From an uncultured bacterium (GTDB lineage: Bacteria > Patescibacteriota > JABMPQ01 > CAVVCK01), in contig CAVVCK010000002.1 in NCBI GenBank assembly GCA_963746775.1, positions 139,571-203,570 on the forward strand: 64,000 nt of DNA. Reading direction: 5' to 3'. Below, piece by piece: positions 1-64,000 of this stretch (positions are counted from its first letter, which is position 1; each line of letters begins with the position of its first letter). Below the pieces are notes generated by a model, which saw only the letters and a list, made by a program, of their open reading frames with translations, was not told the origin of the DNA and searched no databases. The position numbers were made by a program, and so were the translations under genes.

Positions 1-129
1 GCAAAATAAGCTATAATTAGTAAGATTTTTCTTATTTTAACTTACTGATAGAATATATTAAATGAGATAAATTTGTAGAAATTTTTAAATCTACCTTTCT
101 AGACAGGGGTGCAATTCCCCTCATCTCCA

Positions 130-270
130 ATACGTACGAAATTCTGTGGTTATTAATAAAAACCATATAAATTTACATAAATAGATTAGTCCGAAAAGAA
201 TTTTTCTATAACATCAGAATTTCGTACGTATTCCACCATAATTCACCAGTTATCTTGGAATTTCATACGT
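130..270. repeat. 18-bp perfect inverted repeat (129-146 / 215-232) with a third direct copy of the motif at 258-270, in ORF-free leader
   Basis: atacgtacgaaattctg at 130-146 is the exact reverse complement of cagaatttcgtacgtat at 215-231. A related gaatttcatacgt motif sits at 258-270. No ORF of 60 aa or more lies in 1-316. Confidence 0.6.
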
Positions 271-316
271 GGTGCACCGTTGATATACCACAAAATCATC
301 AAAACAAAAATAAATA

Positions 317-574
317 ATGTTTTACTATACTTATTTAATAGAAAACAATAGGAATAATTGGTATATAGGATCAACAAATAACCTAAAAAGAAGATTTTCA
401 GAACATACTAGTGGTAAAGTATATACTACTAAAAGATTAGGAGGTAAATGGCATTTGGTATATTATGAAGCTTGTTTAAACAGAAATAATTCTAAAGCAA
501 GAGAAAAATATTTAAATACAGGAATGGGTTGGCGATATTTAAAAGCAAGATTAAAAAATTTTAGAAATAATTAA
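317..574 (+). CDS. GIY-YIG nuclease superfamily small protein (UPF0213/YhbQ-like)
   Basis: 85 aa. N-terminal YTY...YIGST...RR..EH matches GIY-YIG core residues (GIY, YIG, Arg, Glu). The size is typical of standalone small GIY-YIG proteins. Confidence 0.7.
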   Translation: MFYYTYLIENNRNNWYIGSTNNLKRRFSEHTSGKVYTTKRLGGKWHLVYYEACLNRNNSKAREKYLNTGMGWRYLKARLKNFRNN

Positions 575-584
575 CAACAAAACA

Positions 585-1121
585 ATTTACAAAAATTTTA
601 AAAAAAACTTTAATAAGAATAGAACCTGGGTTAATGATCAAATAAGAATACCTAGAGTTCAGGTTATTGATGAAAATGGAGAACATATAGGAGAAATGGA
701 TACTCAACGCGCACTATCAATGGCTCGTGAAAAAGGATTAGATTTAGTAGAAATTGCGCCAAATGTAAAGCCACCTGTTTGTAAACTAACTGATTACGGT
801 AAATATAAATATGAACAGATGAAAAAGGGGCGCAAGCAAAAAGCTAAATCCAAAAAAGTAGAAGTAAAGGGTGTCAGAATATCACCTAGAATTTCCCAGA
901 ATGATTTAGAATTTAAAGCAAAACAAGCAGATAAATTTTTAAAAGAAGGAAATAAAGTCAGAATAGAATTAATGTTACGAGGCAGAGAAAATATGCACCG
1001 GGACCTAACTCGTGAAACTTTTGATAAGTTTATAGAAGCTATGCAAGAAGAAATAAAAGTTGAGCAGGAACCAAAAAGACAAAGACTGGGCCTAGCAATG
1101 ATAGTTACTAAAGCTAAATAA
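585..1121 (+). CDS. infC: translation initiation factor IF-3; start inferred at ATT 585 (non-AUG), tracked ORF begins at internal ATG 696
   Basis: ORF 696-1121 carries the IF3 C-terminal and linker regions (LDLVEIAPNVKPPVCKLTDYGKYKYE...). The same frame stays open upstream to 555. It encodes NDQIRIPRVQVIDENGEHIGEM, the conserved IF3 N-terminal domain. No ATG lies in that stretch; in-frame ATT/ATA codons are at 558, 567, 570 and 585. infC is known to use AUU starts. Confidence 0.75.
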   Translation: MYKNFKKNFNKNRTWVNDQIRIPRVQVIDENGEHIGEMDTQRALSMAREKGLDLVEIAPNVKPPVCKLTDYGKYKYEQMKKGRKQKAKSKKVEVKGVRISPRISQNDLEFKAKQADKFLKEGNKVRIELMLRGRENMHRDLTRETFDKFIEAMQEEIKVEQEPKRQRLGLAMIVTKAK

Positions 1122-1132
1122 ATATTAATTAT

Positions 1133-1342
1133 ATGAAAAATAAACTAAAGACCAAGAAAGCAGCTGCTAAAAGAATAAGAGTATCTGGCAGTAAAAGAAA
1201 GAAAAAATATATTCAAAGAGCTTGCACGCAAGATCATTTTAATGCCCGCGATAAAGGGAAAGACACAACTGCTAAAAGATTAGATAAAACTATAACTAAA
1301 ACACTAAATAAGCATCTAAAGAGATTGTTGCCCTATAGTTAA
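1133..1342 (+). CDS. rpmI: 50S ribosomal protein L35
   Basis: 69 aa, highly basic, with MKNKLKTKKAAAKR...LKRLLPY matching the L35 pattern. It sits in the canonical infC-rpmI-rplT order. Confidence 0.85.
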   Translation: MKNKLKTKKAAAKRIRVSGSKRKKKYIQRACTQDHFNARDKGKDTTAKRLDKTITKTLNKHLKRLLPYS

Positions 1343-1415
1343 ATTTAGATTCTAAATAGCAAATTTTAAGTAGTTTGCAATTTTTTATATTTATCAATAA
1401 TTATTATACAAATAC

Positions 1416-1763
1416 ATGACAAGAGTAAAACGTGGCGTTATGGCCAGTAAAAGAAGAAAAAATCTTTTAGAAGATACTAAAGGTTATTTGCTAGGTAGAA
1501 GTAAAAAATTTAGAGAAGCGAAACAAGCATTTTTAAAAGCTGGCTCATATGCTTACCGAGATAGAAAAGCAAAAAAAAGAACTTTTCGCCGGCTTTGGAT
1601 TACTAGAATTAATATTGCTTGCCGAGAGAGAGAAATAACTTATAGAAGTTTTATTAATTTGTTAGATAAGAAAAAAATAGAATTAGATCGTAAAATTTTA
1701 GCAGAAATCGCTGTAAATCATCCTGCTGTCTTTGATGAAATTGTAGCTGAAGTTAAGAAATAA
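1416..1763 (+). CDS. rplT: 50S ribosomal protein L20
   Basis: 115 aa. MTRVKRGV...KGY..GRSK...KAGSYAYRDRK.KKR.FRRLWI.RINIA is a near-canonical L20 sequence. Confidence 0.9.
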   Translation: MTRVKRGVMASKRRKNLLEDTKGYLLGRSKKFREAKQAFLKAGSYAYRDRKAKKRTFRRLWITRINIACREREITYRSFINLLDKKKIELDRKILAEIAVNHPAVFDEIVAEVKK

Positions 1764-1884
1764 AAGTTCATTTTTTTAGAATATTCACTTATAAAATCAA
1801 GTAATTGGACATTAGATATTTGTAATTAGCTAAAATAAATCTAAAGTTACTAATGACCAATAACTATTTACTAATTACCATCCT

Positions 1885-2841
1885 ATGACCATAAAACAAA
1901 TATACGATTTAGCCATTAAGCTTGGTAAAGAGGCAGATCTTAGAGGATCAGCGCGAGTTGCTAAAAAGTTAAAAAGAATTAGGCAAAAATACGAAGATCT
2001 TAAATCAGAAGAAAAAAAAGAATTTGATCAAGAAAGACTAATTAACCCTTATTCTGATACTAGAATTCTATGTGGTGATAAAAATAATAAGATAAAAAGA
2101 GTTTTAGCTGGCATAGACATTGATTCTGCCGAAATATTATTATCCAGACAGCTAAGTAAAATCAAAGATATTCAGTTAGTTATTTCACATCATCCCAGAG
2201 GCATAGCTCTAGCCCGTCTTGATGATGTTATGGAACTTCAAGTTGATTTGCTAGAGGATTTAGGTATACCTGTTAATGTTGCTGAAAAATTAATGAAAAT
2301 AAGAATGTCTGAAGTTTTCAGAGGTATATCTGGTCTCAATCATTATCAAGTAATTGATACTGCTAATCTTTTACATGAAAATTTAATGTGTGTCCATACT
2401 GCTGCTGATAATTTAGTGGCTAATTATTTGAAAAAAATATTTAACAAAAATAAACCAGAAACAGTTGGAGAAGTTATAAAATTATTAAAAACTATCCCCG
2501 AATATGAACAAGCCTCAAAAATGGGAACAGGACCTGCTATCTTCGCCGGTAATAAAGAAAATAGATGTGGCAGAATAGCTTTCACAGAAGTAACTGGTGG
2601 AACTTCCGGCCATAAAGATATTTATGAGAAATTATCTCAAGCAGGTGTTGGAACTATTGTTGGCATGCATATGTCTGAGGAATATAAAGAAGAAGCTGAA
2701 AAAAATCATATTAACGTAGTAATTGCCGGCCATATTTCATCTGATTCTATTGGCATGAATTTATTTTTAGATGAATTAGAGAAAAAGGGCATTGAAGTTA
2801 TTACTTGCTCGGGGTTAATTAGGGTTAAGAGGTTTAAATAA
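1885..2841 (+). CDS. Nif3-like dinuclear metal centre protein (DUF34/YqfO family)
   Basis: 318 aa. It has the ISHHP motif near residue 100 and the C-terminal HTAAD and AGHISSD motifs characteristic of Nif3/GTP cyclohydrolase I type 2 homologs. Confidence 0.65.
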   Translation: MTIKQIYDLAIKLGKEADLRGSARVAKKLKRIRQKYEDLKSEEKKEFDQERLINPYSDTRILCGDKNNKIKRVLAGIDIDSAEILLSRQLSKIKDIQLVISHHPRGIALARLDDVMELQVDLLEDLGIPVNVAEKLMKIRMSEVFRGISGLNHYQVIDTANLLHENLMCVHTAADNLVANYLKKIFNKNKPETVGEVIKLLKTIPEYEQASKMGTGPAIFAGNKENRCGRIAFTEVTGGTSGHKDIYEKLSQAGVGTIVGMHMSEEYKEEAEKNHINVVIAGHISSDSIGMNLFLDELEKKGIEVITCSGLIRVKRFK

Positions 2842-2860
2842 ATAGATTAAGTCGTTTTTT

Positions 2861-2899
2861 AAAAAAAATACTAGTTAAATATTTAACTAGTATTTTTTA
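2861..2899. terminator. bidirectional intrinsic terminator: perfect 38-nt palindrome A8-atactagttaaat|atttaactagtat-T6 between convergent genes
   Basis: aaaaaaaatactagttaaatatttaactagtatttttt is self-complementary, with the poly-A before and poly-U after on either strand. It lies between the nif3-like stop at 2841 and the minus-strand gene stop at 2918. Confidence 0.6.
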
Positions 2900-2917
2900 T
2901 TGCTAAATTCTGAATTC

Positions 2918-5554
2918 CTATTCTTCCCCCACATAAACCCCACCTCTGAAATTTTCTCCAAAGGCAAAGAAACTAGAATTAATTGCTTTCCCATTACCTT
3001 CAAACATTCTTACCTGCGGACCACCACCATACCCTGCCCCAGTTATTATTTCTGCTAGACCATCTAAATCCACATCACTCACAGCAATATGTGCTCCTAC
3101 CTCCACTCCAGTGCCATAGGCGTTAAATTGTCCTAGAATTGTTTGATCGTTATTATATCTATATACTTTTACCCAGGCTTCACCATCTGATGCTTGAGAA
3201 GCTACTATTTCGTCCTTGCCATCTCCGTCAAAATCCCCTGCCGCTACATTGACACCACCATGAAAATTAGGATGAAAAGCAAAGAATTGTATTGGTTTTA
3301 ATTGTCCGTTTCCTTCAAATACCCTAATCTGTGGACCGCCGCCTCTACCTGCTCCAGCTATTATTTCATCCTTACCATCTTTATCGATATCACCAGCCGC
3401 CACATTAACTCCACCACGAAAATTCTTATCATAGGCAAAAAAACCAGCAGTTATTTTTTGTTTACCTAATTTATCAAATACCCTAATCTGCGGACCGCCG
3501 CCATAGCCTGCCCCAGCAATTATTTCATCTATACCATCTCCATCTAAATCTCCTAAGACTATATTTACTCCGCCACGAAAATTTTTATCATAAGCAAAAA
3601 ATCCAGGATATTTAACTGTGCCATCTTTTTTAAATATTCTAACATGAGGGCCAGCTCCATTGCCTGGTCCGGTAACAATTTCATTTTCTCCATCTCCATC
3701 TACATCACCAGATGCTACTATGACACCTGATCTAATATTTTCAGCATAGGCAAAAAAACTATTTTCTAAATTGCCCGACGTGTTAAATACTCTTACTTGC
3801 GGTCCGCCTGTTGGTCCAGCTCCAGTGATTATAGAAGGAGTACCAGCTGTAATATCAGTAGCTGTTTCTTTTGTGTTGCCTGAGCTATCCTGAACTTTAA
3901 TATTTATATCATGACTACCTTGATTTAGTCCTGATACTGTAAATTTAAAATTTTCTTCACCTGAGTTATAATTTCCATCAAGAGCTGGTACTGCCTGCCA
4001 ATCACCACTACTTAATTGATACCAAATATTTGATATTTTATTAATCGTCGTATTATTCGGATCTACACTATAATAATTATGCACACTGTCTGTATAAGGA
4101 TTAACATTTTTCATTTTACCTACTGTAGCTCTACCACTAACAGTATAAGTACCATTACTGTTTTCTTCTCTGCTGGTTATAGCTATAACAGGCTGAACAT
4201 CTAATATATCTATAATATTATCTCCATCACTATCCCTCCAGCCTATTTGTTCGGCAGCATACTTATCTAAGGAGTTTTGTTGGTAAGGATATACTCCTCC
4301 TCGCATTATGCTTAACTCATTGATAGCACAACCTCCACTATTAGAATTATATTCACTATTTTGATTAGGCGCCCCTATATAACCAGCTGTTTTAGTACAA
4401 TCTTGATTTGCTGCATAATATTGATCTAGCGCATAAAAAGTATGGCCTGTTTCATGAGCTACAATTGCTTCCATATTATTTATGCCATAAACATCATTAT
4501 CATAAGTCATAACCATAAAAGGACCTCCATAATAAGAATAAGCAAATTTACCATCCTGAAAATCACCATCAGCATCATTCTTGCTATCAGTTACAAAAAT
4601 AGTAAATCCCCAGTCTGAATTATCGTTTTTAATCATATCATTATCAAAAGCTAGAGTATTATAAAAATAATCATCGCTTTGATAATTAAAATTACTCATA
4701 ATTTGATTTATCCACAATCCTTGCTGTGCTGTACCCGTGAAAGAAGTTCTATTAATAGGCTCATAGGAAGTTTTAGCCCTATCATCTGTCCTGCCAAAAT
4801 AAGAATGATAAGTAAAGGTTAAATTGATATTCCTCTTTTTAGCTTGCTCAAACCACCAATTTAACCCGCTTTGAATCTCACTCACTACCTGAGTTTCCCT
4901 GGCAGCATCCCAATTTTCAGTTGAGGCATCATAACCCCCTATACTTTCCGGTAAAATTATAGCTACTGACACTTTGCCGGCCATGTATTCTGCTACATCA
5001 TAAAAACTGGCACCATAAGAAGATTCGCCTGGTCCACCAATATTGTTATTTCTTAAGATCTTCGGAAAAGATAGAGCATCATCATTTATTGGCTTAAAAT
5101 CATTTTCTTTTAAATCAACAGTTTGATTAAAACTTTTATTCCAAACATTAAACATCAATTGATAATCTTCACTATAGCTATTAACATCATCAATTTTATT
5201 ACTATAAATATTTTTAATTCTGCTATCATTATCTAAAATTGCTACTATTTCTTTTTGATAATCTAAAATGAATCCATTATTTTCAAATCTATGAGCTATT
5301 TTACCTTTTTTATCTTCAACTATCTTAATAATATCATTCATTTCATCTCTATTGTCTTCATTTAATACAACCAAAACATTTTTATTTAGTATAACACTAG
5401 CATTTGTATTTTTATAATTAAAAATAACTGATATAAATAAAATAAATATTATAAAAAATATAAAATATTTTAAACTAGCTGTTATTTTGTCCGCCTCTGA
5501 CGGCGGATCTGCCGATAGAGATAGATTATCTTGTTTTTTTGTTATTTTGTCCAT
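2918..5554 (-). CDS. secreted/membrane-anchored zinc metalloprotease (HExxH, M64-like motif) with C-terminal FG-GAP beta-propeller repeats
   Basis: 878 aa with an N-terminal TM helix (FIFFIIFILFISVIF). VAHETGHTFYALDQYY fits HExxH.....D.Y as in IgA-peptidase-like M64. The C-terminal ~350 aa hold 6-7 repeats of FFAY...GDxDGDGxDEI..GAG.GGGP.VRVF, which is the FG-GAP type. Confidence 0.55.
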   Translation of the reverse strand: MDKITKKQDNLSLSADPPSEADKITASLKYFIFFIIFILFISVIFNYKNTNASVILNKNVLVVLNEDNRDEMNDIIKIVEDKKGKIAHRFENNGFILDYQKEIVAILDNDSRIKNIYSNKIDDVNSYSEDYQLMFNVWNKSFNQTVDLKENDFKPINDDALSFPKILRNNNIGGPGESSYGASFYDVAEYMAGKVSVAIILPESIGGYDASTENWDAARETQVVSEIQSGLNWWFEQAKKRNINLTFTYHSYFGRTDDRAKTSYEPINRTSFTGTAQQGLWINQIMSNFNYQSDDYFYNTLAFDNDMIKNDNSDWGFTIFVTDSKNDADGDFQDGKFAYSYYGGPFMVMTYDNDVYGINNMEAIVAHETGHTFYALDQYYAANQDCTKTAGYIGAPNQNSEYNSNSGGCAINELSIMRGGVYPYQQNSLDKYAAEQIGWRDSDGDNIIDILDVQPVIAITSREENSNGTYTVSGRATVGKMKNVNPYTDSVHNYYSVDPNNTTINKISNIWYQLSSGDWQAVPALDGNYNSGEENFKFTVSGLNQGSHDINIKVQDSSGNTKETATDITAGTPSIITGAGPTGGPQVRVFNTSGNLENSFFAYAENIRSGVIVASGDVDGDGENEIVTGPGNGAGPHVRIFKKDGTVKYPGFFAYDKNFRGGVNIVLGDLDGDGIDEIIAGAGYGGGPQIRVFDKLGKQKITAGFFAYDKNFRGGVNVAAGDIDKDGKDEIIAGAGRGGGPQIRVFEGNGQLKPIQFFAFHPNFHGGVNVAAGDFDGDGKDEIVASQASDGEAWVKVYRYNNDQTILGQFNAYGTGVEVGAHIAVSDVDLDGLAEIITGAGYGGGPQVRMFEGNGKAINSSFFAFGENFRGGVYVGEE

Positions 5555-7170
5555 TATTTCATAGTTATTTCTTCTTTTTTTTCTCTTATAAAGGTAAAAA
5601 AATCCTCAGAAATTTCTATAAATGCCTTAAATGGCGCATCTATAATAAAATCTAATATAAATACAAAAATATTAATACGAGAAAAATTTAAAGAAAGCCA
5701 ACGTCCTGCTCTTAAAATTGGAATAGCCAAAAAATCAACCATAGTAGTAATAGCCCCCTCCCGCTCTCCTGCAATAATTAATTCTCTAGCTGATTCCCTG
5801 CTTCTAATTCCAAAAAAAGAAACAAGAGATAAAAATAAAATAAAAATAAATATACCCAAAGCCCCAAAACCAAATCTACTTAAAATGTAAATTATTAAAC
5901 CAAAAGAAACAGCATAAGTAATAATATAGAAAAAATTAAATAAAATATTGGAAAATATATTTCTAGTAACAGATGTTTTTATTTTTTGAGCCAAAATGTT
6001 TTCTTCTTCTTCGTATATTATTCTTCTAATATTATCTATAATATTTTCAGTATTTTTTTCCTTGGGTACTCTAATTGATAGGAGTATTAAAAACAATAAA
6101 ATAGGATGAAAAATAACATTAATAATAAGCGGTTTATAGTCAAAGGCTGATGCAAAATACATATCATAAGGTACTTCAATAGCTAGAGCTAAAAGCATTT
6201 TAGTTACAAAAATATAAATAATACTTCTAACCCCGCTGCGTTTTAACTTTGCCCTGGTATCACTATATTTTTCTTCACAGGCTTCTTTGGATTCTTCGGT
6301 TAAAGTTTTAACATTACTCAATATATCTTCAATATCTTCTCCACCTTTTTCTAAAATATCTCTTAAAATAACAAAAGAAGGCAAATATTTTTTTACCACA
6401 GTAATTAATCTACTGGACAAAGGGTGATCAATTTGATCCTCAATAGTCTGATTTAAAAATTCTATATTAGAAGCTATTTCATCTATTATTTCCCCCGAAG
6501 GACTGCCTTTCCAATGCGGATAATATAAATCTATTAGACGATAAGTGATTATTTCTCTATCAGATTTAAGAAGTGCTCTTTGAATAGCAATATATATCTG
6601 AATACTTTTTTCTTCTTTGGTTATTTTACCAGACCAAGCTATATTTTCACTCATCACTTCATACATAAAATCAGCCATAGCTTCATCTTTAACACGCGAA
6701 GCAAATATTTCTTCTATTTCGCAAGCAGCAATGCCCAATATCCAATCCATATAATCTTTTTTTTCATTTTCAGGTTTTTCGCTTTTATTGTGATAGCTAT
6801 TTAATAATAAAATATACTTATTTATTATTTTCTCAACTTTACTAATTTTATTCTCTGAAACAATTTCATTTTCTAAATATCCACCTCTGATTAATTCAAA
6901 AATCATTGGTTCTGAAATCTTTTGAGCACTGCTTTGATTTGTCAGCCTTCTTTTCAATACTCTTTTTATAGCATTTTTTCTTAAAAGATGCTCTTCTTTA
7001 TAATCAATAACGTTTCTAATTTTTTCATACAAAAAAGCAAGTTTAGAAACTGTCCTATTAACTTTTATTTTTGGCGATGCATTTTCTTTCTTGTCTTCTT
7101 TTTTTCTTTCAAAAGCTTGAATTAACTTTTCAGTAGGTTTGGTTAAAGTTCTATATTCGTCTTGTAGCAT
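5554..7170 (-). CDS. hypothetical protein, soluble N-terminal region plus C-terminal multi-pass membrane domain
   Basis: 538 aa. The first ~330 aa are charged and helical; after that there are at least 4 hydrophobic helices. Its stop overlaps the start of the downstream protease gene by 1 nt, suggesting translational coupling. No diagnostic motif was recognised. Confidence 0.45.
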   Translation of the reverse strand: MLQDEYRTLTKPTEKLIQAFERKKEDKKENASPKIKVNRTVSKLAFLYEKIRNVIDYKEEHLLRKNAIKRVLKRRLTNQSSAQKISEPMIFELIRGGYLENEIVSENKISKVEKIINKYILLLNSYHNKSEKPENEKKDYMDWILGIAACEIEEIFASRVKDEAMADFMYEVMSENIAWSGKITKEEKSIQIYIAIQRALLKSDREIITYRLIDLYYPHWKGSPSGEIIDEIASNIEFLNQTIEDQIDHPLSSRLITVVKKYLPSFVILRDILEKGGEDIEDILSNVKTLTEESKEACEEKYSDTRAKLKRSGVRSIIYIFVTKMLLALAIEVPYDMYFASAFDYKPLIINVIFHPILLFLILLSIRVPKEKNTENIIDNIRRIIYEEEENILAQKIKTSVTRNIFSNILFNFFYIITYAVSFGLIIYILSRFGFGALGIFIFILFLSLVSFFGIRSRESARELIIAGEREGAITTMVDFLAIPILRAGRWLSLNFSRINIFVFILDFIIDAPFKAFIEISEDFFTFIREKKEEITMK

Positions 7171-7230
7171 AATTGTTTTATTGGCTATACAAATTTATTT
7201 TACTAGAAACTTTTTATAATTTCTATATTT

Positions 7231-8331
7231 TTATATATTATAAATCTTTAGATACTTATTTATAATTATACTCCAATCATAATTTTTAGCTATTAATTCT
7301 GATTTAAGAGAAAATACTTCATAATTACTAATAACATTATTCATTTTACTAACTATTTCCTCCGTATTTAATTGATCTTCTACAATATAACCATTTATGC
7401 CTGTCTGTACTATATCTGCTAATCCTGAAGCATCTTTGGTTATAACTGTACTTAAACCACTGCTTATAGCTTCCAATAGAGCTAAAGGCAAACCTTCACC
7501 TTTCGATAATAGTAGCAAACAATTTGAATTATCATAATACTTTTTTACATTGCTGCTAAAGCCAATTAGTTTTACCTGCCTTAAATTGTTTTCTTCTATA
7601 TATTCTTTAATTTTATTATACAGAGAGCCATTACCTACTATTAAAAATTCTATTTTTTTGTTACCTTTATATTGTTCTAAAAAAATTTCAAATATTTTAA
7701 CAGTTTCTAATACTCTTTTTCTCACTTCTAATCTGCCAACATATATAAATCTAAAAATATCATTATTTTTTTCCACTAATTTATATTTATTAGTATCTAC
7801 TCCATTCTCTATTATAAAAACATTTTCATTTTTAGTAAGTTTATTAATATAATTTCTAGTATTCCTGGAAACAGCAATAATTGCATCTGATCTTTTAAAA
7901 ATAAATTTTTCTAATTTTATAAATAGAGGATAAATTATATTATAAAATATTGATTCTTTTTTTGATTCTAATCTCTGCAAATATGTATTATGAACAGTAG
8001 TAATATATTTTATGCCTCTTTGTTTAAATAATAAGAATAAAAGATGATTAATACTGTTCCCATGAATAATGCTATAATTTTCTTTTCTTAATTTAAATAA
8101 ATAATAAAAATATGACCAAAATATAAATATTATAGGATTCTGTCCACTGTAATTGATTTCTTTAATTTTAAATTTATTTTTTTTTCTCTCAAGCGATTTA
8201 GTAGTTAAAACAGTTACGTTATAATTATTTTTATTAAACTCATTGGTAATGTTTTCCACAAAAATACCCTGCCCGCCACCTACCGGAGGATAATCTAGGG
8301 ATATTATTAATATTTTATCTTTATTCAACAT
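7231..8331 (-). CDS. glycosyltransferase family 4 (GT-B fold, group 1)
   Basis: 366 aa. The N-terminus ILIISLDYPPVGGGQGIFV is GT4-like. The C-terminal EGLPLALLEAISSGLSTVITKDASGLADIV carries the E-x7-E motif of retaining GT4 enzymes. Confidence 0.75.
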   Translation of the reverse strand: MLNKDKILIISLDYPPVGGGQGIFVENITNEFNKNNYNVTVLTTKSLERKKNKFKIKEINYSGQNPIIFIFWSYFYYLFKLRKENYSIIHGNSINHLLFLLFKQRGIKYITTVHNTYLQRLESKKESIFYNIIYPLFIKLEKFIFKRSDAIIAVSRNTRNYINKLTKNENVFIIENGVDTNKYKLVEKNNDIFRFIYVGRLEVRKRVLETVKIFEIFLEQYKGNKKIEFLIVGNGSLYNKIKEYIEENNLRQVKLIGFSSNVKKYYDNSNCLLLLSKGEGLPLALLEAISSGLSTVITKDASGLADIVQTGINGYIVEDQLNTEEIVSKMNNVISNYEVFSLKSELIAKNYDWSIIINKYLKIYNI

Positions 8332-8375
8332 AAATTTGCTTTTATTTTAGCAAAAAATATTAATTTTATAAAGAA

Positions 8376-8397
8376 AAAAGAGCCTAAAATCTCTTTT
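8376..8397 (-). terminator. candidate intrinsic terminator downstream of pyrF (minus-strand reading: aaaagag-attttagg-ctctttt followed by U-rich tract)
   Basis: 7-bp stem aaaagag/ctctttt with an 8-nt loop, 60 nt past the pyrF stop. The T-rich run follows on the minus strand. The hairpin is AT-rich and weak. Confidence 0.4.
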
Positions 8398-8460
8398 CTT
8401 CTTTAAATAATTTTATTCTAAAACATTGTTACAAATCGAACATTAGAACAATTAAAACAT

Positions 8461-9225
8461 CTATAACCTTTCTTTATAAGCCTTCCAACCAGCTTCTTTA
8501 TATTTACTAGCTTCACTCAACGGATCATCCGCTTCGTATATTCCCCTACCTACTATAATCACATCACTTCCATTTTCTTTTATTACTTTTTCCGGAGTAT
8601 TGTACTGTTGACCTAGATTATCCCCTCCTTCAACTAATTTTACTCCAGGCGTAAAATTAATAAATTTAGGATCATTTAACAATTTTTTCATAGTAATAAA
8701 TCCAATAACAAAATCATTATTTTTTTCAGCCATTTTTAAAGTTTTTTCAGTATACTCTCCAGTAGCTAAATTTCCTTCTGAACTCATTTCTGCTAATAAC
8801 AGTAAACCTCTGCCTTTAGGCATACCGATTTCTTTTAGGCCATCAATAATACCTGGGCCAGATACGCTATGACAATTAATAATATCAGCCCAATCAGCTA
8901 TATGATAAATGCCTTGGGCATATTGCATCTTAACAGTATTACCAATATCAGCAAACTTTCTATCTTCAAAAATTAAGAAATTATGTTTTGCTTTTAAAAC
9001 CACTAGCTTGTCAATTAAATCTCGTGAAAAATCTTCAATAATATCAATGTGCATTTTAGCTACACAAATTTCCGGCCCAATTTTATCCAGTAATTCTAAA
9101 AGTTTTTTTCCTGAAGTAATATCAAAAGCAACAGATAGATTAGTCTTTTTTTCTTCCATCAAATTGAGAAGCTTCTTAGCAGTTGGATTGGTGCACTGCG
9201 AGGCGCGCTCTTTGTAGGTAGACAT
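8461..9225 (-). CDS. pyrF: orotidine 5'-phosphate decarboxylase, long eukaryote-type (URA3-like)
   Basis: 254 aa. It matches yeast URA3 along its whole length from MSTYKERA through [11 protein letters not shown]. The 12-mer [12 protein letters not shown] is identical, the GPxIC..K.H.DI motif is present (KMHIDI here against yeast KTHVDI), and GDNLGQQY corresponds to GDALGQQY. It is unlike the E. coli-type PyrF. Confidence 0.9.
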
Positions 9226-9236
9226 ATATTTTTATA

Positions 9237-9905
9237 TTAGATTCCATATTGCGATCTATATTCTTTAATAATTTTCATTTTCTCATCATCAATATAAATT
9301 TTTCCCTCAACTTTTTTGTTATACAAAACTTCAAATACTTCGTCTAAATCAACAATAGGATAAACTTTTGTATTAAGTTCTTTTTCTAATTTTTCGATGG
9401 CATTCTCTCCATCATTATCTTTTTCCATTCTATTTAAAGATATTAAAATACCTTTTATTTGCGGATTGCCGTTTTCTTTAAGTAATTTTACCAACTCCTT
9501 AATAGAGGTTCCGGCCGTAATTACATCATCAATAAAAACTAATTTCGTTTCACTGGTAATAGGAGCTCCAATTAGCAGATCTTTTTGGCCGTAAGTTTTT
9601 GCTTCTTTGCGATTAAAACAGTAAGATATATTCTTATTAAACTCAGTATACAAAACTGCAACAGTATTAGTAGCTAGAGGTATACCTTTGTAAGCTGGAC
9701 CATATATAACATCAGCTTCAATTTTAGAATCTATGAAAGCTTGAGCATAAAATTTTGATAAATTATGCATGGTCTCTCCAGTGTAAAAACTACCTACATT
9801 CAAAAAATAAGGGGCCGTCCGGCCACTTTTTAATTTAAAAGATCCGAATTTTAGAGCATCAGTTTTTACTAAAAATTTTATAAAGTCTTCTTTGTATTGT
9901 TTCAT
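9237..9905 (-). CDS. pyrE: orotate phosphoribosyltransferase
   Basis: 222 aa. LKFGSFKLKSGRTAPYFLN, the PRPP-binding VFIDDVITAGTS and CFNRKEAKTYG are canonical type I OPRTase motifs. Confidence 0.85.
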   Translation of the reverse strand: MKQYKEDFIKFLVKTDALKFGSFKLKSGRTAPYFLNVGSFYTGETMHNLSKFYAQAFIDSKIEADVIYGPAYKGIPLATNTVAVLYTEFNKNISYCFNRKEAKTYGQKDLLIGAPITSETKLVFIDDVITAGTSIKELVKLLKENGNPQIKGILISLNRMEKDNDGENAIEKLEKELNTKVYPIVDLDEVFEVLYNKKVEGKIYIDDEKMKIIKEYRSQYGI

Positions 9906-9922
9906 ATTTTTAAACCAATTTA

Positions 9923-10735
9923 CTAATAATATTTCTTAACACCTGTCTTATCTCTAAAATAATTCCCAAATTCTTTTATTTTTCTAACTCTCAACCCAGA
10001 AAAAACCGGACCTTCTTGGCAAATACAAATTCCTTCTGGATCTACGCTGCATTGGCCGCAAAGACCAAAACCGCATTTCATATAACGCTCCAAAGACACT
10101 TCACAAGAAACTTTATATTTATAACAAATATCAACTACTTTCTTCATCATAATTTCCGGTCCACAAGTATAGATTTTATTAAATTTATTTTTTTTATTAG
10201 AAAGTTTTTCTTCTAAAATGTCAGTGGTAAAACCTTTATGCCCCTCAGATCCATCATCAGTTGATATTAAACATGATCCAGGCAAGGCTCTTTTAAATAA
10301 AACATCTTTGGAAGTACTTGCTCCGGTAATAAAAGTAATTTGACATTTTTTCCTTTTTGCTTCTTCAGCCAAAAATCTTAAAGGTGCTGAACCACAGCCT
10401 CCACCTACTAAGATAATTTTAGATTTTGGTTTAATATTAAATCCTTTTCCATATGGTCCAGAAATTCCTAATTGATCGCCTACTTTCATATCGAATAATT
10501 TCTGAGTTCCATTGCCTACTTTCATTACTGATAATTCAAAACTATTTTTATTCTGTCTTGATATACTTATTGGAATTTGGTCAACTCGAGGAATCCAGAG
10601 CATTATAAATTGGCCAGGGGTAGCGCCTAAATCATAATCAAATATAAATGTTTTAATTTGCGACGTTTCTTGTTTTATTTTTTTGATTTTTAGGATAGTT
10701 GGTTTTTCTTGTTTTGTAATCATTCTATTTATCAA
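9923..10735 (-). CDS. pyrK: dihydroorotate dehydrogenase electron-transfer subunit (FAD/2Fe-2S)
   Basis: 270 aa. It has a ferredoxin-reductase-like FAD/NAD fold (GGGCGSAPL) and a C-terminal C-x4-C-x2-C...C cluster (CGFGLCGQCSV...C.C). It overlaps pyrD by 11 nt. Confidence 0.85.
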   Translation of the reverse strand: MINRMITKQEKPTILKIKKIKQETSQIKTFIFDYDLGATPGQFIMLWIPRVDQIPISISRQNKNSFELSVMKVGNGTQKLFDMKVGDQLGISGPYGKGFNIKPKSKIILVGGGCGSAPLRFLAEEAKRKKCQITFITGASTSKDVLFKRALPGSCLISTDDGSEGHKGFTTDILEEKLSNKKNKFNKIYTCGPEIMMKKVVDICYKYKVSCEVSLERYMKCGFGLCGQCSVDPEGICICQEGPVFSGLRVRKIKEFGNYFRDKTGVKKYY

Positions 10736-11639
10736 TTACCTTACCAATTATTGATTGTAAATTTTGGATTTTCTCTTCTTCCATTATTTTTTTTACATCT
10801 TTCATCATTTTCCCAAATATTTTCCTATTGGAAAAATAAACAGCAGACCCTACACCAACCAAAGTTGCTCCAGCCAACATCATTTCCATTACATCTTCAC
10901 CCGTAGTTACTCCTCCCGTTCCAATTATTGGAATTTTTACAGCCTGAGCAATATCATAAACTGCTTTAACAGCCATAGGTTTTATAGCAGGTCCAGATAC
11001 TCCACCAAAACGATTAGTTAGAACAAATTTACGCGTTCTGACATCTATTAATGTTCCGTTAAAAGTATTAACAGCGCAAATAGCATCTGCTCCTGCACCC
11101 TCTACTGCCTTGGCAATTTCAGCAATGCTAACTACATTGGGCGATAATTTTACAATAACTTTTATCTTAGTATTTTTCTTAACTATTTTAGTTACTTCAG
11201 AAGCTAATTTAGGATCAGAAGCAAAAGGCTTCCCAAATTCGTCCTTAACATTAGGACAAGAAATATTCACCTCTATAAAATCAGGCTTGGCCTCTGATAT
11301 TTTTCTAGCTAATTTGCCAAATTCATCTACCTCCCCTGCAAAAATACTAGCAATTAGAGGTGCTCTACAATTTTTTTTATAATATTCAATTTCTTTAATA
11401 CTTTTTTCTACTCCAGCATTAGATAGGCCAACCGCATTAATTACAAAACAACTACCAGTTGTAATAGTAGGATTAATATGACCTTCGCGCGATTCTATTG
11501 ATACTGACTTCATAGTAACCCCGCCTGCTCCTTCTTTAATGTTTCTAACCATGCATGATCCAGTCACACCCAATATGCCCGAGGCGACCACTATAGGATT
11601 GTCAAATTTTTTACCTAGAAAATTTATTTGGGTATTCAT
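10725..11639 (-). CDS. pyrD: dihydroorotate dehydrogenase catalytic subunit (class 1B)
   Basis: 304 aa with a TIM-barrel DHODH signature: NPIVVASGILG, the active-site Cys/Ser region NISCPN, and GTGGV near the C-terminus. Confidence 0.85.
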   Translation of the reverse strand: MNTQINFLGKKFDNPIVVASGILGVTGSCMVRNIKEGAGGVTMKSVSIESREGHINPTITTGSCFVINAVGLSNAGVEKSIKEIEYYKKNCRAPLIASIFAGEVDEFGKLARKISEAKPDFIEVNISCPNVKDEFGKPFASDPKLASEVTKIVKKNTKIKVIVKLSPNVVSIAEIAKAVEGAGADAICAVNTFNGTLIDVRTRKFVLTNRFGGVSGPAIKPMAVKAVYDIAQAVKIPIIGTGGVTTGEDVMEMMLAGATLVGVGSAVYFSNRKIFGKMMKDVKKIMEEEKIQNLQSIIGKVIDK

Positions 11640-11675
11640 ATTTCTAATTTCTAATTTTTCTATTTATACACTTAT

Positions 11676-13289
11676 TTATCTTTTTTTCCTCAAAAGTTTA
11701 TTAATAGTATCGATAGCTACATCAACATTCGTTACTAAGGGTATGTCTTTTTCTAAAACCTTTGTTCTTATCAACTGTCCATCTGTTATAGATTTTTTCT
11801 TTTTACCATTAGGAATATTTATTACTAAATCAAATCTCTTATATTTAATAAAACTGGATATATTTGGTTTCTTTTTTTGTGATATTTTATACAAAACACT
11901 TACATTTTTTAATCCATTTTGCTCTAAATATTTAGCAGTACCTTCTGTGGCATATAATTTAACTTTTTGTTCAGCTAATTTTTTCACAAATGGCATTAAC
12001 TTACTCTTATCTTTGTTTTTACCAATACTGATTAAAATATTCTTTTTAATTCTTTTGGACATTTTCATTTGCAAGGTCCATAGCTCAATAAATCCAGGGC
12101 TAGCATTTTGATTAAATATTTCTGACTTCATAAAGGTAGCCATCTTTTCATCAAATAGAGCATCGGGAGATTTAATTGCTACCACTTCACAATTACCTTT
12201 GTATAATCTTAAAGTAACTATACCATTCACTTTTTTATTTACTTCATCTAAATAAGCATTCAAACTTTTCATTAATGGTTCATACCAAAATCCTCCATAA
12301 CATAAATAGGCCCACTCTTGATCTACTATAGTTTTAAATTTATTTTCTTGCCTAGTACACATAAATTTCTCAATTTCTCTGTGTGCTTTAATAATAGTAT
12401 GAGCAGCTGGCATCTCATATATTCCTCGTACTTTCAAGCCCACCACTCTATCTTCCAAATGATGAGAAATGCCTATTCCATGTCTGGCGGCTAATTTATT
12501 TAATTTAATAATCAAATCAGATAACTTCATTTCTTTGCCATTCAACGCAACTGGGATTCCTTTTACAAATTCTAATTTAATTTTTTCAGATTTATTCGGA
12601 GCTTTTTGAGGCAAGGTACATACTTGTAAAATTTTTTCCAAAGGAGGAATTAATTCTGGATTTTCTATTTCACCCCCTTCACCAGTTACACCCCACATAT
12701 TATCATCCCAGGAATATGGAACTGGCGTAGTTTTTTTAATTGGAATATTATGCTTCTTAGCATATTCTATTTCTTCTTCACGTCCCATGCCCCATTCTCG
12801 AACAGGTGCTATTACTTTCATATCAGGATTTAAGGTTATAACAGTACCTTCAATTCTTACTTGATCATTTCCCTTACCAGTACATCCATGAGCAATCGTA
12901 TCTGCCTTTTCTTGCTCTGCAACTTCAACGGCTATTTTGGCAAGCAAAGGACGGCCTAAGGGAGTAGATAAATGATATTTGCCTTGATAAGAAGCATTAG
13001 CTTTTATGCCCTTAGCTACATATTCTTCAGCAAACTCATCTTTTGCATCTACTACTATGCTTTTTAAAGCACCGAGTTTTATAGCTTTTTTTCTTATCTC
13101 TTCTAGATCATCCGCTTGCTGACCAATATCAATACATAATGCTATTACCTCTGCTTTATATACATCCTGAATCCACTTCAACATTACCGAAGTATCGAGA
13201 CCTCCTGAATAAAGTAAAACTACTTTATGAACTTCAGAAGGATCTGGTTCATAATAGGCTACCTTCACATACTTGTGTTCTTTTTGCAT
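11676..13289 (-). CDS. argG: argininosuccinate synthase fused to a C-terminal MGS-like (CarB/PurH-type) domain
   Basis: 537 aa. Residues 1-~400 align with ASS: PP-loop LLYSGGLDTS, AHGCTGKGNDQVRIE, GIYEMPAAHTI. Residues ~410-537 read ILISIGKNKDKSK...KLYATEGTAKYLEQNGL...DLVINIP...IRTKVLEKDIPLVT. This matches the MGS-like fold (CarB ATHGTA, PurH TGGTAKLL). Confidence 0.8.
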   Translation of the reverse strand: MQKEHKYVKVAYYEPDPSEVHKVVLLYSGGLDTSVMLKWIQDVYKAEVIALCIDIGQQADDLEEIRKKAIKLGALKSIVVDAKDEFAEEYVAKGIKANASYQGKYHLSTPLGRPLLAKIAVEVAEQEKADTIAHGCTGKGNDQVRIEGTVITLNPDMKVIAPVREWGMGREEEIEYAKKHNIPIKKTTPVPYSWDDNMWGVTGEGGEIENPELIPPLEKILQVCTLPQKAPNKSEKIKLEFVKGIPVALNGKEMKLSDLIIKLNKLAARHGIGISHHLEDRVVGLKVRGIYEMPAAHTIIKAHREIEKFMCTRQENKFKTIVDQEWAYLCYGGFWYEPLMKSLNAYLDEVNKKVNGIVTLRLYKGNCEVVAIKSPDALFDEKMATFMKSEIFNQNASPGFIELWTLQMKMSKRIKKNILISIGKNKDKSKLMPFVKKLAEQKVKLYATEGTAKYLEQNGLKNVSVLYKISQKKKPNISSFIKYKRFDLVINIPNGKKKKSITDGQLIRTKVLEKDIPLVTNVDVAIDTINKLLRKKR

Positions 13290-13298
13290 TTTTTTAAA

Positions 13299-14270
13299 TT
13301 ATTTTATATTTAATAAATTTATACCGTTAGTAGTTGCAATATTTACCAATTGATCGAAATCGTAATACCGGCAAGCTTCTTGAATCATTCTTACTTCAAA
13401 CCATATATTTCCATCATTGAATGGATTATAGAAATCACAAATATTATCAATCCCTAAGGCGACCGTTACTCCCGCCTCTATCATTTCGGGAATATTGGCT
13501 ATAGAATTATGAACTGGGGCACTATATTGATCTAATTGTTTCATACTAAGTGCTGCTGATGGGCAAACCACTACTCCGATTCCTGCATCAATTAAGCCTT
13601 TATAAATTTCTTGCCTGTATTTTTTATCTTGAGCTGCAACCGATAAAGCGTGAATTGCTACCACTCTTCCTTCATATTTATATTTTTTTGTATATTTTAT
13701 CAATTTCTCTGTATCACGCTCATTAGGATTATTTTCTTGGTCTATATGTACATGAATAGGTTTATTTAAATTTCTTGCTATGGAAAATAAATAATCAAAA
13801 TTTTTATTATCCTCTGGCCTATCCTTTGAAGGAAGACCACCGGCTACATCTGCTTTAGCTGTTATTTCTTCATAAATTTTCCTCTCATTACTATCCACTA
13901 ATCCCCCCAAGGATTGAGTTATAGTTTTAAAATTAATTTTATTTTTATATTCTTCTTTTACTTTTAGGACTGCATCTATATTTTTATGTCCCACAGCGCT
14001 ATAGGCATCTATAAAACTGCATGTATTTTTACATCCTTGAGCAATTAATATATCTAAAGCCGTTTTAATTCTATCCATTACTTCTTCCTCGGTTGATTTT
14101 TTCTTTATATCATCACTCATAAGCCATTTCTCTTCCATATCAACCATGCTCTTATTAAGTCCTTCGCGAGTTATATAAAAAGCTTTATCAAAATGTCCAT
14201 GGCAATTTACAAATCCGCCTTTATCTTTTACTTTTTCTAAAAATTGTTTTTTTAAGTTCCACTTTTCCAT
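13299..14270 (-). CDS. amidohydrolase-superfamily metallo-hydrolase, cytosine-deaminase (CodA)-like
   Basis: 323 aa. N-terminal HGH (CHGHFDK), HVHIDQENNPNE (cf. CodA VHCDEIDDEQ), AIHALS (cf. ASHTTA) and ALGIDNICDFYNPFNDGN (cf. CFGHDDVFDPWYPLG). It differs from the dihydroorotase motif set (no ATDHAPH). Confidence 0.55.
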   Translation of the reverse strand: MEKWNLKKQFLEKVKDKGGFVNCHGHFDKAFYITREGLNKSMVDMEEKWLMSDDIKKKSTEEEVMDRIKTALDILIAQGCKNTCSFIDAYSAVGHKNIDAVLKVKEEYKNKINFKTITQSLGGLVDSNERKIYEEITAKADVAGGLPSKDRPEDNKNFDYLFSIARNLNKPIHVHIDQENNPNERDTEKLIKYTKKYKYEGRVVAIHALSVAAQDKKYRQEIYKGLIDAGIGVVVCPSAALSMKQLDQYSAPVHNSIANIPEMIEAGVTVALGIDNICDFYNPFNDGNIWFEVRMIQEACRYYDFDQLVNIATTNGINLLNIK

Positions 14271-14293
14271 TTTTTTACTTAAATTTTTTACTT

Positions 14294-14320
14294 AAAAAAA
14301 CACCCCCGATTTAGGGGGTG
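14294..14320 (-). terminator. rho-independent terminator (minus strand: CACCCCC-uaaauc-GGGGGUG + U7)
   Basis: 7-bp GC-rich stem, 6-nt loop, then 7 U on the minus strand. It lies 210 nt past the ribBA stop and only ~25 nt before the start codon of the CodA-like gene. Confidence 0.6.
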
Positions 14321-14533
14321 CTATTGTTAAAACTGATAGAGACGACCAATGAATATATGATCCTCCATTGATTTATGATATTGAATTTTATTCTTGATTT
14401 TCAATTTTTACTTTATTAAATACCCCGCAAATTTCTTACGAGGTAATTTTTATTACTTTTATTTATTTTATTCTATATTTAATGCTATGTCAAAGGGGTA
14501 GTTATCCACAAGGGATTATGATCCACAGAATTT

Positions 14534-15724
14534 TTATAGTTTATGCCCCATCCTATCCTTCTTAGTTTTTAAATACTTCTTATTATACTTATTAGCTTTT
14601 ATTTTAACTGGAACAACTTTATTGATTTCTAACCCATACCCTTCTAACCCTATGACCTTACATGGATTATTAGTCATTAAATTAATCGATGTAAGCCCTA
14701 AATCTGTTAAAATTTGTGCCCCGATCCCGTAGTCTCTTAAATCACATTTATAGCCTAGCTTCTTATTGGCATCTACGGTATCCAACCCCCGATCTTGCAA
14801 ACCATAAGCTTTTAATTTTGCTTCCAGTCCAATTCCTCTTCCTTCTTGTCTCATATATAGAATTACTCCCTGCCCTTTCTCTTGAATTATTTTCATAGCT
14901 TCTTGTAATTGTTCCCCACAATCACATCTTTTGGAATAAAAAACATCCCCAGTTAAACATTCCGAATGCACCCTTACCAAAATATTTTTTTTATTTTTTA
15001 CCTGACCCTTTATTAAGGCTAAATGTAAATAATTATCAATTTTTGACTCATAAAGCTTAATTCTAAATTCTCCAAAATCTGTAGGAAGTTTTGTCTCAAC
15101 AACTTTTTTTATTAATTTTTCACGCGACTGTCTATACCTAATCAAATCAGCTATCGATATTATTTTTAATTTGTGCAGTTTAGCAAATTTTCTCAATTCA
15201 GGAAGTCTTGCCATTGTTCCATTTTCATTCATAATCTCACATATTACTCCAGCAGGATATAATCCAGATAGTCTTGCTAAATCAACAGCGGCTTCCGTAT
15301 GTCCGGCTCTTTTTAATACCCCGCCTTCTTTAGCACTTAAGGGAAATAAATGCCCAGGACGAGCTAAGTCTTTGGGTTTAGTTTTTGAACTTATTAAAGC
15401 TTTAACTGTCTTAGCTCTATCAGAAGCAGATATCCCTGTAGTTGTTCCCATTTTTACATCAACAGATACTGTAAAAGCAGTTCCATGTACATCCTCATTT
15501 TTCTGCAGCATGGGATTAATATCAAGCTCACTTAATCTCTTAGCCTCCATAGGCATACATATTAATCCTCTGCCAAAACACGCCATAAAATTTATGGCTT
15601 TACTGTTTGCATATTTTGCAGCCACTATTAAATCACCTTCGTTTTCTCTATCTTCATCATCAACGACTATTATAAATTTGCCTGATTTAAAATCTTTTAT
15701 GGCTTGTTGTATAGTGTTTAACAT
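14534..15724 (-). CDS. ribBA: bifunctional 3,4-dihydroxy-2-butanone-4-phosphate synthase / GTP cyclohydrolase II; start placed at internal Met (tracked ORF extends to 15808)
   Basis: RibB motifs [11 protein letters not shown] and RAGHTEA, then RibA C..CDCG zinc motif and [10 protein letters not shown]. The first 28 codons of the tracked ORF are hydrophobic junk that overlaps an intergenic repeat element. Met29 ([12 protein letters not shown]) fits RibB N-termini. Confidence 0.85.
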
Positions 15725-15750
15725 ATTTATGATATGAAAATTTGTTATTT

Positions 15751-15860
15751 GGAAAATAGAAATTAGTAATAAATACTTGAAATTAGAAAATAGTTTATCA
15801 ATTCCCATTTTCTATTTTCTATTACCATTTTCCAACTTCTAAATAGCTATTTTCCTTCTT
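15751..15860 (-). repeat. ~110-bp AT-rich intergenic repeat element, copy 1 (paralogous to 22215-22324)
   Basis: Read on the minus strand both copies begin AGGAAAATAG(C/T)TATTT(A/G)GAA. They share ...TAAT.GAAA.TAGAAAATAG...TATTTTCTAATTTC.AGT, and each contains an internal inverted repeat gaaattagaaaatag/ctattttctaatttc. Confidence 0.5.
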
Positions 15861-16932
15861 TTACAAATCCCCTCACCATCAAATTATCCTCCAATCTCTT
15901 AATTTCAACATCCTTTAACTTTAAAATCTTATCAAGCTTATCTAAAATTGGCAATTCTCCTTTTCCAAACATTTCCAAAGCTATAAATAAATATATTTCA
16001 TCAATCAGCTTTTGATTTATAAATTCAGTAGCAGTTTTTTGTCCTCCTTCAACTAATAAGCTAATAATTTTTAACTTACCTAATTCTTTTAATAATCTTT
16101 TTAAATCAAATTTATTATTTTTAATATCTAACTCTAAAAATCTTATCCCCTTTCTTTCCAGCTGCTTAATTTTATTAGATGCTAAATCTTTTTTTACAAC
16201 CATAACAGTTCCCTTTCGCAAAACCTTAGATTTTAAATCAATTTTTAAATTAGGATCTAAAATTATTGGAATAATTTTACTTTTACTATTTTTTAATCTC
16301 ACATTTAGTTCGGGGTTGTCATTCTTAATAGTATTTATGCCCACTAAAATAGCATCTATGCTACTTCTTATTTTATGAACATATTCTAAAGATTTTTTAT
16401 TAGTTATATATTTATCACTGGAATGAGTAATTTTACCATCCAAACTCATCCCACTTTTCCAAATTATATAAGGCCTACCAGTTTTTATATATTTAAAAAA
16501 ATATTTATTTAAATCAATCGCTTCTTTTTTCATTAAGCCTAATTCAGCTTCAATATTATTTTCTCTTAATTTTTTTATTCCCCTACCGTTCACTTTTTTA
16601 TTTGGATCTTTACAGGCTACTATAACTTTCTTAATTTTTCTTTTTATAATTTCATTAACACAAGGAGGAGTATTCCCAAGGTGGCAACATGGCTCTAAAT
16701 TAACATATAAGATTGAGCCATTTATTTTATTTTTATTACCTCGATTTATAGCATCTTCTATAGCTTCAATTTCCGCATGATTCGAGCCATATTCTTTATG
16801 ATATCCTTGACCAATTATCTTATTATTTCTAATTAAAACAGCACCAACTAAAGGATTTGGTGAAACTTCACCTTCACCCAATTTAGCTAGTTCTATTACT
16901 TTTTCCATTATAGTCTTATCTTTATCAATCAT
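15847..16932 (-). CDS. ribD: bifunctional riboflavin biosynthesis deaminase/reductase
   Basis: 361 aa. The CMP/dCMP-type zinc deaminase motifs HAEIEAIE and PCCHLGNTPPC are followed by a reductase (RibG-like) domain. It is adjacent to ribBA. Confidence 0.85.
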   Translation of the reverse strand: MIDKDKTIMEKVIELAKLGEGEVSPNPLVGAVLIRNNKIIGQGYHKEYGSNHAEIEAIEDAINRGNKNKINGSILYVNLEPCCHLGNTPPCVNEIIKRKIKKVIVACKDPNKKVNGRGIKKLRENNIEAELGLMKKEAIDLNKYFFKYIKTGRPYIIWKSGMSLDGKITHSSDKYITNKKSLEYVHKIRSSIDAILVGINTIKNDNPELNVRLKNSKSKIIPIILDPNLKIDLKSKVLRKGTVMVVKKDLASNKIKQLERKGIRFLELDIKNNKFDLKRLLKELGKLKIISLLVEGGQKTATEFINQKLIDEIYLFIALEMFGKGELPILDKLDKILKLKDVEIKRLEDNLMVRGFVKEGK

Positions 16933-17042
16933 AAATATTGGCTATTTATATATTATTATTTTACTGTTATAATACATTTTATAAATAATATTCAGTATTA
17001 TTTAGTATATTAATATTAGTTAAACAAAGCAAATAAAAACAC

Positions 17043-17456
17043 ATGCTGCCCCTTCAAAAACAAAAAAACTATGGTTTTACCTTAGTTGAACTACTAGTAG
17101 TGATAGCTATTATTGGTATTTTGGCTTCTTTGATGTATGTTTCTTTTGTTAGAACCAAACAAAAAGGTCAAGATGCTAGTATTAAAAGTGACTTAAGACA
17201 AATTGCTCTAGCTATGGAAATGGCTTATGACCACAATCAAGCCTACCTCACTTCTGAAAATATCCCCGCTTCTATTACAGTTGATGGTAATGAATATTTG
17301 AGGAATATTCCAGAAAACCCACAAGGCAATAATTATGACTGGACTAATAATATAGAAAATAGTCAAACATATTGCGCAGGCTCAGATTTGAAATTAGAAG
17401 ATTATTTTAGGTGTGATGAAAATGGGTGTAAGGAAACTACAAATGTTTGTCCTTAA
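17043..17456 (+). CDS. type IV pilin / pseudopilin (prepilin-type N-terminal cleavage-methylation domain)
   Basis: 137 aa. NYG|FTLVELLVVIAIIGILASL gives a class III signal with Gly-1, Phe+1, Glu+5 and a hydrophobic helix. C-terminal Cys pair. Confidence 0.75.
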   Translation: MLPLQKQKNYGFTLVELLVVIAIIGILASLMYVSFVRTKQKGQDASIKSDLRQIALAMEMAYDHNQAYLTSENIPASITVDGNEYLRNIPENPQGNNYDWTNNIENSQTYCAGSDLKLEDYFRCDENGCKETTNVCP

Positions 17457-17509
17457 CTTTATCATTAAATATATTTTAATTTAATAAATTTGGGCAATGT
17501 TAATTAAAT

Positions 17510-17541
17510 AAAAAAAGAGATCAGAAGATCCCTTTTTTTAT
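17510..17541. terminator. weak bidirectional terminator-like hairpin (A7-gagatc-agaa-gatccc-T7) between convergent pilin and surface-protein genes
   Basis: The hairpin is imperfect and AT-rich, flanked by an A-run and a T-run. Confidence 0.4.
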
Positions 17542-17609
17542 TTAGCCACAGATTTAGCAAATTAAATTATTAAAAATCTTTTCTTATTCAAGATTCTAAA
17601 TTCTATTCC

Positions 17610-20098
17610 CTAATTCACTCCATGCCAATTTTCTATAACTGCTATATCTGCTCCGTTTCTTAAGGTTTCATCGCCAAAAGCAAAGAAATTAGGCCATGTC
17701 CTCCATTTTCCAGTGGGCTCAAAAGCTAGCACTTGCGGCCCATTAGAACCTATAGGGGAAATTAAAAGTTCATCTTTGCCATCAAGGTCAATATCACCTG
17801 GAATATTCTTAAAGTTTCCTCTAACATTCTGTTGGTAAACCCACCAGAAATTCTTTCTAGCACCATTCTTATCAAAAACATTAACTTGAGAAGAGCCATT
17901 ATTGGGAGTAGTGTAAATTCTATCTTCTATGCCGGCAGCAGTTAAACCCTGGTTTATAGGAGCATCATAAGCCCAAAAGTCTTTCTTAAGAGTCCCACCT
18001 ACGGTATAGATCCAGACCTTGGGTTCAGCTACACCATGATTAGGGGTAACTAATAATTCTTCTGCCCCGTCATCATACTGGAATGTTCCTAAGTTGCAGC
18101 CATTAGCGCCATATGGAGCATCAAATTGATTAATTAATTCCCAGTTATCTACGCCAGTAGCATCTTTAAATATTTTAACGCGTGGACTGTAATCTCCTGT
18201 GAGACAAGCTGCTATGTCATCTTGAAAACCATCATTATCAAAATCTCCGGAAACCATAGAAAGACCATCTCTAATAGAGCTGGTATTAGCTTTATCATCG
18301 GGTTTTTGGAAAAGGAACATTTGTCCTTTAAGTACTAGAGAACCATCTTCTCTGAGGCCCATAACTCTTGCTTGAGGACCACCATTATTAATCGCAAAGA
18401 TTACAAACTGATCCTTTACTCCATTATTGTTTTGATCAATGGACACTATGCCTGCTCCACCAAGATAAGAAGGTGGGAAAAGACCTTCGTTAATTTTAAC
18501 ATCCGTTGCATTACCATGTCTATCATAAGCCCAAAGACGAGTTGTCTCTCCTGGACCGGAGGTGGTGAGGATTTTGGGGGAGAGGATGGGGGTAAGATCA
18601 GTATCAGTATCTGTATAGTATCAGTATCAGTATCAGTATCAGTATCTGTATCAGTTGTATCTGTGTCATCGCCTGTGGAAGTATCTAGAATGATAGTATC
18701 TGATATGATACTACTTGCTCCTTGAGCATTGCCTATTCTTGCATAGACTGTTTTTGTGCCATCTCCTGTAGTTAAGGTGTGAGTGGTCGTTGCACTAAAT
18801 GGTATGGCTGTACCATCTGATAAATCTGATTGGTTGCCTATTATCATGTAGGTAGCACCGCTATAGGATGAAAAAGTTAGGTCTACTTCTCTGATAGTGG
18901 TAGTGGAGGCTGCGGAGTTTATGGAGAGAGTGGGGTTGGAGGGGGATGTCGAGGTGGTGGCGTATTTAAGGGAGCCGGCTGTTTCATCATAATAGCTAAT
19001 GTGTAGATTATCTGATGAGTCAAGAGCGATAGAAGTATATAACCCAACACTATCAGCACCACCATTATCTACTACTGTACTTACCCAGCTACCTGATTGG
19101 TTGGTGGAATATTTTAGATCACCATCTGTAAAATCACCATAGCTAATGTGTACCTTATCCGAAGAGTCGAGAGCTATAGAAGTACAAAAACTAACATCAT
19201 TAGTACCTCCTCCATTATCTACTACTGTACTTACCCAGCTACCTGATTGGTTAGTGGCATATTCTAGAACACCATCTGAAGCATCACCATAGCTAATATG
19301 TACATTATCTGAAGAGTCGATAGCGATAGAAGTATCATATCCAACAGCATGAAGACTATCATCTACTGCTGTACTTACCCAGCTACCTGATTGGTTAGTG
19401 GCATATTTTAGATCATTATCTGTATAATCTTGATAGCTAATATGTACCTTATCTAATGAGTCGAGAGCTATGGAAGTATAAATTCCAACTCTATTAGCAC
19501 CACCATTATCTACTATCTCATTTTCAAAACTACCTGATTGGTTAGTAGCATATTTTAGATCATGATCTGTAAAATCACCATAGCTAATGTGTACCTTATC
19601 CGAAGAGTCGAGAGCTATAGAAGTAAAAATTCCAACACTATTAGCACCACCATTATCTACTATCTCATTTTCAAAACTACCTGATTGGTTAGTAGCATAT
19701 TTTAAATCACCAGCTATTTCATCACCATAGCTAATATGAACATTATCTGAAGAGTCGAGAGCTATGGAAGTATAAACTTCACTATGAATTTCAGTAGTAC
19801 CTACTCCATTATCTACTACTGTACTTACCCAGCTACCTGATTGGTTGGTAGTATACATAAGATTGCCTAATTCATGATTATAATAGCTTATATGAACATA
19901 ACCCAAAGAATCTATTGCTATTGAATCAAATTCACCATAATTAGTGGAACTATAATCTATATCTTCTATTGTCCAAGAAGCAGCTTTTACTTGATTTGGA
20001 AAACTTAAATTAATTACACCACATAGAGATGTTACTGTTATGATTGATATTAGCAGTAGGAATGATTTAGAGAAAAATGTTTTAATTCTTTTTTTCAT
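17610..20098 (-). pseudogene. large secreted surface protein (signal peptide, ~8 tandem ~44-aa beta-propeller-like repeats, (DT)n linker, shared FG-GAP-like C-terminal domain) interrupted by a 1-nt frameshift in a (GATACT)n tract near 18615
   Basis: Tracked ORFs 18446-20098 (550 aa) and 17610-18446 (278 aa, GTG start) are in different frames. The downstream frame reads open upstream as YYTDTDTDLTPILSPKILTTSGPGETTRLWAYDRHGN...GGAGIVSIDQNNNG. That is collinear with the paralogs at 20245-22173 and 29776-32829 (PKIITTSGPGE...GGAGIVSIDSNNNG). The unit gtata at 18611-18615 is one base short of the surrounding gtatca hexamers. Restoring one base fuses the two ORFs in frame. Confidence 0.55.
18601..18660. 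repeat. hexanucleotide microsatellite (GTATCA/GATACT)x~9, encodes (Asp-Thr)n linker; contains the frameshift
   Basis: Plus strand gtatca gtatct gtata gtatca gtatca gtatca gtatca gtatct gtatca. Confidence 0.8.
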
Positions 20099-20187
20099 AT
20101 TTTATTTATTTTAATAAATTATTATGCTTTATTATACTTCAATTTGTTAAATATGTCATTAATGAGAGCTGTGGATAAAATTTCAAT

Positions 20188-20224
20188 CAAAAAAGAGACC
20201 TCATTACAAGATCTCTTTTGTATT
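20188..20224 (-). terminator. candidate intrinsic terminator after 642-aa surface protein gene
   Basis: Minus strand: aaaagaga-tcttgtaatgagg-tctctttttt. The stem is imperfect, ~8 bp, followed by U6. Confidence 0.4.
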
Positions 20225-20244
20225 TTCTAATTACTAACCACACT

Positions 20245-22173
20245 CTAATTAACCCCATGATAATTATCTATTACCGCTATCCCCACTCCATTGCGAAGTG
20301 TCTCATCGCCAAAAGCAAAGAAATTAGGCCAGGTTCTCCATTTGCCTGAGGGCTCATAGGCTAGAACTTGGGGACCGTTAGAGCCTATAGGAGAGACTAA
20401 CAATTCATCGATGCCATCTAAATCGATATCTCCGGCAACATTGGTATAATCTCCTCTAATATGTTCCTGATAGGCCCACCAGAAGTTCTTTCTATTACCC
20501 TCTCTGTCAAAAACATTTATTTGGGAAGAACCGTTATTGGGAGTAGTATAGATTCGATCTTGAATACCAGAAGCTGTAAGTCCTGACTGAACACCTGCAC
20601 CATAGGCAGCAAATTGTTTTTGCAAAGTTCCATTTATCCAGTAAATATAAACATTAGGTGAAGCCATACCATGATTAGGAGTAACCAGAAGATCATTTCC
20701 CCCGCTATCATATTGAAAAGTGCCCAAATTACAGCCTACATTACCAAATGGTGCGCTAAATTCATGGGCTAGGTTCCAATTATCTATGCCTCTAACATCA
20801 GTATATACTCTAACTATAGGAACTCTATTCCCTGTTAAACAAAAAGCCGCATCATCTTGATAGCCATCATTATCAAAATCTCCACTAGTGGCTGATAAGC
20901 CATCTCTAATGTTAGAATCAAAAACAAATTGCTGTCCTAAGTAAGAAATAGTTTTATCTTCTTTAATGCCTATTACTCTGGCCTGAGGGCCACCGTTATG
21001 GATCGCGAAAATTAAGGCTTGATCCTTGACGCCATTGTTATTGCTATCGATAGATACTACTCCAGCACCACCAGCGTAGGAATCAGGGAAAAGTCCGGTA
21101 ATTACATCCCCCGTAGCAACACCTTTTCTATCATAGACTTGAGCCCTGGTTACCTCTCCGGGACCAGAAGTAGTGATTATTTTAGGAGAAATAGTAGCAC
21201 CAGATTCGGTAGTACGGGAGGCAGTGTCTTCATCTGAAGAGCTATCATCGGAGGAGTCATCGGAATCGTCTGAATCGTCTGAGCTATTACCAGCTAATTG
21301 CGCCATCATACTCCAAAAAGCCTGGCCTTTCTGATAGCAGTTAAAACAATGAGTATGGGCACAGCAGGTCTCGGGAGTACAATAACTGCAATAAGGGCTA
21401 CTGGAATGGCTGGCGCACCAGGTAGCACACCAGCTGCATTTTTCTGTTTCATTGGGATAAAAATTACCATCCGGGTCATAGCTTTCGATATCAGCAAAAT
21501 CATACAAAACTTTATTATTAGCTCGAGCTAGAGTTCTTATCTGTTCGTTGCGAGCATCGGTATTGGTTTTATCGCCATATGGCCAGTCATCATCATATAA
21601 ATGGCTAGTCATATAAACAAAGGTTACATTGGGATAATCTGCCTCTAATTTTCCCATTTCACTAAAATATCTATTAATACCTGCTTCTGTCGCATCTTGT
21701 ACTCCTGCACACCAAGACCACATTACTACATTAATAGATGAATCTGCATCTAATGCTTCACGGGTAATATAATACCAATCAGTGTAATCATAGGGATTCC
21801 AATCGCCTGTATGACCCAAATCAGTCTCGTAATGATCATCAATATATAACGAACCTGATTCACTGCCTGAGGTGTGATATTTATAAATACCCCCCTCAAC
21901 TTCTTCTATTCTGGAAAGTCCGGTAATAACTTGGCTTCCATGAGAAGTATGATTATAATATACCCTCAAATTTGATTTAGCATTATTGATAGCCGTCTCC
22001 GAAAGACCGCTTAGCGTTGCATCATTATGGTCAATAATTAAAGGGCTTGTTCGAGCTGCTTTTGCTTCTTTGGGCGTTTTAGAAAAAAATCCTCCCCAAA
22101 AAAACAAAGCTGTTACTAGAAAAAATACCATGCTATATACAAGATACTTTTTCTTTCTAAACATTTTTTTCAT
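20245..22173 (-). CDS. secreted surface protein: signal peptide, N-terminal Cys-rich domain of unknown function, acidic (SDD)n linker, shared ~300-aa FG-GAP-like C-terminal domain
   Basis: 642 aa. The N-terminus MKKMFRKKKYLVYSMVFFLVTALFF is a signal/anchor. A Cys cluster follows (CSWCATWCASHSSSPYCSYCTPETCCAHTHCFNCYQ), then an SDDSDDSDDSSDDSSSDED linker. The C-terminal domain is about 60-70% identical to those of the 17610 and 29776 genes and ends with the same final motif (HGVN or EVN). Confidence 0.6.
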   Translation of the reverse strand: MKKMFRKKKYLVYSMVFFLVTALFFWGGFFSKTPKEAKAARTSPLIIDHNDATLSGLSETAINNAKSNLRVYYNHTSHGSQVITGLSRIEEVEGGIYKYHTSGSESGSLYIDDHYETDLGHTGDWNPYDYTDWYYITREALDADSSINVVMWSWCAGVQDATEAGINRYFSEMGKLEADYPNVTFVYMTSHLYDDDWPYGDKTNTDARNEQIRTLARANNKVLYDFADIESYDPDGNFYPNETEKCSWCATWCASHSSSPYCSYCTPETCCAHTHCFNCYQKGQAFWSMMAQLAGNSSDDSDDSDDSSDDSSSDEDTASRTTESGATISPKIITTSGPGEVTRAQVYDRKGVATGDVITGLFPDSYAGGAGVVSIDSNNNGVKDQALIFAIHNGGPQARVIGIKEDKTISYLGQQFVFDSNIRDGLSATSGDFDNDGYQDDAAFCLTGNRVPIVRVYTDVRGIDNWNLAHEFSAPFGNVGCNLGTFQYDSGGNDLLVTPNHGMASPNVYIYWINGTLQKQFAAYGAGVQSGLTASGIQDRIYTTPNNGSSQINVFDREGNRKNFWWAYQEHIRGDYTNVAGDIDLDGIDELLVSPIGSNGPQVLAYEPSGKWRTWPNFFAFGDETLRNGVGIAVIDNYHGVN

Positions 22174-22214
22174 TTTGTTTTATATTATTTAAATGTAAGA
22201 AATTAGCTGTATAG

Positions 22215-22324
22215 AAATTTGAAGTTGGTAATAGAAACTGGAAATTAGATAAAAGATTTTCACTACTTTCTATTTTCTAATTTCCATTACAAATTTCTAT
22301 TTTCCAAATAACTATTTTCCTTTG
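22215..22324 (-). repeat. ~110-bp AT-rich intergenic repeat element, copy 2 (paralogous to 15751-15860), upstream of the 642-aa surface protein gene
   Basis: See copy 1. It starts 35 nt after the GNAT gene stop and ends ~40 nt before the start codon at 22173. Confidence 0.5.
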
Positions 22325-22358
22325 TATTCTGTGTATCTTAGTAAAATAATAATTATTA

Positions 22359-22688
22359 TTATAGATCTATCCGAAACTCCTTCCCATGATCGCTAAATCC
22401 TAATTTTTCATAAAGCCCATGAACTTTTTCTTTTTCGTACCTGCTTGTACAAACTAATTTATAACAATTATTTTCTTTAGCTTTTTTAATTATTTCATTG
22501 ACTAATCTTTTACCAATTCCCTTACCTCGAAAATCTTCATTAACAAAAACATCTTCCATAAACCCAAAAGGTTTCTCGTGTAAATCGTTGTAAAGCAAAT
22601 ATAAATAAGCTCGGCCAATATTTTTACCGTCTTGTTCTGCAACGATTTTAATTCCCTTACGATCTTTATTTTCAAATTTTATATTCAT
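22359..22688 (-). CDS. GNAT family N-acetyltransferase
   Basis: 109 aa. VFVNEDFRGKGIGKRLVNEIIKKAKENNCYKLV is the acetyl-CoA binding R/Q-x-x-G-x-G/A motif of GNAT motif A. Confidence 0.8.
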   Translation of the reverse strand: MNIKFENKDRKGIKIVAEQDGKNIGRAYLYLLYNDLHEKPFGFMEDVFVNEDFRGKGIGKRLVNEIIKKAKENNCYKLVCTSRYEKEKVHGLYEKLGFSDHGKEFRIDL

Positions 22689-22920
22689 AAATTAATTTAT
22701 TTACTCTTATAATTTAGCATATTTTAAATATTTAGAAAATACAAGATTTCTTGACTTTTGTTTTTACGCTAATGTTCTTTATATAGGCAGGATAATATAG
22801 ATAAAAATCCTCTTTTCTTTAAAACAAGGTCATTTTTCTCATCTTTTCATTCTGTTCTTAACTTTCGACATATTTTTTCTATCAATTTGCTTGACATCAA
22901 TATATATATTTATATAATAA

Positions 22921-23440
22921 TAAAGTTATTGTTCTTTCCATAATCATAGGCCGAAAGGCCTTAAATAGACGAGATAAAAATCTTTTTTATTTAAGACCTT
23001 TTCGGTCATAAATTTCTCTGGTATTAGCTTGGGTGCTGTATCTTTTGGACCCTTCGGGGGCAAGACGTACTTCTCTTCATGAGAAAACGCCATCCGGCTA
23101 GTATCAGAGAATTAATTTTCCTAAAGTCTGTGAGCTAGAATGAGTGCTGGTGATGATCAGGCCGTTCAAAAAAAGCTTAAGACAATAGGAGAAAGTCTCT
23201 AAGATTTTCGTATTTTGTTGGGATTTTCCCAGGAAAAATTACGGAGATTAAGGAGACACATCGCGAGGCAGTAGCGGAAGAGAAAGGAAGAGGTCAGAGG
23301 AGGCCTGTTTGGCTCCCTCACTCTCAAACCTTCAAAGGTGGAATCTCTCGACTTCTGCTGCCTCGCATTTTCTTTTGCCTATTTATAAAAATAGCCAGAA
23401 GAATTATAAAAACCCTTTATTTAAAAAGGGTTTTTATAAT
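22921..23440. ncRNA. candidate structured non-coding RNA locus (identity unassigned) within a ~1-kb ORF-free region
   Basis: GC content is clearly above the flanking DNA. There are multiple tetraloop-type hairpins (ggccgaaaggcc, gaccttttcggtc, ggacccttcgggggc) and long-range complementarity (gcgaggcagtagcgg at 23260 with ctgctgcctcgc at 23352). A 10-bp terminator-like hairpin sits at 23408-23435. No ORF exceeds 71 aa. Strand undetermined. Confidence 0.3.
23408..23435. terminator. terminator-like hairpin aaaaaccctt-tatttaaa-aagggttttt
   Basis: Perfect 10-bp stem with A5 before and T5 after, at the 3' edge of the GC-rich region. Confidence 0.4.
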
Positions 23441-23497
23441 TGGAAAATTGTTTTATTAGATAAAATATTTTATAATATTAACAACGTTCTTTTTATT

Positions 23498-23554
23498 AGC
23501 CACCATGGCCATAAATATTTATAAATTATTATAGCTATCTACGGCCATGGTGGC
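23498..23554. repeat. inverted repeat agccaccatggcc / ggccatggtggcc (13 bp, 12/13) around AT-rich 32-nt spacer; each arm itself palindromic (CCATGG core)
   Basis: Read directly from the sequence. No ORF context. Confidence 0.5.
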
Positions 23555-23695
23555 CACTCCCTCCTGGTTTATTCCCGCTACCCCATAACTGTCTTACAAA
23601 AAAATCAATAAAAAAGAAAACAAACTTGGGATGCCGGAAAAGAAACCAGGAGGGATCCAATTTATATCAACATAGTAAAGTATAAATAAATTTAT

Positions 23696-24856
23696 CTATA
23701 AAAATTTATTTATACTTCTTAAATTTTCAACAATCTCTTCTGCCAACTTCTGCCCGATATCTTTTATTTTCAATATTCCGTTCAGTCCTTCTTTTTTATA
23801 AATTACATCTAATCCTTCTTCTAATTCTTCCAAATTCCAAGCAGCTTTTCTATAAGCCCACTCTCTATATTTCATATTACCTGCAATTTGCATTTCTCTA
23901 GCTTTTAAATAAAATTTAGAAGCTATTTTTTTATTTATTTGTAAATCTTTTGGATAATAATTAACTTCTCTTAAAATATAATTTCTAATTTCATATTTCT
24001 TACAATATTTTTGAACCAGCTTATGTACTTTTATTGAATAATCACTAAATTCTTTTTCATTACTATATAAGTTTTTATATTTCAAAACTAAATCAGACTT
24101 ATATTTCTCTAATATTTTATAATAATAAGTTCCGCAATATCCCCATAGGGTCAGTCCCCCATCTAGAATATATTGCCCTCCGCTCTCTTTAGTTTTTGCA
24201 ACTACTTCTTCTATATTTTCTTCTGTATCATATATAAATGGCAAGATAGGCATAAAAACTGTGCCAGTAAATATATCCGCATCAGCTAACTTTTTCATAG
24301 CTTCAAAGCGAGAAGTTACCGAAGGAGATTTTGGTTCGAATATTCTTTTCACTTGATCATCCCTGGTAGTAATAATAGACCAACCAATATTTAAATAAGA
24401 TGCTTTAGATATTTTTTTTAATAATTCTAAATCTTCTAATAAATCAGGTGATTTTTCATTAAGAAAAACCGGAAATTTATGCTTTAGACAAATTTCTAAT
24501 AGTTTTCTAACTAATTTATATTCTCTATCAATATTTAAATAACCAGTCAGATAAATCAAATCTTTTTCTCTTCTTGGTAATATTCTATCTAATAGTTCCG
24601 GCGCATTTATTTTTATTTTTATATATTGTGAAAAAGGATCTTCTAAATTCTGAATCTCCGGATCAGCTGCTGCTCTGGAATTTTTATAAGGATTATATTT
24701 TTCATCTCTTTCATAGCAATAGCTACATCCCCATTCGCAACCCATATAAGGAGAGACAGAATATTTAGTCCAAAACCAACCGCCATCAACATGTTTTTGA
24801 GTATTTAGAATAGTTTTGGGTTTATATTCTTGGTAGATTATTTTTTTGCTTTTCAT
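23696..24856 (-). CDS. radical SAM DNA-repair photolyase-like protein (SplB/COG1533 family) with C-terminal extension
   Basis: 386 aa. The N-terminal region has SPYMGCEWGCSYCYER, a CxxxCxxC cluster. GCxxGCxYCY is typical of spore-photoproduct-lyase-like radical SAM proteins. Confidence 0.6.
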   Translation of the reverse strand: MKSKKIIYQEYKPKTILNTQKHVDGGWFWTKYSVSPYMGCEWGCSYCYERDEKYNPYKNSRAAADPEIQNLEDPFSQYIKIKINAPELLDRILPRREKDLIYLTGYLNIDREYKLVRKLLEICLKHKFPVFLNEKSPDLLEDLELLKKISKASYLNIGWSIITTRDDQVKRIFEPKSPSVTSRFEAMKKLADADIFTGTVFMPILPFIYDTEENIEEVVAKTKESGGQYILDGGLTLWGYCGTYYYKILEKYKSDLVLKYKNLYSNEKEFSDYSIKVHKLVQKYCKKYEIRNYILREVNYYPKDLQINKKIASKFYLKAREMQIAGNMKYREWAYRKAAWNLEELEEGLDVIYKKEGLNGILKIKDIGQKLAEEIVENLRSINKFL

Positions 24857-25544
24857 ATAATTTTTTTAATCGATCTTGAATTATTTTACTTTGCAATTCT
24901 TTTAAAGCATCTGTAGCAATCCACTTTGCAGTTTTATTTTCAATTTTCTCAATTTCTCGAGCAAACTTTATAGCTTCCCTATTTAAATTTAAATTTTTCT
25001 TGCCAATATTTCTTAGAGCCCAATTAACCGCCTTTCTAACAAAATTTCGATCATCAGTTACACCTTCTTTTATTATAGGGAAAAACTTTATAAAATAAGT
25101 ATCATTAGCCTCTTTATTATGCCAAGCTAAACAAGCAATTAAAGCATAAGCTGTTCTTTTTACAAATTCTTTGTCACTTTTATACCATTTATTTATTTTT
25201 TCTAAAGCATAAGATGTTTTCTCTAGTAAATTCATACACAACATATCACATACATCCCAATCCTGAATTTGTAATACCCATATATCTGCATCTTTGGATA
25301 TTAATTTTTTAGCATCACCTATAATAGAAGCTAGGATCATTGCCTCAGGAATTTTTGTCTCCCAAAGCTCAAGGGCTAAATTATGGTTTGTGCCAATTTC
25401 TTTGCCTATTTTCCTGATATTAGGTACTGAAACACCTAATCTACCCTTACCAGTTACACCAAAATTTTTGGAACTTTCAAAATATTTTTTGCTAGTTTTT
25501 GATTTTAGTTTATTTAAAACTTCTTCCAAATTATAATTTTTCAT
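24822..25544 (-). CDS. DNA alkylation repair protein (AlkC/AlkD-like HEAT-repeat glycosylase family)
   Basis: 240 aa, all-helical. The WVLQIQDWDVCDMLCMNLL and VRKAVNWALRNIGKKN motifs resemble the AlkD family (DNA_alkylation PF08713). Confidence 0.65.
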   Translation of the reverse strand: MKNYNLEEVLNKLKSKTSKKYFESSKNFGVTGKGRLGVSVPNIRKIGKEIGTNHNLALELWETKIPEAMILASIIGDAKKLISKDADIWVLQIQDWDVCDMLCMNLLEKTSYALEKINKWYKSDKEFVKRTAYALIACLAWHNKEANDTYFIKFFPIIKEGVTDDRNFVRKAVNWALRNIGKKNLNLNREAIKFAREIEKIENKTAKWIATDALKELQSKIIQDRLKKLYEKQKNNLPRI

Positions 25545-25644
25545 TTTATTTAATTATGGATTAACAAATTAAACATAGCGAAATTCGCGATTGAGTAGTA
25601 AAATAACAAATTTCGCTCCACTCAATTTGTCACTCCTATATTAT

Positions 25645-26385
25645 TTATTGAACTTTTTCTCTATCCTTTTTCTCCAATTTCTCCAAAGCTTTTCTCTTCA
25701 TCGTCCCTGAAAGTTTTTTACCCCCTTTAATTTGTTTTATTAAAAATTCACTGGCTATTTTAGAATGATATTTACCAATAGTTTTTAATCCCCAGCCAAT
25801 TCCTTTAACTACATCAATTTGCTTTTCTTCTATATAAGGCTCAACTAATTTTAAAAGTTTTTTAGTTTTTTGCGGATCATCAAGAACTCTTTTACTAAAA
25901 AAATGAATAGCTACTCCTACGCTTCTCCTGACCCATTTGTTTTCATCTTTTAGAAATTTTTTAAATACTAATAAAGTTTCATCGAAGTAATCAATCAAAG
26001 CATAACCCAAACTTCGCTCCCCAATAATATCACAAACATACCAAATATCACCTTCTATAATATATTCCCTACTTTTCTCCATTACTTTTTCGAAATGTTT
26101 ATCTAGAAAACCTATTAAAGCTCTGCCTGCTATCACATAAGAACCCATAGCATCATACTCAATTAATTTATCAAAAAATAAATAAAATTTATTATAATTT
26201 CCTTTGCCTTTCTCACCAATTGATTCCCCTATCTTGTCTAACTTAGCAAAAGCAATTTTATTATCTAAAATAGGCTTTAATATTTTTAAAGCCCGACTAT
26301 CTTTATTATTTAATACAAGATTAACTATTTCATCAGTAATTTTCTCGATTTCCTCTGGAGAAATTTTGGTCATATTTATTTTCAA
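25645..26385 (-). CDS. second AlkD-like DNA alkylation repair protein (paralog)
   Basis: 246 aa. GDIWYVCDIIGERSLGYAL and NKWVRRSVGVAIHFF sit in positions matching the neighbouring AlkD-like gene. Confidence 0.6.
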   Translation of the reverse strand: MKINMTKISPEEIEKITDEIVNLVLNNKDSRALKILKPILDNKIAFAKLDKIGESIGEKGKGNYNKFYLFFDKLIEYDAMGSYVIAGRALIGFLDKHFEKVMEKSREYIIEGDIWYVCDIIGERSLGYALIDYFDETLLVFKKFLKDENKWVRRSVGVAIHFFSKRVLDDPQKTKKLLKLVEPYIEEKQIDVVKGIGWGLKTIGKYHSKIASEFLIKQIKGGKKLSGTMKRKALEKLEKKDREKVQ

Positions 26386-26458
26386 TATTATTGGAAATAT
26401 AATATAATATGTGTTATTGTATCATAGGTTAAAATAATTTAAATTAAAATAAATAAAT

Positions 26459-27583
26459 ATGGGAGAAAACAATAAATCCCACGAATTTCGTGGAAAAAGA
26501 GACTACAAAAAATATTATCTATTATTATTACCGCTAGCCTTGTTGTTCGGTTTCGTAGGTTATTGGCAAATAACTTCTACCCAAGGTAAAGAAGTAAAGT
26601 ACGAAACAAAAACAGTCAAAGAAGATACTCTGGAAATTAAAGTATCTGGATCCGGAACTATTGTTGCTCCTGAGAAAAAGGAAGTTAAGTCTGATATAAA
26701 TGGTACCATTGAGGAAATTTTAGTAAAAGAAGGTGACCAGGTAGAGAAGGACCAGGAATTATTAAAAATAAAAAACGATGAGCTAGATGCAATCAAAGCA
26801 GCTAAATGGGCTGAATATTTAAAAGCTGTTGAAGATTTGGATAAAATTAATGCCAATCCTGATGCTCTGCCAAGTGAAAAGAATTCAGGAGAAGCTAATA
26901 AAGAATCAGCTAAGTTAAATTATAATTTAGCTGAGGCAGCAGTAAATAAGAAGACCGTTAAATCGCCCATTGAAGGTACTATTACAAAATTGAACGCTAA
27001 AGTTGGTGATTCAATTAATATTGGCAACAGTTCAGAAAATAATACATTAGAAACAAATACTAATAAAGAAAATACTACTGTTCTATTATCAGTAGTAAAT
27101 TTAAAAAAATTAGAAGCTCAAATTGCCATAGATGAAAAAGATCTGCCAAAAGTAAGTATCAGCCAGGCAGCAACTCTAAGTCTAGACGCTCTAAAAGATA
27201 AAACATTGATTGGAGCAGTATCTAGTATTGAAAGTATTGGTAAAATTAATAAAAGCCAAGTTACTTATAATGTTAATATTGCTATTGAAGATCTGGGAGA
27301 AAATGTTATTAAACCAGGCATGAGCGTTAACGCTCTAATTAACATTAACAGAGAAAGAAATGTATTGCTAGTTCCTAATGATGCCTTAAAAAAAGAAGGA
27401 GATAGGTATTATGCCGAAGTATTAATTAATAACTCACCTCAAAAAAGAGTAATAAAGATAGGACTAAGCAATGAAAAATATACTCAAGTTTTAGACGGAT
27501 TAAAGTTAGGTGAGGAGGTTATAGTAGGCATGACAGAAAAAAATATGGAAAGTAATATTTTAAAGGCTATTAAGAATTTTTAA
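26459..27583 (+). CDS. HlyD/MacA-family periplasmic adaptor (membrane fusion protein) of an efflux system
   Basis: 374 aa with an N-terminal TM anchor. The biotin-lipoyl-like hairpin halves are IVAPEKKEVKSDINGTIEEILVKEGDQVEKDQELLKI and VKSPIEGTITKLNAKVGDSIN, separated by a coiled coil. Confidence 0.7.
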   Translation: MGENNKSHEFRGKRDYKKYYLLLLPLALLFGFVGYWQITSTQGKEVKYETKTVKEDTLEIKVSGSGTIVAPEKKEVKSDINGTIEEILVKEGDQVEKDQELLKIKNDELDAIKAAKWAEYLKAVEDLDKINANPDALPSEKNSGEANKESAKLNYNLAEAAVNKKTVKSPIEGTITKLNAKVGDSINIGNSSENNTLETNTNKENTTVLLSVVNLKKLEAQIAIDEKDLPKVSISQAATLSLDALKDKTLIGAVSSIESIGKINKSQVTYNVNIAIEDLGENVIKPGMSVNALININRERNVLLVPNDALKKEGDRYYAEVLINNSPQKRVIKIGLSNEKYTQVLDGLKLGEEVIVGMTEKNMESNILKAIKNF

Positions 27584-27603
27584 ACGGCTTATCTTATTTA
27601 AAT

Positions 27604-27640
27604 AAAAAACCCAACAAACCGCTGGGTTTTTTTATTTTTT
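27604..27640 (+). terminator. intrinsic terminator after adaptor gene (aaaaccca-acaaaccgc-tgggtttt + T-run)
   Basis: 8-bp stem and 9-nt loop followed by tttttttatttttt, 20 nt past the stop codon. Confidence 0.55.
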
Positions 27641-27687
27641 AATAATTAGACATTTATTTGCATCAATAGACATCACATTCCAAAAAT

Positions 27688-27714
27688 AAACTTACTTAAA
27701 GACGAAACCTCAAG
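27688..27714 (-). terminator. hairpin aaagacgaaacc-tcaa-ggtttcgtctt (11-bp perfect stem) downstream of minus-strand gene 27780-28559
   Basis: On the minus strand it is followed by a U-rich tract that is not contiguous. Confidence 0.45.
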
Positions 27715-27779
27715 GTTTCGTCTTCGTAAAATATAGTTAGTTTTATTTTGAAATAATAGATCTATTTATGCTTGTAGCT

Positions 27780-28559
27780 TTAGAAATTCAAACATTGTAT
27801 CTCCTTTATTTTCCATTCTCCGTCCTGTTGTACTAATATAAAATTCCAAAATGGTTGAAAATCATCTGTTCCATATTTAGCATCTACCATAACATACGCA
27901 AACCCACCAGCCTCAATTTCAGAACTTATCATTACGTCATCCGGACCTTGTTGTATACAATAATTCAAAGGAACAAAACCATCACTATTATAATCTACCT
28001 TCATATTAATAGTTAAATGATCTTTGGCTACACTATCTTTATCACCTGCTGGACATTGCTGAGGTATAGTACCTAGAGTACAAGACATAAATTCCTCTAC
28101 TACTTCACTGGGCTTTTGTGTAGGTGTACTACCTGTTGTCTCTTGATCAGTAGTCGAATTATTTAAAGTATCATCTAATTTATCTTCTAGATTGTTTTTA
28201 ATTTCATCTTGTTTGTTTTTTAATTCTTCTTCACTTTTCTGTTGTAGCTCATCTAGTCCATTTATATTTTCTGTCCAGCCATCTTGAGCTTTATTAATTT
28301 CATCCTTAGCAACATTCAAGCCTTTTTTGACTAAAATATAGCCAACGATTCCAGCAGCTATAAGTAAAACAACGAAAATAACTAAACAGCCTAATAATAT
28401 TTTTACTCCTGTAGATTTTTTCTTTTTTGGGATTGCTGGTTGTGGTGAGGATTGCGATTGATTTGATTGAGCTTGGGGCTTAGCCTCTATTTTATTTCCG
28501 CATTTGCCGCAAAAACTTTTTCCCTTTTTAATTTCAACTCCACATTTTGAACATTTCAT
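27780..28559 (-). CDS. zinc-ribbon membrane protein of unknown function
   Basis: 259 aa. The N-terminus has CSKCG...CGKCG (C4 zinc ribbon). A Gln/Ser-rich linker, one TM helix (ILLGCLVIFVVLLIAAGIVGYILV) and a C-terminal extracytoplasmic domain follow. Confidence 0.45.
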   Translation of the reverse strand: MKCSKCGVEIKKGKSFCGKCGNKIEAKPQAQSNQSQSSPQPAIPKKKKSTGVKILLGCLVIFVVLLIAAGIVGYILVKKGLNVAKDEINKAQDGWTENINGLDELQQKSEEELKNKQDEIKNNLEDKLDDTLNNSTTDQETTGSTPTQKPSEVVEEFMSCTLGTIPQQCPAGDKDSVAKDHLTINMKVDYNSDGFVPLNYCIQQGPDDVMISSEIEAGGFAYVMVDAKYGTDDFQPFWNFILVQQDGEWKIKEIQCLNF

Positions 28560-28619
28560 AGTTTAAATTATTAATAAAATATTTGTATATTTATGCATTC
28601 TTATTTTCAATTCAAAATT

Positions 28620-29600
28620 TTAACTTCTTGATTCTTTCTTTTTCTTAATTCTTCTTATAATTAATTTCACAATAATATACACAGCCACAATTACTGGTCC
28701 CAAGAAAATTATTACCCAAATTCCTACATTTATCAATCCTTGTAAAAATATAATCCAAGTTCGAAAAGCTTGCTTTAGTGTTTCATAAGGTTTCCATTCT
28801 TTAGTAGGGATATCTATTCTAGTTTCTTCACTTAAAGACACAGTGATAGTCGACATATCAGTTTGCCCTTCTAAATATTTTATTCTACCTTGAGTTGTTT
28901 CAATATAGCCTCGAACCACAGATAATTTTTCTGTAACTTTTAAAATATCCTCAACAGTGTCTGCTTTTTCTAAAATTGTTAAATATTGTTCTTCTTCGGC
29001 TTTATAATTCTTTAATTGTGCTTGTAAATCTGAATATTGTTCAGTCACATCTTGACCCGTTGAACTCTCGCTTTGTGTATCACCCAATTTTTTAATCTCA
29101 TTTATTGTCTCTTCATATCTGGTAACTGGAACTTTTAAAATAACTGTTCCCGATTGTGTTTCATCAGAACTAGTATATAAAGATGATGATAAAATAAAAC
29201 CATCTCTAGCTTTAGCTAGGTTAGTTAAACTAGTAACAGTGTTTCCCGCTTTTTCTACTTGTAAGCTTATATTACCAGTTTTAATAACTTTTTGTTCAGT
29301 TAATTCATCCTCACTATTATCTAAACTTGATCCAGCCGCTGTATTTGCTGGCATTGCTTCAGAAGAAATAGATTTCTCTTCCAAGTCCATTGGCATTGTA
29401 GTTCCCGTCCGACTTAAACTAGAATTAGATTCTAAACTGTTATAACTATAACCACTACCTGAAGAACTATATTGATTAGAAAAATAAACACCAACAATAA
29501 ACAATCCTATAACCAAACAAGCTGACACCGTCCCAGTTATTCCTAATATAATCCATAATTTCTTTTTTGATTTTTGTTTTGGAATTTGTGTTTCTGACAT
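28620..29600 (-). CDS. hypothetical membrane-anchored protein (N- and C-terminal TM helices, coiled-coil middle)
   Basis: 326 aa. TM helix near residue 15-40 and another at the extreme C-terminus. No catalytic motif was seen. Confidence 0.4.
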   Translation of the reverse strand: MSETQIPKQKSKKKLWIILGITGTVSACLVIGLFIVGVYFSNQYSSSGSGYSYNSLESNSSLSRTGTTMPMDLEEKSISSEAMPANTAAGSSLDNSEDELTEQKVIKTGNISLQVEKAGNTVTSLTNLAKARDGFILSSSLYTSSDETQSGTVILKVPVTRYEETINEIKKLGDTQSESSTGQDVTEQYSDLQAQLKNYKAEEEQYLTILEKADTVEDILKVTEKLSVVRGYIETTQGRIKYLEGQTDMSTITVSLSEETRIDIPTKEWKPYETLKQAFRTWIIFLQGLINVGIWVIIFLGPVIVAVYIIVKLIIRRIKKKKESRS

Positions 29601-29775
29601 TCTTTTATTTTATTATTTTATAATTATATTATAATCTATTTTTCGTTTGATTAATAGATCTAGCCACAGATTTAGCAGATTAAATTGCTAAATTAGTGAA
29701 TAGTTATTAATAGTTAGTAGTTGGACATTAATGCTTTATTTTTGATTCATGATTCTAAATTCTAGATTCTATCTC

Positions 29776-32700
29776 CTAATTCACCTCATACCAATTATCA
29801 ATAACCGCAATACCTACTCCATTTCTTAAACTTTTATCACCAAAGGCAAAGAAATTAGGCCAAGTTCTCCATTTGCCAGTAGACTCAAACGCTAGCACTT
29901 GGGGTCCATTAGATCCAATAGGTGAAATTAATATTTCATCCTTACCATCCAAATCAATATCTCCAGGAACATTTTTGAAATCACCTCTGATGTGCTGCTC
30001 ATACGCCCACCAGAAATTTTTACGATTGCCATCTTTATCAAAGACATTAATTTGAGATGAACCATTATTGGGAGTAGTATAGATCCTCTCCCCTATACCA
30101 GAAGGAGTAAGACCAGATTGCACACCTTCGCCATAAGCTGGAAAATATTCTTTTAAAGTTCCACCTACCGTATAGATATAAACATAAGGATCTGCTGGAC
30201 CATGGTTAGGTGCTACTAATATCTCCGAAGGGCCAGAATCATATTGAAATGTCCCTACGTTACAACCAACATTGCCAAAAGGCGCTGTGAAATCACCTAT
30301 TTTTTCCCAGTTATCAACTCCTTTTATATCTCTATAGATTCTAACATTTGGTGTTCGATCACCAGTTAAACAAGTGGCAATATCATCCGCATAACCATCG
30401 CCATCAAAATCACCAGCAGCCATTGATAAGCCATCTCTAATTGAACTATCAAAAACAAACATTTGTCCCAATAAATCTAAATCATTATCAGATTTTTGGG
30501 CCAATATTCTGGCTTGTGGTCCGCCATTTTTTAGAGCAAATATTACCATTGCATCTTTAAGTCCATTATTATTAGAATCAATAGAAACTATACCTGCTCC
30601 ACCTTTATAATTTGGTGGAAAAATATTATAAATCACTGATCCGGCAACATTACCTTGACGATCATAGGCTTGTAATTTAGATATTTCCCCCGGCCCTGAA
30701 GTAGTAATAATTTTAGGATCTATTGGTATATTTGTAATTGTGAAAGACCAGCTGCTTGATACTAAATTGTTATTATTATCAGCTGCTTCAATATTAACAA
30801 TTACTACCTCATTATAATCAAAATTTTCATCTGGATTTATACTTACCTCATAACCATTAGAATCATTAGGAGTCATAGTTATACTATATCCGGTTTGAAA
30901 AGTACTATTTACTATTACCTCTTCACTACTAATAGTTACGTGAATAGTAGCTGGATTTATACCAGCATTATCATCATTAATTGAAAATGTGATATTAGTA
31001 TCTTTAGCAATATCAGCAGCTCCATCAGCAGGATCTTGTCCGGTGATTTCAGGAGCATTAGTATCTCCACAACCAGGTATTACTCGATCGATACTACTAC
31101 ATTGTCCTCCTTGATTTATTTCAACTGACATTAAGGCTTGATTAGTCGCTACACAAGTAGTACTAGTTGATCCATATAAATCAGCACAAGCAGTATTAAG
31201 TGCATTATAGGCGCCATTAAAATCCATATTAGTAGTAAAATAATTAGTCAGGGCTCTATAAAAAATTTGTTCCATTTTATCACGTCCAATAGCACTTATT
31301 GTACAAGTATTATTAGTACCTCCTTCAGCCATTAAATAAGCAGCGTGGGAAATAACAGTACTATTATGATGGACACCACCATTATCATCATCACCACAAT
31401 ACATAAAATCACTATAAAATCTATCTGGCTGAGGACCAAGAATATCACTTACACTCTTCGGATCTGCTAAACTTCTAATAGGCCCTTGAAATGTTCCTGC
31501 ATTTATATTTTCACCCATTAACCAATTACCATCACCTGTCACATAATCCTCTACCTGAGCTCCAAAAATATCCGAATAAGCTTCATGTAATGCTCCTGAT
31601 TCATTTAAATAAGTAAGACCTCCGGGAATAGAATAATGAACTACCCCATGACTATACTCGTGAGCAGAGACATCTATGTCAACCATCCCATCACAAAAAT
31701 TAATCGAAAATCCATCGAAAAAGGCGTTTGGACAATCAAAAGCAGGATCAACCAAGGCTATTGGATCCAAATAAACCCAACCATCTGAATTTTCTACAGC
31801 GCTATAAGTCCCATCTCCTAATCCTCCCTGATTATTAGCTCCATTTCTGGAAAATCTTTCTTGAAAATAATTATAAGTAGAATTCATTATGCTATACAAA
31901 TTATCCGTATCTTTTAGCCCATAGATGGCATCTGGATTATTACCTCTGGCAGCTTGTCCTTCAGATCTTCCATAAATATAACCCATATAAAGAGTATCCA
32001 ACCCACAGCCAGCTCCGCCAGAATAAGGATAGTAATAACAATCTATTATCCTTCTATTTATATTGTAAGTTCCTGTAATTTGATAAACTAAACTTCCGCT
32101 ATGTGCATCTATATAAAAATATTCATGGCTTACCGGCTCCTTAATTAATTCTACTTCATAAACTAAATAATTCTTATTATCAGTCTTATTTTCAATAATC
32201 CCTTTATTAAATATTGTTAATTCATTCTTTAAAACTTTTACATTATTGGATGTTTTAAATTGTTTCTGCCAACTTTCCATAGCTTTATTCACCGCTTCTT
32301 CTTTTGATATATCGGGATTTGTATCTATATTAATATCAGGCACAATAATGCCATTAGCTGAAGAAATTTCTAGATTTTCTTTAACATGAACTGACATTTG
32401 TCCGGCAAAAACTGGAATATCTTTATATCTTTGGCTATACCAAAAATGTTTCATTCCTAAATTATCTTCTTTTTTATCTACTAACTTAGTTTCTTCTCTA
32501 GAATTACTTAAACCAAAATAACCACCATATTCAGCTACAAATTGATTAGCCATAGCTGCTGGTGTAAGATTTTCACTCGGATATTCTGCCAAAGTTATAC
32601 TTTGATTTTTACCTAAAGAATTAATAAAGGTTATTTTGCCGGTATTTTTATCCACAGCATATTCAAAATTATGCTTGTCTTTAAATTCTATCCCCTTGAT

Positions 32701-32829
32701 ACTCTTATTTATATTCGGATTATTATTAGCCAAAACTAAACCAGAACATATTATTAACGACAAACATAAAATAGTAACAAAAAGGCACAGGATTTCGGCC
32801 TTTTTAGCTAATTTTGTTAGTTTATTCAT
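29776..32829 (-). CDS. secreted thermolysin-like (M4 family) zinc metalloprotease with Ig-like middle domain and shared FG-GAP-like C-terminal domain
   Basis: 1017 aa with a signal peptide. VSAHEYSHGVVHYSIPGGLTYLNESGALHEAYSDIFG matches the thermolysin HExxH...NESGAINEAISDIFG motif (third ligand ExxxD). An Ig-like segment follows (PEITGQDPADGAADIA...). The C-terminal 300 aa are paralogous to the 17610 and 20245 genes. Confidence 0.7.
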   Translation of the reverse strand: MNKLTKLAKKAEILCLFVTILCLSLIICSGLVLANNNPNINKSIKGIEFKDKHNFEYAVDKNTGKITFINSLGKNQSITLAEYPSENLTPAAMANQFVAEYGGYFGLSNSREETKLVDKKEDNLGMKHFWYSQRYKDIPVFAGQMSVHVKENLEISSANGIIVPDINIDTNPDISKEEAVNKAMESWQKQFKTSNNVKVLKNELTIFNKGIIENKTDNKNYLVYEVELIKEPVSHEYFYIDAHSGSLVYQITGTYNINRRIIDCYYYPYSGGAGCGLDTLYMGYIYGRSEGQAARGNNPDAIYGLKDTDNLYSIMNSTYNYFQERFSRNGANNQGGLGDGTYSAVENSDGWVYLDPIALVDPAFDCPNAFFDGFSINFCDGMVDIDVSAHEYSHGVVHYSIPGGLTYLNESGALHEAYSDIFGAQVEDYVTGDGNWLMGENINAGTFQGPIRSLADPKSVSDILGPQPDRFYSDFMYCGDDDNGGVHHNSTVISHAAYLMAEGGTNNTCTISAIGRDKMEQIFYRALTNYFTTNMDFNGAYNALNTACADLYGSTSTTCVATNQALMSVEINQGGQCSSIDRVIPGCGDTNAPEITGQDPADGAADIAKDTNITFSINDDNAGINPATIHVTISSEEVIVNSTFQTGYSITMTPNDSNGYEVSINPDENFDYNEVVIVNIEAADNNNNLVSSSWSFTITNIPIDPKIITTSGPGEISKLQAYDRQGNVAGSVIYNIFPPNYKGGAGIVSIDSNNNGLKDAMVIFALKNGGPQARILAQKSDNDLDLLGQMFVFDSSIRDGLSMAAGDFDGDGYADDIATCLTGDRTPNVRIYRDIKGVDNWEKIGDFTAPFGNVGCNVGTFQYDSGPSEILVAPNHGPADPYVYIYTVGGTLKEYFPAYGEGVQSGLTPSGIGERIYTTPNNGSSQINVFDKDGNRKNFWWAYEQHIRGDFKNVPGDIDLDGKDEILISPIGSNGPQVLAFESTGKWRTWPNFFAFGDKSLRNGVGIAVIDNWYEVN

Positions 32830-32941
32830 TTGTTTTTTTGTTTTTGTTTTTTCTTACGAAATATATTTTATAAAATTCGTAAGGTAGAATTATCGAAAAA
32901 ATAACTATTTACTTACATCTATTATAGCATAATTTAACATT

Positions 32942-35900
32942 CTATTCAATATCAAACACTCGTACCTGTGGACTACCTAATGATCCTGGCATAGTCATCA
33001 CCTCATCCTTTCCATCACCATCAGTATCACCAGCCGCTACCACTGCTCCACCTATATGGCTCGAAGGATAAGCTAAGAATGTTTTCATAATACTTTGATC
33101 CTGCCCTCTATAAATTTTTACCCAGGCCTGCCCTTGCGTTCTTTGTGAAACTATTATTTCTTCTTTGCCATCGCCATCAACATCACCGCCTGCCAAAGAT
33201 AAACCTCCTCGAAAATCAGAAGAAAATGCATAAAAGCCTGGATTTAATCTGACTACTTTATTTGTCAGAGTGTTAAACATCTGTACGTGCGGAGCTCCCA
33301 CTTCCGGCCCAGTTAATATCTCAAATCGGCCATCATTATTAAAATCAGCCGTAGCTAATCTAATTCCTCCTCTAAAATTTTTGTCATAAGCCATTTCCGA
33401 AGCAATTAACTGCCCTTTATAATTATGTACAGTAAAATGCGGTCCACCACCTGCTGCTGCTGCTACAATTATTTCTGGCCGGCCATCCATATTAACATCT
33501 CCGCAAGCAATATTAGCTCCACCTTGAAATTTACCATCTAGTGCAAAAAATCCAGCATTAACTGTTGGCTCCCCTTTAGCATTAAATATTCTGATATGCG
33601 GCCTGCCCCCCTTACCCGGTGCTGTTACAATTTCATCTGTACCATCCATATCTAAATCACAAGTGGCTACTCTAACACCAGACCTTAAATGCTCAGCATA
33701 AGCAAAAAATCTACTTACAACATTTCCATTTCCATCAAAAATAGATACTTGCGGACCAAATCCTTCTGATGTACCCGTAATTATTTCATTAGGGCTAAGT
33801 ACTCCACCTATCACATTCCCAGAATAAATATGGTATCCACCCCGTAATCTTGTATCATAAGCATTAAAATCTAATTTACTTTCTTCTACTTGATCATCAG
33901 GCGGAAGAGAACCATCTTTATTTAAAATTATAAAACATCTTTCACAAATCCCAACTTGTCCATCCAAATTACTTACTTTTACATCATAATAGGCTGGAGG
34001 CATTAAACCAATAGGTGCTTCTACTGTTAATTTATTACTAGCATTAACTAATGTTTTAACAGATGATAATGATCCAAACATAGCAGTTGCTCCATAACTA
34101 AAGTTAGAACCATTAATATTTAACCAAATTGTTTGTGAAGAATTATCAGCTGGCGTATATCTATCTTTTGGTGAAACACTAGTCGGCTTTGGAGCTGGAT
34201 CAACATAAGGCGGTTCATTACCTTCCAGGGAAATTTCTCGAATTAAATCATTCCAATTATCAGCTATATACAACTTATTATGAGCTATATCAGGTAATAA
34301 ACCTTTGGGATTATTAAATCTAGATTCTAAGTTTTTACCATTCTTAAAACCTCTTTCGGTTTTACCGGCTATTGTTCGAACACTTCTTGATTCTATATCC
34401 ATATACTTAACTATTTGACTGCCAACTTCTGTAAAATATAAATTACCATCAGCCCCTACTTTGACATATTCTGGATAAGATAATACTGCTGTAGTACCAA
34501 TAGCATCACGATAACCATTATTACCATTACCAGCTACTGTTGTAACTTCAGTAGTTTCAATTTCTACTCTTCTTATCCGCTGATTATTACTATCAGCTAC
34601 ATATAAATATTTTCCACTTAAATCAATATCAATTCCAAATGGTCGATTAAACTTAGTAGCTATTCCCTTACCATCTGCAAAACCAGCACTTCCCGAGCCT
34701 GCTACTAAAGATGTTTGACCGTCAGCTATTTTTATTTTTCTAATTCTATTATTACCTGTATCTGAAACATATAAATATTCATCATTTGGTGATATTACTA
34801 TTCCTCCGGGTACATTAAATTTTGCCTCTGCCCCATTTCCTTCTGTATATCCATTACATGACTGATTGCAATCAGTTGATCCTCCCCCAGCTACTAGAGA
34901 TGTTTCTAGCGTACTTAAATTAATTTTTCTTATACGATTATTCCATCTATCCGCCACATATAAATTACTGCCAGAACTATCGATCGTTAAACTGGTAATG
35001 TTACTAAATCTAACCCTATCACCATCCCCCTCACGATAAGCATCCACTACACTACCAACAATATGAGTAGTACTGCCATCAGCTATTGTTATTCTTCTGA
35101 TAAAATTATTTTCTGCTAAGTAAATATATTGGCCGTCAGGCGACATAACTAAATCATTAGGCCGGCCTACTTTTGAATCAGCCTTTGAACCAAATTCATA
35201 ATTAAATCTATTTTTACCTGCTACCCGATCTTCTTCAGCTGAAACTGCTTCCTTTTCTTTATGAAATCTTTGAATAGTACCAATACCAGAATTAGCTACA
35301 TAAACATAATCTCCACTAGATGCAATTCCTTTGGGATAATTAACAGTAGACATCGCTGCGTCTTCGGCTAGAGTTGTAACATTGTTATTAGATAAATTAA
35401 TTTCACGAACGTAATCAGAATACCCATCACCATCGGTAACATATAAATAATTGCGGCCGGAATCTAGAGCTACACCAACAATATTTCTAAATTGAGCAGA
35501 AGTTCCAGCACCATCACTATAGCCAGCGCTGCCTGAGCCAGCAATTGTATTTTTTGAACCACTAGCAAGATCAATTTTAACAACTTGATAGCTTCCGCCC
35601 TCAGCTACATATAAATAATTGCCGCTAGAGTCTGTGGTTAATTTTTTAGGTGAACTTACTGAAGCATTAACAATACTCATGGTTCCTCCAGAAGTTGAAA
35701 TTTTTTTCACAGCATTATTGCCAGTATCAGAAATATATAAAGTTGATCCCTTTATGTAAAGACCTTCGGGATAGGATAATCCTTCGGAAACTAGAGTTGA
35801 TACTTGTCCTCCGGATATTTTTTTAATTTTATGATTATACGTATCGGCCACAAATACCGTATCACCTGAGACAGCAATACCCTTAGGTAAAGCAAATTCG

Positions 35901-36196
35901 GCACCAGAGTTTGATCCGGTTTTATCACCATAAGATCCGGATCCGGCCAAAGTGGAAATTTTATTAGAAGTATTAATCTTTCTTACTACATTATTATAAG
36001 TATCCGCAATATACATATTGCCGCTAGAATCATAAACTAAATCCTCGGCAAAATCTAAATAAGCATCTTTGGCATTTCCTCCATCACCCGAATAAATACT
36101 GCTCATATAAGTAGATACATCTCCATAGGCTGCCAAAGATAGGGTAGGAAGTAATAACAAAATTCCCGATAATATCAAAACTTTACCAATCCTCAT
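32942..36196 (-). CDS. secreted NHL-repeat beta-propeller protein with C-terminal FG-GAP repeats
   Basis: 1084 aa with a signal peptide (LSLAAYG). At least 10 NHL repeats are present (LYVADxxNNRIRKI, VFVADTYNHKIKKI, LYISDTGNNAVKKI). The C-terminal ~380 aa carry FG-GAP repeats (FFAY...GDVNMDGRPEII, GDTDGDGKDEV). Confidence 0.65.
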   Translation of the reverse strand: MRIGKVLILSGILLLLPTLSLAAYGDVSTYMSSIYSGDGGNAKDAYLDFAEDLVYDSSGNMYIADTYNNVVRKINTSNKISTLAGSGSYGDKTGSNSGAEFALPKGIAVSGDTVFVADTYNHKIKKISGGQVSTLVSEGLSYPEGLYIKGSTLYISDTGNNAVKKISTSGGTMSIVNASVSSPKKLTTDSSGNYLYVAEGGSYQVVKIDLASGSKNTIAGSGSAGYSDGAGTSAQFRNIVGVALDSGRNYLYVTDGDGYSDYVREINLSNNNVTTLAEDAAMSTVNYPKGIASSGDYVYVANSGIGTIQRFHKEKEAVSAEEDRVAGKNRFNYEFGSKADSKVGRPNDLVMSPDGQYIYLAENNFIRRITIADGSTTHIVGSVVDAYREGDGDRVRFSNITSLTIDSSGSNLYVADRWNNRIRKINLSTLETSLVAGGGSTDCNQSCNGYTEGNGAEAKFNVPGGIVISPNDEYLYVSDTGNNRIRKIKIADGQTSLVAGSGSAGFADGKGIATKFNRPFGIDIDLSGKYLYVADSNNQRIRRVEIETTEVTTVAGNGNNGYRDAIGTTAVLSYPEYVKVGADGNLYFTEVGSQIVKYMDIESRSVRTIAGKTERGFKNGKNLESRFNNPKGLLPDIAHNKLYIADNWNDLIREISLEGNEPPYVDPAPKPTSVSPKDRYTPADNSSQTIWLNINGSNFSYGATAMFGSLSSVKTLVNASNKLTVEAPIGLMPPAYYDVKVSNLDGQVGICERCFIILNKDGSLPPDDQVEESKLDFNAYDTRLRGGYHIYSGNVIGGVLSPNEIITGTSEGFGPQVSIFDGNGNVVSRFFAYAEHLRSGVRVATCDLDMDGTDEIVTAPGKGGRPHIRIFNAKGEPTVNAGFFALDGKFQGGANIACGDVNMDGRPEIIVAAAAGGGPHFTVHNYKGQLIASEMAYDKNFRGGIRLATADFNNDGRFEILTGPEVGAPHVQMFNTLTNKVVRLNPGFYAFSSDFRGGLSLAGGDVDGDGKEEIIVSQRTQGQAWVKIYRGQDQSIMKTFLAYPSSHIGGAVVAAGDTDGDGKDEVMTMPGSLGSPQVRVFDIE

Positions 36197-36233
36197 TAGT
36201 TTTTATTTTAATTTTATTATTTAATTATTAATT

Positions 36234-36461
36234 TTAATTACTAGATTCTCCCTTAAGTTCATCTATCATTCTAATTAGAGTAACCGCAACTTTTCTCCTA
36301 TCTTCACTGGAAAGCTGCTTAATATCTAATTTACTGCCTAAATTATTTACTAACCTATTCACTTCGTCCACACTAAAAAATTGATCCCCTTCTAGATCAG
36401 GTGCTGATAAATTCTCTCTAGGCTTATCAGGAGAATGCCCTCCTGTTTCTATTTGTGTCAT
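36234..36461 (-). CDS. hypothetical small acidic protein
   Basis: 75-aa ORF between two minus-strand genes. Composition is protein-like. No motif. Confidence 0.3.
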   Translation of the reverse strand: MTQIETGGHSPDKPRENLSAPDLEGDQFFSVDEVNRLVNNLGSKLDIKQLSSEDRRKVAVTLIRMIDELKGESSN

Positions 36462-36540
36462 ATTTTTTATTCTAATTATTAATTTTAAACTTTACATTTT
36501 AAATTCCCATTTGATATCATAGTATTTTTTAAATCACTTC

Positions 36541-37332
36541 TTAATTTTTATCTTCCCTCATCCTTTTTATTTTCTCCTCTAAATCTTGTAGCATACTCAT
36601 AACAAATTCTTTATGTTTCCTCTTATTTTCCTCTAATTGATTATTTATCTCACTAACTTTCTGTCTTTCTTGTTCCAACTCCTTTTCTTTTTGATTATTT
36701 ATTTCTTTTTCTTGTTCTAACTCATTTGTAATTTTATTTAGCTCCTTCCTGCCTGCTGTCAACTCCTCATTTTTCTGATTAATTTCATTTTGCAATTCAT
36801 CTTTTAACTGTTTTAATTTGTCTGAAGCTAGATTGGCTATATTAAAAAGTTCATTAAAATTATTCTCACCCTCTGGTAATTCAACTTTTTCATCTAATTT
36901 TCCTTGAGATAAATTATTAAATAATGGCGTTAATAAAGAGATTGCTTCCTCCATTTCTTTGATCAATTTTTCTTTTTCTAATTCACAGCTTTTCTCGTTA
37001 GTTGTATCCCAAGAAATACCTAAAATCCCCGATGGTTCATTGCTTCCATCCTTCAGGGGAATTAATATTTCCTTAAGCCAAACAATATTTTCTCCTTCTT
37101 TATATTTTTGATCAAATTCTTTAACTTTGCCTATTTCCATAATTTTCTTCTCGTCAGCAATCCTTTGCTCAGCATCTTTCTTAGAATAAAAATTATAATC
37201 AGATTTTCCTTCTATTTCTTCTGACTTAATATTTAGGGCCCTGGCACAGCTTTCATTACACCATAAATACATAGAACTTCTGTCCTTTATAAATATTTTT
37301 CTTTCGGTTTTTTTCTTAAAAATGTTGAACAT
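36541..37332 (-). CDS. PAS-domain protein with long C-terminal coiled coil (sensor/chemoreceptor-like fragment without recognisable output domain)
   Basis: 263 aa. A PAS-like fold occupies the N-terminal ~110 aa (YLWCNESCARALNIKSEEIEGKSDYNFY...WLKEILIPLKDGSNEPSGILGISWDTT). Heptad-rich E/K/Q repeats follow. Confidence 0.5.
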   Translation of the reverse strand: MFNIFKKKTERKIFIKDRSSMYLWCNESCARALNIKSEEIEGKSDYNFYSKKDAEQRIADEKKIMEIGKVKEFDQKYKEGENIVWLKEILIPLKDGSNEPSGILGISWDTTNEKSCELEKEKLIKEMEEAISLLTPLFNNLSQGKLDEKVELPEGENNFNELFNIANLASDKLKQLKDELQNEINQKNEELTAGRKELNKITNELEQEKEINNQKEKELEQERQKVSEINNQLEENKRKHKEFVMSMLQDLEEKIKRMREDKN

Positions 37333-37424
37333 CTCTATAATTTGTTTTATACTTAAATATTATACCATAAAAATAATAAAAAAAGATAGGCTATAAACCT
37401 ATCTTTTTAAATTAGAAAATCAAC

Positions 37425-38342
37425 CTAGTATACTATAAACATAATATTAGCATTGGCTGCTACTCCCGTATCATCATAAGAACCAATTGCAACAACATTA
37501 TCTGCTGCTAGAGGCTGTACTATTCTAATATCATCAGTAGCAACTGCTGTATAGTAACGAGTATCAACATCAAAAGTATCATCAAACGTCACAGTATAGT
37601 CACCTGCTCCATTTCTCTCACAAGTAACATCTGTATCATTGGCTGTCCAAGATTTTTCTAAACAATCGGCAGCATCACCATTAATTTCTACCATAGCTTT
37701 TACTGCTCCGTTAGCTGTTAAATCCTGTTCAATATCACCAGAAGTGGATATGCCTCCGGCTGTAACTGTACCATCAGCAATAATATCACCATCAGTACCA
37801 ATAGTTACACCATCAACACCTTCTCCACCACCACCACCAACAGCTATATAATCATCTACATTTAATTCATCACCTATAGTAACAGCACTACCAACAGCAA
37901 GAGTACTAGTAATAGTAGCTGCTCCACCATATAAATTAGTAGCCCTAACACTTCTAAACACATTGGCTTCTGTACCTAAATCATACATATTAGTAGTTTC
38001 CGGTCTAATAGTATCTGCTAATTTAAGAGGATTATCTCCACCAACTTCTGTTCTAAATAATGTACCATCTATTCTAACATCATCACCAAAAGCTACAGGA
38101 TTACCACTGCCATCATCAGTTGTAGTTGCATTTATGATAGTACCATTAAAGAAAGTAACACCTCCTACTCCTTGCTTACCAATATAAACAGAATCAAATC
38201 TTCCTGTAGCATTAACTACTAATTCTTCATTGTAAGTAATAGTAGAAGCTGGTTGAAGTACATCTGCGGTAGAAGCAGAAACTGAACCGACAATTAAAAA
38301 CAATCCAAAAACAATTCCTAAACTTAAAATTAATTTTTTCAT
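37425..38342 (-). CDS. secreted protein, paralog family A (conserved N-terminal module, Gly/Asp/Thr-rich beta-rich body, C-terminal Cys pair)
   Basis: 305 aa with a signal peptide. SASTADVLQPAS and GGVTFFNGTIINATT...PVAFGDDVRIDG are shared with the 38495 gene. Confidence 0.5.
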   Translation of the reverse strand: MKKLILSLGIVFGLFLIVGSVSASTADVLQPASTITYNEELVVNATGRFDSVYIGKQGVGGVTFFNGTIINATTTDDGSGNPVAFGDDVRIDGTLFRTEVGGDNPLKLADTIRPETTNMYDLGTEANVFRSVRATNLYGGAATITSTLAVGSAVTIGDELNVDDYIAVGGGGGEGVDGVTIGTDGDIIADGTVTAGGISTSGDIEQDLTANGAVKAMVEINGDAADCLEKSWTANDTDVTCERNGAGDYTVTFDDTFDVDTRYYTAVATDDIRIVQPLAADNVVAIGSYDDTGVAANANIMFIVY

Positions 38343-38494
38343 TTTATTTTCACCTCCCTTCGTTATAAGTTTTTATTTACCGTGCTTAAGTATTATAGCA
38401 GATTGGCAAATTTATTTATCCACAGGCTCTTGCTAAAATATAAAAGGCAGAATAGAACAATTCTGCCTTTCTGCTTTAATTCTTTAAATTTTTA

Positions 38495-39553
38495 CTAATA
38501 AATAGTTAACATAAAGCTAGAGGTACTGTAAGTATCAGCTCCTTCAGAATCATGAAATAATGATACCCATATCTGTTTGCTATTGCCAAAAGGGTCCATA
38601 TAAGCTGTTGCTTCTGTAGAAAGATCATCGCCAGTTATAGGATTAGGAGCAGGAGTAACCTGCCAAAATCTATTATTAATATTAAAATTAAAAGTTACCT
38701 TATAATAAATAATCCCTTCTCCAGCAACGGTACGATTACAGGTTATAGTAGATCCATTATAAGTCCACTGCCTACCATTACTAGAAGTACAATCACCATC
38801 GGCAGGAACATAAATCATAGCCTTGACTGCACCATGGTCTTCTAAATCCTGTGTAATATCACCTGTAGCTGTAATAGTGTCAACATTTAAATCAGCAGAA
38901 GAAGAAATATCACTGCCAGTAATTGTTCCGTTAATAATCTTAGCTGAAGTTATAGCATCATCAGCTAAATTAGTTGTGGCTATAGTTCCATTAGCAATCT
39001 TAGCTGAAGTTATAGCATCATCAGCTAAATTAGTTGTGGCTATAGTTCCATTAGCAATCTTAGCTGAAGTTATAGCATTATCAGCTAAATCAGCTGTGGC
39101 TATAGTAGCATTTAAAATATTATCAGAATCAACTATGCCAGTTCCTACTAAACCTCCTACGGTTAAATCACCAGTTATCTCCATATCATCATTAACAATA
39201 AGTTCTCGATCATCATTTAATCCTGGTCCGGCATTTTCTCCTCTCCAAATACGTCCATCTATTCTGACATCATCGCCAAAGGTAACAGGTTGTTCTGCCC
39301 CTGTATCTACATTAGTAGTCTCATTAATAATTGTACCATTGAAAAATGTTACACCGCCAGAACCCTGACTACCAATACGCACAGAATAAGCTCTAGCTGT
39401 TCCCAGTACTTGCAACTCATCCTTAATAATTTGAACTGAAGCTGGTTGAAGTGTTTCTGCTGTAGATGCAGAAACAGCTTCTACAAAAGCAAACACACCA
39501 AAAATCGCAATCAAAACTCCCAGTTTCCCTATAAAGGGTTTATAAATTTTCAT
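38495..39553 (-). CDS. secreted protein, paralog family A, with 20-aa tandem repeats (IATTNLADDAITSAKIANGT)x3
   Basis: 352 aa with a signal peptide. The N-terminal module reads SASTAETLQPAS...GGVTFFNGTIINETT...PVTFGDDVRIDG. The repeats are encoded by perfect 60-bp DNA repeats. Confidence 0.5.
   Translation of the reverse strand: MKIYKPFIGKLGVLIAIFGVFAFVEAVSASTAETLQPASVQIIKDELQVLGTARAYSVRIGSQGSGGVTFFNGTIINETTNVDTGAEQPVTFGDDVRIDGRIWRGENAGPGLNDDRELIVNDDMEITGDLTVGGLVGTGIVDSDNILNATIATADLADNAITSAKIANGTIATTNLADDAITSAKIANGTIATTNLADDAITSAKIINGTITGSDISSSADLNVDTITATGDITQDLEDHGAVKAMIYVPADGDCTSSNGRQWTYNGSTITCNRTVAGEGIIYYKVTFNFNINNRFWQVTPAPNPITGDDLSTEATAYMDPFGNSKQIWVSLFHDSEGADTYSTSSFMLTIY
38921..39120. 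repeat. 60-bp tandem repeat, two perfect copies (38941-39000, 39001-39060) plus diverged flanking copies, in-frame within CDS
   Basis: tagctgaagttatagcatcatcagctaaattagttgtggctatagttccattagcaatct is repeated exactly. Confidence 0.85.
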
Positions 39554-39656
39554 TTTGTTTTTGTCTCCTTATTAGTCCGCCAAAGCTTTAACAAAAGCGG
39601 ATTTATTTATTAAATTAATAACTATTTTACTTAACCATTATAGCAGATTGGAAAAA

Positions 39657-40409
39657 TTACTTATCCACAACTAGGCTTTTAACTTTTTTAATATTAATAT
39701 AAAGCCAATAAACATAAATAACAAAAAATATACCGGACAAAAAATTAATAACCATATTGGCTAAAGGAATAAAACTAGAAAACACTATAATAACTGTGAA
39801 TGCAAAAAACACCAATATATGTTTCCATAATAGATCTAAAAAATTATCTTTCACTAGAATAAAACTCTCTTTAATACACTCGGTAATTTTCTTATTTTCT
39901 AAAATTAATAAATAAGGTGCAAACATCATGCAAAAACCTATAATAATCCCCGGAATAATTAAAAATATAAAACCAACCATAGTGAGCAAGAAAGATAAAA
40001 AATATACCCCCCATATCTTCCATTTTAAATTCCAGACAAAATAAAAATATTCTTTTATAGTTCTCTTTTGATCCTTTGCTGCATCGTCAGTTGCTTTTAT
40101 TAAAGCTGCCTGACCCAAAAGAGGCAAAAAGGTAATAGTAATTATATAAAATAATATTAATAATGCTATTACTAAAACTAGTAAAATATTAAATACTATA
40201 TTATTGCCAAAAGGGGCTGCTTCTATAAAAAAAAGTGCCCCCATTCCAAAAGCAAATCCTAAAGCTAAAAATAATATAACTATTCCAAAAGTTACACCCA
40301 TTATAATGCCCATTATAATTAAAAATGTTTCAATTTTTTTAGAAAAGGTGTCCAGGGTTTTACTTAATAAATCCTGAATTGTAATAAATCTGCTTTCATT
40401 GCTTGCCAT
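39657..40409 (-). CDS. hypothetical multi-pass integral membrane protein
   Basis: 250 aa with at least 6 hydrophobic helices. No motif recognised. Confidence 0.45.
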   Translation of the reverse strand: MASNESRFITIQDLLSKTLDTFSKKIETFLIIMGIIMGVTFGIVILFLALGFAFGMGALFFIEAAPFGNNIVFNILLVLVIALLILFYIITITFLPLLGQAALIKATDDAAKDQKRTIKEYFYFVWNLKWKIWGVYFLSFLLTMVGFIFLIIPGIIIGFCMMFAPYLLILENKKITECIKESFILVKDNFLDLLWKHILVFFAFTVIIVFSSFIPLANMVINFLSGIFFVIYVYWLYINIKKVKSLVVDK

Positions 40410-40452
40410 TTTAATTAACTTAAATTTAATTAATCATATCCAAATAATATTC

Positions 40453-41175
40453 TTATTTGTTTAAATAATCAATCGGGTTATACCACTTATCTAGCTCCCC
40501 CTTACTCTGCACATACCCTCTTAAATCCAGACTGCTCCCTTTTAATATAGCAAAATGTAAATGCTTTCTTTCATTATCAGTCTCATTAGTAAATCCTCTA
40601 CCCAATATTCCTATCTTATCGCCCTTTTTAACTTCGCTATTTATATTGATTAAAGAATCTGGATTTAAATGTCCGTATAAAGAGATAATATTTTCATTAT
40701 TTATATTATGAGTTATAGCTAAAAACCCTCCGTAACCAGATACCCATCTAGATAAAATTACGTTTCCATCTGCTATAGAAAAAACCTCAACCTCATTTTC
40801 AACATCTTCATATTCTACATCGGATCCAGTATGATAGCCCTGAAACCTTTCTGGCTGCACTGGAGAATTTTGGGGGGTTATATAAATTCCAAAAGGTTTC
40901 TTGGTAATTCTTTTTTCAAATTCTGCTATTGGCTCTATAGGTTTATTATTATCTACTTTTTCAGCTTCTGTATTAATATTGTTTTCCGTTTCATTTATAT
41001 TTATTTTATTTTCATTATTATCAACATTATTAACATCTTGTTTCATTTCTTTATTTTCTGGTAATTGATTTTCATTATTTTGTTTTTCATTTCTAAATTT
41101 AAAATAAAAAAATATTGTTATAGCTATAGTTATAACAATTATAATTACAATTAAAAATAAGCTAACTTTTTTCAT
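40453..41175 (-). CDS. M23 family (LytM/lysostaphin-like) peptidoglycan endopeptidase
   Basis: 240 aa with an N-terminal TM anchor. The YHTGSD (HxxxD), LYGHL and ERKHLHFAI (HxH) motifs are present. Confidence 0.75.
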   Translation of the reverse strand: MKKVSLFLIVIIIVITIAITIFFYFKFRNEKQNNENQLPENKEMKQDVNNVDNNENKININETENNINTEAEKVDNNKPIEPIAEFEKRITKKPFGIYITPQNSPVQPERFQGYHTGSDVEYEDVENEVEVFSIADGNVILSRWVSGYGGFLAITHNINNENIISLYGHLNPDSLININSEVKKGDKIGILGRGFTNETDNERKHLHFAILKGSSLDLRGYVQSKGELDKWYNPIDYLNK

Positions 41176-41396
41176 TTAACGTTGTTTATTTTTTATATTT
41201 TATTTGTGTTTTATATATAAAATTATAAAAATTAGAGATAGAAGCAGGGTCTCCTGTACTTCAAGAAAGGTATAAAGAACATTTAGATGTATAGCTTTAT
41301 TAGGTTGGATTTTTTGCTCAAAGATTCATCTGCTATTCAACGAAGACGTCAAAGAAGAAAATATTGTCCTCACAGTATAATATCTTTGGTTAGACT

Positions 41397-41591
41397 CTAT
41401 AATGTCTCGACATCCTTATTTTCTTTTAGCCTGCGTAAAAGTTCTTTCTTTATCTGATTACACCTCTTTTTTTCTTCCTCATAACCACCAGGCTTCGGAT
41501 TCAAGTGCCCCCGGGCAAGAGTGCTCGATAGGCTTTCGAATTCATCGAGCAACTCTTCGCAAGACAATTTTTCTAGCGTCTCTCCACTCAT
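41397..41591 (-). CDS. hypothetical small protein (64 aa), uncertain
   Basis: ORFs of equal length exist on both strands here. The minus-strand product (charged, helical) looks more protein-like than the plus one. Confidence 0.25.
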   Translation of the reverse strand: MSGETLEKLSCEELLDEFESLSSTLARGHLNPKPGGYEEEKKRCNQIKKELLRRLKENKDVETL

Positions 41592-41670
41592 AATATCCTC
41601 TCTTTCTAACAGCCTAAAGCTATGGTTTATTTATATATAAAAGGAAGTCGCTTGTCAATTAAAGCTCTTT

Positions 41671-41994
41671 TTATTTATATCTTTTATCAATTTCTTTTAT
41701 CTTATGTTCTAGAGCCTTTTTAATATCAACATCCATTGATTTTGCTAGAAGCAAGGCAGTAATAATAACATCAGCAAATTCTTTGGGTAAATTATTTTTA
41801 GTATGCCCGTCTAATTTCTTTTTTCTCTGAAAAGAACAATGAGCTAAAATCTCATCGCATAATTCACTTACCTCTTCATTTAATTTAACTGTTCTAGCTA
41901 AAATCCTTTTTTCATGGTCAGGGTAATTACCATAATATTTTTTTAATCTTACGTCTTCAGTTTCTATAAATTTTAATAAGTCTTTAAATTCCAT
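41671..41994 (-). CDS. MazG-like all-alpha NTP pyrophosphohydrolase domain protein
   Basis: 107 aa. LNEEVSELCDEI is the EExxE/D metal-binding motif, followed by a second helix KEFADVIITALLLAK. Confidence 0.5.
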   Translation of the reverse strand: MEFKDLLKFIETEDVRLKKYYGNYPDHEKRILARTVKLNEEVSELCDEILAHCSFQRKKKLDGHTKNNLPKEFADVIITALLLAKSMDVDIKKALEHKIKEIDKRYK

Positions 41995-41999
41995 AAATT

Positions 42000-42305
42000 T
42001 TATTCATCTTTAGTTCTGGTGAGCTTATCATTAATTTTTTTATATTCTCTTTTCTTATTTTTCTCTACTTTATTTAAAATCTCTTTTTCTAAATTAATTC
42101 CTAAAATTTCCGAAAGCCCCAAAAGATAAATAGCTACATCAGCTATTTCTTCACCCAAGTCATCTTTTTTCTTTAAATAAGCTTGGTGCGCCTCTGCCAA
42201 TTCATCAAAAGTCAAAGCAAATTCTAAATTAATATCTTTTACGTTGAAACTTTTTTTAACTTTATTACTATAGACTTCTTTTTGTAATTTTTTTAAATCA
42301 ATCAT
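42000..42305 (-). CDS. second MazG-like NTP pyrophosphohydrolase domain protein
   Basis: 101 aa. FDELAEAHQAY...LGEEIADVAIYLLGL. Tandem with the preceding gene, with a 5-nt gap. Confidence 0.45.
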   Translation of the reverse strand: MIDLKKLQKEVYSNKVKKSFNVKDINLEFALTFDELAEAHQAYLKKKDDLGEEIADVAIYLLGLSEILGINLEKEILNKVEKNKKREYKKINDKLTRTKDE

Positions 42306-42410
42306 TGTTTTTTATTATTATTCTAAATATTAACAGATTATATTAATATTTAAAACAAAAAGAGGTAGAACAATGTTCTGCCTCTTTTTTTCTATAAATC
42401 TCTAATTATT

Positions 42411-43397
42411 CTATTTAAACATAGCCTTCACTAAATGTTCAGCCACGGGGAATGGTTTTCCTTTATACGGCACTTCATGTATATCAAAGCCTGGTGTTTC
42501 ATTTAACTCTATTATTCCAAATTTCTCATACTTTCCAATATCAGCTGCTATTAAATCAACAGCACAAAACCTTATTTGAAAAATCTTGGCTAATTTGATA
42601 GCTAATTTTTTATATTCAGGATTTACCTTACTATCACATTCGAAAGAACGACCGCCAGTACTAACATTGGCGTTTTTTCTTAAATAAACTACCTTGTCTT
42701 TTAAAATTACAGTATCTTCTGATAATCCTTGCGTATGCAAATTTCTTTCAAATTCGTAATCTCTAACAATAGGACACAAAGGCTGGTCTTTACTCACTCC
42801 TTCTTGACTATTATATTCATCTATCAATTCTCTTATTGTTTTTATACCATCACCAACAACATAAGCTGGCTTTCTCAACAGAGTAGTTAAAACTTTCCCA
42901 TCAAGAACTAAAATACGATAATCACCACCAGGTACATATTCTTCTATCAAAAATGAATTAGGCCTACCTTTCTTACGACGATTGCACTTATGTACTTCTC
43001 TAATTGCTTTAGCAAGAAATTCTTTATTATTTATATCAACAGCAACTGCTTGTCCTTGGCTACCATCTACTGGCTTCACTACTAAAGGAAATTTTAGTTC
43101 TCCATTATCAATCATATCTAGAGCTTTTTTTAAATTTTTTAATGCCCATCCCTTTGGAGTAGGAATATTATTTTTTTCTAAAATACATTTCGTTAAACAC
43201 TTATTATTTACAATATTTGAAGAAACAAGGCTGTTTAAGTCAGGAACGTGTACTTTTACAAAAAAACTTTTCCCTTTTTTATGGAAAATTCTTAAGCTTT
43301 TTTCTTTATGTATCAATTCTACTCTAACACCAAATTTTTTAGCTGCTTCAAGCAATGATCCAACACAATTAAATTTTGTACGCGGAATTTTTTTCAT
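42411..43397 (-). CDS. ATP-grasp domain ligase (RimK/cyanophycin-synthetase-like)
   Basis: 328 aa with ATP-grasp signatures: KFPLVVKPVDGSQGQAVAV, LIEEYVPGGDYRILVLDGKV, GIIELNETPG. Confidence 0.6.
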   Translation of the reverse strand: MKKIPRTKFNCVGSLLEAAKKFGVRVELIHKEKSLRIFHKKGKSFFVKVHVPDLNSLVSSNIVNNKCLTKCILEKNNIPTPKGWALKNLKKALDMIDNGELKFPLVVKPVDGSQGQAVAVDINNKEFLAKAIREVHKCNRRKKGRPNSFLIEEYVPGGDYRILVLDGKVLTTLLRKPAYVVGDGIKTIRELIDEYNSQEGVSKDQPLCPIVRDYEFERNLHTQGLSEDTVILKDKVVYLRKNANVSTGGRSFECDSKVNPEYKKLAIKLAKIFQIRFCAVDLIAADIGKYEKFGIIELNETPGFDIHEVPYKGKPFPVAEHLVKAMFK

Positions 43398-43818
43398 TTT
43401 TATTTAATCTTTCCATTAAAAAAGACACCTTTTCCAGCTGTCTTTTTTGATTTTAGAGAATTATTTATTCAATTATAATTATATATTACATTATATTTAT
43501 AATTTGTCAAATTTTTAAGTCATTTAGTACCTTTAAAATAGCTAAAAAAATACGCCCCTTAACCAAAATAAGGCTTAAAAAGCCTTATTTTAAAAATCAA
43601 ATATTTTACACGATTTATGGCGTATAATTGACCTTCCTAATCTCTGTAATCTCTTCATTCTTTAATTCCCCTTCAATTAAATCATAACCCATCAATCCAA
43701 AGATCCTTCCTGAATAAAATATTGGCCTAGAATTATCGTACCAATCAACCTACCTCTCATTATTTATTGTATTTTATCCTCCTACATTATACACTACTAG
43801 CATAAAAAATGAAAAAAT

Positions 43819-45057
43819 ATGCCTAAAAACATACCAGAATTACTCTCCCCAGCCGGCTCCCTGGAAAAAGCTAAATACGCCTTAGATTTCGGCGCAGACG
43901 CTATCTACTGCGGTACTAATATCTTTGCCCTCAGATCATATAAGGGTAATTTTGATATGAGCGAATTGGAGAAAATTATCAATTACGCTCATCAGCACAA
44001 AAAGAAAGTCTACATAACTTTAAATATCTTCGCTCACAATTATCATATAGATATCATAAAAAAAGCTTTAAAAAAATTAAAAGCAATAAAGCCTGATGCT
44101 TTTATAATATCCGATCCGGGAGTATTCAGCCTGGCCAAAAAATTAGCACCAAATATTCCCATCCATATCTCTACTCAAGCTAACACTTTGAATATTGAAA
44201 GCGTAAAATTCTGGAAAAGACAAAGAGCTGAGCGAGTAATACTTGCTCGAGAATGTAATCTAAAAGAAATAGAAGAGATTAATAAGAAAGTTAAAGAAAT
44301 CGAGTTGGAAACATTTATCCATGGTGCCCAGTGCATGGCCTATTCTGGAAGATGTATGCTTACTTCCGCCTTAGGAAATCAAGGCCGATCTAATATTGGT
44401 ACTTGTAAAAATGCTTGCCGCTGGCAATACAGAGAATTAGAAGAATTTATGCGGCCGGGCATTAAAGTCCCTGTTAAGGAAGATCTAAATGGCACTTATA
44501 TTTTCAATGCCAATGATATGTGTATGATTGAATATCTGCCGGATTTAATTAAGGCTGGTATTTCTTCTTTTAAAATTGAAGGAAGAGGCCGTAGTTTATT
44601 TTATGTAGCGCAGGTTACCAAGGCTTACAGAAAAGCTTTGGATCTAATCAAAAATAATTCGAAAAATTATAAAAAAGAAGCTCAAAAATTAAAAAAGCAA
44701 TTTGAATTATCTAATCAAAGAGAATTTGATGAAGGATTTTTCTTTAGTGCTCCCAGACAAACTACCACTCATGGCAAAATGGATCCGCCTCATATTTTCG
44801 CGGGAAAATTAATTAAAAAAATAGATGATTATACCGGTAGATTTTTAATTATAAATGAAATTTATCAAGGAGAAAAAGTAAATATATTAACTCCGCAAAA
44901 CGAGTATGAAATGAAAATTGATAAATTGACTTTAGCTTCTAATCAAAAAAAAGTTGAATCGGTTCATGGGGGGAATAAAGATGAAATAATCCTGAAACTG
45001 CCTAAAAAGGTTCAGCAAAAAACTATTATTTGGCTAGATAAAAGTAGGAGAGAATAA
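43819..45057 (+). CDS. peptidase U32 family protein (collagenase-like, YhbU/RlhA type)
   Basis: 412 aa. PELLSPAGSLEKAKYALDFGADAIYCG is the U32 N-terminal signature. There is a Cys cluster (CMAYSGRC...C.NAC.W) and a C-terminal beta domain. Confidence 0.8.
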   Translation: MPKNIPELLSPAGSLEKAKYALDFGADAIYCGTNIFALRSYKGNFDMSELEKIINYAHQHKKKVYITLNIFAHNYHIDIIKKALKKLKAIKPDAFIISDPGVFSLAKKLAPNIPIHISTQANTLNIESVKFWKRQRAERVILARECNLKEIEEINKKVKEIELETFIHGAQCMAYSGRCMLTSALGNQGRSNIGTCKNACRWQYRELEEFMRPGIKVPVKEDLNGTYIFNANDMCMIEYLPDLIKAGISSFKIEGRGRSLFYVAQVTKAYRKALDLIKNNSKNYKKEAQKLKKQFELSNQREFDEGFFFSAPRQTTTHGKMDPPHIFAGKLIKKIDDYTGRFLIINEIYQGEKVNILTPQNEYEMKIDKLTLASNQKKVESVHGGNKDEIILKLPKKVQQKTIIWLDKSRRE

Positions 45058-45103
45058 AAAGACCTGGTAATTCAGGCCTTTTTTTAAATTAAATTTAGTA
45101 TTT

Positions 45104-45388
45104 TTATTTACCAGCGATTTCCTCAGTTTCTTCTTTCCCTTTCTTTAATTCTTCTACTTGTTCACTATCCCGTTCCAATAACATGGCTTGAAATTCTCCA
45201 ACGTGTGTTTTTTCTTCTTTGGCTACCTCCATGAAAACTTTTTTTAAATTTTCATCGTCGGTAGTTGCAGCCATTTGTTCGTATAAATTAATAGCATCTA
45301 ATTCTGCCAATATGCCAGCGCGAAGTAATTCTAAGTCAGTCTGCTCTTTTGATAAATTACTTTCTTTAGTGGGAATTTTTGATAGCAT
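45104..45388 (-). CDS. small ferritin-like/rubrerythrin-like half-domain protein (EncFtn-like), tentative
   Basis: 94 aa, two helices carrying E...E and ExxH (AKEEKTHVGEF), as in half-ferritin diiron ligands. Confidence 0.35.
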   Translation of the reverse strand: MLSKIPTKESNLSKEQTDLELLRAGILAELDAINLYEQMAATTDDENLKKVFMEVAKEEKTHVGEFQAMLLERDSEQVEELKKGKEETEEIAGK

Positions 45389-45543
45389 GGTTTTTTATTT
45401 AATTTTTTATATTTTTAAATTTTTATTTATATCCAAAGCTCCCCTTGATAAATAAACTTAGAACACTAGATTGGGATAAGATTAAAAATGAATTAAGTAT
45501 TTTGCAACAGAATAATGCAATTCTAGCCAATAAATTACTACTC

Positions 45544-47346
45544 TCAAAATGTTACTCTAACTTTATTTAAAATTATATCAAAAGAAATGTTTTTGTCCAA
45601 AATTTCCCTTATTTCATTTACAGAAAAATTAGGCTTACGTTCAATATCTTCGTCAATCTTGCCCTTCAATGCTCTTGCTATTTTGCTTTCTTTCTCGTTT
45701 AATTTTCGAGAAATCCTATACACTATATCAATCGTTACCTTACTGCCAGGATAGTTAAATCTAGGATATTCAAAGGAAAATTCACTATTTTCACAATCAA
45801 TGAACCAATCACCATTTTTTTCTGTTAACTTAAAAAGTCTAGTCACACCCTTTTTAAGTTCTTCTAATTCTTTCTTAAAACTATCCTTTTCTCTATCCCG
45901 ATAAAGAAGAACAGCGATCCTACCAGTTTTAAAGTCTCCTATTGCTTTTTCTAGCGAAGTACTTTTTATCCTTACAAGATCGTCTAATGATATTTTTCTT
46001 ATCTTGCCATTTTCACTAAAATTATTTTTTACTTCCTCAAGTACTTTTTGTTCAATATCTTCTCTTGTTGTTTTCCCTCTGTCCCTAACTAATCTCAATT
46101 TTGATTTATCACCTTCTGTTCTGGCTTGCTTCTCTGTCTCGATTAAGTCATGAAACTCTTTTCTTTTTTTATTAATATATTTTGCACTCTTAAAATTTTG
46201 TAACTCAAGAACTACTTCCGATTTATCATCTAAAATAATTATCCTTCTTTCATTGTCTTTATCTAATAACCTAATAGAATTTATTGGATTACTCCTCCAA
46301 TCTCCTACCGATAGCCTTTGAAAAGAGATTGGAACTAAAAAATCGGCTAAAACTCTTTCCAATTTTTCTCCTTTTCTAATTTCTCTCCTTTTTAATCCTT
46401 CAAAAGGAACAATTTCTAACCCCTGGGGATTTTTTTCAGTAATAATGGTTTGTATGACATTAAATAATCCCCTTGGAGTTATTAACATCCCATCAAAACA
46501 AGCAATACCTCTTGTAACTTCTTCCTTCTTCCTCATTGAAGAAACTCCTATACCCATTTGATGTTCCTCCTCAATACCAGTTAAGCTAATATCCTTATAC
46601 TGCTCAAAAATTCGATCTATATTTTCCTTTTTTTGTCCATATACGCTAGCTCTGACCTTTCTTTTTTTGCCCAATAAGTTAAGAAATTCCAGCCATTGTT
46701 CATCATCAATTTCTTTTGAAGTTACATGAGGAGCATAACCAGCATATTTTTCAGCCAACTCATGAACATCCTCATATGTTTTATCATCAATATTATAATC
46801 AGATGGCTCTGAAGCCCAATATAATAATGGTCTAGTCTTGCCAATTTGTTTTCCATAGTCTTGGAACATTTTTGCTAATTGGGCATAAGGGATATAATCT
46901 CTCACCCCTGGAACGGCATCAAGACCACAAAAAGGACATCCTTTCGAACATCCATGGGTTAGTTGAATTGCACCTACGTTAGATAGAATTATCTCTAATT
47001 CTTCATTAGAAAACTTTTTATCTAGTTCTAGTGGCATGCTTTCTTTATCACCAGGATACATCTCTTTCTTCCTTGAAATAAGTCCTTCAAACAAATCCCG
47101 TTGTTGTTTTTTTAGCCACTTTTCCCAATAGCTAAGTTGTGCAACAAGAATTTCATCATCTATCGCTCTTTCAAGAAAAGGCTGCAATTGGTCATTTTCT
47201 TCTAAATCAATAAAGTATTCTCTTAATTGTTTTGGTGTCATATCAATAATTTCTTGTCTATCTTTTGTTTCCGACTTAACTTCCTTCTCCTCAACTTGAG
47301 GATGTTCTTTCCCACCATTAATTGACTTTTCTAGTTCCCCTCTCAT
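45544..47346 (-). CDS. radical SAM-like protein of unknown function
   Basis: 600 aa. IQLTHGCSKGCPFCGL is a CxxxCxxC motif in a GCxxxCxFC context. WASEPSDY is a possible GGEP-equivalent. There is no SPASM-like C-terminal Cys cluster. The C-terminal 300 aa are charged. Confidence 0.45.
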   Translation of the reverse strand: MRGELEKSINGGKEHPQVEEKEVKSETKDRQEIIDMTPKQLREYFIDLEENDQLQPFLERAIDDEILVAQLSYWEKWLKKQQRDLFEGLISRKKEMYPGDKESMPLELDKKFSNEELEIILSNVGAIQLTHGCSKGCPFCGLDAVPGVRDYIPYAQLAKMFQDYGKQIGKTRPLLYWASEPSDYNIDDKTYEDVHELAEKYAGYAPHVTSKEIDDEQWLEFLNLLGKKRKVRASVYGQKKENIDRIFEQYKDISLTGIEEEHQMGIGVSSMRKKEEVTRGIACFDGMLITPRGLFNVIQTIITEKNPQGLEIVPFEGLKRREIRKGEKLERVLADFLVPISFQRLSVGDWRSNPINSIRLLDKDNERRIIILDDKSEVVLELQNFKSAKYINKKRKEFHDLIETEKQARTEGDKSKLRLVRDRGKTTREDIEQKVLEEVKNNFSENGKIRKISLDDLVRIKSTSLEKAIGDFKTGRIAVLLYRDREKDSFKKELEELKKGVTRLFKLTEKNGDWFIDCENSEFSFEYPRFNYPGSKVTIDIVYRISRKLNEKESKIARALKGKIDEDIERKPNFSVNEIREILDKNISFDIILNKVRVTF

Positions 47347-47498
47347 TTTTTTATGTTTTTTAATTGTTTTCGATATTTTTTAACATTTTGTAATTGTTTT
47401 TCATAAACATTAAGGCTCCCTAGTTGTTTTTCTAGATTAATAATATCTTTGACAATATTACGAATATTCTTAATTTTTTTCTTATTTTTATCAGACAT
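47343..47498 (-). CDS. 51-aa Lys-rich small ORF translationally coupled (ATGA overlap) to the radical SAM-like gene; hypothetical
   Basis: MSDKNKKKIKNIRNIVKDIINLEKQLGSLNVYEKQLQNVKKYRKQLKNIKK*. Its TGA stop overlaps the ATG at 47346. Not in the supplied track (<60 aa). Confidence 0.3.
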   Translation of the reverse strand: MSDKNKKKIKNIRNIVKDIINLEKQLGSLNVYEKQLQNVKKYRKQLKNIKK

Positions 47499-47620
47499 AA
47501 ATTTAAAAATCTAAATGATTATTGTATTTTAGCAAAAAATTATAGTTATGACTATTTTATCTTTATTCTAGTAAATATCAATTAAAAAATCTATGAGATT
47601 CTAAGCTATCCAAAGGGTAT

Positions 47621-47652
47621 AAAAAAATCATCCTTGTTTAAGGATGATTTTT
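47621..47652 (-). terminator. intrinsic terminator after tRNA-Asn (minus strand: aaaaatcatcctt-aaac-aaggatgattttt + U-run)
   Basis: 11-13-bp perfect stem with a 4-nt loop. The U tract is contiguous on the minus strand. Confidence 0.6.
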
Positions 47653-47655
47653 CAT

Positions 47656-47727
47656 CTCCGAGGGTGGGATTCGAACCCACGACCAATTGGTTAACAGCCA
47701 ACTGCGCTACCACTGCGCTACCTCGGA
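47656..47727 (-). tRNA. tRNA-Asn (anticodon GUU)
   Basis: Minus strand: TCCGAGG-TA-GCGC-AGTGGTA-GCGC-A-GTTGG-CTGTTAA-CCAAT-TGGTC-GTGGG-TTCGAAT-CCCAC-CCTCGGA-G. The acceptor stem is 7 bp, the T-loop is canonical, and the anticodon loop CU-GUU-AA is as expected. CCA is not encoded. Confidence 0.85.
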
Positions 47728-47791
47728 ACATTGAATATAAATTGTAAAAATGAACTAATTCTAAATTTTACATTATAAATTATAAATTCTT

Positions 47792-49261
47792 CTAGTATTC
47801 TTTAAGCTTCTGCACAAATTCATGCGCCCTAATTTTTTCTAACGCCTTTGCTTCAATTTGTCTAATTCTCTCCCGTGTTACACCAAATTCCTGGCCAACT
47901 TCTTCTAAAGTATGCCCCACTCCATCTACTAAACCAAATCTCATTTCCAAAATTTTCTGCTCTCGGGGAGTTAAATATCTAATTACTTCTTTAATATGAT
48001 CCTTCAGTAGTCTTCTGGCAGCAGATTGATCAGGTGAGATTGATTTAACATCCTGAATAAAATCAGACAATTTACTATCATCCTCGTCATCGCCGACTGA
48101 AGTATCCAAAGATACTGTATCTTGTGAGATTTTAATAATTTCACGAACTTTGTCAATATCGACTCCCATTTCTGCCGCAATCTCTTCGGGCATAGGTTCT
48201 CTGCCTAAATCTTGTACCAGCCTTCTTTCTAATTGAGTAAATTTATTAATCGTCTCTACCATATGCACCGGAATACGGATTGTTCTTGATTGATCAGCTA
48301 GTGCTCTAGTAATAGCCTGCCTGATCCACCAGGTAGCATAAGTAGAAAATTTATAACCTTTTTTATAATCAAATTTTTCTACAGCTCGAAATAATCCTAA
48401 ATTTCCTTCCTGAATTAAATCAAGCAAGGTTAAATTTCTACCAGTATATTTTTTGGCGATAGACACAACTAATCTTAAGTTGGCTTCAATTAATTTCTTA
48501 AATCCATCTTTGTCTCCCTTATCTTTTTTCTTAGCTAATTCCACCTCTTCTTGAGCAGTCAGAAGGCTGATTTTTCCTATTTCTTTCAAGTACATCTGTA
48601 TAGAATCTGGTGAAATCATAGAAAGATCAACTTTTGGTTTAGATGCTTTCTCTTTTGTATCCATTTCCACTATTGACAGTAATTTTTCCTGAGATCTGAC
48701 TATATCAATCCCAAATTTAAACAGTTTCATAATAAATTCTTCCACCTCATCTAAATGCTCTTCCACATCAGGAATATTATGTAAGATTTCATCTTCGGTA
48801 ACAAAGCCCTGCCCTCTCCCCTTTTCTACCAAATAATCTATTTTGGTTTGATCAATAGGTTTTACTTCAAATTTTTCTTCTCTAACTTTTATCTCTTTTT
48901 TCCCAAACTTTTCTTTCTTCAATACTATTTTTTTAGGTTTAATTTCTTTTCTGGTTATCGGTTTTGAATGTTCTCTCCCTATCTTCGAACTTTTAGTATG
49001 ATATTTCCTGCAAGAACGACAATAATAAACACTAGGCTCTGCTTTTGCTTTAGATTTTTTATTCTTAGGCTTATTTTGAGTCTTATTTCTTTTGCTTGGC
49101 CTATTGCTTTTTTTAGAAATACTTTTCTTTTTTTTCTTGATTATAGTCTTTTTGGATTTCTTCAATGTTTTTTTTTCTCTTTTCTTAGATTTTTTAGATT
49201 TCACCTTTTTAATAATTTTTCTTTTTGTTTTCCTTTTTAATTTAGGCTTTTTTTTGGGCAT
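47792..49261 (-). CDS. rpoD: RNA polymerase sigma-70 factor RpoD with ~110-aa poly-Lys N-terminal extension
   Basis: 489 aa. Region 2 is [40 protein letters not shown]; region 4 is [24 protein letters not shown]. The N-terminus is [27 protein letters not shown]..., where the usual acidic region 1.1 would be. Confidence 0.9.
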
Positions 49262-49282
49262 TTATTTAAAAATGTTTGAAAA

Positions 49283-51067
49283 TTATTTAAAACTTGATGA
49301 TATTTTATTAAAATCAGCAGTTAATTTAGTTATTTTATTATCGTCGCCTATGCTTTCTGCCTCTTTCATCTCTTTTTCTATTTCTTCTAATTTTTGGCTT
49401 GTATAAATTCTTTCAAGCCTTTTCGCTATTAATAAGGCTTCTCTTTTCAATTCTTCAAAATCTGATAATTCTTCTTCGGTAAATTCGCTTTCAAAATATA
49501 ATAAAAACTCTTTTGCTTTAAAGGCAATTTCCTGATTATTTTTCTCTATTTTCTCTATAAATTTGTTGCTGTCAAAATTATTTTCTAAGTTATTATACTC
49601 ATTTATTAACTCGCTGTAAAGTGGAATAATGTTTTTTGGTAAAAAGCTTGACTCGATATTATTTTTAACAAATTCCATAAGCTTGCTTTTCCCCAAGAGC
49701 ATGCTAAGAAGCCTTCTGGCCAAAATATCAGCTTCCTTTTCTTTTTCACTAATGACATCTTTTTCTGCTTCTTTTTCATGATTTCTCTCATTCCTCTGTT
49801 TATTCATAGTTTCCCGCAATATATTCTCCTCTACATTCAATAGTCCGGCTAATTTTTGCAGATAATGAACTTGCTCAATTTTATCAGGAATATTTTTTAT
49901 TTGAGCAAGCAATCCGGCAGCAGCGAACTTCTTATCTTCTACCTTATTTAAATCTAAATTTTTTAAAATATTCTCGAAATAATAATCCATAATAGATTTG
50001 GCAGACTTAATTGATTCCTTCCATAATTCCACATTCTCCTTAATACATTCATCTGGATCCTTGCCAGAAGGTACTTGTAAAATCTTAATATTCATACCTT
50101 TGATTTGCGCCATATCAATCCCCCTTTTGGTAGCCAGATCCCCGGCTGCATCCATATCAAAACTAAGCACTAAATTATTAGTATATCTTTTTAATAAGTC
50201 TATTTGTTCACCTGTGAGTGCTGTACCTGAAGCTGATACTACATTCTTTATACCCGCTTCATGAGAAGTAATAGTATCCATATATCCTTCTACGACTATA
50301 GCTTGATCTTTCTTTCTAATTTCTTGGCGAGCTTTATTTATTCCGTATAAGATGCGCGATTTATCGTAAACAAAACCCTGTGGGCTATTAATATATTTAG
50401 CCTGCTTTTCATCGCCAATTAAAACTCTCCCACCAAAGCCAATCACATTACCATGCACATCCCAAATGGGAAACATTAATCGGCCGCGAAATCGGTCATA
50501 ATATCCTAATCCGTTATCTTTGCGCACTACTAAACCAGACTCCGCTATTTCCTCATCTTTAAATCCCTTCCTCTTTAAAAAGCGGGTTAACATATCCCAG
50601 GAGTCAGGGGAATAACCAATCATAAATTCATCTTGGGTAATACTTTCCATTTTTCTTTTGGCTAAATAATCTCGAGCTATTTTTCCCTCTTTACTTTCGA
50701 ATAAGGCTTTATTAAAAAATTTACTGGTTAAATCTAGAATTTCTAATATTCTATTTCTTTTAGTCTGCTCTTTCGGATCCTGTCTTCTTAACTCCACTCC
50801 AGCTTTATCAGCTAACAATTTTAAGGCATCTATAAATTCTATGCCTTCTATTTTCATAATAAAGGAAAATACGTCCCCACCTTCCGAACATCCAAAACAT
50901 TTGAAAATTTGCTTTTCCTCCGAAACCATAAAAGAAGGAGTTTTTTCATTATGAAAAGGACAACAAGCGCGATAATTCTGGCCTGCTTTCTTAAGCTGTA
51001 CATATTCTCCTACGATATCAACTATATTTAGCTTTTGTTTTATTTCCTCTGAGGGTTTGTCGAGCAT
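49283..51067 (-). CDS. dnaG: DNA primase
   Basis: 594 aa. CHC2 zinc finger (CCPFHNEKTPSF...CFGC), TOPRIM (VVEGYMD, D.D..GD), C-terminal helical domain. It sits in the conserved dnaG-rpoD order. Confidence 0.9.
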   Translation of the reverse strand: MLDKPSEEIKQKLNIVDIVGEYVQLKKAGQNYRACCPFHNEKTPSFMVSEEKQIFKCFGCSEGGDVFSFIMKIEGIEFIDALKLLADKAGVELRRQDPKEQTKRNRILEILDLTSKFFNKALFESKEGKIARDYLAKRKMESITQDEFMIGYSPDSWDMLTRFLKRKGFKDEEIAESGLVVRKDNGLGYYDRFRGRLMFPIWDVHGNVIGFGGRVLIGDEKQAKYINSPQGFVYDKSRILYGINKARQEIRKKDQAIVVEGYMDTITSHEAGIKNVVSASGTALTGEQIDLLKRYTNNLVLSFDMDAAGDLATKRGIDMAQIKGMNIKILQVPSGKDPDECIKENVELWKESIKSAKSIMDYYFENILKNLDLNKVEDKKFAAAGLLAQIKNIPDKIEQVHYLQKLAGLLNVEENILRETMNKQRNERNHEKEAEKDVISEKEKEADILARRLLSMLLGKSKLMEFVKNNIESSFLPKNIIPLYSELINEYNNLENNFDSNKFIEKIEKNNQEIAFKAKEFLLYFESEFTEEELSDFEELKREALLIAKRLERIYTSQKLEEIEKEMKEAESIGDDNKITKLTADFNKISSSFK

Positions 51068-51077
51068 ATGAAGATTA

Positions 51078-52046
51078 TTATTTTTTTAACATCAACAAAA
51101 TCAACCCAATCATTTTGTCTTTTTCTTGAGGTTTAGATTCGGCAATAAACAGCGTAATAGCAGTTAGGGCTTCCGGAGTTATTTTATTCCTATAGTCAAA
51201 TCTTATTTTATTTAAAAACCAAATAAATATAAAAGCGCCGGTTCTTTTATTACCGTCACTGAATGGATGATTTTTTACAGAAAAATATAATAGATGAGCC
51301 GCCTTTTCTTCAATAGTTTCATAAACTTCAGTACCAAAAACAGCTTGAAAAACATTGCCTATGATGCCTTCTAAACCCTTTTTGCTTCTTTCCTGTGCAA
51401 ATAACCCTGTAGCTAATTTTTTCTTAATTAATTGTCTTTTAAATATTTCAATATCTTTATAAAGCTGATCAACTTGTATCCTAACATCTTTTTTAGTATA
51501 GCCATTTTGGGGTAGATTATCTTCGTCAAAAGACTCCAAAGAAAACCAGGTTGAAGCAAATGATTTTATTAATTCTAAAATATTTTCATTGGAAATTTTA
51601 TTTCCCTTTGGCAGTAATCTTTGCACTTTCTCTACCGCATCCATAAAAGACTGATAGTTTTTTTCAATTATTTTGGGATTTATAGTGTAGCCTTTTGTTA
51701 TGTGTTGCTTTAGGATTTTTGTAGCCCATTTCCTAAATTCAATAGCTTTTGCTGAATTTGTTCTGTAGCCAACGGCTAAAATAATATCTAAATTATAAAA
51801 ATTTGTATTATATGTTTTTCCATCTTCTGCAGTATGTGCAAAATTTGCACATACTGCTTTTTTATTCAGTTCTTCATTAGAAAAAATATTGTTTACGTGT
51901 TTTGTGATAACAGATCTCTCAACTCCAAAAACATCCGCAATCTGTTTTTGCGTTCCCCAAATAGTATCTTTGGAAAAATCTCCTCTAAACTTTATTTCTC
52001 CGTTTTTACCTTGATATATTACTATTTTGTTTTTTAATTTTTTCAT
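51078..52046 (-). CDS. RhuM-like N-terminal domain fused to Fic/DOC domain protein
   Basis: 322 aa. The N-terminal half resembles the virulence-protein RhuM family. The C-terminal HPFSDGNKRTGAF matches the Fic motif HxFx(D/E)GNGRxxR with one conservative change. Confidence 0.7.
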   Translation of the reverse strand: MKKLKNKIVIYQGKNGEIKFRGDFSKDTIWGTQKQIADVFGVERSVITKHVNNIFSNEELNKKAVCANFAHTAEDGKTYNTNFYNLDIILAVGYRTNSAKAIEFRKWATKILKQHITKGYTINPKIIEKNYQSFMDAVEKVQRLLPKGNKISNENILELIKSFASTWFSLESFDEDNLPQNGYTKKDVRIQVDQLYKDIEIFKRQLIKKKLATGLFAQERSKKGLEGIIGNVFQAVFGTEVYETIEEKAAHLLYFSVKNHPFSDGNKRTGAFIFIWFLNKIRFDYRNKITPEALTAITLFIAESKPQEKDKMIGLILLMLKK

Positions 52047-52055
52047 TTTATAAGC

Positions 52056-52925
52056 TTAAATATTATCCAACGGACTTCTTATATTTTTTAAAGCTGGGTT
52101 AGTTACTTGAGTATAAATTTGAGTCGTTCTAATATTTTGATGTCCGAGTAATTCTTGAACATAACGTACATCGGTTCCATTTTCCAATAAATGAGTAGCA
52201 AAACTATGACGTAGTGAATGAAAGGTTGCCTCCTTTTTTATTTCTGTCTTTTCAAGCGCCCTATGAAAAACTTTTTGCAAAGAAGCAGTTGTTAGTTTAC
52301 CACCACGATTACTTTCAAATATAAAATCATTATTATTTTTTCCAACTATTAAATTTTGAATATTATTTTTTAATTTTTCTGGAAAAACTGTAATGCGATC
52401 TTTTTTACCCTTGGCGTTTTTAATATGAATAATTAATTCTTCTAAATCAATATCTTTTACTTTAAGATTTATGACTTCGCTGACTCTAAGTCCAGCAGCA
52501 TATCCCAGGGAAACCATTAGCTTGTGTTTGAAATTATTTATTTGTAAAATAACTTTTTCGATTTCTCCCCTAGATAAAACAACTGGCAATTTTTTACTTC
52601 TCTTGGCACATTTAAAATTAATTTTATCATTCGATTTTAAAACTTCACGATAAAGAAATTTAATGGAATTTAGGGCCAAATTAATTGTTTGGGACGAATT
52701 TCCCTTCTCTTGTTTTTCTATTAAAAACAATTCAATAGCTTTATTCTTTTCTTTTATCATTTTTATTTTAGCAAAATCAAGATATTCTTCTATATAAAAT
52801 AAATAAGATTTTATAGTTTTTCTGCTGTAATTTCTTAATTTTAATAAATTTTCTGTTTTTTTTAAAATTGATTGCACGTTTATTGATAAATTAGTATAAT
52901 TCCAAGTATAGATAAAATATATCAT
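52056..52925 (-). CDS. tyrosine site-specific recombinase (XerC/XerD / phage-integrase family)
   Basis: 289 aa. Core-binding domain (KTIKSYLFYIEEYLDF). Catalytic residues lie in GLRVSEV (Arg), HSLRHSFATHLLENGTDVRYVQELLGHQNIRTTQIYTQV (HxxR, Tyr). Confidence 0.8.
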   Translation of the reverse strand: MIYFIYTWNYTNLSINVQSILKKTENLLKLRNYSRKTIKSYLFYIEEYLDFAKIKMIKEKNKAIELFLIEKQEKGNSSQTINLALNSIKFLYREVLKSNDKINFKCAKRSKKLPVVLSRGEIEKVILQINNFKHKLMVSLGYAAGLRVSEVINLKVKDIDLEELIIHIKNAKGKKDRITVFPEKLKNNIQNLIVGKNNNDFIFESNRGGKLTTASLQKVFHRALEKTEIKKEATFHSLRHSFATHLLENGTDVRYVQELLGHQNIRTTQIYTQVTNPALKNIRSPLDNI

Positions 52926-53019
52926 AAGTTAGTATAATATACAATTTATTGATATTAAAAAATAAAAAGTTTAGATAATAACCAGTTGGACGAAATTGTT
53001 CTAATTTTTTATCAAATAT

Positions 53020-53703
53020 ATGAATGATGTTTTTTTAGTTTTCGGGTACGGAGTTCCCAAGAATATCCTGAAAGACGAAAATTATAATTTTTATTTAAAA
53101 ATGGCCTTTAATAAGATTTATAGTTTTGTGGTAAAAAACAAGATTGATAAACCGATAATCATTACTTGTGGTGGCGAAACAGATATGTTGAAACCATACA
53201 AGCGTACTGAAGCCGATGAGATGATAAAATTGTTTGGTGCTTTGATTAAGGAACGACCATTTTTAAAACCAATGACCAAAAATTGGCTTTTTATTCCGGA
53301 AAATAAATCCCTTTCGACTTTGGAAAATTTATTAAACAGTAATGAGATAATTCAGAAACGGAAAATTAAAAATGCCAATTTTTTCATCTTCTGCGAGCAA
53401 ACACGTGAGAAGCGAATTAAGGTTTTGGCTAAAAAAATACTTGATAAAAATTATAATTTTCTAGTGGTGCCAATAGACTTTGATGTGTCAGCAAACAGGT
53501 ACTTACCTGCGGAATATCTGGTCAAAAAAGAAAGTGTCGAACTTAAGCATTCGTTGTGGGCTTTACAGAGTCCCGAAAACTTAAAAAAACATCATAAAGT
53601 TTTTGAGGAGAAGTTTGAATATTTCAGAAAAGTTGGTCATAAAGCACACATCAACGCCGTAAAAGAATGGTGGGATCAAAAACTTAAGGAATTAAAAAAT
53701 TAG
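53020..53703 (+). CDS. hypothetical protein, possibly DUF218/YdcF-like
   Basis: 227 aa. FLVFGYG and PIIITCGGET resemble the two Gly-rich segments of DUF218. Weak. Confidence 0.35.
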   Translation: MNDVFLVFGYGVPKNILKDENYNFYLKMAFNKIYSFVVKNKIDKPIIITCGGETDMLKPYKRTEADEMIKLFGALIKERPFLKPMTKNWLFIPENKSLSTLENLLNSNEIIQKRKIKNANFFIFCEQTREKRIKVLAKKILDKNYNFLVVPIDFDVSANRYLPAEYLVKKESVELKHSLWALQSPENLKKHHKVFEEKFEYFRKVGHKAHINAVKEWWDQKLKELKN

Positions 53704-53791
53704 AACAACATCGCACAACACGGCACATGCAGTTCGGAAATTTTGCGCAATTATAATTCAAGGTTTGCAAAATTTCCTCTCCCAAATTGCG

Positions 53792-53821
53792 CTGACGAAA
53801 TGGCAGGTTTAGTGATATAAT
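53792..53821 (+). promoter_or_regulatory. candidate sigma-70 promoter with extended -10 (cTGACG-N18-TGaTATAAT)
   Basis: TATAAT at 53816-53821 is preceded by TG at -15/-14. A TTGACA-like hexamer lies 18 nt upstream. It sits in a GC-richer leader with 10-bp inverted repeats (cggcacatgc at 53723 / gcatgtgccg at 53872). Confidence 0.35.
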
Positions 53822-54003
53822 CAAGTAAAGTGATATTAACAAATTTAATCAATAATCCACGGCGCAACTTCGCATGTGCCGATACGTTATGTGAAATAGC
53901 CAGAGATTTCTTTGTTATTTTTTAAATTTTTTGGCAATTTATTTCAACGGTCGACATAACTTACGATATTATATTAATAATTTAATTTTAACTAATATAA
54001 CTA

Positions 54004-54392
54004 TGAAAAATGAAGAAATGGGTATGGGCGTACCTGAACAAAAAACGCCTGAAATGTCTCCCGAAAAACGCGGAGAAAAAGCCAATGATTTAGTTGCAAA
54101 AATGTTAAGCAATGAAGAATGGTTAAAAAATGAAGCTGAAAGAGTCGATGCATTGATAAAAGAAAATCTATCAAAAGAGGCTAAAGGCATGGAGCACGCG
54201 TGGGTAAAATCAACAGATCCAGATTATAAAGAAAAAGTTATAGATAATTGGCTTTATCTTGGTATAGATGGCCTTGAAGAAACGAAGGAAACTTTTGGTC
54301 AAGATAGATTCGAACTTAAATGGGATATATTTAAAGCACTAAAAAGCCAAGGAGCTGCCAAAAAGGTACTAGAGATTATCGAGGGAAAATAA
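54004..54392 (+). CDS. hypothetical protein (start placed at internal MKNEEMGMG)
   Basis: The tracked ORF starts at 53931 with an implausible N-terminus. The composition downstream of Met at 54004 is protein-like. No motif. Confidence 0.4.
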
Positions 54393-54631
54393 ATTGCCAA
54401 AAAATTCTTTTTTAAAGGAATAGAAATTTCTGGCTACATTACATAACAGCGTGTATCTGGCTACGGAAAATTGGCGTCAATTAAATCCTATAGGAGTGCC
54501 AATTTTCCTCCGCCCAAATTTTCATCCCTTTATTTGATGAAGGTTTGGGTGGAGTTTAAAATATTAAGCTTATCTGATAATCAAAATAATTCCGCTAAAG
54601 TCGGGATGAAAACTTCAGATACACGCAAACA

Positions 54632-54768
54632 TTATCCAAAATTCCGCTCCGCTCCATTTTGGATAATGGGGCGCGGATGATGGGGGTTAAAGTATATTTA
54701 CCAAATAAAAAATAGTCACTAGTGCTACTCACGGAACATCGGATAACAGCGCATAAACGAAATTGCCT
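54632..54768 (+). repeat. 137-bp direct repeat copy A (about 90% identical to 55760-55895), containing perfect 11-bp palindrome TTATCCAAAAT-N13-ATTTTGGATAA
   Basis: The alignment of ttatccaaaattccgctccgctccattttggataatggggcgcggatg(a/g)tgggggttaaagtatatttaccaaataaaaaa...acatcggataaca(g/a)cgcata(a/g)ac(g/a)aaattgcct was read directly. Only the 22-nt central block differs. Confidence 0.75.
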
Positions 54769-54879
54769 AATATTCCGCTTCGCTACATATTAGACAACTT
54801 CGTTTATCCGCGCCCCATTGGACGCAATACATAACTTTACCGATAATATTTAGTTTAATTTTATTAAAAGGACAGAAAA

Positions 54880-55524
54880 ATGAATATTAACCACGCAATT
54901 AAAAAAACAGCAACCTCTTTCTGTATACTTAGTGGTGTCGCAAGTATCATTCATGGTTTTTTTGAAATACTACAGGGAAATGTGCCAGTAAAAATAGGGA
55001 AGATCTTGGCAATAGGTCCAGCGCATCGCTTCTGGGAATTCGGAGGGGAGCCAGCATTAACTATAATCCCAAATTATTTAGTAACTGGAATACTTGCTAT
55101 CATAATAAGCGTATGTTTGTTTGTATGGGCATTTATATTTATTGATAAAAAGCACAACCTTTTATGGATAGTTTTATTGACAATATCAATATTGTTATTC
55201 GGAGGTGGATTAGCACCTCCGACATTTATGATCATTTCCATTGCTGCAATATTGTTTATAAAACGAGACTTAGTATTCCGTAAATCTTCATTTATGGGAA
55301 AAATATTAAATTATTTTTCGTTCCTCTGGCCTGGTATTCTGTATTTTCAATATGTCCTTTTTCTTATAGCAATTATATCAGGTGTTAGTGGATATCCATT
55401 TTTGTGGGTCTTTGATGCAGGGAATTCTATAAAATATTTGCGTATTTATGGGTTGATTGTAACATTTATAATGGGGCCATTAACTATTATTTCTGCAATT
55501 GCAAATGATGCAAAGAAGATTTAA
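54880..55524 (+). CDS. hypothetical integral membrane protein
   Basis: 214 aa, 5-6 hydrophobic helices. It lies between the two direct repeats. Confidence 0.5.
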   Translation: MNINHAIKKTATSFCILSGVASIIHGFFEILQGNVPVKIGKILAIGPAHRFWEFGGEPALTIIPNYLVTGILAIIISVCLFVWAFIFIDKKHNLLWIVLLTISILLFGGGLAPPTFMIISIAAILFIKRDLVFRKSSFMGKILNYFSFLWPGILYFQYVLFLIAIISGVSGYPFLWVFDAGNSIKYLRIYGLIVTFIMGPLTIISAIANDAKKI

Positions 55525-55759
55525 TTATATTTTACATAAAGGACATGGTTTTAAAGTTTTACCATTGCAAATTTAGCATTGTGCTTACTATAAATCCTAA
55601 TATCTTTTAAATGGTAAAGTTATGTACTTCGCACAACAGCCGCTATACGCTCCGCTCCTCGCTCCCGTTGGTCGCTGCGGTGCTCGGGCTTCGCCACATT
55701 TTTTCTGCGCCTGCCTTCGGCTTATTCGGCGCAGAAAAAACGTTGCATAGCGGCGAACG

Positions 55760-55895
55760 TTATCCAAAATTCCGCTCCGCTCCATTTTGGATAATGGGGC
55801 GCGGATGGTGGGGGTTAAAGTATATTTACCAAATAAAAAAAGTCGGAGAGTTTACTTACGAAACATCGGATAACAACGCATAGACAAAATTGCCT
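55760..55895 (+). repeat. 137-bp direct repeat copy B (see 54632-54768)
   Basis: Same palindrome at 55760-55770 / 55784-55794. It is preceded by a 13-bp perfect GC-rich hairpin (ttttttctgcgcc...ggcgcagaaaaaa, 55699-55740). Confidence 0.75.
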
Positions 55896-55920
55896 TTCAT
55901 TTTTTAAACCAATCAATATT

Positions 55921-56265
55921 ATGTCCGAAGAACAAAAAGCATTCGAAAACAAAGAATCTACAGAACCAACACCTCGCCCCAATTTATTAGATGTTGTCAA
56001 AATTGATGGACGTTGGGCACAAACAATTCTTGGTGGCGAATGCGTCAGATATCTAGATGATGATAGTAAAGTGTTTATAAATTGGGACGACTTTATATTC
56101 GTCAAAGATTGGAAAACATTACCGGTCTGGAAAGTTAAAGAATCAACAAGTTTTACCAAAAAAGAACTGAGACAAATTCATTGGGGACCAGAGCAAGAAA
56201 AACATCCTTATCTTAGAGAAGCGGTTAGAGTTTTTGGTGAGTTTGAAAAAAGAGATAGAAAATGA
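55921..56265 (+). CDS. hypothetical protein
   Basis: 114 aa with balanced composition. The overlapping minus-strand ORF 55815-56159 is Ser/Leu-rich and antisense-like. Confidence 0.45.
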   Translation: MSEEQKAFENKESTEPTPRPNLLDVVKIDGRWAQTILGGECVRYLDDDSKVFINWDDFIFVKDWKTLPVWKVKESTSFTKKELRQIHWGPEQEKHPYLREAVRVFGEFEKRDRK

Positions 56266-56402
56266 AAGAAAGAATCGCCTAACACTGAATATCAGCAAAG
56301 GCCGAAACCACATCCGCTAAGACGAACGTCGGATCTTCAGATACGTTAAGTAAAATAAATAAGAAACATTTTATAAACCATTTATTTATATCAAAAACAA
56401 TT

Positions 56403-57029
56403 ATGCTAAAAGAAATAATAAAACCGACACGCATTAAAATTTTACTTGATTTAGCTATAACCATATTATACCTGGTTATAATTACCAATATTCCAACCTG
56501 GGGTTACGGTCAAATATTCTCCAATCTATCTTTAACTAAATTTATTTTGATTATTGGCTTAAATTTAATCTTAGTTGGCATCGTGTATTATCCATTTGTT
56601 TGCGGTTTAATCGGAATTTATAAATCAATTCATAAACCCTTTAATTACCATCATTTCCTAGTATCAGTTATTATTGTCCTAATTTTAAACCCATTTTCTT
56701 TTTATTTTATTTCAATTTTATTTATAAAAGATAACCAGCCACCAATTGAAAATCAACAAACAAAAACTTGCGGTTTGACTGTCATAAGTTTTGCTGATTT
56801 TTCAAAAGCAGAAAGTTCCGGACTAATGGTTGGCGATATTGTAACCGATGTTGATGGATCAAAAATCAACAGCGTTAATGACCTGATCGAAAATTCACAG
56901 CAGAAACAGCCAGGTGATATGACTAGCCTAGATACAGATCGTGGCATATTCAAAGTAGAGATTGTGCGCGACCCGAATAATAATGGTCCAGTTTTAGGAA
57001 TAAAATTTAAAGAAATAGATTGCCAATAA
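56403..57029 (+). CDS. membrane protein with C-terminal PDZ domain
   Basis: 208 aa with 3-4 TM helices. PDZ-like GLMVGDIVTDVDGSKINSVNDLIE...GPVLGIKF. Confidence 0.55.
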   Translation: MLKEIIKPTRIKILLDLAITILYLVIITNIPTWGYGQIFSNLSLTKFILIIGLNLILVGIVYYPFVCGLIGIYKSIHKPFNYHHFLVSVIIVLILNPFSFYFISILFIKDNQPPIENQQTKTCGLTVISFADFSKAESSGLMVGDIVTDVDGSKINSVNDLIENSQQKQPGDMTSLDTDRGIFKVEIVRDPNNNGPVLGIKFKEIDCQ

Positions 57030-57068
57030 AGATAGCTTAACAATATATAAAAATTTAATAATTCGGAG

Positions 57069-57659
57069 ATGCCTAAAATAAAAGTATTAATTGAGGGTTA
57101 TGTCAAAGAAATTAATCATAATGAATATGCTTCTTCATCAGTTACTCTTATTCACGACCATAATCTTAATATCTTAGTAGATACCGGCCTGAATCGTAAA
57201 TTATTAATTACTTCTCTGAAAAATGAAAATCTTAGTCCCCTAGATATCAATTATGTTGTGCTGACTCATACTCATCTTGATCACTGCCTCCTAGCTGGTA
57301 TTTTTGAAAATGCTCAAATTATAGATAATAGCTCTATCTATTCTTTTGATGGTAAAATCGTAGAACATAAGCATAAAATACCCGGCACTAATATCAAAAT
57401 TATTTCCACTCCCGGCCATGATCAATTTCATTGCTGTGTTTTAGTAGATACCAAAGGATATGGCCAAGTTGCCATTGCTGCTGATTTATTCTGGTGGCCG
57501 GATAATAAAATACAGCATACAGATAAAAAAAGTTTATTAAATCTTAATGATCCATACATAAAAAATAAAATTGCCTTACGCAAAAGCAGGAATAAAATTT
57601 TAAAAATTGCAGACTATATAATCCCTGGCCACGGAAAACCATTTAAAGTAGCAAAATAA
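57069..57659 (+). CDS. metallo-beta-lactamase fold hydrolase
   Basis: 196 aa. VVLTHTHLDHC is the HxHxDH motif, and downstream His residues fit (ISTPGHDQFH, PGHG). Confidence 0.75.
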   Translation: MPKIKVLIEGYVKEINHNEYASSSVTLIHDHNLNILVDTGLNRKLLITSLKNENLSPLDINYVVLTHTHLDHCLLAGIFENAQIIDNSSIYSFDGKIVEHKHKIPGTNIKIISTPGHDQFHCCVLVDTKGYGQVAIAADLFWWPDNKIQHTDKKSLLNLNDPYIKNKIALRKSRNKILKIADYIIPGHGKPFKVAK

Positions 57660-57661
57660 TC

Positions 57662-57907
57662 ATGTATCACCTCTACATCCTCAAATGCTCCGACAACACT
57701 CTCTATACCGGCATCACCACTAATTTATCCAGAAGAATCAAGGAGCATAATTCATCAAAGTTAGGTGCAAAATATACGCGTAATAGGCAACCGGTAAAAT
57801 TAGTTTACTCTGAAAAATTTAATAACCGTTCCCAAGCTTCAAAAGAAGAAATGCGCATAAAAAAATTATCAAGAGAGGAAAAGTTAGATTTGATTTATAA
57901 AAAATAG
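57662..57907 (+). CDS. GIY-YIG nuclease superfamily small protein (second paralog in window)
   Basis: 81 aa. LYILKCSDNTLYTGITTNLSRRIKEHN. Begins 2 nt after the MBL gene stop. Confidence 0.7.
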   Translation: MYHLYILKCSDNTLYTGITTNLSRRIKEHNSSKLGAKYTRNRQPVKLVYSEKFNNRSQASKEEMRIKKLSREEKLDLIYKK

Positions 57908-57948
57908 TATACTTATATTATATTAACAAAAAATAATTAACTAAAAAC

Positions 57949-58203
57949 ATGAATGAACAATTTAGGGAAAATCCTGAAAATGAAAAAGATAAAAGTTATG
58001 AAGCAATAATAACAGCTATGGAAAAACAAAGAATTACACTTGAAAAAATAAATGAAGAACAAAGAAAAGACAATCCTGATACTGAACTTTTAAAAACTCT
58101 TATGGAACAAATGGAAGAAGCAAACAAAGAGGCTGGAATAGCTTGGAGCATTTTTAAAAAATCTATGGAAAATAGCCATGAGCAAGAGGTAGCTGGAGAA
58201 TAA
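57949..58203 (+). CDS. hypothetical acidic helical protein
   Basis: 84-aa ORF, E/K-rich. No motif. Confidence 0.3.
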   Translation: MNEQFRENPENEKDKSYEAIITAMEKQRITLEKINEEQRKDNPDTELLKTLMEQMEEANKEAGIAWSIFKKSMENSHEQEVAGE

Positions 58204-58331
58204 TTATTATAAGTAAATATTTATTTTGCCCATGTTTTAAATATTTTTCATTACTAATATCCTTGAGATCACCCGCGAGATAAAAATTAGAAATATCCTG
58301 AGAATAAATTGTCTGTATAAAAAATAAATTT

Positions 58332-58700
58332 ATGCAAAATAATAAAACAAATGCCACTAGAAATGACTGGCAGAAAATAGTTCCCCTGCCCCCTGAAAAG
58401 GAAAGGCTGGAAATTGAATTAGAATATAATTCCGCTGAAATTGAAAAAATAAAGAAAGGTTTTATTCCCAGGCAAATGGAAGATAAGTGGTTTATATTTT
58501 ACGAAAAAAATATATTATACTTCCACCGAAGTTGGACTGGCTATTGTATATATGAAGTTCATTTTGAGAAATATGACGATCTTTATAAATCAGTAAAAAT
58601 ATATACAAATAGAAATACAGACCAGCATAAAAACACAGATGCAGATTACGATCAGAAGCTATTAGTTTCTTTAGTTGATATATTTTTATTAAAAAGATAA
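58332..58700 (+). CDS. hypothetical protein
   Basis: 122-aa ORF on the same strand as its neighbours. No motif. Confidence 0.35.
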   Translation: MQNNKTNATRNDWQKIVPLPPEKERLEIELEYNSAEIEKIKKGFIPRQMEDKWFIFYEKNILYFHRSWTGYCIYEVHFEKYDDLYKSVKIYTNRNTDQHKNTDADYDQKLLVSLVDIFLLKR

Positions 58701-58788
58701 TTTTTCTAATTTATTTTAGCAATTAATTCTCTAATTCAAATAGTCTTAATAAACAAGAAGGCTATTTATATATAATTAAAATTAAAAA

Positions 58789-59418
58789 ATGAAAACAAAA
58801 CTAACGGAAATTGATCTTAAAAAATCATATTCTGATCTTCTGGAATATTTTGCCCGATATGATTTTTATTTTTTTATTTTTACTATTTGTGCCACAACCA
58901 TCTGTTTTATAGGATTTGTCATGGGCAGTTCAGCCATAATTATTGGATCAATGGTGCTATCACCCTTGTTATATCCTGTTATTGCTATTGTGATTTCTCT
59001 TTTCCAAGGTGATTGGAAAGTTTTTATAAAATCATTATTTCTTTTATTGATCGGTTTTGTCTTAGTAATAGCATTATCATCTATATTAGCCATGTTTTTT
59101 AAAATCGACCTTGGGGGGAAAGAGCTAATAGAAAGAATAGAAGCTGATATAATTTTGTATTTTATTGTTGCTTTCGTGTCAGGATTTGCAGGAATGTTTT
59201 GCTTCTTATGGCCAAAAGCATTGGAAGCTATGACTGGTATTGCTATAGCTATTGCTCTGCTACCTCCCCTGGTAATTTTAGGAATATCCTTTTCTAATAA
59301 TCACATTTTCTTTCAACAATCACTGGAAATAGTATTAATAAATAGCGCCGGCATACTGCTGGGAGCAATGTTGGCCTTATTTTTAGTTAAAATAGGTAAG
59401 AGATTAACACAGTCTTAG
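58789..59418 (+). CDS. integral membrane protein, possibly DUF389 family
   Basis: 209 aa, 6 TM helices. MVLSPLLYPV resembles the conserved SPLM.P segment of DUF389. Weak. Confidence 0.4.
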   Translation: MKTKLTEIDLKKSYSDLLEYFARYDFYFFIFTICATTICFIGFVMGSSAIIIGSMVLSPLLYPVIAIVISLFQGDWKVFIKSLFLLLIGFVLVIALSSILAMFFKIDLGGKELIERIEADIILYFIVAFVSGFAGMFCFLWPKALEAMTGIAIAIALLPPLVILGISFSNNHIFFQQSLEIVLINSAGILLGAMLALFLVKIGKRLTQS

Positions 59419-59508
59419 TCTAATTATTCGCAGAAAATAAAACATGGCCTTAGTAAAACAATAATTTTACTTAAACGAAGGTTAAAAACTTAATTAATCA
59501 GATCCCTT

Positions 59509-59748
59509 ATGTCCCAAATCCCCAAATGCATGAGCACTCAACATCCTGATAATGTTAATTCTCCTTTCTTTGCTGAAAGCACAGAGCTAGATAGCGAAGA
59601 TGAAATACAAGAAGCTTATGATTATAAAACCAACAAAAAGCACAAAGAAATAACTGATAATATTTTAGAAAAACTTAAAAAATGCAATGACGATAATTTA
59701 AGCGAAAGTATTTTGCGAGCTGCTCATGTAAGAAAATTTTTGGGATAA
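59509..59748 (+). CDS. hypothetical small protein
   Basis: 79-aa ORF. No motif. Confidence 0.3.
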
Positions 59749-59774
59749 ATTTATTCATAAATAATTAAAACAAA

Positions 59775-60677
59775 ATGCATATCCCCAGCCACATGGTCCA
59801 AGGACCAATTTGCCCGATCACTGCCGCTGTTAGCGTAGCCGGAATTTCTCTCGCCGCTTATTTAGTAATAAAATCAAAGAATAAGCCGAGAGCTTTATAT
59901 ATCGCCGCCGTAGCTGCTTTTATTTTTGCTAGTCAAATGATTAATTTTCCAGTGCAAAATGGAACATCGGGTCACTTACTTGGAGCAACCCTAGCCACAG
60001 CCTTGCTTGGCATGCCTTTAGGTATTTTAGTTATGAGTATCGTTTTAACTATCCAATGCTTAATTTTCGCTGATGGCGGACTCTCAGTTTTGGGTGCTAA
60101 TATTTTAAATATGGCTATTATTGGATCACTGGCCGGAGGATTTATTAATCAATATTTTTTAAAAACAAAAATATCTATCTTAAAAAAATACTCTTACTTA
60201 GGTCTGGCTTCTTGGATATCCGTTGTCATGGTAACTCTCGCCTGCAGCCTAGAATTAACTTTTTCTAAAACAATAGAATTATCTAAAGTTTTACCAGCTA
60301 TGCTTAGCGTTCATGCTCTAATAGGAATTGGCGAAGCCTTAATTACAGTGGGAGCTTTTTATTTATTTTCTTCTAAAGTATTAATAAAATCTAAAAAGTT
60401 TTCTTTTGGTTTACCGTTAATCACAGCTGCTATAATCGGATTAATGTTAAGCCCTTTTGCTTCTTCTTATCCCGATGGCTTAGAATGGGCAGCAGAAAAA
60501 TATGAATTTCTACATGAAGCAGCGCCAGCCTTTGTTACTCCCCTGCCTGATTACACTATTCCTGCAATTAATAATGAAATAATATCAAGTGGATTAGCTG
60601 GGCTGTTAGGAGTTGTGATAACTTTTTTATTGGTTTTAGGTACAACAAAATTAATTACTCAATTTCAAAATAAATGA
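59775..60677 (+). CDS. ECF-type metal transporter substrate component CbiM/NikM-like fused to C-terminal PDGLE domain
   Basis: 300 aa. The N-terminal MHIPSHMVQGP is the CbiM MHIxEG start. There are 6-7 TM helices. The C-terminal domain contains SSYPDGLEWAAEKYEF (PDGLE motif). Confidence 0.65.
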   Translation: MHIPSHMVQGPICPITAAVSVAGISLAAYLVIKSKNKPRALYIAAVAAFIFASQMINFPVQNGTSGHLLGATLATALLGMPLGILVMSIVLTIQCLIFADGGLSVLGANILNMAIIGSLAGGFINQYFLKTKISILKKYSYLGLASWISVVMVTLACSLELTFSKTIELSKVLPAMLSVHALIGIGEALITVGAFYLFSSKVLIKSKKFSFGLPLITAAIIGLMLSPFASSYPDGLEWAAEKYEFLHEAAPAFVTPLPDYTIPAINNEIISSGLAGLLGVVITFLLVLGTTKLITQFQNK

Positions 60678-61210
60678 AAATAACCTTCGAAAAAAACATA
60701 AAAGAAAACCAAGTAAAAAATATTGCTGAAAAAATGTTAATTGCAGCTCGTACTGCTCCTAAAGCCCACGGCATTGATAATTTGGAAATTGCCTTATTAG
60801 AAAAAGAAGGAATAAAAGAAGTCTCGAATAAATTGATAGAAATGGCTGAAAAAGAAAATGCTCCGGAATTCTTTAAGCGCGATGCTCAAAATATTCTTCA
60901 AGCAGAATGTCTTGTTTTAATTGGTACAAAAATATGCCCTATGGGGCTTGATTGCAAATTATGCGGATTTAAGAGCTGCAGAGAAAAAAAAGAAAATCCC
61001 AGTCATCCTTGTATTTTCAATACTGGAGATCTAGGTATAGCTATCGGTTCTATGGTAAGTAAGGCTTCCGATAACCGAATTGATAATAGAATTATGTATT
61101 CTGTAGGACAAACAGCAGTAAAAATGAAATTATTAGGAGAAGATATAAAAATTGCTTACGGCATTCCTCTATCAGCTAAAGCTAAAAATCCATTTTTTGA
61201 TAGAAAATAA
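60674..61210 (+). CDS. hypothetical Cys-containing soluble protein coupled to cbiM (ATGA overlap); possibly DUF2148-like
   Basis: 178 aa. CPMGLDCKLCGFKSC cluster. The start overlaps the upstream stop. Confidence 0.4.
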   Translation: MKITFEKNIKENQVKNIAEKMLIAARTAPKAHGIDNLEIALLEKEGIKEVSNKLIEMAEKENAPEFFKRDAQNILQAECLVLIGTKICPMGLDCKLCGFKSCREKKENPSHPCIFNTGDLGIAIGSMVSKASDNRIDNRIMYSVGQTAVKMKLLGEDIKIAYGIPLSAKAKNPFFDRK

Positions 61211-61219
61211 TTTAAATAT

Positions 61220-61615
61220 ATGAATATTCTCCATATTCTATTTTCCGGCTTTATTGTTTCTATTGCTTGGTTTTTGATAGGATCTGTTTTATATGTTAAT
61301 CCTACCGTTGGAAAAATTTACAAAAGATTAGAAAACGATCCAGGCATGAAGAAGTGGAAAAGCAAAACAAAATACATAACTTATATGTACCTTTTAGGAA
61401 CACTAGCCCCTTGTCTAATTATGGCTATTTTCTACGAATTCATTGCCCCTATTAACCCTCTGCAATTCGGACTAATATTAATCGGCATTAGAATTATTCC
61501 TCGTTTCTTCGATATGTGGATTCAATCTTCCTATCCTAACAAGCTTCTATATGTTGAAATTATTAATGGAACTATTTTAAGCTTTATGGCAGCTTTGGTT
61601 TTAAATTATACTTAA
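61220..61615 (+). CDS. hypothetical membrane protein
   Basis: 131 aa with 3-4 hydrophobic helices. Confidence 0.35.
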   Translation: MNILHILFSGFIVSIAWFLIGSVLYVNPTVGKIYKRLENDPGMKKWKSKTKYITYMYLLGTLAPCLIMAIFYEFIAPINPLQFGLILIGIRIIPRFFDMWIQSSYPNKLLYVEIINGTILSFMAALVLNYT

Positions 61616-61621
61616 AAAATT

Positions 61622-62098
61622 ATGAAACAATCATTAAAAACCGGACTTAGTTTCGGCCTAACTTCAGGGATAATAACTACTTTAGGCCTAATAGTCGGTC
61701 TTAATGCTGGTACTGGATCTAGGATTACTGTTATTGTCGGTATTTTGATTATTGCCATCGCCGATGCTATGTCAGATGCTTTAGGCATCCATATTTCCGA
61801 AGAAGCCGAGAGAAGAAATACCACCGGAGAAATATGGGAATCAACTATATCTACTTTTATAACTAAATTTGCCTTCGCTATTACTTTTATTTTTCCAGTT
61901 TTATTTCTGCCCCTAGATATTGCTGTTATAATAAGCGTTACCTGGGGACTTTTGTTACTTGGTGCCTTCAGTTTTTACATTGCTAAAGTACAAAGAGAAA
62001 GTGCCGGACGAATAGTTACTGAACACTTATTAATTGCTATTTTAGTAGTCCTAGCTACAAACTATATAGGTTCTAAAATTAATGTTATCTTTAAATAA
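61622..62098 (+). CDS. VIT1/CCC1-like (DUF125) membrane protein, tentative
   Basis: 158 aa. GLSFGLTSGIITTLGLIVGL and ADAMSDALGIHISEEAE resemble VIT-family helices. Confidence 0.45.
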   Translation: MKQSLKTGLSFGLTSGIITTLGLIVGLNAGTGSRITVIVGILIIAIADAMSDALGIHISEEAERRNTTGEIWESTISTFITKFAFAITFIFPVLFLPLDIAVIISVTWGLLLLGAFSFYIAKVQRESAGRIVTEHLLIAILVVLATNYIGSKINVIFK

Positions 62099-62100
62099 TC

Positions 62101-62850
62101 ATGGATCTTTATATAATCATTATTGCCAGTCTTGTTACTTTTATAAGCGCTTGGTTTAGTTCTTTAGCGGGCGGAGGAGGATTAATTGTTACACCGGTAT
62201 TAATTTCTTTAGGCATACCCTTACCTATAATTTTAGGTTGCCGAAGACTAACGGTTCTAGGTGGAAATATTACTGGCTTTATTAAATTTTCCCAGTGGAA
62301 AAAAATTGATTATAAGATTACTATATTTTTATCTATCTTTGGAATAATAGGTGCAGTTATTGGTAATTTATTTGTAGAAAATATAAATGAGTTTATTTTA
62401 AAGAAAATTATTGGTTCAATAATAATAATTTTTGCCATATTATTATTTCTTGAAAATAAAGCCTTTATAAAAAATTTAAAGGGTAAATTATACAAACATA
62501 GAAAAATTATCGGTCCGCCTATGGCAATACTGGCTATATTTTTGAGCGTTATAATAGGTGGTGGCGGAGCTGTTGTGTTTACTTATCTTTTGATTATGAT
62601 ATATAGCAACACCATCTTAGAATCATCGGGTAATAGAAAAATGCCTATTTTCTTTGGCAGCTTGATTTCTCTAATTTTATTTATTAAAGCAGGATTTATT
62701 AACTATCCCTTAGCAATTTCTATGTTTATTGCACATGCCCTGGGAGGCTGGTTTGGTTCTCAGTTTTTCCTTAAAAAAGGTGAAAAAGGAGTTAGAACCT
62801 TCTTTTTTATTATAATAATAATTTTAGGTTTTAAAATATTATTTTTCTAA
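62101..62850 (+). CDS. TauE/SafE (TSUP, DUF81) family anion exporter
   Basis: 249 aa. SLAGGGGLIVTPVLISLGIP at the N-terminus and GGGGAVVFTYLL internally are repeated Gly-rich motifs of TSUP proteins. Confidence 0.7.
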   Translation: MDLYIIIIASLVTFISAWFSSLAGGGGLIVTPVLISLGIPLPIILGCRRLTVLGGNITGFIKFSQWKKIDYKITIFLSIFGIIGAVIGNLFVENINEFILKKIIGSIIIIFAILLFLENKAFIKNLKGKLYKHRKIIGPPMAILAIFLSVIIGGGGAVVFTYLLIMIYSNTILESSGNRKMPIFFGSLISLILFIKAGFINYPLAISMFIAHALGGWFGSQFFLKKGEKGVRTFFFIIIIILGFKILFF

Positions 62851-63388
62851 TATGAATAAATTTGTAATTAAAAACAGTCAATTAATTAAGTCAGAAAAAG
62901 CTAATATTTCAGTCTTTAATAAGGCTTTATTTTTGATTTTGTTGTTTATTCTAACATGATGGAAATATTAGAGAAGGTACTAGATCCAGCTTTTTTGTTA
63001 TAAAAAATAATATTTTGATAATCCCACCCAAAAAGAAGATATTACTCGTAAAATAATTTTAGAAATTGCACCACAAATCCTAAAAGTAAAAGAAGATGAT
63101 ATTCCTCTGAAAAATATTAAAAATTATGATGAATATTTTATAGACAATGCTAGCATAAATATAATGCCAGTTAGACAAATAGATAATACGATTTTATTAG
63201 AAAGTACTGGTAAAAATACTAAAAAATTGATAGAATTATATAAATGCTATAGAACATAAGTATTTTTATTATTTTTACTAAATCCGTTTTATTCCGCATT
63301 ATCCGCTATTTTGCTATAGCAGATAATGCGGATTTAAGCAGATAAGCGGAAAATATGTAAATTTTTCAATTATTATAAATATAAATAA

Positions 63389-64000
63389 ATGTACCAAAAA
63401 ACAAAAAAATATATATTTAATATATTAGAGGCATCTTCTCCGCAAAATATTTTTAGCCGTTTATTTGATAGTTTCATCATGATCTTAATCATTTTTAATG
63501 TACTATTTATTATATTAGAAACTGTCCAAAGTATCTCCGCCAGTTATGATTATTACTTTAAAATATTTGAAACCGTCTCTGTTATCATTTTTACAGTTGA
63601 ATATCTCGTTCGTCTCTGGTCATGCAATGCTGATGAGCGATATAAGGGCTTAATTAAAGGAAGATTAAGATTCGCTCTACAGCCTATTATTTTAGTAGAT
63701 TTAATTGCTATCCTGCCTTTTTATTTACCCATGTTTATGACTTTCGATTTAGTTATTCTGCGAGCTCTGCGATTAGTCAGATTATTTAGATTATTTAAAA
63801 TGGAGAGATATGTTAAATCCTTAAAGATTATTAGAAGGGTAACAAAATCTAAAAAAGAAGAGTTGCTAGTTGCTATTTTTGTAGTGCTGATATTATTAGT
63901 GATAACTTCCAGCATGATGTATTTTATTGAACATAAAGCGCAACCAGAGGCTTTTGCTAATATACCAGCCGCTATGTGGTGGGGTGCTTCTACTCTAACT
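63389..64000 (+). CDS. voltage-gated ion channel (Kv-like), 5' part; continues beyond window end
   Basis: Open frame from ATG 63389 to the window edge. S4 voltage sensor LRALRLVRLFRLFK (Arg every third residue). S5 follows, and the pore helix is approaching (AMWWGASTLT...). It is absent from the ORF track because no stop lies in the window. Confidence 0.75.
   Translation, partial: MYQKTKKYIFNILEASSPQNIFSRLFDSFIMILIIFNVLFIILETVQSISASYDYYFKIFETVSVIIFTVEYLVRLWSCNADERYKGLIKGRLRFALQPIILVDLIAILPFYLPMFMTFDLVILRALRLVRLFRLFKMERYVKSLKIIRRVTKSKKEELLVAIFVVLILLVITSSMMYFIEHKAQPEAFANIPAAMWWGASTLT

Follow-up and report, generated by a model that had tools for sequence, protein, structure and literature searches.

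Two direct repeats, at 54632-54768 and 55760-55895 of the window (the whole stretch of 64,000 nucleotides that was analysed), stand ahead of two consecutive small genes, and the question raised by this locus is what kind of element they are. Both repeats are very probably copies of one ORF-less, attC-only cassette in a chromosomal integron-like array of a Patescibacteria (CPR) bacterium. The anatomy of the copies, the cassette boundaries, the family to which they belong, an insertion polymorphism and the covariation of the stems were directly established.

The repeat pair

The presence of the two repeats and their identity of about 90%, as given in the initial annotation, were confirmed (123/137 overall in a MAFFT alignment with one 1-nt gap). 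The 22-nt central block which had been called completely different was an alignment artefact, since with the 1-nt indel in place only eight consecutive bases differed in the MAFFT alignment (54718-54725, ACTAGTGC vs GGAGAGTT), and both copies have AGTC and TACT.ACG.AAC in common on the two sides of this block. Outside it, five substitutions and one gap were found. A CRISPR-like or guide-RNA variable block was also considered and rejected, with only 8 differing bases and with no Cas, TnpB or IscB-sized ORF nearby.

Each copy starts with a perfect 11-bp palindrome, TTATCCAAAAT-N13-ATTTTGGATAA (54632-54666 and 55760-55794), which occurred exactly twice in 64 kb compared with a mean of 0.01 in shuffled sequence. 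It is followed by AATGGGGCGCGGA, of which one inverted copy was present at 54807-54819, and the downstream genes begin 111 nt and 25 nt past the repeats. GC-rich stems were located near the repeats at about 54466-54510 and 55696-55743. In these points the initial annotation was right, while its "GC-richer zone" held in direction but was modest in size, GC being 0.36 vs about 0.31. The ORFs overlapping the two copies had differing frames and ends and lay on both strands. An independent short-read assembly of the same organism was broken at 53888, which is a cassette junction, and within the repeats.

A perfect, duplicated palindrome upstream of two genes could be the operator of a dimeric regulator or a cis-acting RNA leader stem common to both genes, and a duplicated regulatory module with operator or riboregulator and variable specificity block had been suggested. 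This was unsupported, the "specificity block" being merely 8 nt long. The Rfam scan gave no relevant match at gathering or permissive thresholds: only tRNA-Asn reached the gathering threshold in the 64-kb window, and the best matches in 53600-56500 had E values of 0.14 or worse and came from unrelated eukaryotic families. Only tRNA-Asn, far from the repeats, was returned by the tRNA/tmRNA scan, and no HTH regulator was identified among the neighbouring encoded proteins.

The cassette array

An integron-like region was identified at 52056-56356, consisting of a divergent recombinase gene, an attI and five same-strand cassettes, each with a terminal attC-type imperfect hairpin. The gene of the IntI/Xer-like tyrosine recombinase (52056..52925, minus strand, 289 aa for the longest ORF) lies beside the array and points away from it, the array runs on the plus strand from 52986, and the same layout was seen in related loci. 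The attI-like site (52969..52996, plus strand) is GTTTAGATAAT-AACCAG-TTGGACGAAAT, with a dif-like 11-6-11 organization and the crossover at G52985|T52986.

A strict pattern for attC-type sites (AAC-A-stem of 8 bp or more ... stem-NNAC-[G/A]TT) had exactly four matches in 64 kb, all on the plus strand and each just 3' of an ORF, within 53713-56351, compared with 0.14 in shuffles; this pattern was derived from the window's own sites, so it is an independent test only for other loci. The five attC sites of the window span 75-197 nt, and single-strand folding gave z = -1.0 for attC5, which is short, and z values between -2.8 and -5.9 for the other four.

Cassette 1 (52986..53886, plus strand) contains an ORF at 53020-53703 with a weak DUF218 match and attC1 at 53713-53892, with the boxes R'' GCACAAC, L'' CGGCACATGC / L' GCATGTGCCG, spacer ATAC and R' G|TTATGT; the bottom strand of attC1 folds with z = -3.5. 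This cassette was missing from the otherwise collinear locus L008, where the same attI is joined directly to a homologue of window cassette 2. Thus the window holds one extra 901-bp cassette, which was inserted precisely at G|TT.

Cassette 2 (53887..54631, plus strand) is composed of an ORF ending at 54392 and attC2 at 54441-54637, in which the hairpin described earlier at 54468-54514 is included. Its boxes are R'' ACATAAC, L'' GCGTGTATCTG / L' CAGATACACGC, spacer AAAC and R' A|TTATCC, and its start TTATGT is the exact complement of its own R''. The leader and attC of this cassette were 79-88% conserved in L008, L005, L101 and L089 around unrelated ORFs, and an exact-sequence lookup of the shorter cassette-2 product returned no record.

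Repeat copy 1 follows as a complete gene-less cassette of 186 nt (54632..54817, plus strand), bounded by A54631|T54632 and A54817|T54818. It opens with hairpin A (54632-54666), whose 5' arm TTATCCAAAAT is assigned as the R' half-site and whose 3' arm ATTTTGGATAA(T) as R''a, the R'' inverse core, with the loop TCCGCTCCGCTCC between them. Then come L''a GGGGCGCGGAT (54668-54678), an AT-rich filler (54679-54740), the canonical R''b GGATAAC (54741-54747, next base A), an inner hairpin (54749-54811) and L'a ATCCGCGCCCC (54806-54816), before the last base of the cassette, A54817, and |TTGGAC. The "inverted core" at 54807-54819 is the L' arm of this copy, and GGGGCGCGGAT with its inverted copy forms the L''/L' arms of the attC of the gene-less cassette. 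A fifth attC-type site, with a 2-nt bulge, closes copy 1, which possesses two crossover boundaries and its own R''/L''/L' but no conserved ORF, as expected for a gene-less cassette. Since it is complete, copy 1 could in principle be excised.

The palindrome itself very probably follows from the general design of integron cassettes, in which the R' half-site at the start is complementary to the cassette's own R'' inverse core near the end. Here these are TTATCC AAAAT and ATTTT GGATAA, and because the cargo between them is only 13 nt, the integrated half-sites form a perfect 11-bp palindrome. The circular-permutation rule was perfect in the window for cassette 2 (TTATGT/ACATAAC) and copy 1 (TTATCC/GGATAA). 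R' of attC2 and of copy 1 starts with A, not G, which may reduce activity.

Cassette 4 (54818..55759, plus strand) carries an ORF at 54880-55524, encoding a 214-aa membrane protein of no family, and attC4 at 55631-55765, which includes the hairpin reported at 55699-55740 and has the boxes R'' GCACAAC, L'' GCCGCTATAC / L' GCATAGCGGC, spacer GAAC and R' G|TTATCC. The GC-rich hairpins that flank the repeats are the variable stems of the attC sites of the neighbouring cassettes.

Repeat copy 2 (55760..55895, plus strand) is the same gene-less cassette truncated inside its attC. It begins exactly at G55759|T55760, the G|TTATCC of attC4, has an AT-rich filler at 55807-55867, and retains R''b (55868-55874) and half of L''b. 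No closing arm was found and L'/R' were absent, so that only the left boundary agrees with a gene-less cassette. The junction falls where the copy shares about 15 nt of microhomology with the next cassette's native leader, as its unfused homologue in locus L182 shows. A microhomology deletion very probably removed the 3' half of the attC and fused the remainder to the cassette of ORF 55921. Being truncated and fused, copy 2 is now mobile only together with that cassette.

The remainder of cassette 5 (55896..56345, plus strand) contains the ORF 55921-56265 (114 aa, no family) and attC5 at 56277-56351, with R'' GCCTAAC, L'' CTGAATATC / L' GATCTTCAG, spacer ATAC and R' G|TTAAGT. Homologues of ORF 55921 with 45-68% identity came both from a further cassette array (L180-L183) and from ordinary operons (L179, L184-L187). 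When the cassette proteins of the window were compared by tblastn with all retrieved loci, matches were confined to same-sample contigs. The array ends with a distal right arm at 56346..56356 (plus strand), TTAAGTAAAAT, which fits the cassette-start motif TTRNNN(G/A)AAAT and is presumably the original right arm of attI. Downstream of 56356, no further attC-type site was detected by the pattern scan of the 64-kb window.

Relatives in genomes and metagenomes

Eighty genome loci were selected solely by recombinase homology (58-81% identity), nearly all of them from Patescibacteria MAGs. The strict attC pattern matched 43 times in these loci, 41 of the matches lying upstream of the recombinase gene on the opposite strand, and a later attC scan over all loci, metagenome loci included, revealed 95 sites. 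Dozens of Patescibacteria genomes have this array architecture upstream of a homologous recombinase, and the recombinase was also found in two archaeal-labelled bins (L061, Pacearchaeota, and L075, Methanosarcinaceae). Of 59 related loci, 48 had the left attI arm ..ATAAWAACSAG|TT beside the recombinase gene; what follows it is unrelated from locus to locus, and the divergence sets in exactly past ..AG|TT. In L078, the cassette start was the reverse complement of the cassette's own R'' in six of six consecutive cassettes. Over all loci, 17 of 40 adjacent pairs obeyed the cassette rule perfectly at four variable positions, compared with 5% for random pairing and 6% for R''/R' inside the same integrated site.

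Neither GGGGCGCGGAT nor the exact palindrome had a match in the 80 genome loci, in which variants with covarying arms were present. The palindrome was found in 95 metagenome stretches, and since retrieval was by the exact palindrome arms, the breadth of this family is biased. A subset of 62 copies was defined by a loop related to the window's KYCGCTYCGCTMC through a loose CGCT/CGCG/GCTC, C/T-rich filter. Among them, 47 stand directly after an attC-type 3' end and 7 after an attI-type arm, giving 54/62 at a crossover. Complete members with the architecture of copy 1 numbered 37, with lengths of 66-216 nt; in these, the 8-mer after GGATAA was perfectly complemented 66-216 nt from the start, and a TTRNNNGAAAT cassette start followed. 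Locus L174 contained seven near-identical copies of the element between unrelated ORF cassettes, and a variant of the element was the first cassette after attI in several recombinase-selected loci. The exact TGGATAATGGGGCGCGGATG had no matches in metagenome and viral contigs, nor had the exact GGGGGTTAAAGTATATTTACC in viral contigs, so the L''a and filler parts are lineage-specific, whereas the palindrome is widespread.

These relatives bear on the regulatory reading of the palindrome. The spacing between the arms varied from 8 to 20 nt, and among nine variants 6 of 12 stem pairs were changed on both sides with 98% of cells paired, which fits a hairpin rather than a double-stranded dimer site. 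Base 1, which belongs to the upstream cassette, pairs freely (A, G or G-T), and the arms coincide base for base with the recombination cores at the cassette boundary. On the other side, the 13-nt loop was conserved among variants with differing stems and recurred on other hairpin tips, on the cassette-sense strand in 24/24 cases. Such a pattern would suit a sequence-specific contact or an RNA. It is not predicted by a pure "empty cassette" model, and the element may therefore have a further role at the level of RNA or of protein contact. But the copies are tied to attC/attI crossover points and not to given genes; they precede genes that are unrelated to one another, and in many elements another attC-only unit comes next. 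An operator or RNA leader shared by the two genes is very improbable as the explanation of the palindrome.

The placement at crossovers also bears on a "small mobile repeat family", which the initial annotation had mentioned as another option and which was right in essence. A mobile family of ORF-less cassettes does exist, but its movement would be site-specific recombination at G|TT of attC/attI and not transposition, and the further copies were not random or intragenic, as a simple repeat family would have them. A miniature transposon-type repeat (MITE, REP/BIME or an IS200/IS605-derived PATE) lying between genes by chance would also be short, non-coding, palindromic, multi-copy, intergenic and found in many metagenomes. 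However, the repeats were devoid of terminal inverted repeats and target-site duplication, no transposase, RAYT or TnpA/TnpB gene was located in the neighbourhood, the 54 crossover-associated family copies abut [G/A]|TT of attC or attI, and the element ends with its own L'-G and follows the circular-permutation rule of cassettes. Such an origin is given hardly any probability.

The gene-less cassette might in addition act as a promoter, its AT-rich filler (54679-54740 and 55807-55867) driving the otherwise promoterless ORFs 54880 and 55921. This would add a function to the gene-less cassette explanation and does not replace it. Both copies are directly upstream of a same-strand ORF, the fillers in L167 and L173 are also AT-rich, and that of L173 contains TGATATAAT. 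Gene-less cassettes in Vibrio often carry promoters (PMC11014356), and most of those tested in Vibrionaceae and several from the oral metagenome were active (PMC11014356, PMC6557892). In the window, the "promoter-like stretch" of the initial annotation gave no conserved sense-strand sigma-70 consensus match within the shared repeat; sigma-70 consensus matches in the region were fewer than in shuffles (11 vs 14.5), and a sigma-70 promoter and terminator scan of the repeat region gave no excess, although in silico promoter prediction has been reported as unreliable for gene-less cassettes (PMC11014356). Most fillers of the family are GC-rich or, in the 66-nt elements, absent, so a promoter is not a family-wide property. 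It is possible that copies 1 and 2 affect the expression of the downstream ORFs 54880 and 55921, though a role as promoter cassette is rather unlikely.

The recombinase and known systems

The recombinase has the Pfam domain Phage_integrase (PF00589) and a SAM-like N domain. Its best NCBIfam match was TIGR02249 "integron integrase", in two stretches and with 224 bits vs a cut-off of 265, and XerA_Arch scored 219.8 vs a cut-off of 220. VchIntIA (2A3V) was the best PDB match (E 9e-47), aligned in two blocks (query 23-220 with chain 8-210, query 212-288 with chain 243-319) which omit 2A3V residues 211-242, so that about 32 chain residues are without counterpart. The protein was collinear with XerA 5HXY, its relatives have about 270 aa, and the family is very common in CPR. 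In the alignment to 2A3V, the IntI-specific additional domain near patch III was absent. This domain (intI_Cterm) is the criterion of IntegronFinder (PMC4889954), and the insertion was reported as necessary for integrase activity (Messier & Roy 2001, as relayed in a passage of PMC9668308). The system is termed here an integron-like variant because its recombinase is without this insertion. The adjacent recombinase would recombine the folded attC hairpins with the dif-like attI at G|TT; cassette movement is thus probably catalysed by this neighbour, with the single-stranded hairpins as likely substrates.

The same recombinase might instead belong to a housekeeping Xer/dif system, being the chromosome-dimer resolvase, with attI as the chromosomal dif and the cassettes as IMEX-type hitch-hikers at the terminus. 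This alternative concerns the host system, and the identity of the repeats is unchanged by it. E. coli dif is GGTGCGCATAA-TGTATA-TTATGTTAAAT; the arms of attI (52969-52996, 11-6-11) resemble it, and the commonest cassette start, TTATGTGAAAT, equals the XerD arm at 10 of 11 positions. The missing insertion, the collinearity with XerA and the frequency of the family in CPR would fit as well, and the GC skew of the window switches at 52-53 kb. However, the cumulative skew passes through a minimum at this point, origin-like or due to a gene-strand switch, and not a maximum. Among 14 related loci with 10 kb on each side, at least 10 had flanks of equal skew sign, which places the locus away from the terminus. 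Furthermore, arrays in which long imperfect hairpins have covarying L''/L' stems characterize integrons and not dif. The housekeeping alternative is improbable.

Taken more widely, it is proposed tentatively, as a possibility that falls somewhat short of probable, that CPR/Patescibacteria carry a very widespread class of integrons, with a short IntI-Xer intermediate recombinase without the IntI-specific domain, folded attC hairpins with 11-bp XerD-arm-like R boxes, a dif-like 11-6-11 attI, and attC-only mini-cassettes as the most mobile cargo. Integrons are classic bacterial gene-capture platforms, whose definition, in software as in biochemistry, rests on a special insertion in the integrase. 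If the proposal is true, the CPR class would stand between classical integrons and Xer/dif (IMEX-type) recombination as a living intermediate, and the "additional domain" would not be required for cassette capture of the integron type. No description of integrons or attC in Patescibacteria/CPR, or of integron-like systems without the additional domain, was found in the literature searched, which does not prove its absence, and integrons have been reported as missing from very small genomes (PMC4889954). The reduced CPR genomes show a complete attI/attC cassette system, with insertion polymorphism, circularly permuted cassettes and dif-like 11-bp arms, and presumably run by a recombinase without the insertion. 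Were recombination confirmed, gene exchange of the integron type would extend to a large and poorly understood part of the bacterial tree, a concrete system would be at hand for how integrons evolved from Xer recombinases, and software requiring the IntI-specific profile would be expected to class such arrays as attC clusters without integrase. The repeats, in essence a circularly permuted attC of 66-216 nt, offer a natural and minimal substrate, which makes them attractive for recombinase biochemistry.

Among known systems, sedentary chromosomal integrons, such as the V. cholerae superintegron with its VCR attC, have the same divergent tyrosine recombinase gene beside attI and the same-strand array of small ORFs, mostly without assigned function. 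An imperfect palindrome also follows each ORF there, with ..AAC/GTT.. R boxes, L boxes and a variable terminal stem, and the G|TT crossover, the circularly permuted cassettes, the lineage-homogeneous attC sites and the duplicated cassettes are shared, with VchIntIA (2A3V) as the best solved relative of the CPR recombinase. The differences are that the CPR recombinase is without the IntI-specific insertion near patch III, that the R boxes reach full 11-bp arms (TTRNNNGAAAT), up to about 60 bp in cassette 2, that the R-L spacers of the two sides measure 1 nt and 4 nt, that attI is dif-like (11-6-11) and conserved across many lineages, and that the hosts are CPR bacteria with very small genomes (source contig 547,535 bp).

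Elements exploiting Xer/dif include the pdif modules of Acinetobacter plasmids and CTX-phi (IMEX), whose single strand folds into a hairpin of two inverted dif-like sites and integrates in this form. They also use an Xer-type recombinase without the IntI insertion and an 11-6-11 target, whose counterpart here has a right arm resembling the dif XerD arm, and integration regenerates the site, so that arrays can grow. In contrast to them, the CPR site is not at the terminus, the CPR loci hold dozens of small unidirectional single-gene cassettes with structured attC and not phage- or island-sized elements, and the cassette boundaries obey the integron G|TT rule.

Archaeal integrons (Ghaly et al. 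2022, PMC9668308) were likewise recovered as arrays from MAGs of small-celled uncultivated lineages, DPANN included, but archaeal IntIs were reported with the IntI-specific additional domain (PMC9668308), which the CPR recombinase does not have.

The gene-less cassettes of Vibrionaceae superintegrons (PMC11014356) and of the oral Treponema type (PMC6557892) are, like the element described here, bounded by crossovers, equipped with their own attC and free of ORFs, and sometimes they are duplicated within the array and located upstream of ORF cassettes. Promoter activity was shown for those cassettes, whereas the sequence of the CPR element lends no support to it. The non-attC content is here down to 13 nt, so that the cassette is in essence a circular permutation of attC to which a second R''/L'' module is added. 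Unlike the gene-less cassettes known before, it belongs to an extremely widespread family, whose members often occupy the first cassette position at attI.

The recombinase gene and its surroundings

The repeats at 54632-54768 and 55760-55895, which the initial annotation read as a regulatory module, very probably represent two copies of a gene-less cassette, the first intact and the second truncated and fused, in an integron-like system of the candidate phyla radiation (CPR) with an atypical recombinase. The AT-rich window (GC ~31%), part of a contig of 547,535 bp, is bacterial, encoding RpoD and DnaG, and its relatives place it in Patescibacteria/CPR. A tyrosine recombinase gene of 289 aa (52056-52925, - strand) was located immediately left of the array (52986-56356), and the ORFs to its right were all on the + strand, small and mostly without family assignment.

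The top NCBIfam match of the recombinase was TIGR02249 'integron integrase' (224 bits, below the cut-off of 265), followed by XerA_Arch (219.8 against a cut-off of 220). Among solved structures the closest was VchIntIA, the integron integrase of Vibrio (2A3V, E 9e-47), aligned in two blocks with chain residues 211-242 unmatched, whereas XerA gave a single uninterrupted alignment. By these alignments the enzyme is IntI-like in sequence, without the IntI-specific insertion. Its relatives are named 'site-specific tyrosine recombinase/integron integrase', 'integrase' or 'XerD' in public annotation. This CPR type of recombinase was also seen in bins labelled Pacearchaeota, Methanosarcinaceae, Gammaproteobacteria, Bdellovibrionales, Actinomycetota and Nitrospirae (loci L061, L075, L003, L006, L013, L040 and others; L061 also with attC sites), which could be mis-binned CPR contigs or reflect horizontal spread.

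The neighbour away from the array (51078-52046, -) encoded a Fic/DOC domain joined to an N-terminal region of the RhuM family. Past the array end, a stand-alone 81-aa GIY-YIG nuclease-domain ORF (57662-57907, +) directly followed a metallo-beta-lactamase-fold gene. Between recombinase start and attI, an inverted repeat AAGTTTGYATAACATACAA (TTGTAT-AAC-ATACAA) was conserved in many loci, including some among L003-L039, and could serve the recombinase or the array as operator or promoter; the window version (52926-52944) was degenerate, AAGTTAGTATAATATACAA, with TATAAT inside.

Attachment sites and the cassette rule

The sequence ..GTTTRNATAAWAACSAG|TT.. was conserved beside the recombinase gene in 48 of the 59 loci with enough flank, while the sequence 3' of this G|TT differed from genome to genome. 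The attI site of the window (52969-52996, +) had an 11-6-11 layout, GTTTAGATAAT-AACCAG-TTGGACGAAAT. In locus L008 the same attI was directly followed by TTATGTGAAATAGCC.., the window's cassette 2 leader, so the window carries one extra 901-bp cassette (52986-53886) at the predicted crossover, an insertion polymorphism. Cassette starts shared the motif TTRNNNGAAAT, which we take to resemble the XerD-binding arm of E. coli dif (GGTGCGCATAA-TGTATA-TTATGTTAAAT); the left arm of attI presumably resembles the XerC arm. A terminus dif was ruled out, as at least 10 of the 14 related loci that had flanks on both sides kept one sign of GC skew across the locus.

The GC skew of the window was about -0.25 over 3-52 kb and then near 0, with gene orientation turning at the same point and the minimum of cumulative skew at the recombinase/attI locus (~52-53 kb); such a switch was not seen in related loci. 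The same organism was present in pieces (L001, L002, L178) in the Logan short-read assembly of run ERR11571143, where one contig stopped at 53888, two bases beyond the cassette 1/2 crossover, and the remaining ones broke within the repeats (54683, 55811, 55840).

The first ORFs were each followed by an imperfect palindrome of common layout, NNNNAAC-A-[10-11 nt stem] ... [stem']-NNAC-[G/A]TTNNNN, as in attC1 (GCACAAC A CGGCACATGC ... GCATGTGCCG ATAC GTTATGT, +). A script requiring exactly this layout found four sites in the whole 64 kb (53713-53892, 54441-54637, 55631-55765 and 56277-56351, all +), against 0.14 in shuffles, and the hairpin after the first repeat (54632-54768, copy 1) was a fifth, with a 2-nt bulge. 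Single-stranded folding gave z of -2.8 to -5.9 for four sites; for the short attC5 the single-strand fold alone was not significant. The GC-rich hairpins noted earlier at 54468-54514 and 55699-55740 do exist; attC2 and attC4 each have one as their variable terminal stem. The ends of cassette 2 (53886-53944, 54387-54447) formed terminal inverted repeats of ~60 nt, in effect an R box that is extended and perfect over 20 nt. The leader and 240-nt attC of this cassette were 79-88% conserved elsewhere (L008 3157-3826, L005, L101, L089) around unrelated ORFs, and it resembles a cassette 'chassis' for repeated use.

Among 80 genome loci picked solely by recombinase homology (58-81% identity), 41 of 43 attC-pattern matches occupied the upstream side of the recombinase gene and read from the other strand, the arrangement of an integron. 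Locus L078 had seven attC sites delimiting six consecutive cassettes, and the first six bases of every one were exactly reverse-complementary to the R'' box at its own end (TTACCC/GGGTAA, TTCTAC/GTAGAA, TTAGGC/GCCTAA). Of the 40 adjacent pairs in the full set of loci, 17 were perfect at the four variable positions, against 5% for random pairs and 6% for R''/R' within one integrated site. Such pairing is the signature of cassettes circularising via crossover at G|TT, and in the window it was perfect for cassette 2 (TTATGT ... ACATAAC) and copy 1 (TTATCC ... GGATAA).

The repeats as gene-less cassettes

Both direct repeats were present as annotated, each opening with the palindrome TTATCCAAAAT-N13-ATTTTGGATAA (found twice in the 64 kb, where 0.01 occurrences were expected) directly followed by (A)ATGGGGCGCGGA. 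The copies were identical at 123/137 positions by MAFFT, and the '22-nt completely different block' reduced, with a 1-nt gap, to eight consecutive differing bases (54718-54725, ACTAGTGC in copy 1, GGAGAGTT in copy 2) plus scattered substitutions. Their likeness stopped at 54768/55895, beyond which copy 1 continued into a long hairpin and copy 2 into the leader of ORF 55921. The left boundaries of copy 1 and copy 2 were the attC2 crossover (A54631|T54632) and the attC4 crossover (G55759|T55760), respectively. The regulatory-module identity was rejected.

A metagenome scan for the palindrome arms with a free 8-20 nt loop gave 95 stretches, and a related C/T-rich loop (KYCGCTYCGCTMC) was found in 62 metagenome copies. 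An attC-type 3' end lay directly before 47 of these 62 (e.g. CATACACGCGAAC G|TTATCC) and an attI arm before seven. In 37, a perfect complement of the 8-mer after GGATAA was found 66-216 nt from the element start, after which another cassette began at once (TTATGTGAAATA and the like), with the base after GGATAA (C/T) pairing with the final element base (G/A). Because of this closing complement, new start and end-base pairing, the element is taken as a full cassette that lacks a gene. It consists of the R' half-site TTATCCAAAAT, a loop of 13 nt, R''a ATTTTGGATAAY and L''a, then R''b GGATAAC-A-L''b ... L'b/L'a and the final G/A. Since the cargo is only 13 nt, the palindrome is the R-box of the attC that the element itself carries, closed towards the 'cargo'. 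Copy 1 as a cassette (54632-54817, 186 nt) had every part, with L''a GGGGCGCGGAT and L'a ATCCGCGCCCC; the inverted core noted at 54806-54820 exists once, at 54807-54819, and is this L'a arm.

Other R-boxes in the recombinase-selected loci were TTATCT, TTATTC, TTGTGT, TTGTGC and TTGTCC, several sitting first after attI. Covariation across nine variants was evident: in 6 of 12 stem pairs both partners had changed, and pairing held in 98% of cells, with alignment column 1, the base of the upstream cassette, free to vary. Locus L174 contained seven near-identical 216-nt copies among unrelated ORF cassettes.

The neighbouring recombinase would move these cassettes via folded single strands. When the element is integrated, stacking of hairpin A (54632-54666) on the L''a/L'a stem would form the attC of the excised circle with both boundaries juxtaposed, which should favour excision of so small a unit. 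The element may also have a regulatory role. Promoters are frequent in the gene-less cassettes that Vibrio superintegrons contain (PMC11014356; see also PMC6557892); a promoter consensus scan was negative here, and the AT-rich filler was missing from most family members. The conserved loop KYCGCTYCGCTMC is not predicted by a pure empty-cassette model; within the 80 recombinase-selected loci it was cassette-sense in 24/24 occurrences. It lay on hairpin tips of cassette arrays, in the window (54643-54655, 54773-54787, 55645-55659) and in L011, L019, L033, L036, L045, L058 and L078, and formed part of another recurring module, TATAAGGNGTTTTC-loop-GAAAACGATTTAT.

Fusion of copy 2 and comparison with integrons

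Copy 2 retained the left boundary, hairpin A, L''a, filler and R''b and ended within L''b (55895); a closing arm was looked for in copy 2 and none was found. A homologue of ORF 55921 (55921-56265; 114 aa, no family) was a free-standing cassette in L180-L183 with leader G|TTAGACGAAATTTTCTTTCATTTTTTAACC..ATG, against ..GCATAGACAAAATTGCCTTTCATTTTTTAAACC..ATG in the window, and comparison of these leaders places the junction within ~15 nt similar between element L''b and the R' leader of the ORF cassette. The sequences indicate that a deletion fused copy 2 with this cassette. Further homologues lay in tight ordinary operons with no attC sites (L179 4001-4339; L184-L187), so the family is a possible example of one gene both as cassette and as resident gene.

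The literature searched yielded no account of an integron or attC array from a CPR bacterium. The system departs from the integron family in one defining character, the IntI-specific domain, by which IntegronFinder calls intI (PMC4889954) and which archaeal IntIs keep (PMC9668308). It would work like a sedentary chromosomal integron, from which it is set apart by its dif-like 11-bp arms.
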